In this document: positions 1-64,000 of the stretch, piece after piece
Position numbering within the stretch: position 1 is the stretch's first letter
Layout of the letters: each line of letters opens with the position of its first letter
NCBI RefSeq assembly: GCF_902713615.1
Contig: NC_052166.1
Coordinates: 47,531,870-47,595,869 of the forward strand
From: Scyliorhinus canicula
Lineage: Eukaryota
DNA length: 64,000 nt
Direction: 5' to 3'
Position numbers and translations under genes: made by a program
The notes under the pieces: model-generated
Told to the model about the DNA's origin: nothing
Databases searched by the model: none
What the model saw: the letters and a program-made list of their open reading frames with translations, nothing else

Positions 1-624
1 ACGGTGGGGTTACAGAGGAGTGGGCCTAAGTAGGAAGCTCTTTGAGAGGGTCGGTGTAGACACAGTGGGCCAAATGGCCTCCTTCTGCACTGTAGGAATT
101 CTATGATTTCTATGAATAATATGATTCAATGAGAGTTTCTTCTTAAGTGTATACAATAAATATTTGAAATGTACAATCAATCTCTCAAAGTCTAAAGTTA
201 GAAGACATTGCGATTGCTGCTTACCTCTGACTGATGTGAGGAAAAGTATTTCACAGATAGGCTGTTGAAATGTGAGGCCAATCTCTTCCACATGGTTAAT
301 TGATACAGCTGTTTTTTTTCTTTTTGTTAAATAATATCACCATTGCCGTCGATCAGATCCTGTCGATTCCTGGCCAGTTGTGTGGTATTTGTATTTCCAC
401 TGTGAACTATGAGAAGAAATTCTTTAGCGGAAAATGGGGTGACACAGGTTCTGAGTGGCTGAAGTTGTTTGTGGGCAAAGAGGTGTGACTGCAGACAACA
501 TTTACATTCAATAAATTCTCCCTCCCTCTGTTTTATATTTTCAAAAGAACACAAGGAAATGTCAAATTACTCATTAATCACCGGTTGGACCTAATTTGTC
601 AAATATATTACTTTCACTGCCGTT

Positions 625-1100
625 CATAAGAATGAGAGGCGATCTGACTGGAATGCATAAGATCCCTGAGGGGGCTCGATGCAGTGAATCGACCGGGAAG
701 GTATTTCCTCCTGTGGGAGACATTTGAACTCAGGGAAACAGTTCTAAGAACAATAGCTCTTCTCCCTTTGAAGGCAGAGATGAAGAGAATCTTTTTCTCT
801 GAGGGTTGTTAGTCTATGGAATTATTTTCGCCAGAGAGCAGTGGAGGCGGCATCATTGTGTATATTCAAGGTTGAGTTGTATAGATCTTTGACAAATAAG
901 AGAGTCAAAGGTTATGGCGGGAGGGGTCGGTTGGGGGATGGGGGGGGGGGGGGGGGGGGGTGGGGGAGTGGGGGATGTCCAGGGGCTGACAGAAATGTGG
1001 AGTTGAGACCATAACCACATCAGCCATGATCCTATTGAATGGTAGAGCAAGCTTGAAGGGCCGAATGGACTACTCCTGCTCCTTAGTCCTATGTTCCGAT
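625..1100 (+). mobile_element. Degenerate CR1 LINE 3' end
   Basis: RRMRGDL-type motif (AGAATGAGAGGCGATCTG) and CR1 tail GGGCCGAATGG...ACTCCTGCTCCT; contains a long poly-G run. Confidence 0.75.
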
Positions 1101-1589
1101 GCTGGGGGAATCCACTGGGAGTTGCATAAATTTAAAATTCTACTAGGTTTCTCAGGAGTGAAGTAAGCAAACAACGACACTGCTGAAATGTGAACCACTG
1201 AGTGTCATGAGCACAGGAGTGATGAGTGAACAGGACTTGGAGCAAGTATGAGTGATGAGTGAACAGAACTTGGAGTAAGTATGGTAATGGACGTTTACAG
1301 AGGATGCAAAGGTGACAGGCCACCCAGGAGAGGATTGGAAAAGTTTGAGTCTGGAGGTGACAAAGACAAGGTTAAAGGTAAGCAGCTGATTGAGGTGGAG
1401 ATTGACAACATTAGAGTTGGAAATCTATGGCCTGAATTTTATCTGTCGGGGCCAGGCACGGCACAACCCAGAAATGCATTAAAATCTTTCCAGAAGATGT
1501 TGGTAGCATTTCCCGAAGTCATCGCGCACACACACAATGTCGTGGTCGGCCAGTGCGTGTGTGAGTGAAGTATTTTGGGACCAATCAAC

Positions 1590-2235
1590 TTAATACACTA
1601 AAAGAAACAAAATCAAAGAATTAAAAGGAGCCGCTCCTTGTCGGGATACTACCCAGCAAAACAAAGAGGAACGGAAACTTGACAAACATCAAATCAAAGT
1701 GTGGTTAAGAGGGCCGATAAAGCACTCCAACCAACCCTTGCGGTGCCCACTGGGCACAGAAGGCCTTGATGGTGCACGTGGACACCGCATGCTCCCTCTC
1801 TAGGGTCACCCGACCACGAACATAGCTGCGGAAGAGGGGCAGACAGTCCGATTGGACGACCCCCTCAGTCACCCACCGCCTGGACGTGTTAATGGCAAGT
1901 TGTGCCATGATCAGGAGTAGGTTCACAAGGAGGTCCTTCACCATCCCCGCCCCTTTCGCACGGGGTGCTTATAGATCATGAGCGTGAGACTGAAGTGCAA
2001 ACAAAACTTCAACAAAAGATTGGTTAAGAACCTAAAAAGGGAGTGCTGCCCGCAACATTCAACAAAAAAATGATACACAGACTCCACAAAACCGCAAAAA
2101 TGGCAGAGTTCTTCAGAGTCTGTGAAGCAGGGCAATTGGTATTGTGTGCATCACCCTCCATCCAACGTCCCAAGATTGAGGTGGAGGACAGGTCTGTAGA
2201 GAGACCTCCAATGTGGAGTTCTGCCACAGGTCGAC
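1590..2235 (-). mobile_element. Tx1-group (L1 clade) LINE 3' fragment
   Basis: CHFCGFVESVYHFFVEC zinc knuckle followed by DLLVNLLL...LAIN...LPLFRSYVRGRVTLEREHA...WAP. Confidence 0.75.
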
Positions 2236-2925
2236 AACAAGGCATGCCAAGGCGTGTCCGGGTGGTGGGTAAGGACAAGGAGATAATGGGTGTGCAGCAG
2301 CAGCCTTACAGGAAACCCCGCCATGCAGTGCGGAAAGGCACCGAGGGCATTTTGGTGAGGCAGCTTGGATTGTAGGGCACTGGCTCCCGAGGGAGGGTTC
2401 GAGGCCTGGGCGTGCATGAATCGGATGCATGCCTGCCAACTATTAAAGGGCCAATTAAGGCCATTAAAAATCCAAATCGACAGTGATTTCACACTGCCTG
2501 TGAGACTTTTAGTTCATCAAACAGCCAAAACCAATGGTCGCTCATCACGTTTTCATTTCCTCATCCGAGAGCAGGATAAAAGCCCCCAGAGCAGTAGCAG
2601 TTACTTTTTGGTAGAGTTTGTAGCTGTGTGAGTAAAGAGTTTTCCTTGAGTTTCAGAGTTATTGTTTAACATTTGAAGCATTTCAGCATTTTAGAAATCC
2701 CCTGGAAGGTTTTTCTGAGGATTGGGGACAGCGATCCATCATTTGCCAGGTACTGGTTTATAGCATCTGCTCCAGTGGGGACAGTGTACTCTGCTGGTGG
2801 GACCTCCTCTAAAGAGGAAGAGATGGGCAGGAGGGAGAGGAGGAAAGGTGATTGCAGGCAGCGGCGTGTAAGAGGAGAGGCACGGGCTCAGTTGGTGCAG
2901 GGCCAGCAGGGAGTCCAAGGTGGGA

Positions 2926-3868
2926 ACATAACATAAGAACATAAGAACAGGAGCAGGAATAGGCCATCTGGCCCCTCGAGCCTGCTCCATCATTCAGTGA
3001 GATCATGGCTGATCTTTTGTGGACTCAGCTCCACTTTCCGGCCCGAACACCATAACCCTTAATCCCTTTATTCTTCAAAAAACTATCTATCTTTACCTTA
3101 AAAACATTTAATGAAGGAGCCTCAACTGCTTCCACTGGGCAAGGAATTCCATAGATTCACAACCCTTTGGGTGAAGAAGTTCCTCCTAAGCTCAGTCCTA
3201 AATCTACTTCCCCTTATTTTGAGGCTATGCCCCCTAGTTCTGCTTTCACCCGCCAGTGGAAACAACTTGTCCGCATCTATCCTATCTATTCCCGTCATCA
3301 TTTTATATGTTTCTATAAGATCCCCCCCGCATCCTCCTAAATTCCAATGAGTACAGTCCCAGTCTACTCAACCTTTCCTCATAATCCAACCCCTTCAGCT
3401 CTGGGATTAACCTAATGAATCTCCTTTGCACACCCTCCAGCGCCAGTACGTCCTTTCTCAGGTAAGGAGATCAAACCTGAACACAATACTCCAGGTGTGG
3501 CCTCACTAACACCTTATACAATTGCAGCATAACGTCCCTAGTCTTAAACTCCATCCCTCTAGCAATGAAGGGCAAAACTCCATTTGCCTTCTTAACCATC
3601 TGTTGCACCTGTAAACCAACTTTTTGCAACTCATGCACTAGCACACCCAGGTCTCTCTGCACAGCAGCATGTTTTAAGATTTTATCATTTAAATAATAAT
3701 CCCTTTTGCTGTTATTCCTACCAAAATGAATAACCTCACATTTGTCAACATTGTATTCCATCTGCCAGAACATAGCCCATTCACTTAACCTATCCAAATC
3801 CCTCCGCAGACTTCCAGTATCCTCTGCACTTTTTGCTTTACCACTCATTTTAGTGTCATCTGCAAACT
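2926..3868 (-). mobile_element. CR1 LINE 3' fragment
   Basis: ORF 3471-3848 (WQMEYNVDKCEVIHFG...LYKVLVRPHLEYCVQ) and a (TTCTTATG)n tail. Confidence 0.9.
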
Positions 3869-4040
3869 ATAATAATCGCTTATTGTCACAAGTAGGCTTC
3901 AATGAAGTTACTGTGAAAAGCCCCTCGTCGCCACATTCCGGTGCCTGTTCGGGGAGACCGGTACGGGTATTGAACCCACACTGCTGCCTTGTTCTGCATT
4001 ACAAGCCAGCTATTTAGCCCAGTGTGCTAAATCAGCCCCC
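3868..4040 (-). mobile_element. Short tRNA SINE with a Rex1-like tail
   Basis: tRNA head plus GGGCTTTTCACAGTAACTTCATTGAAGCCTACTTGTGACAATAA; sister copies at 35205-35366, 40308-40482, 47662-47825. Confidence 0.85.
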
Positions 4041-4242
4041 TAAAGAAGAGACGCCAAAGACCCCACTATCCAGTGGCTGGAGCGTACAGCTCAGCAACTA
4101 CCTGCAAATGTCTGAGGTCTAGTGCTTCGGGAGGCTACACAGGGACATCCCATGCCAGTGGCTTTGAAGGACATAGTTGCCCTCAGCTTCTACACTTCCA
4201 GTTCATTTCAGTACTCAGTGGGGTATTTGTGCAGCATCCTCT

Positions 4243-4582
4243 CATAGAATTTACAGTGCAGAAGGAGGCCATTCGGCCCGTTGAGTCTGAACCGGCTCTT
4301 TGAAAGAGCACCCTACCCAAGCCCACACCTCCACCCTATCCCCATAACCCAGTAACCCGACACTAAGGGCAATTTTGGACACTAAGGGTAATTTAACATG
4401 ACTAATCCATCTAACTTGCACATCTTTGGACTGTGGGAGGAAACCGGAGCACCCGGAGGAAACCCACGCAGACACGGGGAGAACGTGCAAACTCCACACA
4501 GACAGTGAACCAAGCTGGGAATCGAACCTAGGACCCTGGAGCTGTGAAGCAATTGTGCTAACCACCATGCTACCATGCTACC
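4243..4582 (-). mobile_element. tRNA-derived HE1-type SINE
   Basis: A-box/B-box head (GGTAGCATGGTGGTTAGCAC...GGTTCGATTCC), central GGGTTTCCTCCGGGTGCTCCGGTTTCCTCCCACAGTCCAAAGA, CR1-like tail. Confidence 0.9.
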
Positions 4583-5265
4583 AGCTCTCAATCAGCTGCA
4601 CGGAGTTCTGTCACTGTCATAACTTCACCAATGTCAGTCTTCCAGCACAAAACCCTTTTGTTAAGGTAACAGAAAAGGCCAGTGCAGTGGCTAACAGCAC
4701 TCTAGTCCAAGCCCAGGGACCTATGGGACACCAGCCTGGGTTGGATCAGCGGGATTTAAGCTCCCGCTTTACATTTCCCATTGGGCGAGCCACCACCCGC
4801 TCAATAGGGGAATTTGTATTCTATTAACACACTCCCCTGTCCTTCGTGGCCACCGTAACATCCCCCCCCCCACCGTCCCCCCAAAGTCTGTTTCTCCCTC
4901 AGTGCTCCTGCAGTGAGGAAATCTCTTCCGCCGCTTAACAATTGGTGAGATCTGTCAAGGGTGGAACAGGATCTGGAGATGTGAACCAAATTGGAGACCT
5001 TTGCTTCTCGAGAGAGCGTCGAAGAGTAACTGGCGCAGAGTCCCCTTGGCGTCTGCTTCAGGCAGCAAACCAGCTTCCCCTGCCTCCATCTCGGAATCAG
5101 TGCCTTCGCTATCAAGGGAGATGGAGGCAGGATTTGTTTTGGGCTGTTGCCCCGTATTAGTGACGGCCAGCTACCTGGTCGGTAATGAGACTTTCTTGGG
5201 GACAGGCTCCCTATTTCTGAGATGTTCTGGGTGTTTCCTCGCGACCCTATCCTGCACCTTCACTT

Positions 5266-5613
5266 TAGAATAGAATAGAACAGTACAGCACAGAACAGGC
5301 CCTTCGGCCCTCAATGTTGTGCCGAGCCATGACCACCCTATTCAAACCCACGTATCCACCCTATACCCGTAACCCAACAACCCCCCCCTTAACCTTACTT
5401 TTATTAGGACACTACGGGCAATTTAGCATGGCCAATCCACCTAACCCGCACATCTTTGGACTGTGGGAGGAAACCGGAGCACCCGGAGGAAACCCACGCA
5501 CACAGGGGGAGGACGTGCAGACTCCACACAGACAGTGACCCAGCCGGGAATCGAACCTGGGACCCTGGAGCTGTGAAGCATTTATGCTAACCACCATGCT
5601 ATCCTGCTGCCCC
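5266..5613 (-). mobile_element. HE1-type SINE
   Basis: Same head and core; very similar to the copy at 35935-36283. Confidence 0.9.
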
Positions 5614-5661
5614 TTTGTAGGACACTGTAGGACCTGCTGCCACTTTGTAGGACACCAGTCA

Positions 5662-5967
5662 TCATAGAATCCCTACAGTGCAGAAGGAGGCCATTCAGCC
5701 CATTGAGTATGCACCAACCCTCCAAAAATGCACCCTACCAAAGTCCACTCCCCTGCCCTATCTCCATAACCCCACCTAATCGTTGGACACTATGGGCCAA
5801 CCCACCTAACCTGCACATCTTTGGACTGTGAGACGAAAACGAAGCATCCGGAGGAAACCCACGCAGTCACGCGGAGAAAGTGCAAACTGCAGGCCAAGGT
5901 CAGTACTGAACCCGGGTCCCTGGTGCGGTGAGGCAGCAGTGCTAACCATTGTGCCACCATGTCACCC
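5662..5967 (-). mobile_element. HE1-type SINE, diverged
   Basis: Same head, core and tail motifs. Confidence 0.8.
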
Positions 5968-6770
5968 TATTTTTGACATTATGATTCCAGGGACCCAGCT
6001 GGAACAATCTCCGAAGTTCCTCAGATAAACCAGAACACCTGTCTTGAATGTTCCTTCAGTTCTCACAGAGTTGTAATTTCTTTTCTGGTTCCCTTGTTGG
6101 GACTCCGCCCTCCCCGTCAGGTTTGGGAACAGTCGGTTTAGTCTCGGACAAACCGCTGTCCCATTAACAGTTCTGTTGGGGGAGTTCCTGTTGTTGTTGG
6201 TCCTATAGCCGAATAGAAATTGTGCCGATTTGGTCTCTGTGGATGCCGCAGGTTGTTTCTTTACGCCAGTTTTAAACGTCTGCACTGCCCGTTCCACCAG
6301 CCCGTTTGTCGATGGGAGATTAGGTGCCGTTCTGATGTGTCTGCTGCCATTGGATAGCACGTACCTTTGGAACTCGCCGCTGGTGAAGGCAGTACCGCTG
6401 TCGGAAACAAGGACTTCTGGTATTCCCTGCGTGCAGACACTGTCCGAATTTCTCCACTGTAATGTGGGAGGTCGTGGAGACCGTGTGGTTTATCTCCAAC
6501 CATTTGGAGTGTGCGTCTAGCAGGATCAAACACATTTAACCCATACAAATCCCAACAAAGTCCGCCTGCACTCGCACCCATGGCCAGCCTGGCCACTCCC
6601 ACGAATGTAGGGAGGCCGAAGCAGATGGCTTTTGATTCTCCTGGCATGAATCACACTGCTTCACCGAGTCCATTGTGTCCTGAGTTGAGACTGGGCCGCC
6701 AGACATAGCTCCATTTTAGGTAGCTCCATTAGTATCGGGCACTATCTTCAGCGAGGGATAACTACTCCGT
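5968..6770 (-). mobile_element. Gypsy/Ty3 LTR retrotransposon integrase relic
   Basis: Frameshifted pieces: LILLDAHSKWLE, GIPEVLVSDSGTAFTSGEF, HIRTAPNLPSTNGLVERAVQTFK (DDE integrase core). Confidence 0.85.
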
Positions 6771-9700
6771 CTTCAGTCACCCAGACAGAGAGCAGTCTTC
6801 AGTCACACAGCTCCCACACAGAGCAGTCTTCAGTCACACAGCTCCCAGAGAGCAGTCTTCAGTCACACAGCTCCCTCAGAGAGCAGTCTTCAGTCACACA
6901 GCTCACTCAGAGAGCAGTCTTCAGTCGCACAGCTCCCACACAGAGCAGTCTTCAGTCGCACAGCTCCCACTCAGAGAGCAGTCTTCAGTCACACAGCTCC
7001 CACACAGGGCAGTCTTCAGTCACACAGCTCCCACACAGAGCAGTCTTCAGTCACACAGCTCCCTCAGAGAGCAGTCTTCAGTCACACAGCTCCCACTCAG
7101 AGAGCAGTCTTCAGTCACACAGCTCCCACACAGAGCAGTCTTCAGTCACACAGCTCCCACTCAGAGAGCAGTCTTCAGTCACACAGTTCCCACAGAGAGC
7201 AGTCTTCAGTCACACAGTTCCCACAGAGAGCAGTCTTCAGTCACACAGCTCCCACTCAGAGAGCAGTCTTTAGTCACACAGCTCCCACACAGAGCAGTCT
7301 TCAGTCACACAGCTCCCACACAGAGCAGTCTTCAGTCACACAGCTCCCACAGAGAGCAGTCTTCAGTCACACAGCTCCCACAGAGAGCAGTCTTCAGTCG
7401 CACAGCTCCCAGAGAGCAGTCTTCAGTCACACAGCTCCCACAGAGAGCAGTCTTCAGTCACACAGCTCCCACACAGAGCAGTCTTCAGTCACCCAGACAG
7501 AGAGCAGTCTTCAGTCACACAGCTCACTCAGAGAGCAGTCTTCAGTCGCACAGCTCCCACACAGAGCAGTCTTCAGTCACACAGCTCCCACAGAGAGCAG
7601 TCTTCAGTCGCACAGCTCCCAGAGAGCAGTCTTCAGTCACACAGCTCCCTCAGAGAGCAGTCTTCAGTCACCCAGACAGAGAGCAGTCTTCAGTCACACA
7701 GCTCCCACTCAGAGAGCAGTCTTCAGTCACACAGCTCCCACACAGAGCAGTCTTCAGTCACACAGCTCCCACACAGAGCAGTCTTCAGTCACACAGCTCC
7801 CACAGAGAGCAGTCTTCAGTCACACAGCTCCCACAGAGAGCAGTCTTCAGTCGCACAGCTCCCAGAGAGCAGTCTTCAGTCACACAGCTCCCACAGAGAG
7901 CAGTCTTCAGTCACACAGCTCCCACACAGAGCAGTCTTCAGTCACCCAGACAGAGAGCAGTCTTCAGTCACACAGCTCACTCAGAGAGCAGTCTTCAGTC
8001 GCACAGCTCCCACACGGAGCAGTCTTCAGTCACACAGCTCCCACAGAGAGCAGTCTTCAGTCGCACAGCTCCCAGAGAGCAGTCTTCAGTCACACAGCTC
8101 CCTCAGAGAGCAGTCTTCAGTCACCCAGACAGAGAGCAGTCTTCAGTCACACAGCTCCCACAGAGAGCAGTCTTCAGTCACACAGCTCCCACAGAGAGCA
8201 GTCTTCAGTCACACAGCTCACTCAGAGACCAGTCTTCAGTCACACAGCTCCCGCACAGAGCAGTCTTCAGTCACACAGCTCCCTGAGAGCAGTCTTCAGT
8301 CACACAGCTCCCACACAGAGCAGTCTTCAGTCACATAGCTCCCGCACAGAGCAGTCTTCAGTCACACAGCTCCCAGAGAGCAGTCTTCAGTCACACAGCT
8401 CTCACACAGAGCAGTCTTCAGTCACACAGCTCCCTCCCAGAGCAGTCTTCAGTCACATAGCTCCCACACAGAGCAATCTTCAGTCACACAGCTCCCTCAC
8501 AGAGCAGTCTTCAGTCACACAGCTCCCAGAGAGCAGTCTTCAGTCACACAGCTCTCACACAGAGCAGTCTTCAGTCACACAGCTCCCTCCCAGAGCAGTC
8601 TTCAGTCACATAGCTCCCACACAGAGCAACCTTCAGTCACACAGCTCCCTCACAGAGCAGTCTTCAGTCACACAGCTCCCAGAGAGCAGTCTTCAGTCAC
8701 ACAGCTCCCGCACAGAGCAGTCTTCAGTCACACAGCTCCCACAGAGAGCAGTCTTCAGTCACACAGCTCCCTCACAGAGCAGTCTTCAGTCACACAGCTC
8801 CCAGAGAGCAGTCTTCAGTCACACAGCTCCCACACAGAGCAGTCTTCAGTCGCACAGCTCCCAGAGAGCAGTCTTCAGTCACACAGCTCCCTCACAGAGC
8901 AGTCTTCAGTCACACCGCTCCCACACAGAGCAGTCTTCAGTCACACCGCTCCCAGAGAGCAATCTTCAGTCACACAGCTCCCTGAGAGCAGTCTTCAGTC
9001 ACACCGCTCCCACACAGAGCAGTCTTCAGTCACACAGCTCACTCAGAGAGCAGTCTTCAGTCACACAGCTCACTCAGAGCAGTCTTCAGTCACACAGCTC
9101 CCACACAGAGCAGTCTTCAGTCACACAGCTCCCTCAGAGCAGTCTTCAGTCACACAGCTCCCACACAGAGCAGTCTTCAGTCACACAGCTCCCAGAGAGC
9201 AGTCTTCAGTCACACAGCTCCCACACAGAGCAGTCTTCAGTCACACCGCTCCCACACAGAGCAGTCTTCAGTCACACAGCTCCCACACAGAGCAGTCTTC
9301 AGTCACACAGCTCCCAGAGAGCAGTCTTCAGTCACACAGCTCCCACACAGAGCAGTCTTCAGTCACACCGCTCCCACACAGAGCAGTCTTCAGCCACACA
9401 GCTCCCACACAGAGCAGTCTTCAGTCACACAGCTCCCTCAGAGAGCAGTCTTCAGTCGCACAGCTCCCACACAGAGCAGTCTTCAGTCACACCGCTCCCA
9501 CACAGAGCAGTCTTCAGTCACACAGCTCCCACACAGAGCAGTCTTCAGTCACACAGCTCCCACACAGAGCAGTCTTCAGTCACACAGCTCCCAGAGAGCA
9601 GTCTTCAGTCACACAGCTCCCAGAGAGCAGTCTTCAGTCACACAGCTCCCTCAGAGAGCAGTCTTCAGTCACACAGCTCCCACTCAGAGAGCAGTCTTCA

Positions 9701-12700
9701 GTCACACAGCTCCCACACAGAGCAGTCTTCAGTCACACAGCTCCCACTCAGAGAGCAGTCTTCAGTCACACAGTTCCCACAGAGAGCAGTCTTCAGTCAC
9801 ACAGTTCCCACAGAGAGCAGTCTTCAGTCACACAGCTCCCACTCAGAGAGCAGTCTTTAGTCACACAGCTCCCACACAGAGCAGTCTTCAGTCACACAGC
9901 TCCCACACAGAGCAGTCTTCAGTCACACAGCTCCCACAGAGAGCAGTCTTCAGTCACACAGCTCCCACAGAGAGCAGTCTTCAGTCGCACAGCTCCCAGA
10001 GAGCAGTCTTCAGTCACACAGCTCCCACAGAGAGCAGTCTTCAGTCACACAGCTCCCACACAGAGCAGTCTTCAGTCACCCAGACAGAGAGCAGTCTTCA
10101 GTCACACAGCTCACTCAGAGAGCAGTCTTCAGTCGCACAGCTCCCACACAGAGCAGTCTTCAGTCACACAGCTCCCACAGAGAGCAGTCTTCAGTCGCAC
10201 AGCTCCCAGAGAGCAGTCTTCAGTCACACAGCTCCCTCAGAGAGCAGTCTTCAGTCACCCAGACAGAGAGCAGTCTTCAGTCACACAGCTCCCACTCAGA
10301 GAGCAGTCTTCAGTCACACAGCTCCCACACAGAGCAGTCTTCAGTCACACAGCTCCCACACAGAGCAGTCTTCAGTCACACAGCTCCCACAGAGAGCAGT
10401 CTTCAGTCACACAGCTCCCACAGAGAGCAGTCTTCAGTCGCACAGCTCCCAGAGAGCAGTCTTCAGTCACACAGCTCCCACAGAGAGCAGTCTTCAGTCA
10501 CACAGCTCCCACACAGAGCAGTCTTCAGTCACCCAGACAGAGAGCAGTCTTCAGTCACACAGCTCACTCAGAGAGCAGTCTTCAGTCGCACAGCTCCCAC
10601 ACAGAGCAGTCTTCAGTCACACAGCTCCCACAGAGAGCAGTCTTCAGTCGCACAGCTCCCAGAGAGCAGTCTTCAGTCACACAGCTCCCTCAGAGAGCAG
10701 TCTTCAGTCACCCAGACAGAGAGCAGTCTTCAGTCACACAGCTCCCACAGAGAGCAGTCTTCAGTCACACAGCTCCCACAGAGAGCAGTCTTCAGTCACA
10801 CAGCTCACTCAGAGACCAGTCTTCAGTCACACAGCTCCCGCACAGAGCAGTCTTCAGTCACACAGCTCCCTGAGAGCAGTCTTCAGTCACACAGCTCCCA
10901 CACAGAGCAGTCTTCAGTCACATAGCTCCCGCACAGAGCAGTCTTCAGTCACACAGCTCCCAGAGAGCAGTCTTCAGTCACACAGCTCTCACACAGAGCA
11001 GTCTTCAGTCACACAGCTCCCTCCCAGAGCAGTCTTCAGTCACATAGCTCCCACACAGAGCAATCTTCAGTCACACAGCTCCCTCACAGAGCAGTCTTCA
11101 GTCACACAGCTCCCAGAGAGCAGTCTTCAGTCACACAGCTCTCACACAGAGCAGTCTTCAGTCACACAGCTCCCTCCCAGAGCAGTCTTCAGTCACATAG
11201 CTCCCACACAGAGCAACCTTCAGTCACACAGCTCCCTCACAGAGCAGTCTTCAGTCACACAGCTCCCAGAGAGCAGTCTTCAGTCACACAGCTCCCGCAC
11301 AGAGCAGTCTTCAGTCACACAGCTCCCACAGAGAGCAGTCTTCAGTCACACAGCTCCCTCACAGAGCAGTCTTCAGTCACACAGCTCCCAGAGAGCAGTC
11401 TTCAGTCACACAGCTCCCACACAGAGCAGTCTTCAGTCGCACAGCTCCCAGAGAGCAGTCTTCAGTCACACAGCTCCCTCACAGAGCAGTCTTCAGTCAC
11501 ACCGCTCCCACACAGAGCAGTCTTCAGTCACACCGCTCCCAGAGAGCAATCTTCAGTCACACAGCTCCCTGAGAGCAGTCTTCAGTCACACCGCTCCCAC
11601 ACAGAGCAGTCTTCAGTCACACAGCTCACTCAGAGAGCAGTCTTCAGTCACACAGCTCACTCAGAGCAGTCTTCAGTCACACAGCTCCCACACAGAGCAG
11701 TCTTCAGTCACACAGCTCCCTCAGAGCAGTCTTCAGTCACACAGCTCCCACACAGAGCAGTCTTCAGTCACACAGCTCCCAGAGAGCAGTCTTCAGTCAC
11801 ACAGCTCCCACACAGAGCAGTCTTCAGTCACACCGCTCCCACACAGAGCAGTCTTCAGTCACACAGCTCCCACACAGAGCAGTCTTCAGTCACACAGCTC
11901 CCAGAGAGCAGTCTTCAGTCACACAGCTCCCACACAGAGCAGTCTTCAGTCACACCGCTCCCACACAGAGCAGTCTTCAGCCACACAGCTCCCACACAGA
12001 GCAGTCTTCAGTCACACAGCTCCCTCAGAGAGCAGTCTTCAGTCGCACAGCTCCCACACAGAGCAGTCTTCAGTCACACCGCTCCCACACAGAGCAGTCT
12101 TCAGTCACACAGCTCCCACACAGAGCAGTCTTCAGTCACACAGCTCCCACAAAGAGCAGTCTTCAGTCACACAGCTCCCAGAGAGCAGTCTTCAGTCACA
12201 CAGCTCCCAGAGAGCAGTCTTCAGTCACACAGCTCCCACACAGAGCAGTCTTCAGTCACACAGCTCCCACACAGAGCAGTCTTCAGTCACACAGCTCCCT
12301 CAGAGCAGTCTTCAGTCACACAGCTCCCAGAGAGCAGTCTTCAGTCACACAGCTCCCACACAGAGCAGTCTTCAGTCACACAGCTCCCACACAGAGCAGT
12401 CTTCAGTCACACAGCTCCCTCAGAGAGCAGTCTTCAGCCACACAGCTCCCACACAGAGCATTCTTCAGTCACACAGCTCCCACACAGAGCAGTCTTCAGT
12501 CACACAGCTCCCAGAGAGCAGTCTACAGTCACACAGCTCCCACACAGAGCAGTCTTCAGTCACACAGCTCCCAGAGAGCAGTCTTCAGTCACACAGCTCC
12601 CAGAGAGCAGTCTTCAGCCACACAGCTCCCACACAGAGCAGTCTTCAGTCACACAGCTCCCACACAGAGCAGTCTTCAGTCACACAGCTCCCACACAGAG

Positions 12701-14040
12701 CTGTCTTCAGTCGCACAGCTCCCAGAGAGCAGTCTTCAGTCACACAGCTCCCACACAGAGCAGTCTTCAGCCACACAGCTCCCACACAGAGCAGTCTTCA
12801 GTCACACAGCTCCCAGAGAGCAGTCTTCAGTCACACAGCTCCCACACAGAGCAGTCTTCAGTCACACAGCTCCCACACAGAGCAGTCTTCAGCCACACAG
12901 CTCCCACACAGAGCAGTCTTCAGTCACACAGCTCCCACACAGAGCAGTCTTCAGTCACAAAGCTCCCAGAGAGCAGTCTACAGTCACACAGCTCCCACAC
13001 AGAGCAGTCTTCAGTCACACCGCTCCCACACAGGGCAGTCTTCAGCCACACAGCTCCCACACAGAGCAGTCTTCAGTCACACAGCTCCCAGAGAGCAGTC
13101 TTCAGTCACACAGCTCCCACACAGAGCAGTCTTCAGTCACACAACTCCCACGCAGAGCAGTCTTCAGTCACACAGCTCCCTCAGAGAGCAGTCTTCAGCC
13201 ACACAGCTCCCACACAGAGCAGTCTTCAGTCACACAGCTCCCACACAGAGCAGTCTTCAGTCACACAGTTCCCACAGAGAGCAGTCTTCAGTCACACAGC
13301 TCCCACACAGAGCTGTCTTCAGTCGCACAGCTCCCAGAGAGCAGTCTTCAGTCACACAGCTCCCACACAGAGCAGTCTTCAGCCACACAGCTCCCACACA
13401 GAGCAGTCTTCAGTCACACAGCTCCCAGAGAGCAGTCTACAGTCACACAGCTCCCACACAGAGCAGTCTTCAGTCACACAGCTCCCACACAGAGCAGTCT
13501 TCAGTCACACAGCTCCCAGAGAGCAGTCTTCAGTCACACAGTTCCCACAGAGAGCAGTCTTCAGCCACACAGCTCCCTCAGAGAGCAGTCTTCAGTCGCA
13601 CAGCTCCCAGAGAGCAGTCTTCAGTCACACAGTTCCCACACAGAGCAGTCTTCAGTCACACAGCTCCCAGAGAGCAGTCTTCAGTCACACAGCTCCCACA
13701 CAGAGCAGTCTTCAGTCACACAGCTCCCTCAAAGCATTCTTCAGTCACACAGCTCCCACACAGAGCAGTCTTCAGTCACACAGCTCCCACACAGAGCAGT
13801 CTTCAGTCACACAGCTCCCACACAGAGCAGTCTTCAGTCACACAGCTCCCTCAAAGCATTCTTCAGTCACACAGCTCCCACAGAGAGCAGTCTTCAGTCA
13901 CACAGCTCCCTCAGAGCAGTCTTCAGTCACACAGCTCCCACAGAGAGCAGTCTTCAGTCACACAGCTCCCACACAGAGCAGTCTTCAGTCACATAGCTCC
14001 CACACAGAGCAGTCTTCAGTCACACAGCTCCCTCAAGCTC
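6768..14040. repeat. Minisatellite of ~31-bp units (27-33 bp variants), roughly 240 copies, with higher-order duplications
   Basis: Consensus AGAGCAGTCTTCAGTCACACAGCTCCCACAC. Rare variants recur at exactly 2587-bp spacing (7271/9858, 8228/10815, 8629/11216). Confidence 0.97.
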
Positions 14041-14211
14041 CCGCAAAATTCCTGGCAGGCTTCAGCGAAAAGCCTCTTCCCCTTTCGAAACCCCGGCCCC
14101 TGACACATTCCCACCCCTTCCCGCACAGAGACCCACCTGATAGGTATGTTACATGCTGGTCGTGCCTTAATTTGCTGTCCGGTGCATTAACACCTTATCA
14201 ACATTATCTTG

Positions 14212-14442
14212 TGGCGGCACGGTGGCGCAGTGGTTAGCACTGCTGCCTTTCAATGCCGAGGACCCAGGTACGATTCCTGCCCTGGGTCACTGTCCGTGTG
14301 GAGTTTGCACATTCTCCCCATGTCTGTGTGTATCTTACTCCCACAACCTAAACATGTGCAGGGTAGGTTGATTGACTCGCTAAATTGCCCCTTCATTGGA
14401 AGAAAAATTGGATACTCTAAATTTAAATAAATAAATAATAAA
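14212..14442 (+). mobile_element. Short HE1-related SINE
   Basis: GGCGGCACGGTGGCGCAGTGGTTAGCAC head, AAATTGCCCCTT...TACTCTAAATTT end. Confidence 0.85.
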
Positions 14443-15509
14443 ACCCGCTATCTTGCTTGGGTTACATCACCAATTTAAAATTCAGGCCAAGGTGATGGAG
14501 AAAACATGGGGTCAGCTCGGGGTCAGTTTGGATGTAAAGTTTGTGAACATTCTCTTTCACCTCAGGTCAGAACAAGAGGGGAAGATGGAGCTGGTGGCAA
14601 TGGAATGGAATTGGTTACTAAATCTGAAAATCCCACGTTCATTGTTGGTCTCCACCAGCTTTTGCCAAATAGCAGTTGCGGCACATCAGAGAAATTCACT
14701 GCATGTGAAACACTTTGAGATATAATCAGGCGATACATACATCAACGCAAATCATTCTTCCTTCTCAGCTGATCTCAGCTTGAGGACAATATTTAGGGCT
14801 CTGATTAGGCGTGGAATAAAACCCTCTCCATTATTCCCAACCTTAGGTGAGCACCGTTTTCTCCATTGCCGAGACCTCTCTCTCAAGTGGGTTTGCCAAT
14901 TTGCAAACCATTTTGTGGTGTGGTTCAATGTCCACTCAGAACGAGAATTGCACCAACCAGGAAAGGGAGATTGCTCTCATTTTACTGCACTGGATTCAAG
15001 CCTTGGGCTTGGAGTGGAGTATACAATGTCCTAACTCAATGCATCTTATTCTTAATAATAGTTATAAAAACTCCATAATTTACATCAATATTACCTGTCC
15101 CTTTATTGTATCTCTGAGAGACTAAGTTTAAAAGTGAAGTGATTGCTGATGATTATGATATCACAACTTGTGTCACTGGCAGTCACTCATGCCACAGGGT
15201 TATGGTCATTTGAAGGTTGTAAACTGTGAAAGATATTATCACCTGATGATTTAAATACAAAACGTCAGGTGGCATAAAACATTGGGCAACTAATGAGAAA
15301 GGGAATCAGCCATGCTGAATAAAAGCAGAATCAGGACAGATGGAACCTAAACAACAACCTGCATTTCTATAGCACCTTAATGTTGTACAATGTTCCAAGG
15401 CGCTTCACACAAAAGTTATCAAACCAAATTTGGCACCGAAACATGTAAGAATTTTTCCAACACCTGAACAAAAGCTTGCTGAAAGAGGCATCTTTTAAAA
15501 GTGTCTTAA

Positions 15510-16170
15510 AGGAGGAGAGGGGGAGGGGGGCAAGATTCAGGGAGGAGAGGTAGCGAGATGGAGAGAGATTCAGGGAGGAGGGGGAAGGGAGGTGGTGGGA
15601 TTCAGTGAGGTGAGGGAGGTATTGAGAGAAATTCAGGGAGGAGACAGAGAGCTGGTGAGATGGAGAGATTAAGGGGAGAGAGAGAGATGTAACGAGATGG
15701 AAAGATTCAGGAAGGAGGTGGAGAGATGGAGAGTCAGGGATGCGAGAAAGAGGTGGAGAGATTCAGGGATGAGAGAGGGCAGTAACAAAATGGAGAGATT
15801 GAGGGAGGAGAGACAGGGGTGATGATATGGAGAGATTCAGGGCGGGGAAGGAGGTGGAGAGATGAAGAGATTTAGGGAGGAGTGAAGGAGGTGGAGAGAT
15901 AGTGAGGGTCAGGGTGGCGAGATGGAAGAGATTCAGGGAGAAGGGAGGTAGAGAGATTCAGGGAGGAGAGAAGGAGCTGGGGAGATGGAGAGGTCTCAGG
16001 GAGGAGAGAGGTCTAGAGATGGAGAGATTCAGGGAGGAGAGATGGAGGTCTCGAGATGAAGAGATTCAGGGAGGAAGGAGGTCTAGAAATGGAGAAATTC
16101 AGGGAGGAGGTGGAGAGATTCAGGGAGGAGAAGGAGGTTGTGAGATGGAGAGATTCAGGGAAGGAACTTA
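15510..16170. repeat. Purine-rich degenerate tandem repeat (GATGGAGAGATTCAGGGAGGAG-like) within an L2-like relic
   Basis: Repeated GGAGAGATTCAGGGA motifs; flanks at 15350-15510 and 16170-16460 resemble a reverse-strand L2 3' region. Confidence 0.7.
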
Positions 16171-16476
16171 AGAGGGAGTTGTAAACATGGTCATCAATGG
16201 TGGCACAATTAAAAAAAAGGATTAATCGGCAGTCAGAACTGGAGGATTGCAGTGAAATAGGATTGCCAGGCTGGAGAAAGTTGCAAAGATCGGGAGGGGA
16301 AGAGGTTCCCGAGGGATTTGGGCAAGAATGTTCAAGCTGAGGGGCTGCAGGATCAGGACCAATATGTGTTAGTGAGCTCAGGCTGATGAGTGAACAGGTT
16401 TGGGGCTAGTCAGGATATGGATGCAGCATTTGGGATGAGCTCAGGTTTATGGAGTTATGTGGTGACACGTCGGGTG

Positions 16477-16655
16477 ACGGCTTCTCGGCCTTTTGGCTAA
16501 GATGAGCGTGAGGTCAGGTGTAATGCCTGGATCTGGTATGTCTCTTCTGTGGGGATCGTGAGTTGGATTCAGTTTGGGTTGGATTTTGGAGCGCGTAAGG
16601 AGCTGGATTGGGTGTTTGCCCCTGTCCACACTCTGCTCTGGCTTTGTAACTCCGA
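16477..16655 (+). pseudogene. Diverged U2 snRNA-derived sequence (retro-copy or SINEU-like head)
   Basis: GCTTCTCGGCCTTTTGGCTAAGAT is identical to U2 nt ~4-27. Colinear downstream matches: ATCTGGTATGTC, Sm-like GGATTTTGGAGC, TTGCCCCTGTCCAC, CTGGCTTTGTAACTCC. The branch-point recognition GTAGTA is lost. Confidence 0.85.
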
Positions 16656-16677
16656 TCAAGTAATTTTTTAAAAAAGG

Positions 16678-17511
16678 ATGAGTCGGGTGTTTGAGGGGAT
16701 AGAGGATAAGTCCGAGGGGTGTGGGAGGGACCCAGTGAATCACGTACATATTGGTCTGGCCATGTCCTAAGCTAGTGAACGTTTAGGCTCTTTCTTCAGC
16801 ACCGTGTCAGTAATCGTAAGCAGGGAGCTGGAATGGGGTCAGATGTTTTAACCCAGGGGTGGGCAAACTACGGCCCGCGGGCCGCATGCGGCCCGCCAAA
16901 GGTCTTTATGCGGCCCACCAAGATTTTTTTTTTTTAATTTTAAGGTTAATGGGGGGGGCTGTTGGATTACTGGTATAGGGTTGACTTGAGTAGGGTGATC
17001 ATTGCTCGGCACAACATGTGTTTCATGTGAAGTTTCTACTTTAAAATATTAATTAATAAAAATTAATTGCTTTTTTTTTCTTTAAAAACCTTTTATTTTG
17101 GCTATTTTAAATATTAATTATTTTACTTAATATACTATGCGGCCCTTTAAAATTGTGAATTTCTGAATGTGGCCCTTGCACGGAAAAGTTTGCCCACCCC
17201 TGTTTTAACCTTTGCCTCGCTGATTGCTCGTAGGCGGGTTCTGTTGAAGTGGAGGTCAGCTTCTCCACCCAGTGCCTCGGTGTGGCTGGGGGAGTTTTTG
17301 TATTTGGAGAAAGTTAAACACACGCTGAGGGGGTCGATTGGGAGCTTCTCTATAAGAAGGCAACCTTTTGTTATGTATCTTAAAGAGCTGATCACTGTCA
17401 GCTGTTAGGAGGGGTAGGGGGTTTGGGGGGCTGTTCTTGATTATGTTTTTGTATATAAATTTAAAAATGTTTTTTACCATATTTTTATATTAGAAATATT
17501 TACCAAAAAAA
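16678..17511 (+). mobile_element. L1-clade LINE 3' fragment directly after the U2-like head, split by a hAT MITE
   Basis: Reads MSRVFEGIEDK...NHVHILVWPCPKL and DVLTFASLIARRRVLLKWR...YLEKVKHTLRGS, homologous to the C-terminus of the L1 ORF2 at 18802-20271; A-rich end at ~17505. Confidence 0.8.
16854..17202. mobile_element. Non-autonomous hAT (Charlie-like) DNA transposon / MITE, 349 bp
   Basis: Perfect 16-bp TIRs CAGGGGTGGGCAAACT / AGTTTGCCCACCCCTG; perfect 8-bp TSD TTTTAACC (16846-16853 and 17203-17210). Confidence 0.95.
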
Positions 17512-17831
17512 GGCTGCACTTGTAGGGTTCAAGAAATGGGCTCCAAATCTTTCCCCTGAAGGAGCACATTAGCCCCCTCATTCTCTCTGGTTACAATTCT
17601 ACTGGTGACAGCAGCAGAAGATGGAACGCTGAATGTGAAGGGATTCACTTAAATTGGAATTCTTACATTCAATAGTCAGCAAGGCGACTTATTGGTTCAC
17701 CTATCCGGGCAGTAAATGTAACATTTCCAGTCTGTTGTGTATCTATTGGTGCGAACTGTTATACTAACTAATATTCGACGGTCAGTTCAATGTGATTACA
17801 AATATTTTTGTACAAGCTTTAATGTGATCCC

Positions 17832-18042
17832 AGTGGTTAGCACAGCTGCCTCACGGCACCGAGGTCCCAGGTTCGATCCCGGCTCTGGGTCACTGTCCGT
17901 GTGGAGATTGCACATTCTCCCCATGTCTGCGTGGGTTTCGCCCCCACAATCCAAAGATGTGCAGGTTAGGTGGATTGGCCACGATAAATTGCCCCTCAAT
18001 TGGAAAAAATGAATTGGGTACTCTAAATTTATTTTTAAAAAA
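17832..18042 (+). mobile_element. Short HE1-related SINE
   Basis: Same family as 14212 and 52692; flanked by the direct repeat TTTAATGTGATCC. Confidence 0.85.
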
Positions 18043-18574
18043 GTTTTAATGTGATCCATACTTTAATGTGAGCTCATGACAGAATCGGCAATACTATAAA
18101 ACACATGTTGCAGGTTTTAAATATTTTGTGCAGTGATTCAGCTGCGAGTGTAAGGCCCAGACTATGTTGGGATTTATATCTTCTCCCTCACAAGTGAAAT
18201 GAGCGATTGCATCAGTGTTGGGGTGAGCAATTGCAGAGTGGAGGCTATGAAAATTGGAACATTTATGCGGGTATCCTTCGCATGAGTAAAACTTTGGCTG
18301 TGGCATCCTCAAACCACAAATTCCGAGCCATTTTATAATGACTTTGGTTCTAGATTCATGCCAACGTTTCTGATACAATTTTTTAAAGTCTCCCAGCTGA
18401 GTCAGACAGGGTGGATTTAGGTCCTATTCCATCAGATCTGTAGCTTTGGTGATGTTGGCTGTTAATGTTCAACATTAGGGGACCACGTGATGTGAGCACG
18501 GGAGCAGCTGCGTTTTTGAGAACTCCAGCTCCGCTCACTTTCAATCTTTATTTTTCTCCTCATTCACATCTCTT

Positions 18575-21133
18575 TTTTTTTAAATAAACAATTTTATTGA
18601 GGTAGTTTTTGGCTTTATAAACAGTTACAGACATCATCAGAAAGAAAGCAAAAAAGGCAAAAATGTGCAAACATCCATGTACTTTCAATACTTCCATCGT
18701 AACATACTGCACAAGCCCGCTCCTCTCCCACCGGTACTACCCGCCATATTTTCCCTCCTACTCTACTCTACACCCCCTCTACCCCCACCCCCTGCTGACG
18801 CTCACTCTCCCGCAAAGAAGTCAATAAATGGTTGCCACCTCCGGGCGAACCCCTCCACAGATCCCCTCAAGGCGAACTTAATTTTTTCCATCCCCAGGAA
18901 ACTCGACATGTCCGCAAGCCACAACTCCGTCTTCGGGGGCTTTGAGTCCCTCCACGCCAATAGTATTGGTCGCCGGGCTATCAGGGAAGCAAAGGTCAAA
19001 ACATCGGCCTCTTTCTCCCCCTGGACCCCCGGGTCTTCCGAAACCCCAAAAATTGTCACCCCTGGACTCATCACCACCCTTGTTTTTAGCACCCGGGACA
19101 TGACCCCCGCAAAACCCTCCCAGTACCCCCTCAGCTTAGGGCATGCCCAAAACATGTGAATGTGGTTCGCTGGTCCTCCCGCGCACCTAGCGCATTTGTC
19201 CTCTATCCCGAAGAATTTGCTCATCCGAGCCACCGTCATATGGGCCCGGTGAACGACCTTAAACTGAATCAGCCCGAGCCTAGCACATGTCGCGGTCGAA
19301 TTTACCCTACTCAGGGCCTCTGCCCACAGCCCATCCTCCATTTCCCCACCTAGCTCCTCCTCCCATTTAAGTTTCAGTTCCTCTGTCTGGGACCCTTCCT
19401 CCCTCATGAGCACCTTATAAATACCCGAGACTCTACCCTCCCCTTCTTCCCTCCTAGAGACTATTCTGTCTAGGATCCCCATTGGCGGGAGGCGTGGGAA
19501 AGATGGGACCTGTCTACGAACAAAGTCCCGCAACTGTAGGTATCTAAAGTCATTTCCCCTTACCAACCCAAATTTCACCTCCAAGTTCCTCAAACTCGCA
19601 AAGCTCCCTTCCAGGAACATATCACCCACCCTTCCCACCCCCGTCCGCCACCATACTCGGAACCCCCCATCCATACTGCCGGGGGCAAACCGATGGTTGT
19701 CGCAGATTGGCGCCCAGACAGACGCCCCCATCTCCCCTACATGCCTCCTCCACTGGCCCCATATCTGCAGGGTCGCCACCACTACCGAGCTGGTGGTGTA
19801 CTTGGCCGGCGGCAGCAGTAGAGGAGCCGTGACCAGGGCTGCCAAGCTGGAGCCCCTGCACGAAGCCGCCTCCACCCGCTCCCAGATAGACCCCGTACCC
19901 ACCATCCACTTCCTTATCATAGCGATGTTGGCCGCCCAGTAATAATTAATCAGACTCGGCAAAGCCAGCCCTCCCTCGCTGCGGTTCCTCTCCAACATCG
20001 CCTTCTTCACCTGCGGGGATTTTCCCGCCCAGACAAAGCTCATGATCATCCCATTAACTCTTTTGAAGAAGGACTGTGGGATAAAGATCGGGAGGCACTG
20101 AAAAATAAACAGAAATCGAGGGAGGATTGTCATCTTTACAGTCTGCACCCTCCCTGCCAACGACAGCGGGAGTGCATCCCATCTCCGAAACTCTCCCTTC
20201 ATTTGCTCCACCACCCTGGCCAAATTTAACTTATGCAGCCGGCCCCAGTCTCGTACCACCTGGATTCCCAAATACCGGAAATCTTCCTCAACCAGCCTAA
20301 ACGGTAGCCCTCTCGATCTGTTCTCCTAGCCCCTTGCCTGGACCACAAACATTTCACTCTTGACCGTATTTAATTTTTATCCTGAGAACTGGCTGAACTT
20401 CCTCAACATTCCCAGTATACTTCCCATCCCGGCCACTGGGTCCGACACATACAGGAGCAGGTCGTCTGCATAAAGAGAGACCCTATGTTCTATCCCGCCC
20501 CTCACCATTCCCTTCCATCCCTCTGCGGCTCTCAGCGCAATCGCCAGCAGCTCTATGGCCAGCGCAAACAGCAGCGGGGAGAGCGGGCAGCCCTGTCTGG
20601 TCCCTCGGTACAACCTAAAGTACTCTGACACTTCTCTGTTAGTCCTGACGCTGGCCCTCGGGGCCTGATATAATAATTTGATCCAATCCACCAATCCCTC
20701 CCCGAACCCAAACCGTCCGAGCACCTCCCATAGATAGTCCCACTCCACCCAGTCAAAGGCCTTCTCGGCGTCCATTGCCACCACTACCTCCAGCTCCCTA
20801 CCCACTGGGGGCATCATTATCACATTAAGTAATCTTCTCAGGTTGGCTGCCAGCTGCCTACCTTTCACGAACCCAGTTTGATCCTTCCCAATCACCTCCG
20901 GTACGCAGTCCTCCATTCTACCCGCCAGTACCTTTGCCAGGAGCTTGGCGTCTACATTAATCAGGGAGATTGGCCTGTAGGACCTGCACGCCTCCGGGTC
21001 TTTACCCCGCTTCAATATCAGAGATATGGTGGCTTGTGACATTGTCGGCGGCAGGGTCCCTCTGTCCCTTGCCTCATTGAAAACCCTCGCCAAGACCGGG
21101 CCCACCAGCTCAGAGAACTTCCTATAGAACTCT
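18575..21133 (-). mobile_element. 5'-truncated L1-clade LINE (ORF2 RT to C-terminus), young
   Basis: RT motifs DAEKAFD, GTRQGCPLSPLLF, YADD and a C-terminal CARC...H...C motif. ORFs 20377-21105 and 18802-20271 are in the same frame, split by stops at 20377-20379 and 20326-20328. Poly-A at ~18575 and a ~14-bp TSD ATTCAC(A/T)TCTCTTT. Confidence 0.95.
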
Positions 21134-22394
21134 AATTCACTTCTCTTTTATGCCTTTTATCGGCTTGCATGGCTTTTATATGTATTGAGATTTGTTGGTC
21201 AATGTTTCAGCACTTTTGAGTCAAAACAATGTGGTTTACTCCTCGGTGATTCATGGCAACTGAGGGAGTTGGGGTGGGGCCTGGTTTTTGGTGGAGCTGC
21301 TGCCTTTGAGATGTTTCCCACTCTGATGACATGAATGAAGGCTGCTGGTGATCCGTCTGATAGTCTTGTCTCTGCGGTGCGGGATGTTAAAGCCCAATTT
21401 TAAGAGTTGCAAGGCATCTTCATGGAGGTGAAAGCAGTGCAGGAGGAAGTTCTTGTAGCAGAGAGAGCACTGTCTCTGGTGGAGGTCAACTTCACATGGT
21501 TGGGTTCCTGTTGCATGGCCTGTCATCCATTCTGAAGAATTCGGGTGAGGATAAAGGGGAGCCGGTTAGGAGCCCGATTATGCCTGGTGTCCCCGGTGAG
21601 GTGAGAGGTGTTCCCAGCTGAGTTTGAAAACTGGCTACTATTTCTTGGGAGTCTCTATCTGGAGAATGGGCAGCTTGGATTCAATGGAACACATATAATC
21701 CTATCTTCAGGCCTGGGTTGGCCTCCCAACCTCTGGTTCTTTGTGGTCCTGTTGTCGGTTGAGAGACATTGGGGTTGACTGAGTCAGCCGGTCTGTTCCT
21801 CCACTTGCTGAAGCCTACGTAGTTGACCATCTGAGCTAGGTTGTGTCGGCAAGTTGGAACTAATGAGATGCCTGCTCCATTGATTGGAATCTTTGGAAGA
21901 TCCTGAAGTATGCTCTCCATCTCAGATCTTGCTTCATCTTGGATGCCAACGTTCTTTGTGCGCCAGTGGAGTGGTCTTTGTTCTGATGAATGGTTCATTT
22001 CTCAGTTTTTATCCTGGATTTTACTCCTTGTTAAAGCTGCCTATCATTTGCATGCAAGGAAGTAAATATTTCAGGCGTGATGTCCTGCACCGTTGGTTAT
22101 CCTGATTTAATAAGGTTTTAACATGTTAGACTGAATATTGTGTTCAGGAGTTATGCAGTTTCTTTATCCAAATAAAAGTAAAAGGTAAAATCACCATCGT
22201 CCCAATGACCATAGGACAGCTGACTGGTGGTGATTTAACATGAGGATCACCACACCTCAGACGAGGGGTAAGATTGAGAAGGCTTCATGAATAGCCTCAG
22301 CCGGTAGAGGAATCGAATCCACACTGTTGGCCTTGCTCTGCATCACAAGCCAACTGAGAGCTAGGGCAAGGGACAAAGGTGAGGAAATGTAAAC

Positions 22395-24820
22395 TATTCC
22401 CCAATGGCTACTTCAGCCATTATCACAGCGGTCTACATCCCACCCCAGGCAGAAGTGAGCAAGGCGCTGGATGAACTGTACACAGTCATAAACAACTACG
22501 AAACAGATCACCCGGAGGCCTTGTTCATCGTGGCCGGAGACTTCAACAAGGCCAACCTCAAGAGTGTACTGCCAAAATTCCACCAACACATCTCCTGTCC
22601 CACCAGGGGCGACAACACTCTTGACCACTGCTACTCAAAAATCAAAGGCGCCTACCGTTCCATCCCCCGACCGCATTTTGGGAAATCAGACCATAAGACT
22701 GTGCTCCATCTCCCGGCTTACAAGCAGAAACTGAAGCAGGAGAATCCAGCTAAGACGGTTGTGCAGTGCTGTTCCGAGGAGACAGAAGAGCTCTTACATG
22801 ACTGCTTAGAGACAGTGGACTGGTCCATATTTAAGAACTCAGCGACTAACTTAAATGAGTATGCCACCACCGTCACAGACTTCCATCAGCAAATGTCTGG
22901 ACGACTGCGTGCCAAAGAAAGCAGTACGTACGTTCCCCAATCGGAAACCATGGCTGAACCGCGAGATTGACTCCCTACTGAAGGACAGATCTGAGGCGTT
23001 CAAGGCAGACGACCCTGTCCTATACAAGAAATCCAGGTACGACCTCCGCAAAGCCACCTGAGATGCCAAGAGAGAATATCAAACTAAGCTAGAGTCACAG
23101 ACAGACTCTCGGCGGTTGTGGCAAGGACTAAACACCAAAACGGGCTACAAAGCGAAGCCGAGCAGTATCTCTGGCAGCAGCGCACCCCTCCCCGATGAAC
23201 TTAATGCATTCTATGCTCGGTTCGATCAGGTAACCAACAATCCGCTGTCGAGTGCCCCAGCAGCCCATAATTCACCCATACCCACCTTCACAGTTTCCGA
23301 AGTCAGATCGGTCTTCCTGAAAATGAACCCGCGGAAGGAGATGGGCCCGGACGGGATCCCTGGTCGAGCACTCAGAGCCTGCGCAGACCAGCTGGCAGAG
23401 GTATTCACAGACATCTTGAACCTGTCCCTACTCCACTCCGAGGTCCCCACCTGCTTCAAGAAGACCACCATCATACCGGTACCAAAGAAGAACCAGGCAA
23501 CATGCCTCAATGACTACTGCCCGGTGGCCCTGACGTCAGTTGTAATGAAGTGCTACGAGAGGCTGATCATGAAGCGCATCACCTCCATACTCCCGGAACG
23601 CCTTGACCCACTTCAATTGGCATACCGTCGCAACCGGTCCACATCTGAGGCCATTTCCCTGGCCCTACACTCATCCCGAGAGCATTTCGAAAACAAGGAC
23701 TCCTACATCAGACTCCTATTTATTGACTACAGCTCTGCCTTCAACACCATAATCCCAGCCCAGCTCATATCAAAGCTCCAAAACCTAAGACTTGGCTCTC
23801 CACTCTGCAACTGGATCCTCGATTTTCTGACCAACAGACCACAATCAGTAAGAATGAACACCAACACCTCCTCCACAATAGTCCTCAATACCGGTGCCCC
23901 CGGTGCAGCAAGGCTGCATACTTAGCCCCCTACTCTACTCCCTGTATACACACGACTGCGTGTCAAAACTTGGTTTAACTCCATCTACAAGTTTGCTGAC
24001 GATACAACCATAGTGTGCCGGATCTCGAATAACGACGAGTCAGAATACAGGAAGGAGATAGAGAACCTAGTGGAGTGGTGTAATGACAACAATCTCTCCC
24101 TCAATGCCAGCAAAACTAAAGAGCTGGTCATTGACTTCAGGAAGCAAAGTACTGTACACACCCCTGTCAGCATCAACAGGGCCGAAGTGGAGATGGTTAG
24201 CAGTTTCAAATTCCTCGTGGTGCACATCACCAAAAATCTGTCCTGGTCCACTCACGTCGACGCTATCACCAAGAAAGCACAACAGCGCCTATACTTCCTC
24301 AGGAAACTAAGGAAATTCGGCATGTCCACATTAACCCTTACCAACTTTTACAGATGCACTATAGAAAACATCCTATCGGGCTGCATCACAGCCTGGTATG
24401 GCAACTGCTCGGCCCAGGACCGCAAGGAACTTCAGAGTCGTGAATACCGCCCAGTCCATCACACAAACCTGCCTCCCATCCATGGACTCCATCTACATCT
24501 CCCGCTGCGGGGGGAAAGCAGGCAGCATAATTAAGGATCCCTCCCACCCGGCTTATTCACTTTTCCAACTTCTTCCATCGGGCAGGAGATACAGAAGTCT
24601 GAGAACACGCACGAACAGACTCAAAAACAGCTTCTTCCCCACTCACCAGACTCCTAAATGACCCTCTTATTGACTGACCTCATTAACACTACACCCTGTA
24701 TGCTTCATCCGATGCCAATGCTTTACTGAATGATCTGTTGAGCTGCTTGCAGAAAAATACTTTTCACTGTACCTCGGTACATGTGACAATAAAAAAATCC
24801 AATCCAATCTAATCCAAACC
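22395..24820 (+). mobile_element. Rex1/Babar-type LINE (APE endonuclease + RT), frameshifted
   Basis: VYIPP...AGDFN...TRGDNTLDHCY...GKSDH (endonuclease); LFIDYSSAFNTI and KFADD (RT); KAQQRLYFLRKL; (TCCAA)n-like tail. Confidence 0.9.
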
Positions 24821-25399
24821 CAACATTGAAAAATTTCTCGTACAGCAAAAGGAAAGGAGAATGAAACACAAAAATGAAAGTAAGAAAAAGCAGGGCAAAT
24901 GGCTTTCCTCTGTGCTGCGACAATTTTGTGCATTGCAAATGGGCAAGTGAAATGATCTCCTAATTAACACAAATTTTCCTATTAAGTAAAGAAATAAATA
25001 CATCACAAAATCAAGCCATCTTAAAACTTACTTTCCATGATATAGCTCATGGTGGTCATCTGTCTTTTCACTGTGATGAATTTAGACAGCTTGGAGTAAA
25101 TTTTACAGTACCATCTTCCTACTTTCTTTGAATACTCCTTTGATAGCAATGATCCAGTACCACCTACATTACTTTGATTCATTTGGCAACCACCGCTTGG
25201 TAAAAAGCATTGCACCTTGATGCATTTCTGCATGAACTACATCGACACTCCCCCTTAGATACCTCATGGTTCTCGCTTTTCATTTACTTTTTGAATATTT
25301 CACAACCAGCCCTTGGATTTTATGGGAACACAGCCCTAATTGCATTGCTTTCATAGCTCCTACTTAACATCCCTATTAAATCTTAAATTAGTGGAATGG

Positions 25400-26340
25400 G
25401 GGGAGGGGCTGCGTCTCATTGGATCAGTTTTGGAGGCACAATGGGTCCAATGGTTTGGTGTGTGGGGGATGACGATGGGGTTATCTGAGGTGGTTAACAC
25501 GGGGGTGTTAGGGTGATGTGGAGACCCGGGGTCCACCTGTCTCTACTTTAAATATATGGAGACAACTCATGCAACATTTCAAGCTGGGCCCCTTTTGTAT
25601 GAACCACTTGTTTAAACTGGCGAAGTTGGGGGCCACATTTGAGTGGAAGAGGCTGGAGAGAGAGAGGGGCATTTATTTTTGGAGGGGCGGTTTGCCAGCC
25701 TGGAGCAGCTGAAAGTCGGGCTATTGTACTCAGATGCTATTAGGCGCCTCCAGCTTCAAAATCTTGTTTGACAGACGTTCCCGACGTGTCTGATGGCACC
25801 GCCTTCAATCTTATTGGACAGGATTCTTTCCTTTTCAGGGTTAGAAGATGCCTGGCATCTAGGGACTGATTTTGGGTGAAGAGTTGCCTCGGTGGAGGGG
25901 GTGAAGACTGAATGGGAGAAACTGAGACCTATGCTGGACGAGATGTGAAGCGAGTCCCTCTGCAGGGTGATCATTATGTCATCCTGTGCGATGCTGAGTC
26001 TGGGTCTCCTGAATATTGAGCTGGAGCCCTATCCTTTAGTGGTTATATTCAAGGTATTGTACCTGTCAGAGTTGCAGGGGCAGATGCCCTGGCATTCCCC
26101 TCACTGATTGCTCAGAGGTAAATCCTCCCCGAGTTGGAGACTGGACTTGGCTAGGTGACTTAATGGAGTTTTTGCACCTCTATATAAAGTCAAATATACA
26201 AAGATCAATTGAAGGGTTCCACCAACCATTCATATTGTTGGAATTGGTCAGTTAGCTGTTGGGGGAGGGGGTGGGGCTTGCTCTTGTTTGTCATTTTTGT
26301 ACTTCGTATCTTTTGGGTATAAAATTTGTAAATACTTTTC
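25400..26340 (+). mobile_element. Degenerate L1 ORF2 3' fragment
   Basis: VSTLNIWRQ and CCCTCACTGATTGCTCAGAGG resemble the L1 at 18575-21133. Confidence 0.6.
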
Positions 26341-26662
26341 CCCCAGAAAAGCTGACGTTTTTTTTCCTAAGCCCTGTTAATTCGAAGAGCCCACATTACA
26401 GATGTGATCTAACCATATTTCTGCTCATCTTTACTGTCTCAATATTTCAGCCCCAAATCCCATTTGCTTTCTTAATGCTTTTTTAAAATAAATAGCCCCA
26501 TCTAAACTTATGCAACTATAAACTTGAATTATGTGACTCCCTCGCTCCAATGTGCAATTTAATGCTATTTTAATTCCTAAAATGTATAACCATTTTTCTA
26601 TTAAATACATTAGCTCGTTACTCAACTATTCATAGAACTCTCCATTCTTCTTGACAGCATAT

Positions 26663-26935
26663 GGGCGGCACTGTGGTCAGCACGGTTGCTTCACAGCACC
26701 AGGTTTTGATCACTATCTGTGCAGTCTGCACGTTCTCCCAGTGTCTGTGTGAGTTTCCTCCGGGCGCTCCAGTTTCCTCCCACAAGTCCCGAAAGATGTG
26801 CCGTTAGGTAATTTGGACATTCTGAATTCTCTGTGTACCCGAACAGGTGCCGGAGTGTGGCAACTAAGGGCTTTTCACAGTAACTTCACTGCGGTGTTAA
26901 TGTAAGCCTACTTGTGACACTAATAAAGATATTAT
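26663..26935 (+). mobile_element. HE1-head SINE with a Rex1-like tail
   Basis: HE1-type core followed by CTTTTCACAGTAACTTCACTGCGGTGTTAATGTAAGCCTACTTGTGACACTAATAAAG; sister copies at 39285-39515, 47872-48167, 54830-55080 (all minus). Confidence 0.85.
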
Positions 26936-28192
26936 ATCCAGTTTGGATATTGGTTAGTAGAACTTGACAAGTCCAGATACTTATATTCTTATAACAACAG
27001 TGGTCCAATACTAACCCCCGTCTCCTCAGTCCTCATACCCATCTCAAGGGTACATGGCCTTTCAAGCTCATTTTTTGTCTATACAAAATTTTTCCTTTTG
27101 ATGCTATTGGCTGTGATTTCTTGCCAACCACCTTAAGTCCTGAATCAAATGCTTTGTGGAATTACAGCCCAGATCATCTTTGTTATTCTTCCTAAAAAAT
27201 ACTCCAGCACGTTTCAATTATCAGTCTGATAATCCAGTCACCACTCATCCTTTTCCACAACTCAACTGACTTTTGCTACCTAACCACCGACCCCTGCACC
27301 CCATTGAAACATTCTTCCGCAAATATGCTGTGTCTGCATTGGGTCCGAGTACTCCCTTTATTTCTAGAATTTTAGCAAATGAAAACATTGGAGGTCAACC
27401 AAAAATCTTCCCTGGAAGCAAATTTCACCATGTGTTTCCAACAGCAAAGTTCTTGGCCTGTTACTTTTATTCATGTTGTGGATGCAATGAGCTCTCAGCC
27501 AGGGAACACGAGTCAACAATGCACTTATGCCATAACTGAGCAGCAGTTTCGACCAAACTTTGATCTGATCTTTTTGTTCAGATTTTGACAAACCAAAGAC
27601 AAGTCACAGCAAAAGCTATCAGCTTAGTTTGTCATTTTAAATGATTTAAACATGCTGCTAAATCACTACTGAGTCAAAGCAGATGTGCAACACAACCAAC
27701 TTGTTATTGTTTCAATCAAAACAAGCCAATACTGAAGTTGGAATAGATTTCAGTGACTATATGGATTTTCGGTTCTATAACGGCCGATGTCAGCATTTCA
27801 CTCCTGTCCAGATGCCATCAACTGAACTTGTGATGTTGTAGTAAAAATGTTAATCAAATTTGCACCATTGCCAGTTCTAGTGCCTATGTTAGGACATGTC
27901 GCTCTAAATAGATCACTGTAAACCTATGATATACCATCTCACTCAGCCCGATCCAAACTAGATTTGTCTCGAGGCTTTTATGTGACATTTTACATGGAAT
28001 CCAAATATGCCACTTAGGCCAGTTTCTAAAAAGACAATCAAGACTTTATTTCACTGGGAATTCGCTTACGCTCTTTAGAGAATTCAATGTTTGTGGAGAC
28101 ATAAAATTATGAAGAAAGGTCACTTCGGTTGACAAGAAGATCCAAGATACTAGGATTATTTCTTACATTTCCTCCAATTTGCTCAGATTCCT

Positions 28193-28267
28193 TTTATTGG
28201 GAAAATGCACAAAACATTCTGAACACGGCAATAAAACCAAAAACACAAGTCTTTTCTTAAATTTAAT
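28193..28267 (-). terminator. Candidate RPL35 polyadenylation signals
   Basis: ATTAAA (28262-28267) and AATAAA (28193-28198) on the minus strand, shortly after the stop codon. Confidence 0.6.
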
Positions 28268-28286
28268 ATCTTGTATGGCAGAACAT

Positions 28287-28436
<150 letters not shown>

Positions 28437-30328
28437 CTAAGAAGTTTATAAAGAAACTAAGATCAGCAGCCATCTAAACATCACCGATTTTATCAAACAG
28501 TGGCTTTTCATAACTGACTTAATATTTAACAGCAATAAGAGCCACAACCATCAATACATTCTTATCAACCAGGAGCTAGAATAGGGGCACACGTACTATG
28601 ATTGACCTGACTCCCAGGTTTCACATATTTTCAACCACTGACTGCAACTTTAAAATAGTTTGAAACTTATTCATGTTCCTGACATGAACATCCAAGGGAG
28701 ATGACCACAAACCAAAATCACCATACTCAAAATCAAAGAAAACCGACCAACACCTAACTGGCCACATGCACACACACAATTCTATTGTAGTTGAATTCCG
28801 ATAGTGGGGTATATTGAGAATTAAGATCAAGTCAAAGTTTTCAGATGAAATAAAATTAGAAACGAGATGATTGGGTCAGGGTTTACAGAACTGAATTTCC
28901 GCATCCATTTTAAAGCTGTGACTTCTTTAATGTAGTGTTTCTCTACAGTATGGAGATGTACACAGGCAAAGCCACAAAAGGATCTATACATAAGGGTGAG
29001 CATTTTAAAGTGGGAGGTATTAGGGAACTGGGGACAAGGTATCATCGAGGACATGAGTAAATGGAACTTAGTTTGCCATCAGTATGCTGATGAGCGGAAC
29101 TTTTAGGTTTCAGAAGTCTATCCCATTTTTCTTTGCAGCTTGGCATGGACAGGGATCTGATACAGGACAGGCCTGTGAGGACAGATAGTTTCCATCTCCA
29201 AAAAGGACATTAATGAACCAGTTGGATTTTTAAAATGTCATTCATGCTCACTTTTACCAGAATCAAATTTTTCCTTCCAGCTTTTTAAAAACAGAATTCA
29301 AATTCTCAAACTGACACGGTGGAATTCAAACTCATTTTCTCGGTTCATCAGTCCAGGATTACAGCTTCAGTAACAAAACCATTACCTGTAGCTTAACATT
29401 GCAAAATTATGAAATGTTATGCTCAAGGCAGAGGTTTAAGAAAACCCAAACTCATTACTGGTTTTTAAAAGTTGAGAACTGGTTCAAATATATACTCGCG
29501 AGGTGAAAGAGCAATCCAGTAATCCAATGCCTCTGACAAAACCCGTTAGCACCCATTCATCAAACCATTGATAATGTTCTACAACATTGATACAATCATA
29601 AATGAGGACGAGTTTGAGGGAATCCCCCAACTCCCCATCTATGACCACCTTGGACGCCCAAACATGGACAACCATGAAGCATGTGAAGAATGGAAAAGCC
29701 ACGGGAGTGGAAAAGATCCCAGTGGAAATGTTCAAACTTGGAGGAGCTGGGAAAATCATCACTTGAATCCTTGCTAGCCCCCTTCTCTCAGTCTCTGAAG
29801 CCAGTGGCTTCCGACCAAACTGTAGACATGATTTTCACTGTTCGGCAACTTAAAGAGAAATGCCAGGAGCAACATCAACCACTCTAATGTCCTTTAGCGA
29901 TCTGACCAGAGTGTTTGACTCATTCAATCAGGAAGTTCTATGGAAGACCCGGTCAAAGGCCGGCCTGTGAAATTCATCAACATCCTTCAACTCCTCCATG
30001 ACAAGAAAGGTGTTTGCGACAGTCCTGACCGAAGGAAAGACCAAGACTGGAACGCGTGAAGACAGGAGTCAAGCAGGGATCGTGTGTCATCGCCCCCACC
30101 CTTTTCTCCATCACCACCATTCTTCACCTCATCAAGAACAAGTTTCTTGGGGCGGCACGGTAGTGCAGTGGTTAGCACTGTTGCTTCACAGCTCCAGGAT
30201 CCCAGGTTCAATTCCCGGCGTGTCACTGTCTGTGCGGAGTCTGCATGTTCTCATGAGCATGAATGGCAAATGTTACAGGAAGCTTTGACAACAGCTCCAA
30301 TGCTGACATATTTTTGATCATACAAAGT

Positions 30329-31338
30329 GGGCAGCACAGTTGCTTCATAGCTCCAGGTTCGATTCCCAGTTCGGGTCACTGTCTGTGCGGAGTCTGCATG
30401 TTCTCTTCATGACTGCTTGGGCTTCCTCTGGGTGCTCCGGTTTCCTCCCACAGTCCAAAGATATGCAGGTTAGGTGGATTGGCTATGCTAAATTGTCCTT
30501 AGTGTCCAAAAAGATTGGGTGGGGTTATGGCAGTGTTCTTCAAAGGCGGGGGCGCGACCCGCGGGTGGGTGTCGGGAGGGTCGCGGAGTCATTGTCCGCT
30601 ACCGCGCATTGTCCGATCGCGCAAATCCCCGCGCAGTAGCCGGCTTTTCATAACATCGGCTGCAAGCAGCCGCGAACATGTTAAAAAAAAAATTTGCCCA
30701 CATTGCACACGTGATCAGCACGCACATGCAAATGCGCGGATAATCGGGCACACATGCATAGTGTGGCCGCTATTTTTTTTAAAAAAACGGTTGCAGCTTT
30801 TTGTTTTACAAGTTCTGTCGTGGTTTTTATTGATTTATTTTATTCATTTAATTTCTATTTTTTTCATTTAATTTTTTGTACAAGTTCGGGGGGGGGGGGG
30901 GGGGGGGGGGGGGGGTTTATTCATTTTTTTCATTTATTTTACTCATACAGGAAAAAAATTCAGAACTTTGGACAGATGGAGACTCCATACTTTCCGACAC
31001 CAGAAGGCTTCACCTTCATCCAACAGGTTCCATTGGAGGAGCGTGTACGAGGGCCAAAGGGACTCAAAACCATTTCCTCCATTTTTGTTAGCAGCAAACA
31101 AGGTAAGAGAAAATGGTGGGTCACGCAGGTCGGCCGGTGTGGGTCGCGAATTTCGGCCGGGTTGGGTCCCGAAGGTTGGCCGGTTGGTAAAAATGGGTCC
31201 CCGGAAAAAAAGTTTGAAGAACACTGGGTTATGGGGATAGGGTGGAGGTGTGGGCTTGGATGGGGTAGTCTTTCCGAGGGACGGTGTAGATTCGTTGGGC
31301 CGAATGGCCTTCTCTTGCACTGTAAATTCTATGATTCT
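30329..31338 (+). mobile_element. HE1-type SINE split by the hAT insertion
   Basis: The SINE is contiguous after removing 30531-31226 and one TSD copy. Confidence 0.85.
30531..31226. mobile_element. Non-autonomous hAT DNA transposon, 696 bp, inserted in a SINE
   Basis: 14-bp TIRs CAGTGTTCTTCAAA / TTTGAAGAACACTG; 8-bp TSD GGTTATGG (30523-30530 and 31227-31234). Confidence 0.95.
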
Positions 31339-32619
31339 ACAGGCAGGATAGGTGGATTGGCCATGCTAAATTGCCCCTTAATTGGCATACTCTAAATTAT
31401 TTTTCTAGAAAAGTTTGACACCTTTGCAGAAGCATACCAAAGAATCGATCTCAGCCTGAAGAGGGGTCAAAGTCCTTTCACAACCCACCCCAGGGCAAGA
31501 TCCAGTCTCTCCCTCCATCAAGATCAATAGAGAACCCTATCAAACGTGGAACATTTCCCCCGCCCGGGGAGCCACCTCTCACCAACAACGTGGAGCTCCA
31601 CCATATCCAATCCACAAATGCCTCCTTTGGAAGCCTAAGGATGAGAGCCTTTGACAACCACAACATCAAGATCCTCGTGTACAAGTCAGCTGCCCTCCCA
31701 AGTTTTGTGTATGGCTCAGAAACTGGGACTAAATACAGACACCCCACCTCAAGGACCTGGAGAGGTACCATCAATGCTTCCCAAGAGACTGATTCTCCAC
31801 ATCAACTGGGAGGACATGTGTACTAACATCAGCGTCCTTGGAAGAGCCAAGAGCACCAGCATCGAGGCCATGATCATCCGAAACCCCAGTTGGCCAGTCA
31901 TGTGCTTAGGATGTCAGAGTCCCGACTGCGAAAGAAAATAATCTTTGAGCAGCTCAAGGAAGGCTCCCAAACAAGAGGATGACAAAAGAAATGCTTCAAT
32001 GACATCCTGAAAGCCTACCTCAAGAAGTGCAACACAGACATCGACGCCTGGGAGACCTTTGCTCAGAAGAGAAACCTCTTGACTGAAGGGACACAATTCC
32101 TCGAGGACACCAGGCGGCAAGAGGAATCCCAGAAAAGAGCCAGGGAAAGAAATACAGTGATCTAGAGGCCAAGAACCGATCGCACTGCCTGGAAACATCA
32201 AGTGTGTGGTCGAAGATGCGGCTCTAGGATCAGGCTCATCAGCTATGCAAGGACCCACAGAACCCATGATCAGTAACAGTTTCTTAGGCGGACAATCATA
32301 CTCGTTAGTGAGTGATCGCCGAAGATGAAGACAACCCACCAATCTTCCTTCTGGCCAAAGCAGAGAATGTCAATTCAGCATCAAATTGGGGCAGCTGTAT
32401 GTTGTGGACTTATACCGATTAACTGTTCAGAATGCTCACCCAATAAAAAGCAAAAATTCATTGAATGATGAACCAAGTGCGACCAAACATTTGTATACAC
32501 AACAGACAAAGATTTGCACATGACACCCTCAAATCGAGATGAAAATCACACCCATGTCTTGTTTATTGCAGAACTCAATACATGAAAAGGACTCTTAATG
32601 CAAACAGGAAATGAAACTC

Positions 32620-33300
32620 CTGTCTTTGACCTCAACGCTCCTCACTGTCCAAGGTTCCAAACACTCCTTCCTGGTGAAGCACTGATTTACGTGCACTTCT
32701 TTCATTCTCAACCTCTGGATTTGTTGCTTAAAGTGGTCTTCACTACACTGGGGAGATCAAACTCAGACTGGGTGACTGCATTGCAGAACACCTCCATTTT
32801 GTCTGTGAGCATGACCGAGCTTCTGGTGGCCTGACATTTTAATTCTCCATCTTGCACTGTCCTCTGCCTGCCGCACCATGAAGCTCAAGCTTGAATAACG
32901 GCACCTCAATTCTTCCATTTACAGTCCCCTGGACTCAGCACGAGTTTCAACAAGTTCAGACTGTAAACTTTATACTCCATTTTGTTTCCTTCGGTTTTGT
33001 TTTCTTTCAGTCAGCCGAATACCTGCTCTAGGCATATCTTTTGTCTCCTTTCTTTCCCCAAGGCCTCGGAGGACTAATGTTTGTCTCATTCATTCTCTGG
33101 TCGTCCACCCCGTTACATGTCTTCCTTTTTTGTCCTCGCCCCACCCACACGTTTCTCCAAAACCCATTATATCTTCAACTTTTCCCAGTTTTGCTGAAAG
33201 GTCAGGCCTGAAAGTTTCTCTTGAACAGATGCTGCCTAACCTGCTGCGTTTTGCCCAGTACTTTGCTTTTGTTTTAGATTTTCAACACCTGCAGTATTCT
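32620..33300 (+). mobile_element. Penelope-like element relic (GIY-YIG region plus 3' tail)
   Basis: CTACACTGGGAGATCAAACTCAGACTGGGTGACTGCATTGCAGAACACCTC resembles a Y(I)GETKRRLGDRFAEHL motif; tail CAGATGCTGCCTAACCTGCTG. Confidence 0.55.
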
Positions 33301-33801
33301 GCTGAGAACAGCTTGGCAGAAGTGATATTAGCAGAAGACAACAGGAGGAACAATGATAGAAAACACAAATAAATGGCATATGCGATAAGCTGGAGGGGTG
33401 AGAGATGAGCAGGTAGAAAATAGGCAGAAATGGAAAAAAGTCTGAAAAATATCGAATCTCAGGAAACCATGGGACAATCACTAAATTCCACAGCTGAATT
33501 AAGTGCTATAACAGCTTACTATATGAAATATGCACCGAGTCCTGTTGGTACGGAATCTTTCTGCAAAGTTTACTGGGATCCACTTGTGGTGGACACAGTT
33601 CATCCCAATGAACATGTATACAACAACTACCAAGTCATGCAAATCAAAAACACTAATAGTACTGTAAGCATGGCTGATCCTCCTCTACTGCTTCCTGACT
33701 CCATATTTCGATGTGTATGCAGGAGTGTATTATAAACAAACAGCATGTACCATGTACTACAGAAGTTTCATATTACCAGCATGTGTCATTCTCAGTTATT
33801 A

Positions 33802-33969
<168 letters not shown>

Positions 33970-34301
33970 TCAGCCAATCACAAATCCTGCCAAACTTTGA
34001 GGTTAAAGGCAGCAGTCAATAGAAATGATGTACCACTTCAGCTCACATGGAGCTCGAACATTCACATGGACTGGCTAGGCTGAATTGCATGGTTCCGTGT
34101 TGCAATTCTGATGCATTTCTAAGTCCCTTAGGAAGCAGTGGTCCCATAAGGGCATGTACGTCACGCCAGTAAAGCAGAGCAGCAAAATCATTTAAAGGCT
34201 GGTACACTGTCACTCACTTTGAGCAAGGCTCCATAGCCCGTGCTTTGTACAGAGGGTAACTTTAATCACTAGTTTGTTCAAAAAAATTTACTGCACACTT
34301 A

Positions 34302-34439
<138 letters not shown>

Positions 34440-35204
34440 CTACATTTAATAAGAGTCACCACGTTAGTGTCACAAACAAAACCTCTAATCGGAGACAACA
34501 CTCTACATTACAAACAAAATTCCAAACGTTTCAAATGCTATACAGAGTAAGGAGGCCCTTTGTTCCATCAAGTCAGTCAGTTAGATCATTGCCAATCTGT
34601 ACCTCAACTCCAACCCATTTTTAAATCCATACACAATATAGATAACTTTCCCTAACAAAAATAGTCAATCTCAGTTCTGAGAATATCGATTGACCCAGCA
34701 TTCAGAGCCTTTGAAGCAGTGAGTTCCAGATTTCAATTACTAGCAATTAGGGCATAATAACTTGCATTTATATGGCAAGTTAACAAGTCAAACATCTTAA
34801 GACGCTGCCCAGCTTTACCAGGAAGGATCTAACATTGAGCCACATAAACGATAAGATGAGATGGTCAAAAGCTTATTCAAAAATGAGTCGCAAAGGAGGA
34901 AGTGATAAGACAAACGGAGAGGTTTAGGGGAGGAATTACAGAGCTGAAGGCCAAGGAAGACTGCTAAAGGGATGGCACCAATTGAATTTTAAAATCAAGA
35001 TTTTGCTCAAGGGGAGCCACTGCAAGCACAGGTAAATTCGATATGGGCATGAAGTTTTGGATTATTTCAAACTTTATGAGGGTCCTGCAGGAGTGTTGGA
35101 ATGCTCAAGTCTAGAGGTAACAGATAGGTACGGACAGAATCAAGTGATGTTAGGCAGATAGAAAGGGTGGTCTTAGTGAAATGAAAAAAAAATGAAATGA
35201 AATG

Positions 35205-35366
35205 AAAATCACTTATTGTCACAAGTAGGCTTCAAATTAAGTTACTGTGAAAAGCCCCTAGTCGGCACATTCCGGCACCTGTTCGTGGAGGCTGGTACGG
35301 GAATTGAACTGTGCTGCTGGCCTGCCTTAAAAGCCAGCGATTTAGCCCTGTGCTAAACCAGCCCCT
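35205..35366 (-). mobile_element. Short tRNA SINE with a Rex1-like tail
   Basis: Same family as 3868-4040. Confidence 0.8.
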
Positions 35367-35934
35367 AGTGAAGACATGGATGTGGTGGGAACCTCATCTT
35401 GGGGCCAAATATGATACCAAAACTCTTGGACCACCCCTCAACTACCTAAACACTCGGAACGGAAGACAAGTTTTCAGAGCATGTCCTCCATTTAATTCTT
35501 TAATCTTAGTATTATTCTGATGGATAACACGGTTTCCCTTCCAACTTCAATAGATCCTTTCCACGATAGTAGTTCCTAACATTGAACGCAGTACTCGAGA
35601 TAGGTCCAATCACAGCTTCCCTCTTTTAGGAGATAATAGCAACCAGCAATATTAAAGTTATCACTGTCACCAATGATCAGGAAGCTTATCCAAATCAACT
35701 GCATTAACATCAAGGCTATAAGAGCACATACAATGCACTGCCACTGTACTCTACACCCACTGGCAGCAAAAGGGACCAGCTTAGCTTAGTTGGCTGTAAA
35801 GCTGTATTCAGAGCAAGGCCAACAGCATGGTTTCAATTCCTGTACCAGCTGATTATTCATGAGAGACCCCACCTTCTCAACTTTGCCCCTCGCTTGAGGT
35901 GTGGTGACCCTCAGGTTAAATCACCACCATCTGT

Positions 35935-36283
35935 TAGAACATAGAACAGTACAGCACAGAACAGGCCCTTCGGCCCTCGATGTTGTGCCGAGCAATGATC
36001 ACCCTACTCAACCCCATGTATCCACCCTATACCCGTAACCCAACAACCCCCCCCCCCCCCTAACCTTACTTTTAAGGACACTACGGGCAATTTAGCACGG
36101 CCAATCCACCTAACCCGCATATCTTTGGACCGTGGGAGGAAACCGGAGCACCCGGAGGAAACCCACACACACACGGGGAGGACGTGCAGACTCCGCACAG
36201 ACAGCGACCCAGCCGGGAACCGAACCTGGGACCCTGGAGCTGTGAAGCATTTATGCTAACCACCATGCTACCATGCTGCCCCT
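35935..36283 (-). mobile_element. HE1-type SINE in RPL35 intron 1
   Basis: Full head, core and tail. Confidence 0.9.
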
Positions 36284-37034
36284 TCAAACGTAAGTTCTCC
36301 CCATCAAAGGGGAAAGGCAGCCGGTGATGCTCTGACTTTACTCTGCACCCACTGGCAATTCTGTGTGGCTAAACAGTAGTTTAGATTCAATCTAACAATT
36401 TTCCCAACTTACTTTAACAATGCCTCTGTGGCCCTTTAATCTCTGCCAAGAGGTCTGGGAAAGGGACATTAACAACCTCCCCTCCCATATCACACACAAT
36501 GTTGGGTATGTTGAACATACCCAACAGCATCTTGGGAGTGCACTGAGGCAGCAAACCCATCAGCTGCCCAGGATGGCAAGAGATGGGCACTAAAATAAAA
36601 CACATCGCTGGCCACGATGGTACAATCATTTGAAATGAATAGAAATGGGGGCGGATGGAGGGGGATTGAGCAAAGCCGCGGGAAGAGCCGCAAACCCCTC
36701 CGGCCGGCCTATGAAGCCGAGCAGCAGAGGCTCACTGGGCGCAGGGAGAACCGTCCCAGCAGCACAGTCGCTCTCTTTCCAGAAAACCGGCCGCGGGGCC
36801 GCTGAGCCTCGACCGCCATCTTCAGAGGCCGGCAGCGGCCTGTTGTCACCGAGACATCACCGCTTCCAACAGAACAAAAAAACCCACAAAGCATCACAAA
36901 TAACCGCCTCGGCCGAGGGGATGGGGTCCGAGGGTCCACAAGAGGCGATTATGGCGGCCCTGCGGCAGATGGTTTGTTAGGATTGATCGGGATTGTCCCC
37001 GGCGCTGGGAACTCAGAAACGCCATCACTCTCAC

Positions 37035-37037
37035 CAT
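37035..37037 (-). CDS. RPL35: 60S ribosomal protein L35 (uL29), coding part of exon 1 (ATG only)
   Basis: Minus strand reads CCTTTCCTGCGCTTGCGCTGACA-ATG|GTGAGA: a pyrimidine-tract start at ~37060, the ATG, then a GT donor. Joins exon 2 in frame. Confidence 0.9.
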
Positions 37038-37470
37038 TGTCAGCGCAAGCGCAGGAAAGGACAGGCCCGGGGGCGGGGCCTGTATTTCCACGTGACCCGC
37101 GCTACCACTTCCCCTTAATGGAGGGGGGCTGCAGAAGCATGGGCAAGTCTAAATTCATGTTCAACCACACGTCATTGCTTTTGGAAAAGCTAATAGTAAA
37201 ATTTACATCTCCTGACAGAGTGAGGATATTCACGCTGTCTTGGGGCTTGTTGATTTTTGATGTCCCCCCCCCCCCCCCCCTCTCAGGTTGTACATTCCGG
37301 GGGTTGTTTCCGGTTCCGGGACAAGGTTCAGCAAGCCCTCCTCCCCCGGCTCGGAGATCGGCATTAGCCCATGTCCTGGATGCTGCTGCCGCCGCCGCCG
37401 GTTCAGTAGGTGCGGCCGTGGGGAAAGGGACCGCTTTACAACAGAAAAAAAAAAGACATAAACAGGGCCA

Positions 37471-37610
37471 ATGGCGAAGAACACGCTCTCCAACCGGTTC
37501 CGGAAAGTCGATGTTGACGAATACGACGAGAACAAGTTTGTGGACGAGCAGGAGGAGGCAGCGGAGCAGCAGGGACCCGACTCGCTGGAGGTGGACACCC
37601 TCATCAGGCA
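37471..37610 (+). CDS. ARPC5L: Actin-related protein 2/3 complex subunit 5-like, coding exon 1
   Basis: [46 protein letters not shown](Q); ends CA|ATATCCTT, a U12 donor. Confidence 0.95.
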
Positions 37611-37654
37611 ATATCCTTCCAGCAGCGGGAGGCCGGGACTGGGGCAGCACGGCA

Positions 37655-39280
37655 CCACCCCTCCCCCCTACCCCCCCTCCTCCCCCCTACCCCCCCTCCT
37701 CCCCCCTCTCCTCCCCCCTACCCCCCCTCCCCCCCCCCCACACCCCTACCCCCCCCACACACCCCTACCCCCCCCACACACCCCTACCCCCCCCCCCACA
37801 CACCCCTACCCCCCCCCACACACACCCCTACCCCCCCCCCACACACCCCTACCCCCCCACACACCCCTACCCCCCCACACACCCCTACCCCCCCCACACA
37901 CCCCTACCCCCCCCACACACACCTACCCCCCCACACCCCCCTACCCCCCCCACACCCCCCTACCCCCCCCACACCCCCCTACCCCCCCCACACCCCCCTA
38001 CCCCCCCCCACACCCCCCTACCCCCCCCACACCCCCCTACCCCCCCCACACCCCCCTACCCCCCCACCCTCACTGTACCCCCCATACCCTCACTGCACTC
38101 ACCCTTAATGCACCCCCACACCCTTACCACCCCCTCACCCTTACCACCCCATCACACCCCCCCTTACCCTCACTGCACTCACCCTTCATGCACCCCCTCA
38201 CCCTTACCACCCCCATCACACCCCCCCTACCCTCACTGCACCTCCCCTGCACTCACCCTTAATGCACCCCGCCATCACACCCCCTCACCCTTACCGCACC
38301 CCCCTCACCCTTACTGCACCCCCCTCACCCTTACTGCACCCCCCTCACCCTTACTGCACCCCCCTCACCCTTACTGCACCCCCCTCACCCTTACCACCCC
38401 CATCACACCCCCCCTACCCTCACTGCACCTCCCCTGCACTCACCCTTAATGCACCCCGCCATCACACCCCCTCACCCTTACCGCACCCCCCTCACCCTTA
38501 CTGCACCCCCCTCACCCTTACTGCACCCCCCCTCACCCTTACTGCACCCCCCTCACCCTTACTGCACCCCCCTCACCCTTACTGCACCCCCCTCACCCTT
38601 ACTGCACCCCCCTCACCCTTACTGCACCCCCCTCACCCTTACTGCACCCCCCTCACCCTTACTGCACCCCCCTCACCCTTACTGCACCCCCCTCACCCTT
38701 ACTGCACCCCCCTCACCCTTACTGCACCCCCCTCACCCTTACTGCACCCCCCTCACCCTTACTGCACCCCCCTCACCCTTACTGCACCCCCTCACCCTTA
38801 CTGCACCCCCCTCACCCTTACTGCACCCCCCTCACCCTTACTGCACCCCCCTCACCCTTACTGCACCCCCCTCACCCTTACTGCACCCCCCTCACCCTTA
38901 CTGCACCCCCCTCACCCTTACTGCACCCCCCTCACCCTTACTGCACCCCCCTCGCCTCACCCCCACCGCACCCCCCTCGCCTCACCCCCACCACACCCCC
39001 CTCGCCTCACCCCCACCACACCCCCCTCGCCTCACCCCCACCACACCCCCCTCGCCTCACCCCCCTCACCTCACCCCCACCGCACCCCCTTAACTCATCC
39101 TCCTCTCACCCCCACCGCACCCCCCCTCACTGAACTCACCCGTACCTCACCCCCACCACACCCTCTCCCCACCCTTACTGCACCCCCCTCACCCCACCCT
39201 CCGCAACCCCCTCACCCCCACCGCAACCCCCCCCCTTACCTGCCCCCCCCCCCCTTACCGCACCCCCGTCACCCTCGCAA
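37655..39280. repeat. C-rich tandem repeat tract in ARPC5L intron 1
   Basis: (CACACCCCTACCCCCC)n at ~37670-38070, then ~30 near-perfect 20-mers ACTGCACCCCCCTCACCCTT at ~38280-38950. Confidence 0.95.
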
Positions 39281-39284
39281 GCAG

Positions 39285-39515
39285 ACTCACATTAACACTG
39301 CAGGGAAGTTACTGTGAAAAGCCCCTAGTTGCCACATTCCGGTGCCTGTTCGGGTTCACTGAGGGAGAATTCAGAATGTCCAATTCACCTAACAAGCATG
39401 TCATTCGGTACTTGTTCGAAGAAACCGGAGGAAACCCACGCAGACACGGGGAGAATGTGCAGACTTTGCACAGATAGTGACCCAAGCCGGGAATAGAATC
39501 AGGATCCTTGCCGCT
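39285..39515 (-). mobile_element. HE1-head SINE with a Rex1-like tail
   Basis: Same family as 26663-26935. Confidence 0.8.
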
Positions 39516-40307
39516 GTATCTGTCCCCTCGCCCCTCTCTGCCTCCCTGTGGTGTAGGTACGACCACTGATCGCCGATACATGTACATGGCGCAGCCATTT
39601 TAAATTCGTGCATCTATGCTATGGGTTCCAATTCTCAATAAGTTGCCGGCTGATTCGATCTATAATTGGATTAAAAATCCCCCCCATCCGAGCAAAAAAA
39701 TGATCATCTCACTGTCAGCTTCCACAGTGAAGTTCAGGGTTTTCAAAGTTTTGGATTTGTGCCATTAAAATAAATTAATCTCATCACAGAGATCAGTAAT
39801 TTGTCATAAAGACCTGACCTGCCACTCGACCCTTGGTGGCAAAAATCTGGAGTCTTGCTCGAGTAAGTAAGTTGTTCCGGTGATTTTTTTAAAAAAAATT
39901 ACTTTTTCCCACTCAAATCTTTCTTTCTTTCCCTTTCTAATTTGGTCTAATTCCCTTTATTTAATTGGTCGAGATACGCCATTGTACATGAACTCAGAGA
40001 GGCGGAATTGCTATCACTACATCAGTATCAATTCCTATTTCCAGCAATTTGTAGCTCGGGCAAAAGGGCAAGGTTAAAAAGTCAGTTCCCATTGCTTGCT
40101 GCGGGATAACGAGCAGAGATTCACCACCTCTCCTTTGTATCCATTTCCACTTTCTTGCCTCTGAACCGATATGAATGTTGACTTACGGAATTTTTCTCAG
40201 TGAACAAAAGCGCTTTCTTTTCTGGAAATTTGTTATCATGAAGGATTAATCTTCCATATGTAACTGGCATAGATTTGGATCACGTCACAAGTGTATTGCT
40301 AGTGTAT

Positions 40308-40482
40308 GGGGTAGGTTTAGCACAGTGAGCTAAACAGCTGGCTTGTAATGCAGACCAAGGTCAGCAGCACGGGTTCAATTCCCGTATCGGCCTCCCCGAA
40401 CAAGTGCCGGAAGGTGGCGACTAGGGGCTTTTCACAGTAACTTCATTGAAGCCTACTTGTGACAAAAAGCTATTATTGTTAT
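40308..40482 (+). mobile_element. Short tRNA SINE with a Rex1-like tail
   Basis: Same family as 3868-4040. Confidence 0.85.
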
Positions 40483-40614
40483 TGCTTATTGTAACAACTT
40501 GGGAATCAAAGATTTGTGTATATTGGTATTTGAATACTTAAGATAATAGAGGTATTGTAATTTCTAATTCTTACGGTTAAACACCATATATAATGACTTC
40601 ATGGCTTTCCTTGT

Positions 40615-41830
40615 GATGTAACTAACTTGATCAACTTTTTCGAGGAAGTGACAAAGATGATTTATGAATGGAGGGCAGTGGCTGTTGTCTATATGGATTT
40701 CAGTAAAGCCTTTGACAAGGTCCCTCATGGTAGGCTGCTACAGAAGGTGAAGTCACGGGATCAGAGGTGAGCTGGCAAGATGGATACACAACTGGCTCAG
40801 TCATATAAGACAGAAGGTAGCAGTAGAAGGATGCTTTTCTGAATGGAGTGCTGTGACTAGTGGTCTTCCGCAGGGATCAGTACTGGGATCATTGCTATTT
40901 GTAGTATATACAAATAATTTGGAGGAAAATGCAACCGGTCTGATTAGTAAATTTAGATGACAAAGGGTGGTGGAATTGTGGATAGTGATGATGATTGTCA
41001 ATACAGCAGGGTATAGATCAATTGGAGACTTGGGCTGAGAGATGGAGTTTAATCCGGACAAATGTGAGGTAATGCATTTTTGGAAGGTCTAATACAAGTG
41101 GGAAATGTTGACAGGCAGAGGGATCTAGGTATACAGGTCCACAGGTCACTGAAAGTAGCAACACAGGTGGGTAAGGTAGTCAATGAAGACACTGCATGCT
41201 TTCCTTCATCGGCCGGGGCATTGAGTATAAAAATTGCCAAGTCATGCTGCAGCTGTATAGAATCTTAGTTAGGCCACACTTGGAATATAGTGTTCAAATC
41301 TGGTCACCACTCTACCAGAAGGATGTCAAGGCTTTGGAGAGGATACAAAAGAGATTTACCAGGATGCTGCCTGGTCTGGAAGGCATTAGCTATGAGAAGT
41401 TGGATAAACTTGGTTTGTTCTTACTGGAACGACGGGAGGTTGAGAGGCGACCTGATAGAGGTTTACAAAGTTATGAGGGGCATGGACAGAGTGGATAATC
41501 TGAAGCGTTTTCCCAGGGTGGAAGAGTCAATTACTAGGATACATAGGTTTAAGGAGCGAGGGCAAAGTTTAGAGGAGATGTGAGAGGGAAGTCTTTTACA
41601 CAGAGGGCAGTGGGTGCCTGGAACTCGCTGTTTGCTGTCGGAAGAGGTGGTTGAAGCAGGTACGATAGTGATGTTTAAGGGGAGTCTTGACAAATACATG
41701 AATCGGATGAGAATAAAGGGATACGGACCCTGAAAGTGTAGAAGGGTTTGGGTTAGATGGGCAACATGGTCGGTACAGGCTTGGAGGACCAAGGGCCTGT
41801 TCCTTTGTTGTACTTTGTGTTTGTTCTTTG
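40615..41830 (+). mobile_element. Degenerate CR1 LINE (RT to 3' end)
   Basis: YMDFSKAFDKVPH; QGSVLG; LYRILVRPHLEYSVQIWSP; LRGDLIEVYK. Confidence 0.9.
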
Positions 41831-41930
41831 TAAAGGGATTAGGGAGTAAATTCCCTTCAAAGCTAATCATCAGTGTCTAACTGAAATAACAACATTGTCA
41901 AATTATTTACCTGCATAGAAACCAGTAACT

Positions 41931-42249
41931 ACAGAACATAGAATCCCTACAGTGCAGAAGGGGCCATTCCGCCCATATAGAGTCTGCACCAACCTCCGAA
42001 AGAGCATTTTACCTAGCCCCCCCAAAAAAAACAATGTCCAAATGTCCTAACCTGTGCATCTTTGGACACGGGCACAATATCGCCTGGCCAATCCACCTAA
42101 CTTGCATATCTCTGGACTGTGGGATGAAACTTGAGCACACAGGATGAAACTCATGCAGACATGGGGAGCAAGTGCAAACTTCACACAAGGTCGGAATCAA
42201 ACCCGGGTTCTTGGTGCTGTGAGGCAATAGTGCGAACCACTGGGCCACC
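41931..42249 (-). mobile_element. HE1-type SINE ending ~30 bp before the U12 branch site
   Basis: Head, core and tail motifs present. Confidence 0.8.
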
Positions 42250-42303
42250 TGAGTTTGAATGCTTGAAATGAAACATTTTATTCCTTGACCTGTAATAATG
42301 TAC

Positions 42304-42376
42304 AGGTGACATGCTTAGTGCGTTCCATGCAGCATTAAGGAACCCTCCAGTCAACATGAAGAATCAAGCAACTAAG
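42304..42376 (+). CDS. ARPC5L: ARPC5L exon 2 (73 bp)
   Basis: A-GGTGACATG...ACTAAG|gtattt encodes GDMLSAFHAALRNPPVNMKNQATK. Confidence 0.94.
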
Positions 42377-42514
42377 GTATTTAATTGAATTAAGTTTGTT
42401 GGTTTTAAAGGTTTTGAAATATGTGAATTGTGATGGTACATGCAAATGTGCGTAAAAATGTAGTGATTTGTCTCCAAGAATGTATCGGAATATCTTGAGC
42501 GAAAACATCTCTTC

Positions 42515-42722
42515 CGTCTGCATTGACCCTTGGAGCGAGCACATTATCTCGGCCCACCCCTGCCCTATTTCAGTGACCTCGCCTAACCTGCACATCTTTG
42601 GACTTTGGGAGGAAACCCATGCAGACACAGGGAGAACATGTAAACTCCACACAGTCACCCAAAGCTAGAATCAAAGCAGGGTCCCTGGTGCTGTGAGGCA
42701 GCAGTGTTAACCACTGTGCCAC
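42515..42722 (-). mobile_element. HE1-type SINE, diverged
   Basis: Head and core motifs present. Confidence 0.75.
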
Positions 42723-43367
42723 ATCTTCTGCAGCTTTTTGACAGAAACAATACGATATTTCTGGTCTTGCTGCATTAAGGGGTAACATCAACTCCTGGTT
42801 CAGAACTTTTTGCCAGATTTCTGTTCGGGTCTTTCAATGACAATTTTAAATGATGGTAACCTTTCATAATCTCCCTATGGGCTATTCATGAAAGCCTCAC
42901 CCGAGGTGTGGTGGCTCTCGGGTTGAATCCCAAACGGGAGAGCCTATGGTCGTCTGGGAAGATGGCAACATTTAAGTGTCCTTAATGTTTTTCCTATTAT
43001 TTATTTTTAAAAATCTATTGCTGGATGTGGTAGGAAGTGTCAAAGCATAGACCCAACTACTTGTTCTCTTTTTAGCATCTTCAGGGATAATTACCTAAGT
43101 TTGTTCTATTGTGAAAAGTTCTACTGTCCAGGAATGATACCACTTGGATAGACAAACAATAAGTTTGGGGGAAATGGGAGGTGTTCTTTTAAAATAATTG
43201 TTAATAACACTTTTCAAATTTCCTTTTGTCTGGTACAATAGTCATGACCTATCATATTCAATCTTTAAATATTGGAGCTAAAAATGGTTTCATTGCTTTG
43301 CAGTTCAGTGTCTGGAGTATAATAAAGCAAGTAAAACGCTAACTTAAACATTTTTTTTCCTCCACAG

Positions 43368-43544
43368 GAGCGTGCACAGGGAATAGTTCTGAAAGTCCTT
43401 ACATCCTTTAAAAGTAGTGAGATAGAACAGGCTGTTAAGTCATTAGATAGAAATGGTGTTGACCTTTTAATGAAGTACATTTATAAAGGTTTTGAAAAAC
43501 CCACAGAAAACAGCAGTGCAATATTACTGCAGTGGCATGAAAAG
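43368..43544 (+). CDS. ARPC5L: ARPC5L exon 3 (177 bp)
   Basis: cag|GAGCGT...GAAAAG|gtaagt encodes [69 protein letters not shown] and EKPTENSS are ARPC5L-type rather than ARPC5-type. Confidence 0.97.
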
Positions 43545-43632
43545 GTAAGTTTCTTTTTGTCTTTTAATTATTTCATGGCTTTTGCTATGGACTGGTTAAG
43601 GAGGAAGGCAGGTGGATGACCTACATTCATAT

Positions 43633-43955
43633 GGGCAGCACGGTAGCATTGTGGATAGCACAATCGCTTCACAGCTCCAGGGTCCCAGGTTCGATTCCGG
43701 TTTGGGTCACTGTCTGTGCGGAGTCTGCACATCCTCCCCGTGTGTGCGTGGGTTTCCTCCCACAGTCCAAAGATGTGCAGGTTAGGTGGATTGGCCATGA
43801 TAAATTGCCCTTAGTGTCCAAAATTGCCCTTAGTGTTGGGTGGGGTTGCTTGGTTATGGGGATAGGGTGGAGGTGTTAACCTTGCTCTTTCCGGGAGCCG
43901 GTGCAGACTCGATGGGCCGAATGGCCTCCTGCACTGTAAATTCTATGTAATCTAT
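43633..43955 (+). mobile_element. HE1-type SINE
   Basis: Full head, core and tail. Confidence 0.9.
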
Positions 43956-44887
43956 GGACCGATAAGTTGAAAATGGCTGCTAGGATGTTGATGGGCACTG
44001 AAGATGCTTGCTCTTGTAAAATCTGGTGGCAATGGGCTGCACACTGATCATCAATTGTTGGATAACATGGATATGTAAAAGGTAGACCATGGTAAAATTA
44101 AGTGTCAGCTTTGCTTGGACTGTAACTCTTGCCTGAGTCAGAAGACTTCAGTGCAGCATTGACAGAGCTTATGATCCCACTGTGAAGAGAGGGAACTAAT
44201 CTGGCCACCATTCCTCCTTACGCAGGCACAAGCCGAGTTTAATTGCTGTATTTTGGACTTTGATGTGGACAAATTGGCTGCTCTATGGTTGTGAAGTATT
44301 TTTGGACTTACTGAGAATGTGCTATATAGATACAGATTTAACATATATGTATTTAACAGTTCACTAATTGATATTTTGCACTGCTAAATATAGTGAGCAA
44401 AATTGTAAGATTCCTACCATAGACCACCTATTTCCACTTTAATATCGTCCCACTCCACTTGCCTCAGCTTATCCATGACTTTACCGTATACATTACTATT
44501 CCTGGCTGACCTCCCTATTTTACCCTCAGCCCTGATTTGACCATGTCATGCTCCCCCATCTCCTGTGGTCACTGATTTACAATGAGTCCAGTTTTAAAAA
44601 AGATCCTTCCATGTTTTAGCCCCCTCCCTATCTCTGATCTCCTGCAGCCCACAGAGATCTTCACAATTTGCTCCCAAAATTGCTTTGAGTTTTCCTGATT
44701 TTTGTTCTATTATTGGCTTTCTGTTGCCAAGGCCCTAAGCTCTGGCATTCCCTCTTAAGATACTTTGACCAGGTTTTGGGCCGTGTCAAGTTTTGTTTAA
44801 CATTTCAAGGTGCTTTACCATGCAAGTTGTGACAGAATTTAAAAAGAAAAAAATGATGAGAACATTTTTCTTCTGTATCCCTCGCAG

Positions 44888-44950
44888 GCATTAGCAGTGG
44901 GTGGAGTAGGTTGCATAGTACGAGTTCTCACTGCAAGAAAAATGGTTTAA
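44888..44950 (+). CDS. ARPC5L: ARPC5L exon 4, coding part
   Basis: cag|GCATTAGCA... encodes ALAVGGVGCIVRVLTARKMV*. Total CDS 453 bp = 150 aa + stop. Confidence 0.96.
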   Translation, partial: ALAVGGVGCIVRVLTARKMV

Positions 44951-45241
44951 AAAGTTACATGACACTTTGACTTGATGTGGACTGAAAGCTGTCAGAAAAT
45001 GCGAGGAACAAACAGCAAAAGGGAAATATTTGAACCCATCCTTTGAAGATTAATCCATATTAAATGAAATTATTTTGAAAACCATGTTGGAATGCTCTTT
45101 TTATCTTACTAGGTTGTGGTGGAAAGTTATTACTGTATGTTTTGGCTAAATATGACATGCAAGGTCTTGCATATTCTCAGTTCCCTTATCATTTTTCTTT
45201 TTCCCTTTTTGAAATCTATTGAGAAACCAAATAGTCTGACT

Positions 45242-45498
45242 AATAAAGACACGTTCACACATTGAAAAAGCAATGATATGGCATTGTGCATTTTACTCAG
45301 AATTGTTTTGCCACATGGTGCGGTGGTGGACTATAAGATTCGTCAGTACATGCAGTATTAATTTTTTTATTTCTTTGGGTCACTTTCACATTCTTTTGTA
45401 AAATTAGTGGGATATATACTTAGTATGATACATATGGCAATAGTATCAGTTGAACTACCAGGGATGAATTTATTGTAAAGTGCCTGCTGCAAAATAAA
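45242..45498 (+). terminator. Candidate ARPC5L polyadenylation signals
   Basis: AATAAA at 45242-45247 and 45493-45498; the second is followed by a T/GT-rich stretch. Confidence 0.55.
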
Positions 45499-47661
45499 GC
45501 TCTTGGATCATCTTTAGCTGACAGCTTTTTGTTGTATTATATAAAAAGTTAAAGTTGGATTTCCAACGTGTTACGAAAAGCAGCAAGGGAATTCCTACTC
45601 GATGCAAACTAGTGTAATTTCAATTTAATGAATCTTGTACAAAAGCAAAATTATTATTGCAGTATCACCACAGAAACCTTGTGTGGTGATAAGGTTAAGA
45701 TGCACAAAGTCATAGCTTTAGTTTGGCTTGCATCTATTTTAAACATAATTCATAATGGGTGCCAGTTCAGCTTTTCCTCAGAACCCTGGCCGCGATGAGA
45801 AATGGAAATATTACCACTGACCTTGATCAGAAGTAATTTTAAGACAGCTGATTTCCATTCCCATTTGGACAAGAACACTGATCAGAAGTGTGTTTTAATG
45901 AGTTTATTTCTGAATATCTGCTTTAGCAGAATGTGACATTGTATGTATATTATGTGCAGACATTACCTTGCTGTTTCAAAGATATATTAAAGCTGAAATG
46001 GCTGAAACGTGTAACGTGAAAAATTATGAAGTCTATATTAAAGGACACGGGTCCTTCCAGTTTTATTCAGTTGGGACAATCCTATTTAAATTCTATATTT
46101 CAACAGCTCTTTTCAGCTACTCTGTTTACATTACAAATTTGCTAAAGAGAGAATATGGCTATATTGTATAGTAGACATTGCCAGTGGGAGTTTAATATTA
46201 GACAGGAATGGTGCCAATCTGCTTCTCTCAAAACTCTGCAAACCAGCTGGACTGGTTGCAAGACCATCCACAGACAAGATTCTAATTTACATTCTTTAAT
46301 AATTTTTTTGTAACGTTACTTCTGAAGCATTAGTGGTGGCTCAGGATATTTATTTCAGCCAAATGCCAGTCAGTTGCTCTGCCCATATTCATCCCACGAG
46401 CAATACCATCAGTTGTCAAGACTTAACACTCAATTTCCTTTTTATATCTGTGCCTTCTTATAATCTACGTTTTGATCATTTCTATCTGTTTTTGCTTGGT
46501 GTTTTGTTGTCAGGTTACACCTGAGATGACTTGGGCTTTCTACATTAAAGGCACTATACAAATGAAAATTGTTGTCACAGTTGAAACTTGTGCTCAGGTT
46601 TGTTTGTGTGAATGTATGTATGTATGAGAGATGTTGGCAGTCAATGTAGACTGTACATGGTTCACCTCAAAAGAACTTTTGCATTTTTCCGATCAAACTG
46701 TTCTTCAAAGAAAGTAACCTAAAACACTGGATTAGAAGAATATATCTCGAGAAATGCAGTTAGGCCTGATTTATATTGGTTAATACATAAAATGTTGGCT
46801 ATTAATTTCTACCTGCAATATCAAATGAAACTAAACCCTAATAAGTAGAGGGTTATAATGGGGACTTTATTTTGGATGCACACTTCATGAACCATATAAA
46901 CCTAAATTAGTAAAACCAAATTGTGGCTCTGGGATTAAACCTAATTCATAACAGTTCTTCAGATGACAATCTTACTCATTGCTAAGATGCTTCGAGATGT
47001 CCCAAGGTAGTGAAAAAGCACTAAATGACAACATACAATTACTAATGTAGCCCATTTTAAATTCTAGTATTAAGCATGTTATTTGAAAACATTGGTAAGA
47101 AACTCAAATTTGACAATTGCTAAAGAAAAATAAGTCTTAGTTGGTCACTCAAGTCCAGGCTGGCTTAATCACATACTAAAATATTGTTACAAACAGCTGT
47201 TAATGGTTGTACGGGGATATTTTTAGAATTGCACAAATGCCAAATCCTTACAACTGCCCACGGTCAGTCAACCGCAGCACGAACCAACTTCTGGCTGTTG
47301 TTTTGTTCAATATTTTAATCTTGATTCTTATGCCTATTCCCTTCAATTTATAGGGTGCTCTGAAATACGGCATTTGTGAAAGAATAGGTAATAATTAGGA
47401 ACAGAATCTCCACCCAATCTTTGTAAATGTTAACTTGTATAAATGACAGCTAACCTGGTTTCCACTCTTGTCAATAGGTGACCTACTTCAAGCAGGATGA
47501 CTGCATTTTTTACAGTGATAAAGTGGTCCAAGGGAATGACTGACTAAGTTTATTACCCCTAAGCTGACCATTGCACTGACCCCACAAACTATAAGCTGAT
47601 AATTACATTGAGTTATACCACACTGACTACAATTTGGTGCATCAGCTTTTTCAGATTTTGA

Positions 47662-48167
47662 AATGAAATGAAAATCGGTTATTGTCACGAGTGGGCTTCA
47701 ATGAAGTTACTGTGAAAAGCCCCTAGTCGCCACATTCTGCCGCCTGTCCAGGGAGGCTGGTACGGGAATCGAACCGTTCTGCTTTAAAAGCCAGCGATTT
47801 AGCTAAGTGAGCTAAACCAGCCCCTAATTTTCCATTAGGGCTTTCAAAAAAAATACCAGGTGGCAGCTGCAACAATAATCTTTATTAGTGTCACAAGTAG
47901 TCTTACATTAACACGCCAATGAAGTTACTGTGAAAATCCCCTAGTCAGCACCTGTTTGGGTACACTTGAAGGAGAATTCAGAATGTCCAATTAACCTAAC
48001 AAGCATGTTTTGTGGGAGGAAACCGGATGCCCGGAGAAAACCCACGCAGACACTAAGAACGTTCAGACTCCGCACAGACAGTGACTCAAGCTGGGATTAG
48101 AACTCAAAATGGGTCCCAGGCACTGCCACTGAAGCAACAGTGCTAACCACTGTGCTACATGCCGCCC
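47662..48167 (-). mobile_element. Two adjacent Rex1-tail SINEs (47662-47825 and 47872-48167)
   Basis: Both carry the CTTTTCACAGTAACTTCATT...TGTGAC tail on the minus strand. Confidence 0.8.
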
Positions 48168-48331
48168 ATCAGAAAGACATCATCAATTTTCATGGGCCAG
48201 AATGAATTTCAAAAGAAAGACTACAGGTGGGAAGTTAGGCGATAAAATGGTGAATGGCTATTTGGTTGAAATAAAGATATGATCATTTAAAAAAAAAACA
48301 ATCAACCAAATCATTACATGTTTTAAAAATA

Positions 48332-48348
48332 TGCCATCTGCTGGCGAT
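48332..48348 (-). promoter_or_regulatory. Candidate CTCF-binding motif
   Basis: Minus strand ATCGCCAGCAGATGGCA fits the CTCF core CCAGCAG(A/G)(T/G)GGC(A/G). Confidence 0.45.
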
Positions 48349-48747
48349 CTGTGAAATTGTTCCTTTAGTTTCAACAGAATGATGGCAGAAGCAAAGATGG
48401 TCTCGCTTGGATCCATTTTAACATCTATTGGAAAGAAGCTTGAATTAGTTCAGACTATCTTCATGTTTAATTTTAAACAAATCCAAAACTGGAAGATTCC
48501 AATTTGTCCACCAAATGTTTTATATCAGTGGAACTCTAGGTATGATTTTTCCTATGACGTTATTCATTCTTGCAACAAAAACATCTAAAGCTTCAATTGG
48601 ATACAATTGCCACATTTTAGACCAGTCCATGTTAATTGACAGTGATGGGTGCCAATCCCAACAAGTAGCAACATAAACACTCTGAATTGCTAGTTATGCT
48701 GTCCAGTCTTCAGTTTTTCAAGCTAGCCTAACTCAAGAGGCTGAAAT

Positions 48748-48753
48748 TTTATT
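48748..48753 (-). terminator. Candidate GOLGA1 polyadenylation signal
   Basis: AATAAA on the minus strand ~1.8 kb after the stop; alternatives at 49308-49313 and 46866-46871. Confidence 0.35.
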
Positions 48754-49053
48754 GCAAACCTTAACGCCCTATATGCTTTCCATAAATGAGAGCAAAGGTT
48801 GTTGCATCCGCAAATCGCAACTGCTAGTCAAAGAATTCAACCACAATTTCATTAAGTCTAAAGGAATTTTAATTGGAAAGTATTGCACCTACAAATTATT
48901 CTCAAGCAAACACTGGTCAGATGATCCAATCCAGGTTTACTACACCAAGTTTTGGAAATTAGTTGCAAAGGCCAATCAATGCATGTACAAAGATTACACG
49001 CCACAGCAGTTTTGATACAAATAAAAGTGCATTAGTTCATATATAACATACAA

Positions 49054-49059
<6 letters not shown>

Positions 49060-49091
<32 letters not shown>

Positions 49092-49104
49092 GCACACACA
49101 CACG
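49060..49104. repeat. (TA)n(CA)n microsatellite
   Basis: Directly visible in the sequence. Confidence 0.9.
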
Positions 49105-50518
49105 TTGCCCTTGCTTTCAACAAGAATTCCTGATTTCACAATGGCAGGGTAAAGAAAATACTGAGGAAACATTATTACAATAGCAACATTTTCTGCCTCC
49201 AAAAGGCTGTAAATAATTTATGCATCCATTTTTACATCTTGTGTTACAATCTTTTCCAATTTCTATACACAATACAGGGTTCCCTTTATAAAGGCTCCAT
49301 TGGAATGTTTATTTTTTTTCTCTTTTGCATTAACCCAGGTAAATGAGAACTAATTACTGTACCCTTGCCCTACTTATTATATCTAGCATCAAATTCCTTG
49401 TTTCTGGTTGTTCCGACACCGTTTCCACGCAACACTATTCTTAAACTGCAATAAAACCACATGATAATCGTTAAACAGCAATACATGGAAGGGATCTAAA
49501 CTGTGTAATGAATCAATAACAGCATGTTTTACAATTATTAAAATACTTGAGAGAAACCTGAAAAGAGCTATTACAGTGGTATTTTTGGATTAATAAGCAG
49601 AAAACCAATTACGATATTTAAGTTGGTCTCTTGTTTTCTGATATCTTTTATTGGTGTAATTAGTCTTGAAGGTTTTATTAATCCAAATTACACCAAAATG
49701 ATTCAATTGTAAAAATGTAAATGCAATAAAAAAAAGAAATAAATTCTATTTGGAGCATGATACAGAGTCAAAAGCAGTTACAGATAGCACTTGCTGGTGT
49801 TCTCATAGAATCTACAATGCAGAAGGAGGCCATTCGGCCCATTGAGTCTGCACCAGCTTTTGGAAAGAGCACCCTACTTAAGCCCACATCACCCTATCCC
49901 CGTAACCCCACCTAACCTTTGTTTTTCGGGCACGAAGGGCAATTTAGCACGACCAATCCACCTAACCTGCACATGTTTGGACTCTGCAACAGTGAGGATG
50001 GGTGAGGGAAGGAGCATGACCAAACAAATTGTACTCCCATCTCGTGTTAACCGTAAGAAAGAAAATTACAATTAAAAAAAAAAAATGCTTGTAAGCATTT
50101 GTTAATGCCTGTCCATGAGGGAGCAAAGGTTTATGAGTATGACAGCATGTCACTTCAAACAGTGTTTCATTCAAATCAGTTCAGGACTGCAATAAAGCTA
50201 CAGGACCAAAAATAATTATTCCCCTTGCACGTGTAGAAATGGCAGAATTTCAAACCCATAATATCTGCTTTTTCTCAATGAATTTCATTCCCCATAGGAG
50301 AACAACTTCATTTGCATTTAAAAGATGTATTAATATAAAGTACCAGTACTATTAAATACTTGTAAACAGCTGAAAAACTTGAAGTCCTGTAATAAAAACA
50401 CTGTCATAACAGTGACTGAAAACACTAATAAGGATATCTTATCAGTAACTGTAATGTTCATCAAATGAGTTATGTTGTTAGTTCTCTGAATGTGCACGTT
50501 CCAGACATTGCACTTGGT

Positions 50519-50602
50519 TCATTGCCAGTGAGGGGGAGGCAGGCCGGTTATTGATGGAAGTACAATACCTTTAGGAGAAGGTTTTGATCCAAACCAAGAC
50601 AT
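50519..50602 (-). CDS. GOLGA1: GOLGA1 terminal coding exon
   Basis: tag|ATGTCTTGG... encodes MSWFGSKPSPKGIVLPSITGLPPPHWQ*, matching the golgin-97 MSWFGSKP tail. Confidence 0.94.
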   Translation of the reverse strand: MSWFGSKPSPKGIVLPSITGLPPPHWQ

Positions 50603-50707
50603 CTACAATGTAAGAAGGAAGATTTAGTAAGCCACTCAACAGCATTCATTAAAAGAATGGATGTAGGCAAGACTCAGTAAAGTGATTAGGAACAGATCCT
50701 GCCTTAC

Positions 50708-50794
50708 CTTATATTCTAAGGATTCCTTGAGCAAGTTCTCTTCTTCACGTGTAAAGTTAAGTAGCATGGATACTGCTTTCACCAGCTGATAGGC
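50708..50794 (-). CDS. GOLGA1: GOLGA1 exon (87 bp), GRIP domain
   Basis: cag|GCCTAT...TATAAG|gtaagg encodes AYQLVKAVSMLLNFTREEENLLKESLEYK. Confidence 0.95.
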
Positions 50795-52137
50795 CTGCAA
50801 CAAAGCACATTGTAATCTGATATTTCCCCCCATTTATTAGACCATTGACAACTTTCATGCAAGTTTCTACAAGTAAAATACTACCCATTAGCAAGGAAAT
50901 ACACTGAAAGGTTCCCATAATTCACAAATCATTTTGAATATAAAGTTTCAAATTGAAAACTTATTTTTAAAATAACAATAATCTTTATTGTCACAAGTAG
51001 ACTTGCATTAACACTAGTTATTGGGAAAATCCCCTAGTCGCCACACTCCGGCGCCAAGAAATCCTGTCTAAATTTCTCAAGTTAAAATTCATTAAAGGAG
51101 TGTTCCGGGGTACATTCTGGCACATCATGGAGTATTTTTCTGAAAATTGTATTCCATTGTGTACATTTTTAAAAAATTACTTGCCACACAGCACCTGGCT
51201 TCCTGATCCTAGCCACCATCTTCTTTACATTACTGAAGCTGGCCACCAGAAAACAGCATCCATGTGCCTAGCCTTTGCTTCTACTGGTGGAACCCAATTG
51301 GAATTTGGGGTCTGGATGTTTTTCTGAGGCCATGATGGATGCAAAAGGCAGTTTTCGAAATTGAAAAAAAAAGAGATGACAGAAAGGCAAGCTCTTTCCC
51401 AATAGCACTTTGAAAGGCAGTACAGCAAGTCATCTCAAGCTTTATGTTTTACGTTTTGTATGTCTATAACTGCAGTTAAGGGCCCTGCTTGTGATGTCAG
51501 ATCTTCTCTGTCTCAGTCTTGCTAGGGATTAAACTATTGATAGGAGAAACTGTAAGTTGGCTGCTGTGCAAATGATCATGCTGTGTCAATGCCAAGCATG
51601 TTTTCCACTCCACGCAATCCTTTCCTTTGACAAGCTTGTAATAAGCTGTGGTTAGGGTCTGTACTTGTTGGATATTGCTGGGTATGGAGTCACTGAAAAC
51701 TCTCAAAAGGAGTTGGTCAAGTCATTGGAGGTAGGTGAGCTAAAAAGGGCCAGTAGAGCTTGTGGTGTGACCTTGAGGTGTCGGAGGAATTTCCCAGGGT
51801 TTTATCTGAAAGATTTTTCTTTGTTTTTCCTAGAAAGTTGTATGGCTATTGGGGAGAATAGTGTGATGAGGCCGAAAGTGTATGTAGGTTGCAGCATTTC
51901 AGCATAGGGCCAGCTTTCTTTCTCGTCATTTTCCATAAATTCCATTTCTGATTCTCAGCCTATATCACAGGTAATGCAGAATCGCATCTCTGAATTATAC
52001 ATCTGTCAGCTTAATTGCCAAACCATTATTTTGCTTCATCATTTGAAACCATTAACAGTTCTGCATTTTAACATGTAAAACATAAATCAAGGCTTTCTAT
52101 TGATTACTGTAGATTACTGCAATGATCAGTAACTCAC

Positions 52138-52317
52138 CTCGGATTCTCTGACAGACATGAACTTGAGAAGAACGTGTTTAAGATATTCAAAATTTATCTC
52201 CCTGGAGTCATTAAGATCGGAATTGTTTACAACTGTGGTGGAATTATTGAAGCTGGCTGGTGGTTCAAAGTAAGATTTCTCTCGAACTTCGGCAGGCTCC
52301 AATTCTGGTTTCATTTT
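52138..52317 (-). CDS. GOLGA1: GOLGA1 exon (180 bp), start of the GRIP domain
   Basis: aag|AAAATG...TCCGAG|gtgagt encodes KMKPELE...[24 protein letters not shown], including the conserved GRIP Tyr. Confidence 0.95.
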
Positions 52318-52691
52318 CTTTAATTGAAAAGATTTCGTATGCATCAATTAGAATGCCATTTTAAAGAAAAAAAAAGAGCTTTCCCGAGCTGCCAATAAAA
52401 TATTGCTATTTCCTTTGTTTGCTGTGTCATGTTCAGAAACCCATTATTGTGTTTATGAGTTTTCAGTTACAGTTATTGGAGGAATCTAATTATGTAGAAT
52501 TTCCCTTAGTAAAATTCAAACTGCACAGGCATGCTACAAAGGCTGAGACCTCCGTGTGTGTGTGTGTGTGTGTTTATTTGTTTGTACAGGGCTAACGCTG
52601 GAGTTTAACCAATTAAAACAGCACAGCATAATACAGAGCAGTCACTGCCCAGGTTCTCATGTGAAGAATGCGGACAAAGTAGTTAGTGCTA

Positions 52692-52912
52692 GGGCAGCAC
52701 GGTGGCACAGTGGTTAGCATTGCTGCCTACGGCGCTGAGGACCCGGGTTCGAATCCCGGCCCCGGGTCACTGTCCATGTGGAGTTTGCACATTCTCCCCG
52801 TGTGTGCGTGGGTTTCGCCCCCACAACCCAAAAGATATGCAGGATAGGTGGATTGGCCATGCTAAATTGCCCCTTAATTGGAAAAAATAATTGGGTACTC
52901 TAAATTTAAAAA
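52692..52912 (+). mobile_element. Short HE1-related SINE with TSD
   Basis: Flanked by the direct repeat AAAGTAGTTAGTGCT (~15 bp). Confidence 0.9.
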
Positions 52913-53030
52913 GTAGTTAGTGCTTAAACAAATACAATTGTTTTATAAAATTTCTCAAATAAATTTAGAACAAGATATGCTTGATCTGATCCCATTAATG
53001 CATTGCCAACATTGCCACACTGGTAGTAAA

Positions 53031-53380
53031 GGGCAACATGGTAGCACATTGGTTAGCACAGTTTCTTCACAGCTCCAGGGTCCCAGGTTCAATTCCCGGC
53101 TTGGGTCACTGTCTGTGCGGAGTCTGCACATTCTCCCCGTGTCTGCATGGGTTTCCTCCGGGTGCTCTGGTTTCCTCCCACAGTCCAAAGATGTGCAGGT
53201 TAAGTGGATTGGCCGTGATAAATTGCCCTTAAGTGTCCAAAAAAGTTAAGTGAGGTTACGGGGAAAGGGTGGAAGCATGGGCTTAAGTAGGGTGCTCTTT
53301 CCAAGAGCCAGTGCAGACTCGATGGGCCGAATGGCCTCCTCATGCACTGCAAATTCTATGAATATGAAAATTTCTATGAA
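53031..53380 (+). mobile_element. HE1-type SINE
   Basis: Full head, core and tail. Confidence 0.9.
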
Positions 53381-53983
53381 AAGTATAAAATTCATTTCAC
53401 CTAAAAAAAACCTTCATTTGTATGAACAGATGAAAAATGAAAACAAAGCAAGTTAGTTCGAATTCATCAGATTCAGCGAACAGTTTACAATGGGTAAACA
53501 TTAGTCCCATCAATTTGAACCATATGTGAAAGAAATTAAAAATAAGGAGTAAAAAAAGAAATTACAATGGCAAAGACTGCAGATGCTGGAAATATGAAAT
53601 AAGAACAGAAAATACAGTATCTGTGGAGAGGGTTTCAGGTCCTGAAATTGAATTGATCTGAAACGTTGCTCTCTTTCTCTCTCCACTGACATTGCCTCAA
53701 CAGAAACTAAATTGGGGTCGTTAAACACCAACGATGAGCTTCTTCTTATTAGCAGAATTGAAACTAGGTCATGAAAAGCATTAGGAAAGTATTCTGGGAA
53801 CAATTCTCCAGACAATGCTATTTCAGTCTCAGGTTAAGCTGCAGGCATCTGCCAACCAGTTTAAGATGGTGCATGTGTAAAATGTGTGCGTGTGCTTCTG
53901 ACCCATTTTCTGGTTTAATCTATTGAAAAGAAAAATCCTAATGAATTTATTTTTTAAAAAATAATTTAAAGCAAAATCTTTAC

Positions 53984-54043
53984 CAGTTCTTTCTGTAGTG
54001 TCTTTTTCAATTCCGTTAGCCTCTGCAGTAGTTGTTTAATAGT
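53984..54043 (-). CDS. GOLGA1: GOLGA1 exon (60 bp)
   Basis: cag|ACTATT...GAACTG|gtaaag encodes TIKQLLQRLTELKKTLQKEL. Confidence 0.92.
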
Positions 54044-54829
54044 CTGAGGGAGGAAATAATATAAAATCTAAAATCTGCAGTGATGATCACTTCATCATTT
54101 TAAAATAATTTTGATTTAAGATTCTAACAAAGCAACAAAATACCAAGGAAATCATCAGCATATATCCTAAATTTGTTGGGTCACTGACTGAAGTAGATTG
54201 TGTTCATAAACCCACAGAATGAGAGAAGAGAGAGTTTAATGAATCCTCACCCTAACCAAGACGTGTTGGCACAATAAGCGGCGAAGAGGTGGCAAACTAA
54301 TAACTCTCTGGGTGAGATTTTCCAAGGAATCAGCAAAGGCTGATGGCGGGTGGAAAGAACGGTGTTGAAGCTGCCAATAAGAAGGGCGACTTTCTCCGTC
54401 ATATAGTTCCAGACTTTGAAGAAAAAACTTAAAGGGGTGTGTCCCACAACATAGTGCTGTCACAGCAGCCTCTGATACACCCACCTTGCCAGAAACTTAA
54501 TCAATCAAGGATCGGGGCGTCAGTTTAAAGGCCACCCAACGCAAAGGTGTTTATCCTGGAACACTCCCAGGGCTCCCAGAGCGGTCTGCTCGCCAGGTGC
54601 ATGCTCTGGGAGACCTAGTCGGGTTTGATGTTGTTACTGCCATCACACTGACACGGTGCATTTTCTGATGTTGGGGGGGGGGGGGGGGGGGAGAGAGAAG
54701 AGAGACTGAATACCCTACGTTCAACTGGGGGGGACGGTCATGCACTTAGCAATGTAAATAAACTGCCAGATGCAAGTTGGAGAGGAAAATCCCAATCTCT
54801 GTCATTACCACAGGAAAGCACTATAATAC

Positions 54830-55080
54830 AATTATCTTTATTAGTGTCACAAGTGGGCACATGAACACTGCAATGAGGTTACTGTGACAAGCCCCTAGTC
54901 GCTCCGGCGCCTGTTAGGGAACACGGGAGCGAGAATATGGAATGTCCAATTCACCTAACAGCCCATCTTTCGGGATTTGTGGGAGGAAACCGGAGCGCCC
55001 GGAGGAAACCCAAGCAGACATGGGGAGAACGTGCAGACTCCATGTGACAGTGACCTAAGCCTGGAATCGATTCCTGTCGC
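54830..55080 (-). mobile_element. HE1-head SINE with a Rex1-like tail
   Basis: Same family as 26663-26935. Confidence 0.75.
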
Positions 55081-55499
55081 TGGAATAAACTGCTGTATAA
55101 TAAATTTTAAAAATGAGTATGTGTCCCATCATAGGTAGGTTATTTAAGTAATGGCAAAGCTGGTAAATCCTGCTCAAGCACTTCCTAGAGAAGAAGTCAG
55201 AGCCAGTAATCCTCGGCTGCACTCAGACACTTTATATAGAATCTACTGGGATGAGTAACATTATAGTGATATTGCAGGGCTAGTAAAGGTTCAGAGACAC
55301 GAGTTTAGTGGAATTTAAAGCAATTCTCAGTAATGGTGACCACGAGTATTGTAAAAAACAATCTGGTTCACTTGTGCCCTTTAGGGGAGGAAATTTGCCA
55401 CTTTTACTTAGTCTGCCATGCACGTGATTTCAACCCATAATGTGGTTGATTCTTAACTGGCCTTAAATGACCTAGCAAATCATTCAGCTACATCAAACC

Positions 55500-56800
55500 A
55501 CTACACCTTTATTCAAAAGGAGTGATCGGCCAGTTAGCCTAGCATTTGTCAGAGGAAAAATGTTAGAAGCTATTATTAAAGATGTTATAGCAAAGCATGT
55601 GGAAAAATCCAAGGTAATCAGGCAGAGTGAATGTGGTTTTGTGATAGGGAAATCATGTTTAACCAATTTATTGGAGTGTAAAGGAGTCTCCTGTGCTGTG
55701 GATAAAGTGGAACCAGTGGATGTTCTGCACTTAGATTTCCACAAGGCATAAAGTGCCACATCAAAGGTTATTGCAGAAAATAAAAGCTCATGGTAGAGAG
55801 GGCAACATATTGGCATGGTTTGGCTGGTCAGGATGTAACAAGTGGTGTGCCACAGGGATCAGTCCTGGGGCCTTTATATAAATGACTAGAGTGGCACGGT
55901 GGCACAACTGTTAGCACAGCGGCCTCACAGCACTAAGGACCTGGGGTTTGATTCTAAGATTGCACATTCTCCCAGTGTCTGCGTGGGTTTCCTCTGGGTA
56001 CTCTTGCTTCCTCCTACAATCCAAAGATGTGTAGGTTAGATGGGGTTACAAGGATAGGCTGGGGAGTGGGTCTAGGTAGGGTGCTCTTTCGGATGGTTGG
56101 TGCAAATGCAATGGGTCGAATGACCTTCTTCTGCACAGCAGGGATTCTAAGATTCTATGAATTGGATGTAGGGACCAAAGTTATTGTTGCAAAATTTGCT
56201 GAACACAATGATAGGCAGGAAAGTAAATTGTGAAGAGGACATAAGAAGGCAACAAAGGGATACAAATAGGTTAAGCGAGTGGGAAAAGATCTGGCAAATG
56301 GAGTATAATATGGGAAAATGTGAAATGGTCCATTTTGGCAGGAAGAATAAAAAATAAACTTATCTAAGCGGTGAGAGATTGTAAAGCTCAGATTCTGGGT
56401 GTCCTAGTGCATGAATCACAGAAGACTAGCATGCAGGTAATTAGAAAAGCTAATAAAATGTTATAGTTTGAGGGGAATTGATTTAAAAAGCAGGGAGGTT
56501 ATGCTATTGTTGGACAGGGCACTGGTCATACCACATCTATGTACAGTCTCATTATTTAAGGAAAAATGTAAAAGCATTAGCAGCAGTTCAGAGAACGTTT
56601 ACAAGACTAATACCCAAATTGGGCAGGTTACATTATGGGCAAAGGTTAGTCTTGTATCGTCTGGAGTTTAGAAGAGTAAGAGGTGACTTGATTGAAACTT
56701 TTAAGATTCCAAGGGGACTTGACAGAGTGAAGGTGAAAAGGATGTTTTTTTTCTTGTTGGAAAATCTAGAACTAGGGTCATGGTTTAAAAATAAGAGGTC
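55500..56800 (+). mobile_element. Old CR1 LINE, with its 3' end displaced to ~60225-60480 by nested insertions
   Basis: KSCLTNLLE...LDFHKA; WQMEYN; RRVRGDLIETFK; CR1 tail at 60400-60480. Confidence 0.75.
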
Positions 56801-57859
56801 CGGGGTCTGAACGGTGTCTCTGATTTGGCTGGGAGGAGTGAGATCTGTTGGGTAGTGTATCGTGGCATGAATTAAGTATCCTTGGTTCACTGGCTCCTCT
56901 ATACGAGAATATACACTGCCAAGCCATGCCTTGTACCAATGGCGACATCCTGTTGTCTCCCTTCTCCCATTGCTTGGAGGTATTGGAAGGCTGAGTTAGG
57001 TTTTTTTCTTACCCCATAAGGGTGGCATATTGTGTAGCTTTCTCTTTTTGGCCTTATGGCGGAGGGTGTGCACCATAGGGCCATGTGCCCATGGCTTTAT
57101 CTTGGTGCCCTCTACTCTTTTTGGCAACCTTTCATTTTTTGAATGAAGGGAGACACTGCCTATAACGTTTGACAATGTAAACCAATTGTATGACTATTTG
57201 CTGATCTTGTGATATATATAATGTGTCTCTTTAGAATTTTTTTTCTATAAATTTATCCAAATCTCTTTTTTTCCCCCAGTTAAGGGGCAATTTAGCGTGG
57301 CCAATCCACCTATCCTGCACATCTTTGGGTTTGTGGGGGGCGAGACCCACGCAGACACGGGGAAAATGTGCAAACCCACATGGACAGTGACCCGGGACCG
57401 GGATCAAGGCCGGGTCCTCAGGGCCGTGAGGCAGCAGTGCTAATCGCAGATTTATTTTTGTATTTCTTTGTCTTTACCTTGGGGTTAAAGAAATACTGAC
57501 TGGATCCTGCAGATGAACAGGCAGATCTCATATCTGAGAAAAAAAAAAGTTATAATATGTGATTGGTGCCTCTGGTATAATTGGAGTTGGGCAGGTCACT
57601 ATCTGTGTCGAGTTTGTACATTCACCCCGTGTCTACGTGGGTCTCACCCCCGCAATTCAAAGATGTGCAGGGTAGATTGGCCAAGGTAAATTGCCCCTTA
57701 ATTGGAAAAAATTGAAAAAGTAATAATTGGAGTTGGGGGAGGTATGTTTTGGTGCACGCCCAAATGGGGCACGAAAATCATTTCCTAGATTTTCTTTGGC
57801 TGTATGGGTAATCGCTAGGCGTGAATGTGTACCATTTTAACATGGCTTTATCCTCTTTT

Positions 57860-60155
57860 TACAGGTACTGCGTGTCTTTGATATGTATGTCCCTGTCAGG
57901 CAGGGAAGAGATGGTCGAGTGAGGGAACCATGGTTGACAAGAGAGGTTGAATGTCTTGTTAAGAGGAAGAAGGAGACTTATGTAAGGCTGAAGAAACAAG
58001 GTTCAGACAGGGCGCTGGAGGGATACAAGATAGCCAGGAGGGAACTGAAGAAAGGGATTAGGAGAGCTAAAAGAGGGCATGAAAAATCTTTGGCAGGTAG
58101 GATCAAGGAAAACCCCAAGGCCTTTTACACATATGTGAGAAATATGAGAATGACTAGAGCGAGGGTAGGTCCGATCAAGGACAGTAGCGGGAGATTGTGT
58201 ATCGAGTCTGAAGAGATAGGAGAGGTCTTGAACAAGTATTTTTCTTCAGTATTTACAAACGAGAGGGGCCATATTGTTGGAGAGGACAGTGTGAAACAGA
58301 CTGATAAGCTCGAGGAGATACTTGTCAGGAAGGAAGATGTGTTGCGCGTTTTGAAAAACTTGAGGATAGACAAGTCCCCCGGGCCTGACGGGATATATCC
58401 AAGGATTCTATGGGAAGCAAGATATGAAATTGCAGAGCGTTGGCAATGATCTTTTCGTCCTCACTGTCAACAGGGGTGGTACCAGAGGATTGGAGAGTGG
58501 CGAATGTCGTGCCCCTGTTCAAAAAAGCGAATAGGGATAACCCTGGGAATTACAGGCCAGTTAGTCTTACTTCGGTGGTAGGCAAAGTAATGGAAAGGGT
58601 ACTGAGGGATAGGATTTCTGAGCATCTGGAAAGACACTGCTTGATTAGGGATAGTCAGCACGGATTTGTGAGGGGTAGGTCTTGCCTTACAAGTCTTATT
58701 GACTTCTTTGAGGAGGTGGCCAAGCATGTGGATGAAGGTAAAGCAGTGGATGCAGTGTACATGGATTTTAGTAAGGCATTTGATAAGGTTCCCCATTGTA
58801 GGCTTGTGCAGAAAGTAAGGAGGCATGGGATAGTGGGAAATTTGGCCAGTTGGATAACAAACTGGCTAACCGATGGAAGACAGAGAGTGGTGGTGGATGG
58901 CAAATATTCAGCCTGGAGCCCAGTTATCAGTGGCGTACCGCAGGGATCAGTTCTGGGTCCTCTGCTGTTTGTGATTTTCATTAACGACTTGGATGAGGGA
59001 GTTGAAGGGTGGGTCAGTAAATTTGCAGATGATACGAAGATTCGTGGAGTTGTGGATAGTGAGGAGGGCTGTTGTCGGCTTCAAAGAGACATAGATAGGA
59101 TGCAGAGCTGGGCTGAGAAGTGGCAGATGGAGTTTAACCCTGACAAGCGTGAGGGTGTCCATTTTGGAAGGACAAATCTGAATGCGGAATGCAGGGTTAA
59201 CGGTAGGGTTCTTGGCAATGTGGAGGAGCAGAAAGATCTTGGGGTCTATGTTCATAGATCTTTGAAAGTTGCCACTCAAGTGGATAGAGCTGTGAAGAAG
59301 GCCTATGGTGTGCTAGCGTTCATTAGCAGAGGAATTGAATTTAAGAGCCGTGAGGTGATGATGCAGCTGTACAAAACCTTGGTCAGGCCACATTTGGAGT
59401 ACTGTGTGCAGTTCTGGTCGCCTCATTTTAGGAAGGATGTGGAAGCTTTGGAAAAGGTGCAAAGGAGATTGACCAGGATGTTGCCTGGAATGGAGAGTAG
59501 GTTATACGAGGAAAGGTTGAGGGTGCTAGGCCTTTTCTCATTAGAACGGAGAAGGATGAGGGGCGACTTGCTAGAGGTTTATAAGATGATCAGGGGAATA
59601 GATAGAGTAGACAGTCAGAGACTTTTTCCCCGGGTGGAACACACCATTACAAGGGGTCATAAATTTAAGATAAATGGTGGAAGATATAGAGGGGATGTCA
59701 GAGGTAGGTTCTTTACCCAGAGAGTAGTGGGGGCATGGAATGCACTGTCTGTGGAAGTAGCTGAGTCGGAAACGTTAGGGACATTCAAGCGGCTATTGGA
59801 TAGGTACATGGATTAGGGTAGAATAATGGAGTGTAGATTAACTTCTTCTTAAGGGCAGCACGGTAGCATTGTGGATAGCACAATTGCTTCACAGCTCCAG
59901 GGTCCCAAGTTCGATTTCGACTTGGGTCACTGTCTGTGTGGAGTCTGCACATCCTCCCCGTGTGTGCGTGGGTTTCCTCCGGGTACTCCGGTTTCCTCCC
60001 ACAGTCCAAAGATGTGCAGGTTGGGTGGATTGGCCATGAAAAAGTGCCCTTAGTGTCCAAAATTCTATGATTAACCTAGGACAAAAGTTCGGCACAACAT
60101 AGTGGGACGAAGGGCCTGTTCTGTGCTGTATTTCTCTATCTATCTATCTATCTCT
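57860..60155 (+). mobile_element. Young 5'-truncated CR1 LINE, ORF2 nearly intact
   Basis: ORFs 57883-58449 and 58440-59816 joined by one frameshift near 58440; NYRPVSLTS, YMDFSKAFDKV, QGSVLGP, KFADD; (TCTA)n tail. Confidence 0.95.
59853..60068 (+). mobile_element. HE1-type SINE embedded in the 3' UTR of the young CR1
   Basis: SINE head and core lie between the CR1 stop codon and the CR1 terminal tail. Confidence 0.85.
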
Positions 60156-61579
60156 TTTTGAAGGCTTGTTGAGTTATTTGTAAAAATGGAAAAACTAATA
60201 AAAATATGTATTAAAAAAGGATCACTCATAAAACAGATGAGGAGATTTTTCTCTCTGAGGGGCATGAATTTTTGGAACTAAAAGTCAGTAGAAGTAAAGT
60301 CTTTGAATATTTTAAGGCAAAGCTAGATAGATTCTTGATCAACATGAAAGGTTAACTGGGGCTAGGCAGGAAGGTGGGGTTGAGGTTACAATCAAATCGG
60401 CCACAATCTTATAGAATGGTGGAGCGGAGTCGAGGAGGGTTCCGCGAGTGCCTATTCCTGCTCCTAATTCATATGTTCGCTAGAGAAGTTAAATAAGAAT
60501 AAAACCAGACAGACTACCCTGCATCGGCCGATGCATCTGAAATAACAAAGACACATCCAGTCCAGCTGACCCTGCAAATCATCCGCACTAACATCTGGTG
60601 ACTTGTGCCAAAATTGGGACTGCTGCCCTACAAACTAGTCAAGCAACAGCCTGACATAATCATACCTACTGAATCGTACCTTATAACCAATGTCCCAGAT
60701 GCTTTCATCACCATCCCAGAGTATGCCTGGTCACATGGGCAGGGCATACTGGCCAGAGGTGGTGGACAGTTTGGAGGGAGTGGCCCTGGGAAACTTCAGA
60801 CCCCATGAATCACATGACATCAGGTCAAATGCACAAACCTCATCTTGATTGCCACCTAACTCCCAATCCTCAACTAATGAATCAATGGTCCTTCATGTCG
60901 AACACTACTTGAAAATAATAACTGAGAATGTGCTCTGGGTGGGGACTTCAATCACAGCACCTGTCAAATTTATCCTTCCAGGTGGTAGAAGTTGTAAAGG
61001 CAGCAAATCCATTGTGATCACCACCACATGCAAGTTCCCCTCCAAACCACAGGCCATCCTGATTTGGAACGATATTGCTGTTCTACTCATATGTCTTAGC
61101 TTTTCCAAACAACAGTTGCATCCTGTCCAACTATCATGGAAGGCAGAGGCCTTTTCCATCTGTGAAAAGTAAATAGCACGTGGACACTTCCCAAGAGGAA
61201 AAGAAAAGATCGGGCAAAAACTTGGAAGATGGAGAACAATGTTGGAAACTGCGAATTTGTCAGGAAGAATAGAACAACAAAAAATGGCCCACTCCTGCTC
61301 CTATGTCCTGTGCTCCTATTCGTAATAATGAAACCTACAAACTGTAGTAATCCAAAGAATAGATTGTAAACAGAAAAACGTGTATATTTTAACTGGCTAA
61401 TGACAAGAATATAATTTGTAAGTTAAATGGTTATAACGTTAAAGAACGGTAAACTGTTCCAACATTTTTAAAAAACCTAAGTAATCCTCTGCATATGAGC
61501 CTTCTAACATGTGGAGAGGTTGTCACAGAGTGATGCAACTTACAAACTACGTGATGTATACATTTGTTGTGTAGCTAAC

Positions 61580-61738
61580 CTTGTTTTTCTCTATCAACTG
61601 CTGCTCCAAATCTTGGTTGACATGCTGAAGTTGCAAGGTATATGCGACCGTCACCTCTCCATTCTGTCCTTTCTCATCATTTTCCGAGGGATGTAACTGT
61701 CCATTGAGGGCAGCCACTTCTGCTTCTAGATCTTGCAC
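61580..61738 (-). CDS. GOLGA1: Golgin-97, internal coding exon (159 bp)
   Basis: cag|GTGCAAGAT...AACAAG|gttagc encodes VQDLEAEVAALNGQ...QDLEQQLIEKNK; phase 0 at both ends. Confidence 0.88.
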
Positions 61739-62844
61739 CTGTCAGGAGGAACTTGCATTTCTTTAATGGTTCACAGGTACAAAGTTATGTATCCTGATGG
61801 CCAGGACAGAAAATACACAAAAGACGACAATAAATATTTGAATAAATACTTTCTTACAGGAGGGAAAAACAACCTCCTCTTTCCACATTACAAAAGCACA
61901 TTACTTCAAATCTAATTCCCGAAAGGAAAGTGAGCACCAGGTCTTTATTTTCCAAGTCAAAAATAATACCAGCCTATCCTGGGCTATCCTATCCTTGGCT
62001 TCAACATTGCTTGGTTAAGGAATCTGCCAGTGTTCTTGACCACTCCTGTGAGATGTCTGTGCTCACTTTTGAAGAATGGCCACTAAGGCAAAGTATCATT
62101 GGATGACAAGGCTATCGGACCATATTAGTTAGTCAAACTCCTTCTGGTGAAATAAGGAGCTAGAAATGGTTAGGAAAACTGCCAAGTTTTAAAAGCTCAC
62201 CAAACTGTAACTGACCCTTGATCAAAGCCACTGCCTTCAATGTTTTTCATACCATGTAAAATGACCTTCAGATAACAGCGCTCCACATTGCTCCCCTTAT
62301 ACCAGCCCATTTAGTTTTAGAGAAATCTGCCATTGGTAAGAAGTCTTTCTGGACAACCCTGGCTGCTGCCCATATTGTGAATAGTGGAGAAAGGTTTAGA
62401 CAGAGGATAAATGGATAAATCTAGCAGATTCTAGATAAAGGCTGGGCTGTGACCACTGGGACTCATAACTGGAAAGTATTGCAAAACAAATTTCATGAAG
62501 TAAAATATGTTAGATGAGTTCTAATAGCCTGTGTTACCTGTTGATGCCTTATGACCTTCAAGGAATAGCAATACTGTCTTACTTTCATTGATTTCCCCAC
62601 TTCCAAGGGGACATATCTGCTTGCAAAATCAGAGTCTTTGGCTACAATAATGGCATTGGGGTCAGCCAACGCATTGAAACAGGTCAACGTGCTTGTTAAA
62701 AGGTATCGATATAATCTTATAGTGTCCCGGTTAACCAGATAAAGTAAAGTCCTGCCATTCGCAGGGCTTACGTTCCCGCAAAATCTCACAAATGGCAAAA
62801 TTGTGAACGATAAACATGGTTTTCAATGATAGTCAATTTTTCTT

Positions 62845-64000
62845 CGGTAATCACTCGCTAAAGAGTATGATTTCCCACCTAAGAAATGTCACGTTACTGG
62901 TTATGGGTTCTGTGGGTCCTCACATGCCTGATGAGCCATAACCTAGAGCTGCATCTTTGTCCACACACTTGGCAGGTGATTCCAGGAGGTGGGATCGGTC
63001 CTTAGACTTTGCTGGTATTCCTGTCTCAGGGTTCTTTCCGGGCCTCCTCTTGCTGTCAGGTGCCCTCAAAGAATTGTGTTCCTTCAATCAGGAGGTTCCG
63101 CTAAGTAGGTCTCCCAGGCATTGATGACTATGTTGCATTTCCTGAGGTAAACCTTCAGGGTGTCTTGAAGTGCTTCCTTTGTCCTCCTCTTGTTCAGAAG
63201 CCTTCCTTGGGCAGTTCGGACACTGGCATCCTAAGCACATGGCTGACCCAGTAGAGTTGGTTTTGGATGAACATAGCCTCGATGCTGGTACTCTTGGCTC
63301 CTTCACGGACACCAATGTCAGTATGCCTGCCCTCCCATCTGATGCAGAGAATCCTCATGCAGCGTTGATGGTATCTCTCCAGGACCTTAAGATGGCATCT
63401 GTATATCGCCCAGGTTTCCGAGCCCTATAGAGTGGAGAGGATGACTGCCTTATATTCGAGGATCTTGGGGTCAGCACGATGTCGTAGTCAACAAAGGCTC
63501 TCATCCTTAGGCGTCTGAATGAGTTGGTTGCAGATTTGATACAATGTTGGATCTCAACATTGATGTCAGCCTTAGAGGAGAGGTGGCTCCAGATATGGGT
63601 AATGTTCCACTTTTGCGAGGGTTTCTCTGTTGGAGAGAGGGACTGGATCTTTCCCTGGGGCAGGTTGGTAAAAGGTTAAGTTTTTTAAGTTTTCCGTCGA
63701 CCTTGTAGATGATGTCCACTCCATTGGGAAGCTTGCTCTTGACAAGGTGATGGATGGTGGTAATGAAGATGAAGAGGGTGGGGGCGGTGACACATCCCCG
63801 CTTGACTCCAGTCTTGACCTCAAAGGTTTCTGTCTTATTTCCGTCAGTGAGGACTGTCGCCGACATCTTGACATGGAGAAGTTGGAGGATGCTGATGAAT
63901 TTCTCAGGACAGCCGGCCTTTGACAAGATCTTCCATAGCAGTTCCCGATTGACTGCTTGCTCAGTTCGTTGAAAGCCATGTAGAGTAGTTGATGTTGCTC
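62845..64000 (-). mobile_element. RTE-clade LINE fragment in a GOLGA1 intron (runs off the window)
   Basis: GCPEKFISILQLLH...VKTGVKRGCVTAPTLF RT motif; 3' part homologous to 31420-32340. Confidence 0.85.

Follow-up and report, generated by a model that had tools for sequence, protein, structure and literature searches.

The U2-like part of this locus is one copy of an abundant repeat family that occurs in at least two related species and is detectable in two more. Within the window, the whole stretch of DNA analysed here with a length of 64 kb, positions 16477-16675 likely represent an old, full-length SINEU-like copy, and the adjoining L1 fragment a separate insertion that does not serve as the tail of the family. 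The locus as a whole most likely reflects two retroposed elements that simply came to lie next to each other, with a MITE splitting the L1 part later. The coordinates of these features, together with the other L1 remnants of the window, are collected in Table 1.

Table 1. Features of the U2/L1 locus and L1 sequences elsewhere in the window, with the evidence on which each is based
Feature	Position	Strand	Basis
GTCGGGTG upstream of the SINE, exact repeat at 16682-16689 in the L1 part	16469-16476	+	candidate SINE TSD or L1 remnant
U2 snRNA-derived SINE-like copy, full-length, decayed	16477-16669	+	Rfam U2 model 1-192, 22.3 bits; contig cover
T6 (16664-16669) followed by A6 (16670-16675)	16664-16675	+	sequence
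L1 ORF2 C-terminal fragment, first part, 5'-truncated, with frameshifts and stops (RMSRVFEGIEDKSEGCG...)	16674-16853	+	tblastn, L1 profile, contigs
hAT-like MITE in the L1 fragment, 349 bp	16854-17202	.	15-nt TIRs, 8-bp TSD
L1 ORF2 C-terminal fragment, second part (FASLIARRRVLLKWR...FVMYLKELITVSC), then stop codon	17211-17405	+	tblastn, profile, translation
L1 3' UTR and A7 tail (17505-17511)	17406-17511	+	contig cover, sequence
AAAAAAGGCTG after the L1 tail, repeating AAAAAAGGATG (16670-16680)	17506-17516	+	repeat search; candidate L1 TSD
L1 element, ORF2 through 779 residues with two stops	18805-21141	-	tblastn
Decayed L1 ORF2 fragment	25539-26234	+	tblastn with the window's L1
Decayed L1 ORF2 fragment	58440-59033	+	tblastn with the window's L1
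Decayed L1 ORF2 fragment	63771-63971	-	tblastn with the window's L1

The relationship of the 5' part to U2 snRNA is real though weak. Alignment to RF00004 had been proposed as a check in the original prediction, which described this part as colinear with U2. A cmscan search of 16300-17000 in E-value mode aligned the copy with the complete model (positions 1-192 of 192), at E = 0.028 and 22.3 bits, below the gathering score of 46; at the gathering threshold, no Rfam match was returned anywhere in the 64-kb window. The stretch starts with ACGGCTTCTCGGCCTTTTGGCTAAGAT, and model positions 4-27 (GCUUCUCGGCCUUUUGGCUAAGAU) are matched exactly, which agrees with the predicted identity of the first 24 or so nucleotides, corresponding to stem-loop I. 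The 23-mer of the U2 5' end is unique within the window, and none of 100 shuffles contained a match. Further downstream, the predicted Sm-like site was recovered as GGATTTTGGAG at 16581-16591, where the Sm site belongs, with remnants of stem-loops III/IV on its 3' side. No part of the copy aligns with the model positions for GUAGUA, the branch-point-recognition box, as expected from the proposed replacement of this box. The copy can therefore be described as intact in stem-loop I and the 5' 24 nt, with a remodelled core that lacks GUAGUA.

Features of an active snRNA gene were looked for in and around the copy. No PSE-like snRNA promoter was found upstream, in line with what had been noted from the sequence at the outset, and no Pol III A/B box pair was found in the copy. 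One A-box-like site with two mismatches lies within stem-loop I, and a B-box-like core is present in this copy and absent from the family majority. In fold stability, the copy does not exceed shuffled sequences (z = -0.16). A functional U2 snRNA gene was ruled out on the basis of the Rfam score relative to the gathering score, the unaligned box, and the lack of a PSE-like site. At the DNA level, a blastn search of the window with 16300-17800 returned neither another U2-like part nor another copy of this L1 fragment.

Evidence for a family comes from contigs of public DNA runs. Logan contigs were aligned, at a likeness of at least 80%, to 16200-17800 and then to 16400-16800; the two main runs derive from the window's own species (X1) and from a second species, organism B (X9). 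On the 401 nt of 16400-16800, 896 contigs aligned in X1 and 1247 in X9, nearly all of them within 16480-16669. The flanks (16200-16469 and 17496-17800) drew the locus's own contigs only. Depth reached thousands on the U2-like part versus single digits on the flanks, values that are contig means and indicative only; likewise, the runs are stored as contigs, so that copy number is merely indicative. Loose ends extended before 16480 in 31 contigs of X1 and 63 of X9, and their mutual agreement was just 0.41-0.43. Hence, the copies lie in different flanks and start at U2 nucleotide 1. The consensus of these loose ends is A/T-rich and finishes in ...ATC in both runs, which sets the 5' boundary of the family at ...ATC followed by GCTTCTCGG, with the start ATCGCTTCTCGG being U2 nucleotide 1.

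The contigs also separate changes that belong to the family from those of this copy. No majority difference was observed in 16504-16545 in either run, which indicates that the non-U2 core is common to the family and not a product of private decay. Where majority and copy differ, the majority letters are nearer to U2, as judged against the Rfam consensus and vertebrate U2. For example, the majority at 16593, 16594, and 16596 restores GGAGCAGG, and the majority at 16610 and 16613 gives TAGGGGTTTGCCCC, a GGGG/CCCC stem III in which a G-C pair replaces the A-U pair of U2. What the family has retained of U2 is the 5' end, stem-loop I, the Sm region, and this compensated stem III. Loose ends behind 16635 in X9 read ...GTAACTCAG and then A9, i.e., other copies end in poly(A), and the A6 run at 16670-16675 is the short A tail of the present copy. 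As seen in the family contigs, the unit consists of a U2-derived body of ~190 nt and an A tail.

The distribution of the family was followed in further runs. It is present at low coverage in a third species (X11), and two short contigs were obtained from a fourth (X14), one with ATCGCTT... at its 5' end; the run of a fifth species (X15) gave no family contigs. The 24-mer GGCTAAGATGAGCGTGAGGTCAGG had no matches in public metagenome contigs or genome contigs. A lone U2 retropseudogene or degenerate gene, with private mutations and standing beside the L1 by chance, is scarcely credible in view of these data and was ruled out. Its low Rfam score, missing promoter, and unexceptional fold would fit such an origin, but the supposedly private substitutions are common to hundreds of contigs from two species, in heterogeneous flanks. 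As a separate observation, 14 probable RNA assemblies from organisms A and B each hold 0.19 (about 3 of 16 sampled words) of 16477-16675, and family sequence thus occurs in transcript assemblies, either as an RNA of its own or as part of host transcripts.

The 3' part of the locus is an L1 remnant. With the window's own L1 ORF2 as the tblastn query, matches were obtained at 16675-16833 (E = 5.6e-4) and 17202-17381 (E = 6e-14). A profile built from 18 L1 ORF2 C-termini matched 16672-16833 (profile positions 451-504) and 17196-17393 (526-594, 59 bits). RMSRVFEGIEDKSEGCGRDPVNHVH of the fragment aligns with RMSKFFGIEDKCARCAGGPANHIH of the window's other L1. Cover by repeat-family contigs extends up to ~17495, and the sequence is single-copy from 17496. 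No closer relatives were found by a search with the 66-aa stop-free piece of the fragment, and none of the 17 homologs of the window's other L1 exceeds 54% identity to it. Within the second part, 17226-17279 has very high contig cover, with L1 sequence in the loose ends on both sides. Relatedly, the 90 nt at 17201-17293 (FASLIARR...W) equal the SINE in the number of contigs that they draw in organisms A and B. These segments are a conserved ORF2 core at the DNA level, common to many L1 lineages, and their high cover indicates that L1 is abundant in these genomes.

The MITE interrupts this L1 fragment. Repeat searches identified its TIRs (CAGGGGTGGGCAAAC...GTTTGCCCACCCCTG) and the 8-bp TSD TTTTAACC at 16846-16853 and 17203-17210, and the L1 copies in other contigs skip 16854-17202. 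Organism B lacks contig cover on the MITE interior, which makes the MITE insertion younger, as the whole MITE family appears to be. In organism B, the ortholog of the locus is ~96% identical, yet the MITE interior is uncovered. Contig cover peaks on the MITE family by a wide margin in organisms A and C and is absent from the MITE interior in B, a distribution that suggests a lineage-specific burst or a recent arrival.

At the junction between the two parts, the contigs of the two families diverge. U2-family contigs stop at ~16665-16675 or run into poly(A), and cover falls steeply in the 16666-16679 bin. One contig of X9 matches 16548-16675 and goes on for ~500 nt in unlike sequence. Conversely, L1-family contigs align from 16674, and 19 X9 contigs that align from this position carry GGTGGTGCATCGGGCACACTTAACGAGGGC upstream, corresponding to VVHRAHLTRA of L1 ORF2; ORF2 therefore continues upstream in other copies of this L1 family. 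The conserved L1 motif VVHRAH precedes RMS in 18 of 18 aligned ORF2 sequences. Among the contigs listed, the only one bridging 16669-16690 is the locus's own (X1, 16646-16844, 4 differences), and cover at 16680-16850, beside the junction, is far below that on the U2 part. Outside the ortholog in the related species, the U2/L1 junction is specific to this locus. The T6 run that precedes the A run seems not to be common to most family copies, since cover drops before it. T6 and A6 together form a palindrome between the SINE body and the L1.

These observations bear directly on how the original prediction had read the composite. It described a short T/A linker, which is present as the T6 and A6 runs, followed by a co-oriented ORF2 C-terminus with an A-rich end. 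Both descriptions of the L1 part hold; the ORF2 used as reference, however, was placed by tblastn on the minus strand at 18805-21141. The L2-like character suggested for the upstream flank found no confirmation. Two origins had been offered, a U2-headed SINE with an L1 3' tail or a one-off chimera. The former would make the composite a member of a SINE subfamily in which this L1 3' end acts as the tail. Such a unit would match the classical SINE architecture of small-RNA head, LINE 3' tail, and A-rich end, and the very high copy number of 17226-17279 would accord with it. It is nonetheless very improbable, given that U2-family contigs end by ~16675 in unlike sequence or poly(A), that L1-family contigs go on upstream into ORF2, that the junction is bridged only by the locus's own contig among those listed, and that cover beside the junction is so much lower than on the U2 part. 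As for 17226-17279, the contigs behind its high cover have L1 sequence in their loose ends on both sides. Because the family contigs end at ~16675 and the L1 contigs continue upstream, the composite of U2 and L1 is not a retroposition unit. The prediction had itself named separate U2-like and L1 parts in other copies as the observation that would speak against it, and this is what the contigs contain. What stands of it is the multi-copy U2-derived family, with its hundreds of contigs, unlike 5' flanks, and common non-U2 core; the chimera received no positive support.

The age of the locus is constrained by organism B. One of its contigs covers 16351-16500 with 6 mismatches, and a second one covers 17383-17800. 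The contig across the 5' junction shows that this junction is orthologous and that the insertion predates the species split. The SINE insertion is therefore old and common to both species.

Short repeats around the two parts provide further information on their history. The 8-mer GTCGGGTG recurs with P about 0.0015-0.005, a post hoc and short match that is offset 6 nt from the A run; its counterpart in the L1 family reads GTGGTGCATCGGGCA. The end of the upstream flank, GTGGTGACACGTCGGG, aligns when right-anchored with the L1 consensus GTGGTGCATCGGG (P about 0.002 for the last 16 nt). On the other side, the AAAAAAGGNTG repeat corresponds to a 4-of-5 match after the A runs, with P about 0.016-0.024, and is likewise post hoc and short. 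The two repeat signals imply opposite insertion orders. A comparison of the 25 nt before 16477 with the 25 nt after 17511 gave a local score of 5 (P about 0.5); no TSD was found around the whole composite, and the organism-B states gave no improvement. Upstream of 16477, no L1 ORF2 was found by tblastn at E up to 100, by an HMM of the 18 ORF2 C-termini (--max), or by a 24-column sub-HMM of the CARLGLIQFKVVHRAH (LIQFKVVHR) motif over six-frame tiles. A resemblance to GLWSY-VVTR in this upstream region was no better than background and was discarded.

Two independent L1-type insertions, in either order, are the most likely history of the locus, and we hold this view with reasonably good confidence. 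In the first order, a 5'-truncated L1 would have landed at the T6/A6 boundary of the SINE tail, with A6GG as the TSD. The insertion would be co-oriented with the SINE, as seen, and the L1 would be bracketed by AAAAAAGGATG and AAAAAAGGCTG; the overlap with the L1 sequence AAGGATG would represent microhomology at the 5' junction. A T6/A6 boundary (top strand TT/AAAA) is an ideal target of the L1 endonuclease. In the second order, to which the GTCGGGTG repeat and the L1-like end of the upstream flank point, the SINE would have inserted into an older L1 fragment, ~20 nt from its 5' end. This would call for a target deletion of ~14 nt or, alternatively, for a TSD that has degraded (P about 0.009-0.03). 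Against this order, no L1 is detectable further upstream with tblastn, profile, or sub-profile. In both cases, the hAT-like MITE would have split the L1 part at a later step.

A template switch offers a different account of the same arrangement. Here, the reverse transcriptase would have started on an L1 mRNA, copied its last 480 nt at the 3' end, jumped at the ORF2 codon ...A/RMS to an A-tailed U2-SINE RNA, and copied the SINE to its 5' end, so that 16477-17511 would be one insertion, as in human U6-L1 and other snRNA-L1 chimeras. Such an event would explain why the L1 is 5'-truncated exactly at the SINE 3' end with no upstream L1 detectable, why the parts are co-oriented, why the SINE is full length from U2 nucleotide 1, and why the junction is private to the locus. 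Divergence from the respective family majority is also roughly alike in the two parts, at about 7% and about 4-5%. Human snRNA-L1 chimeras, U1 and U2 included, are documented (Buzdin 2002; Garcia-Perez 2007, as summarised in PMC4494074) and they similarly combine a full-length small-RNA 5' part with a co-oriented, 5'-truncated, A-tailed L1 at a junction unique to one locus. The present locus differs from these chimeras in having an A run between its parts, no TSD around the whole, and short repeats that bracket each part separately. Its 5' part is, moreover, a member of an amplified family and not a cellular snRNA. A template switch also does not predict that the last 8-16 nt before the SINE resemble junction-adjacent L1 (P about 0.002-0.005), the AAAAAAGGNTG repeat brackets the L1 part alone, and both repeat signals would have to be chance. 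In classical snRNA-L1 chimeras, the snRNA 3' end is joined straight to L1 without an A run, and chimeras are rare compared with nested or tail-targeted insertions. We consider a single-event origin unlikely, and the probability left beyond independent insertions and a chimera goes to other rearrangements.

The structure of the family suggests how it may be mobilised. An A-tailed unit without a LINE tail has a natural partner in an L1-type enzyme priming on poly(A). In the proposed mechanism, the U2-SINE RNA, comprising ~190 nt and an A tail with no LINE-derived tail, would serve as the template of an L1-type reverse transcriptase primed at the A tail. What suggests an L1 partner is the A tail itself, together with flanks rich in A/T and a genome in which L1 is abundant. 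The common remodelled core points to amplification from variant master copies and not from the functional snRNA. A possible relative of the enzyme is found in the window, which holds, besides three further fragments, one L1 with an ORF2 stretch of 779 residues and just two stops detected by tblastn. This L1 is fairly young and may be related to the enzyme that mobilises A-tailed SINEs here; its nearest relatives in databases share at most 45% identity with it.

Comparable solutions are known from other small-RNA-derived elements. Alu and B1, which derive from 7SL and lack a LINE tail, similarly consist of a whole unit built from a small structured RNA and an A tail, and their mobilisation presumably also proceeds via L1 recognition of the A tail. 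The source genes differ: 7SL genes carry an internal Pol III promoter, whereas U2 genes are transcribed by Pol II from an external promoter. Classical U2 retropseudogenes (Van Arsdell 1981, as covered in PMC4494074) share with this family a reverse-transcribed, promoterless, and dispersed U2 sequence. However, they are few and independently copied from the functional snRNA, whereas hundreds of contigs with one non-U2 core are found here.

The closest parallel is SINEU. This group was found in crocodilians, with none detected elsewhere, and was linked to Tx1-Mar (Kojima 2015, PMC4494074); later reviews repeat crocodilians as its host, and the same source treats the transcription and amplification of snRNA-derived SINEs as a question still open. 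The family described here resembles SINEU, and most closely the U2-only SINEU-3. Both are short, poly(A)-tailed families derived from U2 snRNA sequence, and both comprise many copies with common derived changes and are not a sum of independent pseudogenes. Neither has a recognisable Pol III internal promoter, and both are monomeric-Alu-like, with no LINE-derived tail. Features that characterise SINEU are accordingly found in the new family: a U1/U2-derived 5' region (the full model, with 24 nt exact and a majority that restores the Sm flank and stem III), a multi-copy family of common structure (the X1 and X9 contigs with their heterogeneous flanks), and a 3' poly(A) tail (A6 in this copy and A9 in others). 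As for a TSD, this copy has the 8-mer GTCGGGTG, with its 6-nt offset from the A run, as a candidate.

Differences from SINEU-3 are equally clear. SINEU-3 is composed of two U2 fragments with an internal deletion, whereas the present body is colinear with the whole of U2 (1-192), and the core around the branch-point box is remodelled here, unlike in SINEU-3. The host is reported as a cartilaginous fish and not a crocodilian. The Mariner-N4 target preference and the Tx1-Mar partner of SINEU are not visible at this locus, and the copy does not lie in a mariner element. A search of the literature, with Repbase and Dfam outside its range, gave no report of an snRNA-derived SINE family in cartilaginous fish. 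The U2-derived family is real and probably a new member of the SINEU kind. The more comprehensive claim, namely an undescribed elasmobranch SINE family from full-length U2 that represents a second independent origin, comprises on the order of thousands of copies in several species, and is mobilised by L1 via its A tail, has in our view an even chance of being correct.

So far, snRNA-derived SINEs have been published from a single reptile lineage. A second, abundant, and apparently independent U2-derived family in cartilaginous fish would provide a comparative system for the transcription and amplification of such elements: whether master copies carry snRNA promoters, what the conserved 5' end and the Sm site contribute, and which L1 acts as the partner. 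If the elasmobranch family is indeed an undescribed one, the strictly kept 5' 27 nt and the compensated stems would suggest that the master RNA is under constraint. In the boldest version, the locus would be a template-switch product that caught an L1 enzyme on the family RNA. There are also consequences for annotation, as U2-like matches in these genomes are mostly repeats and not genes. The L1 "tail" of this copy is a neighbour, which calls for caution against inferring a head-plus-LINE-tail architecture from a single copy. Lastly, a purine-rich minisatellite with periods of ~17, 37, and 70 nt (GAGAGATTCAGGGAGGAGAGA...) occupies 15722-16161, just upstream of the SINE.
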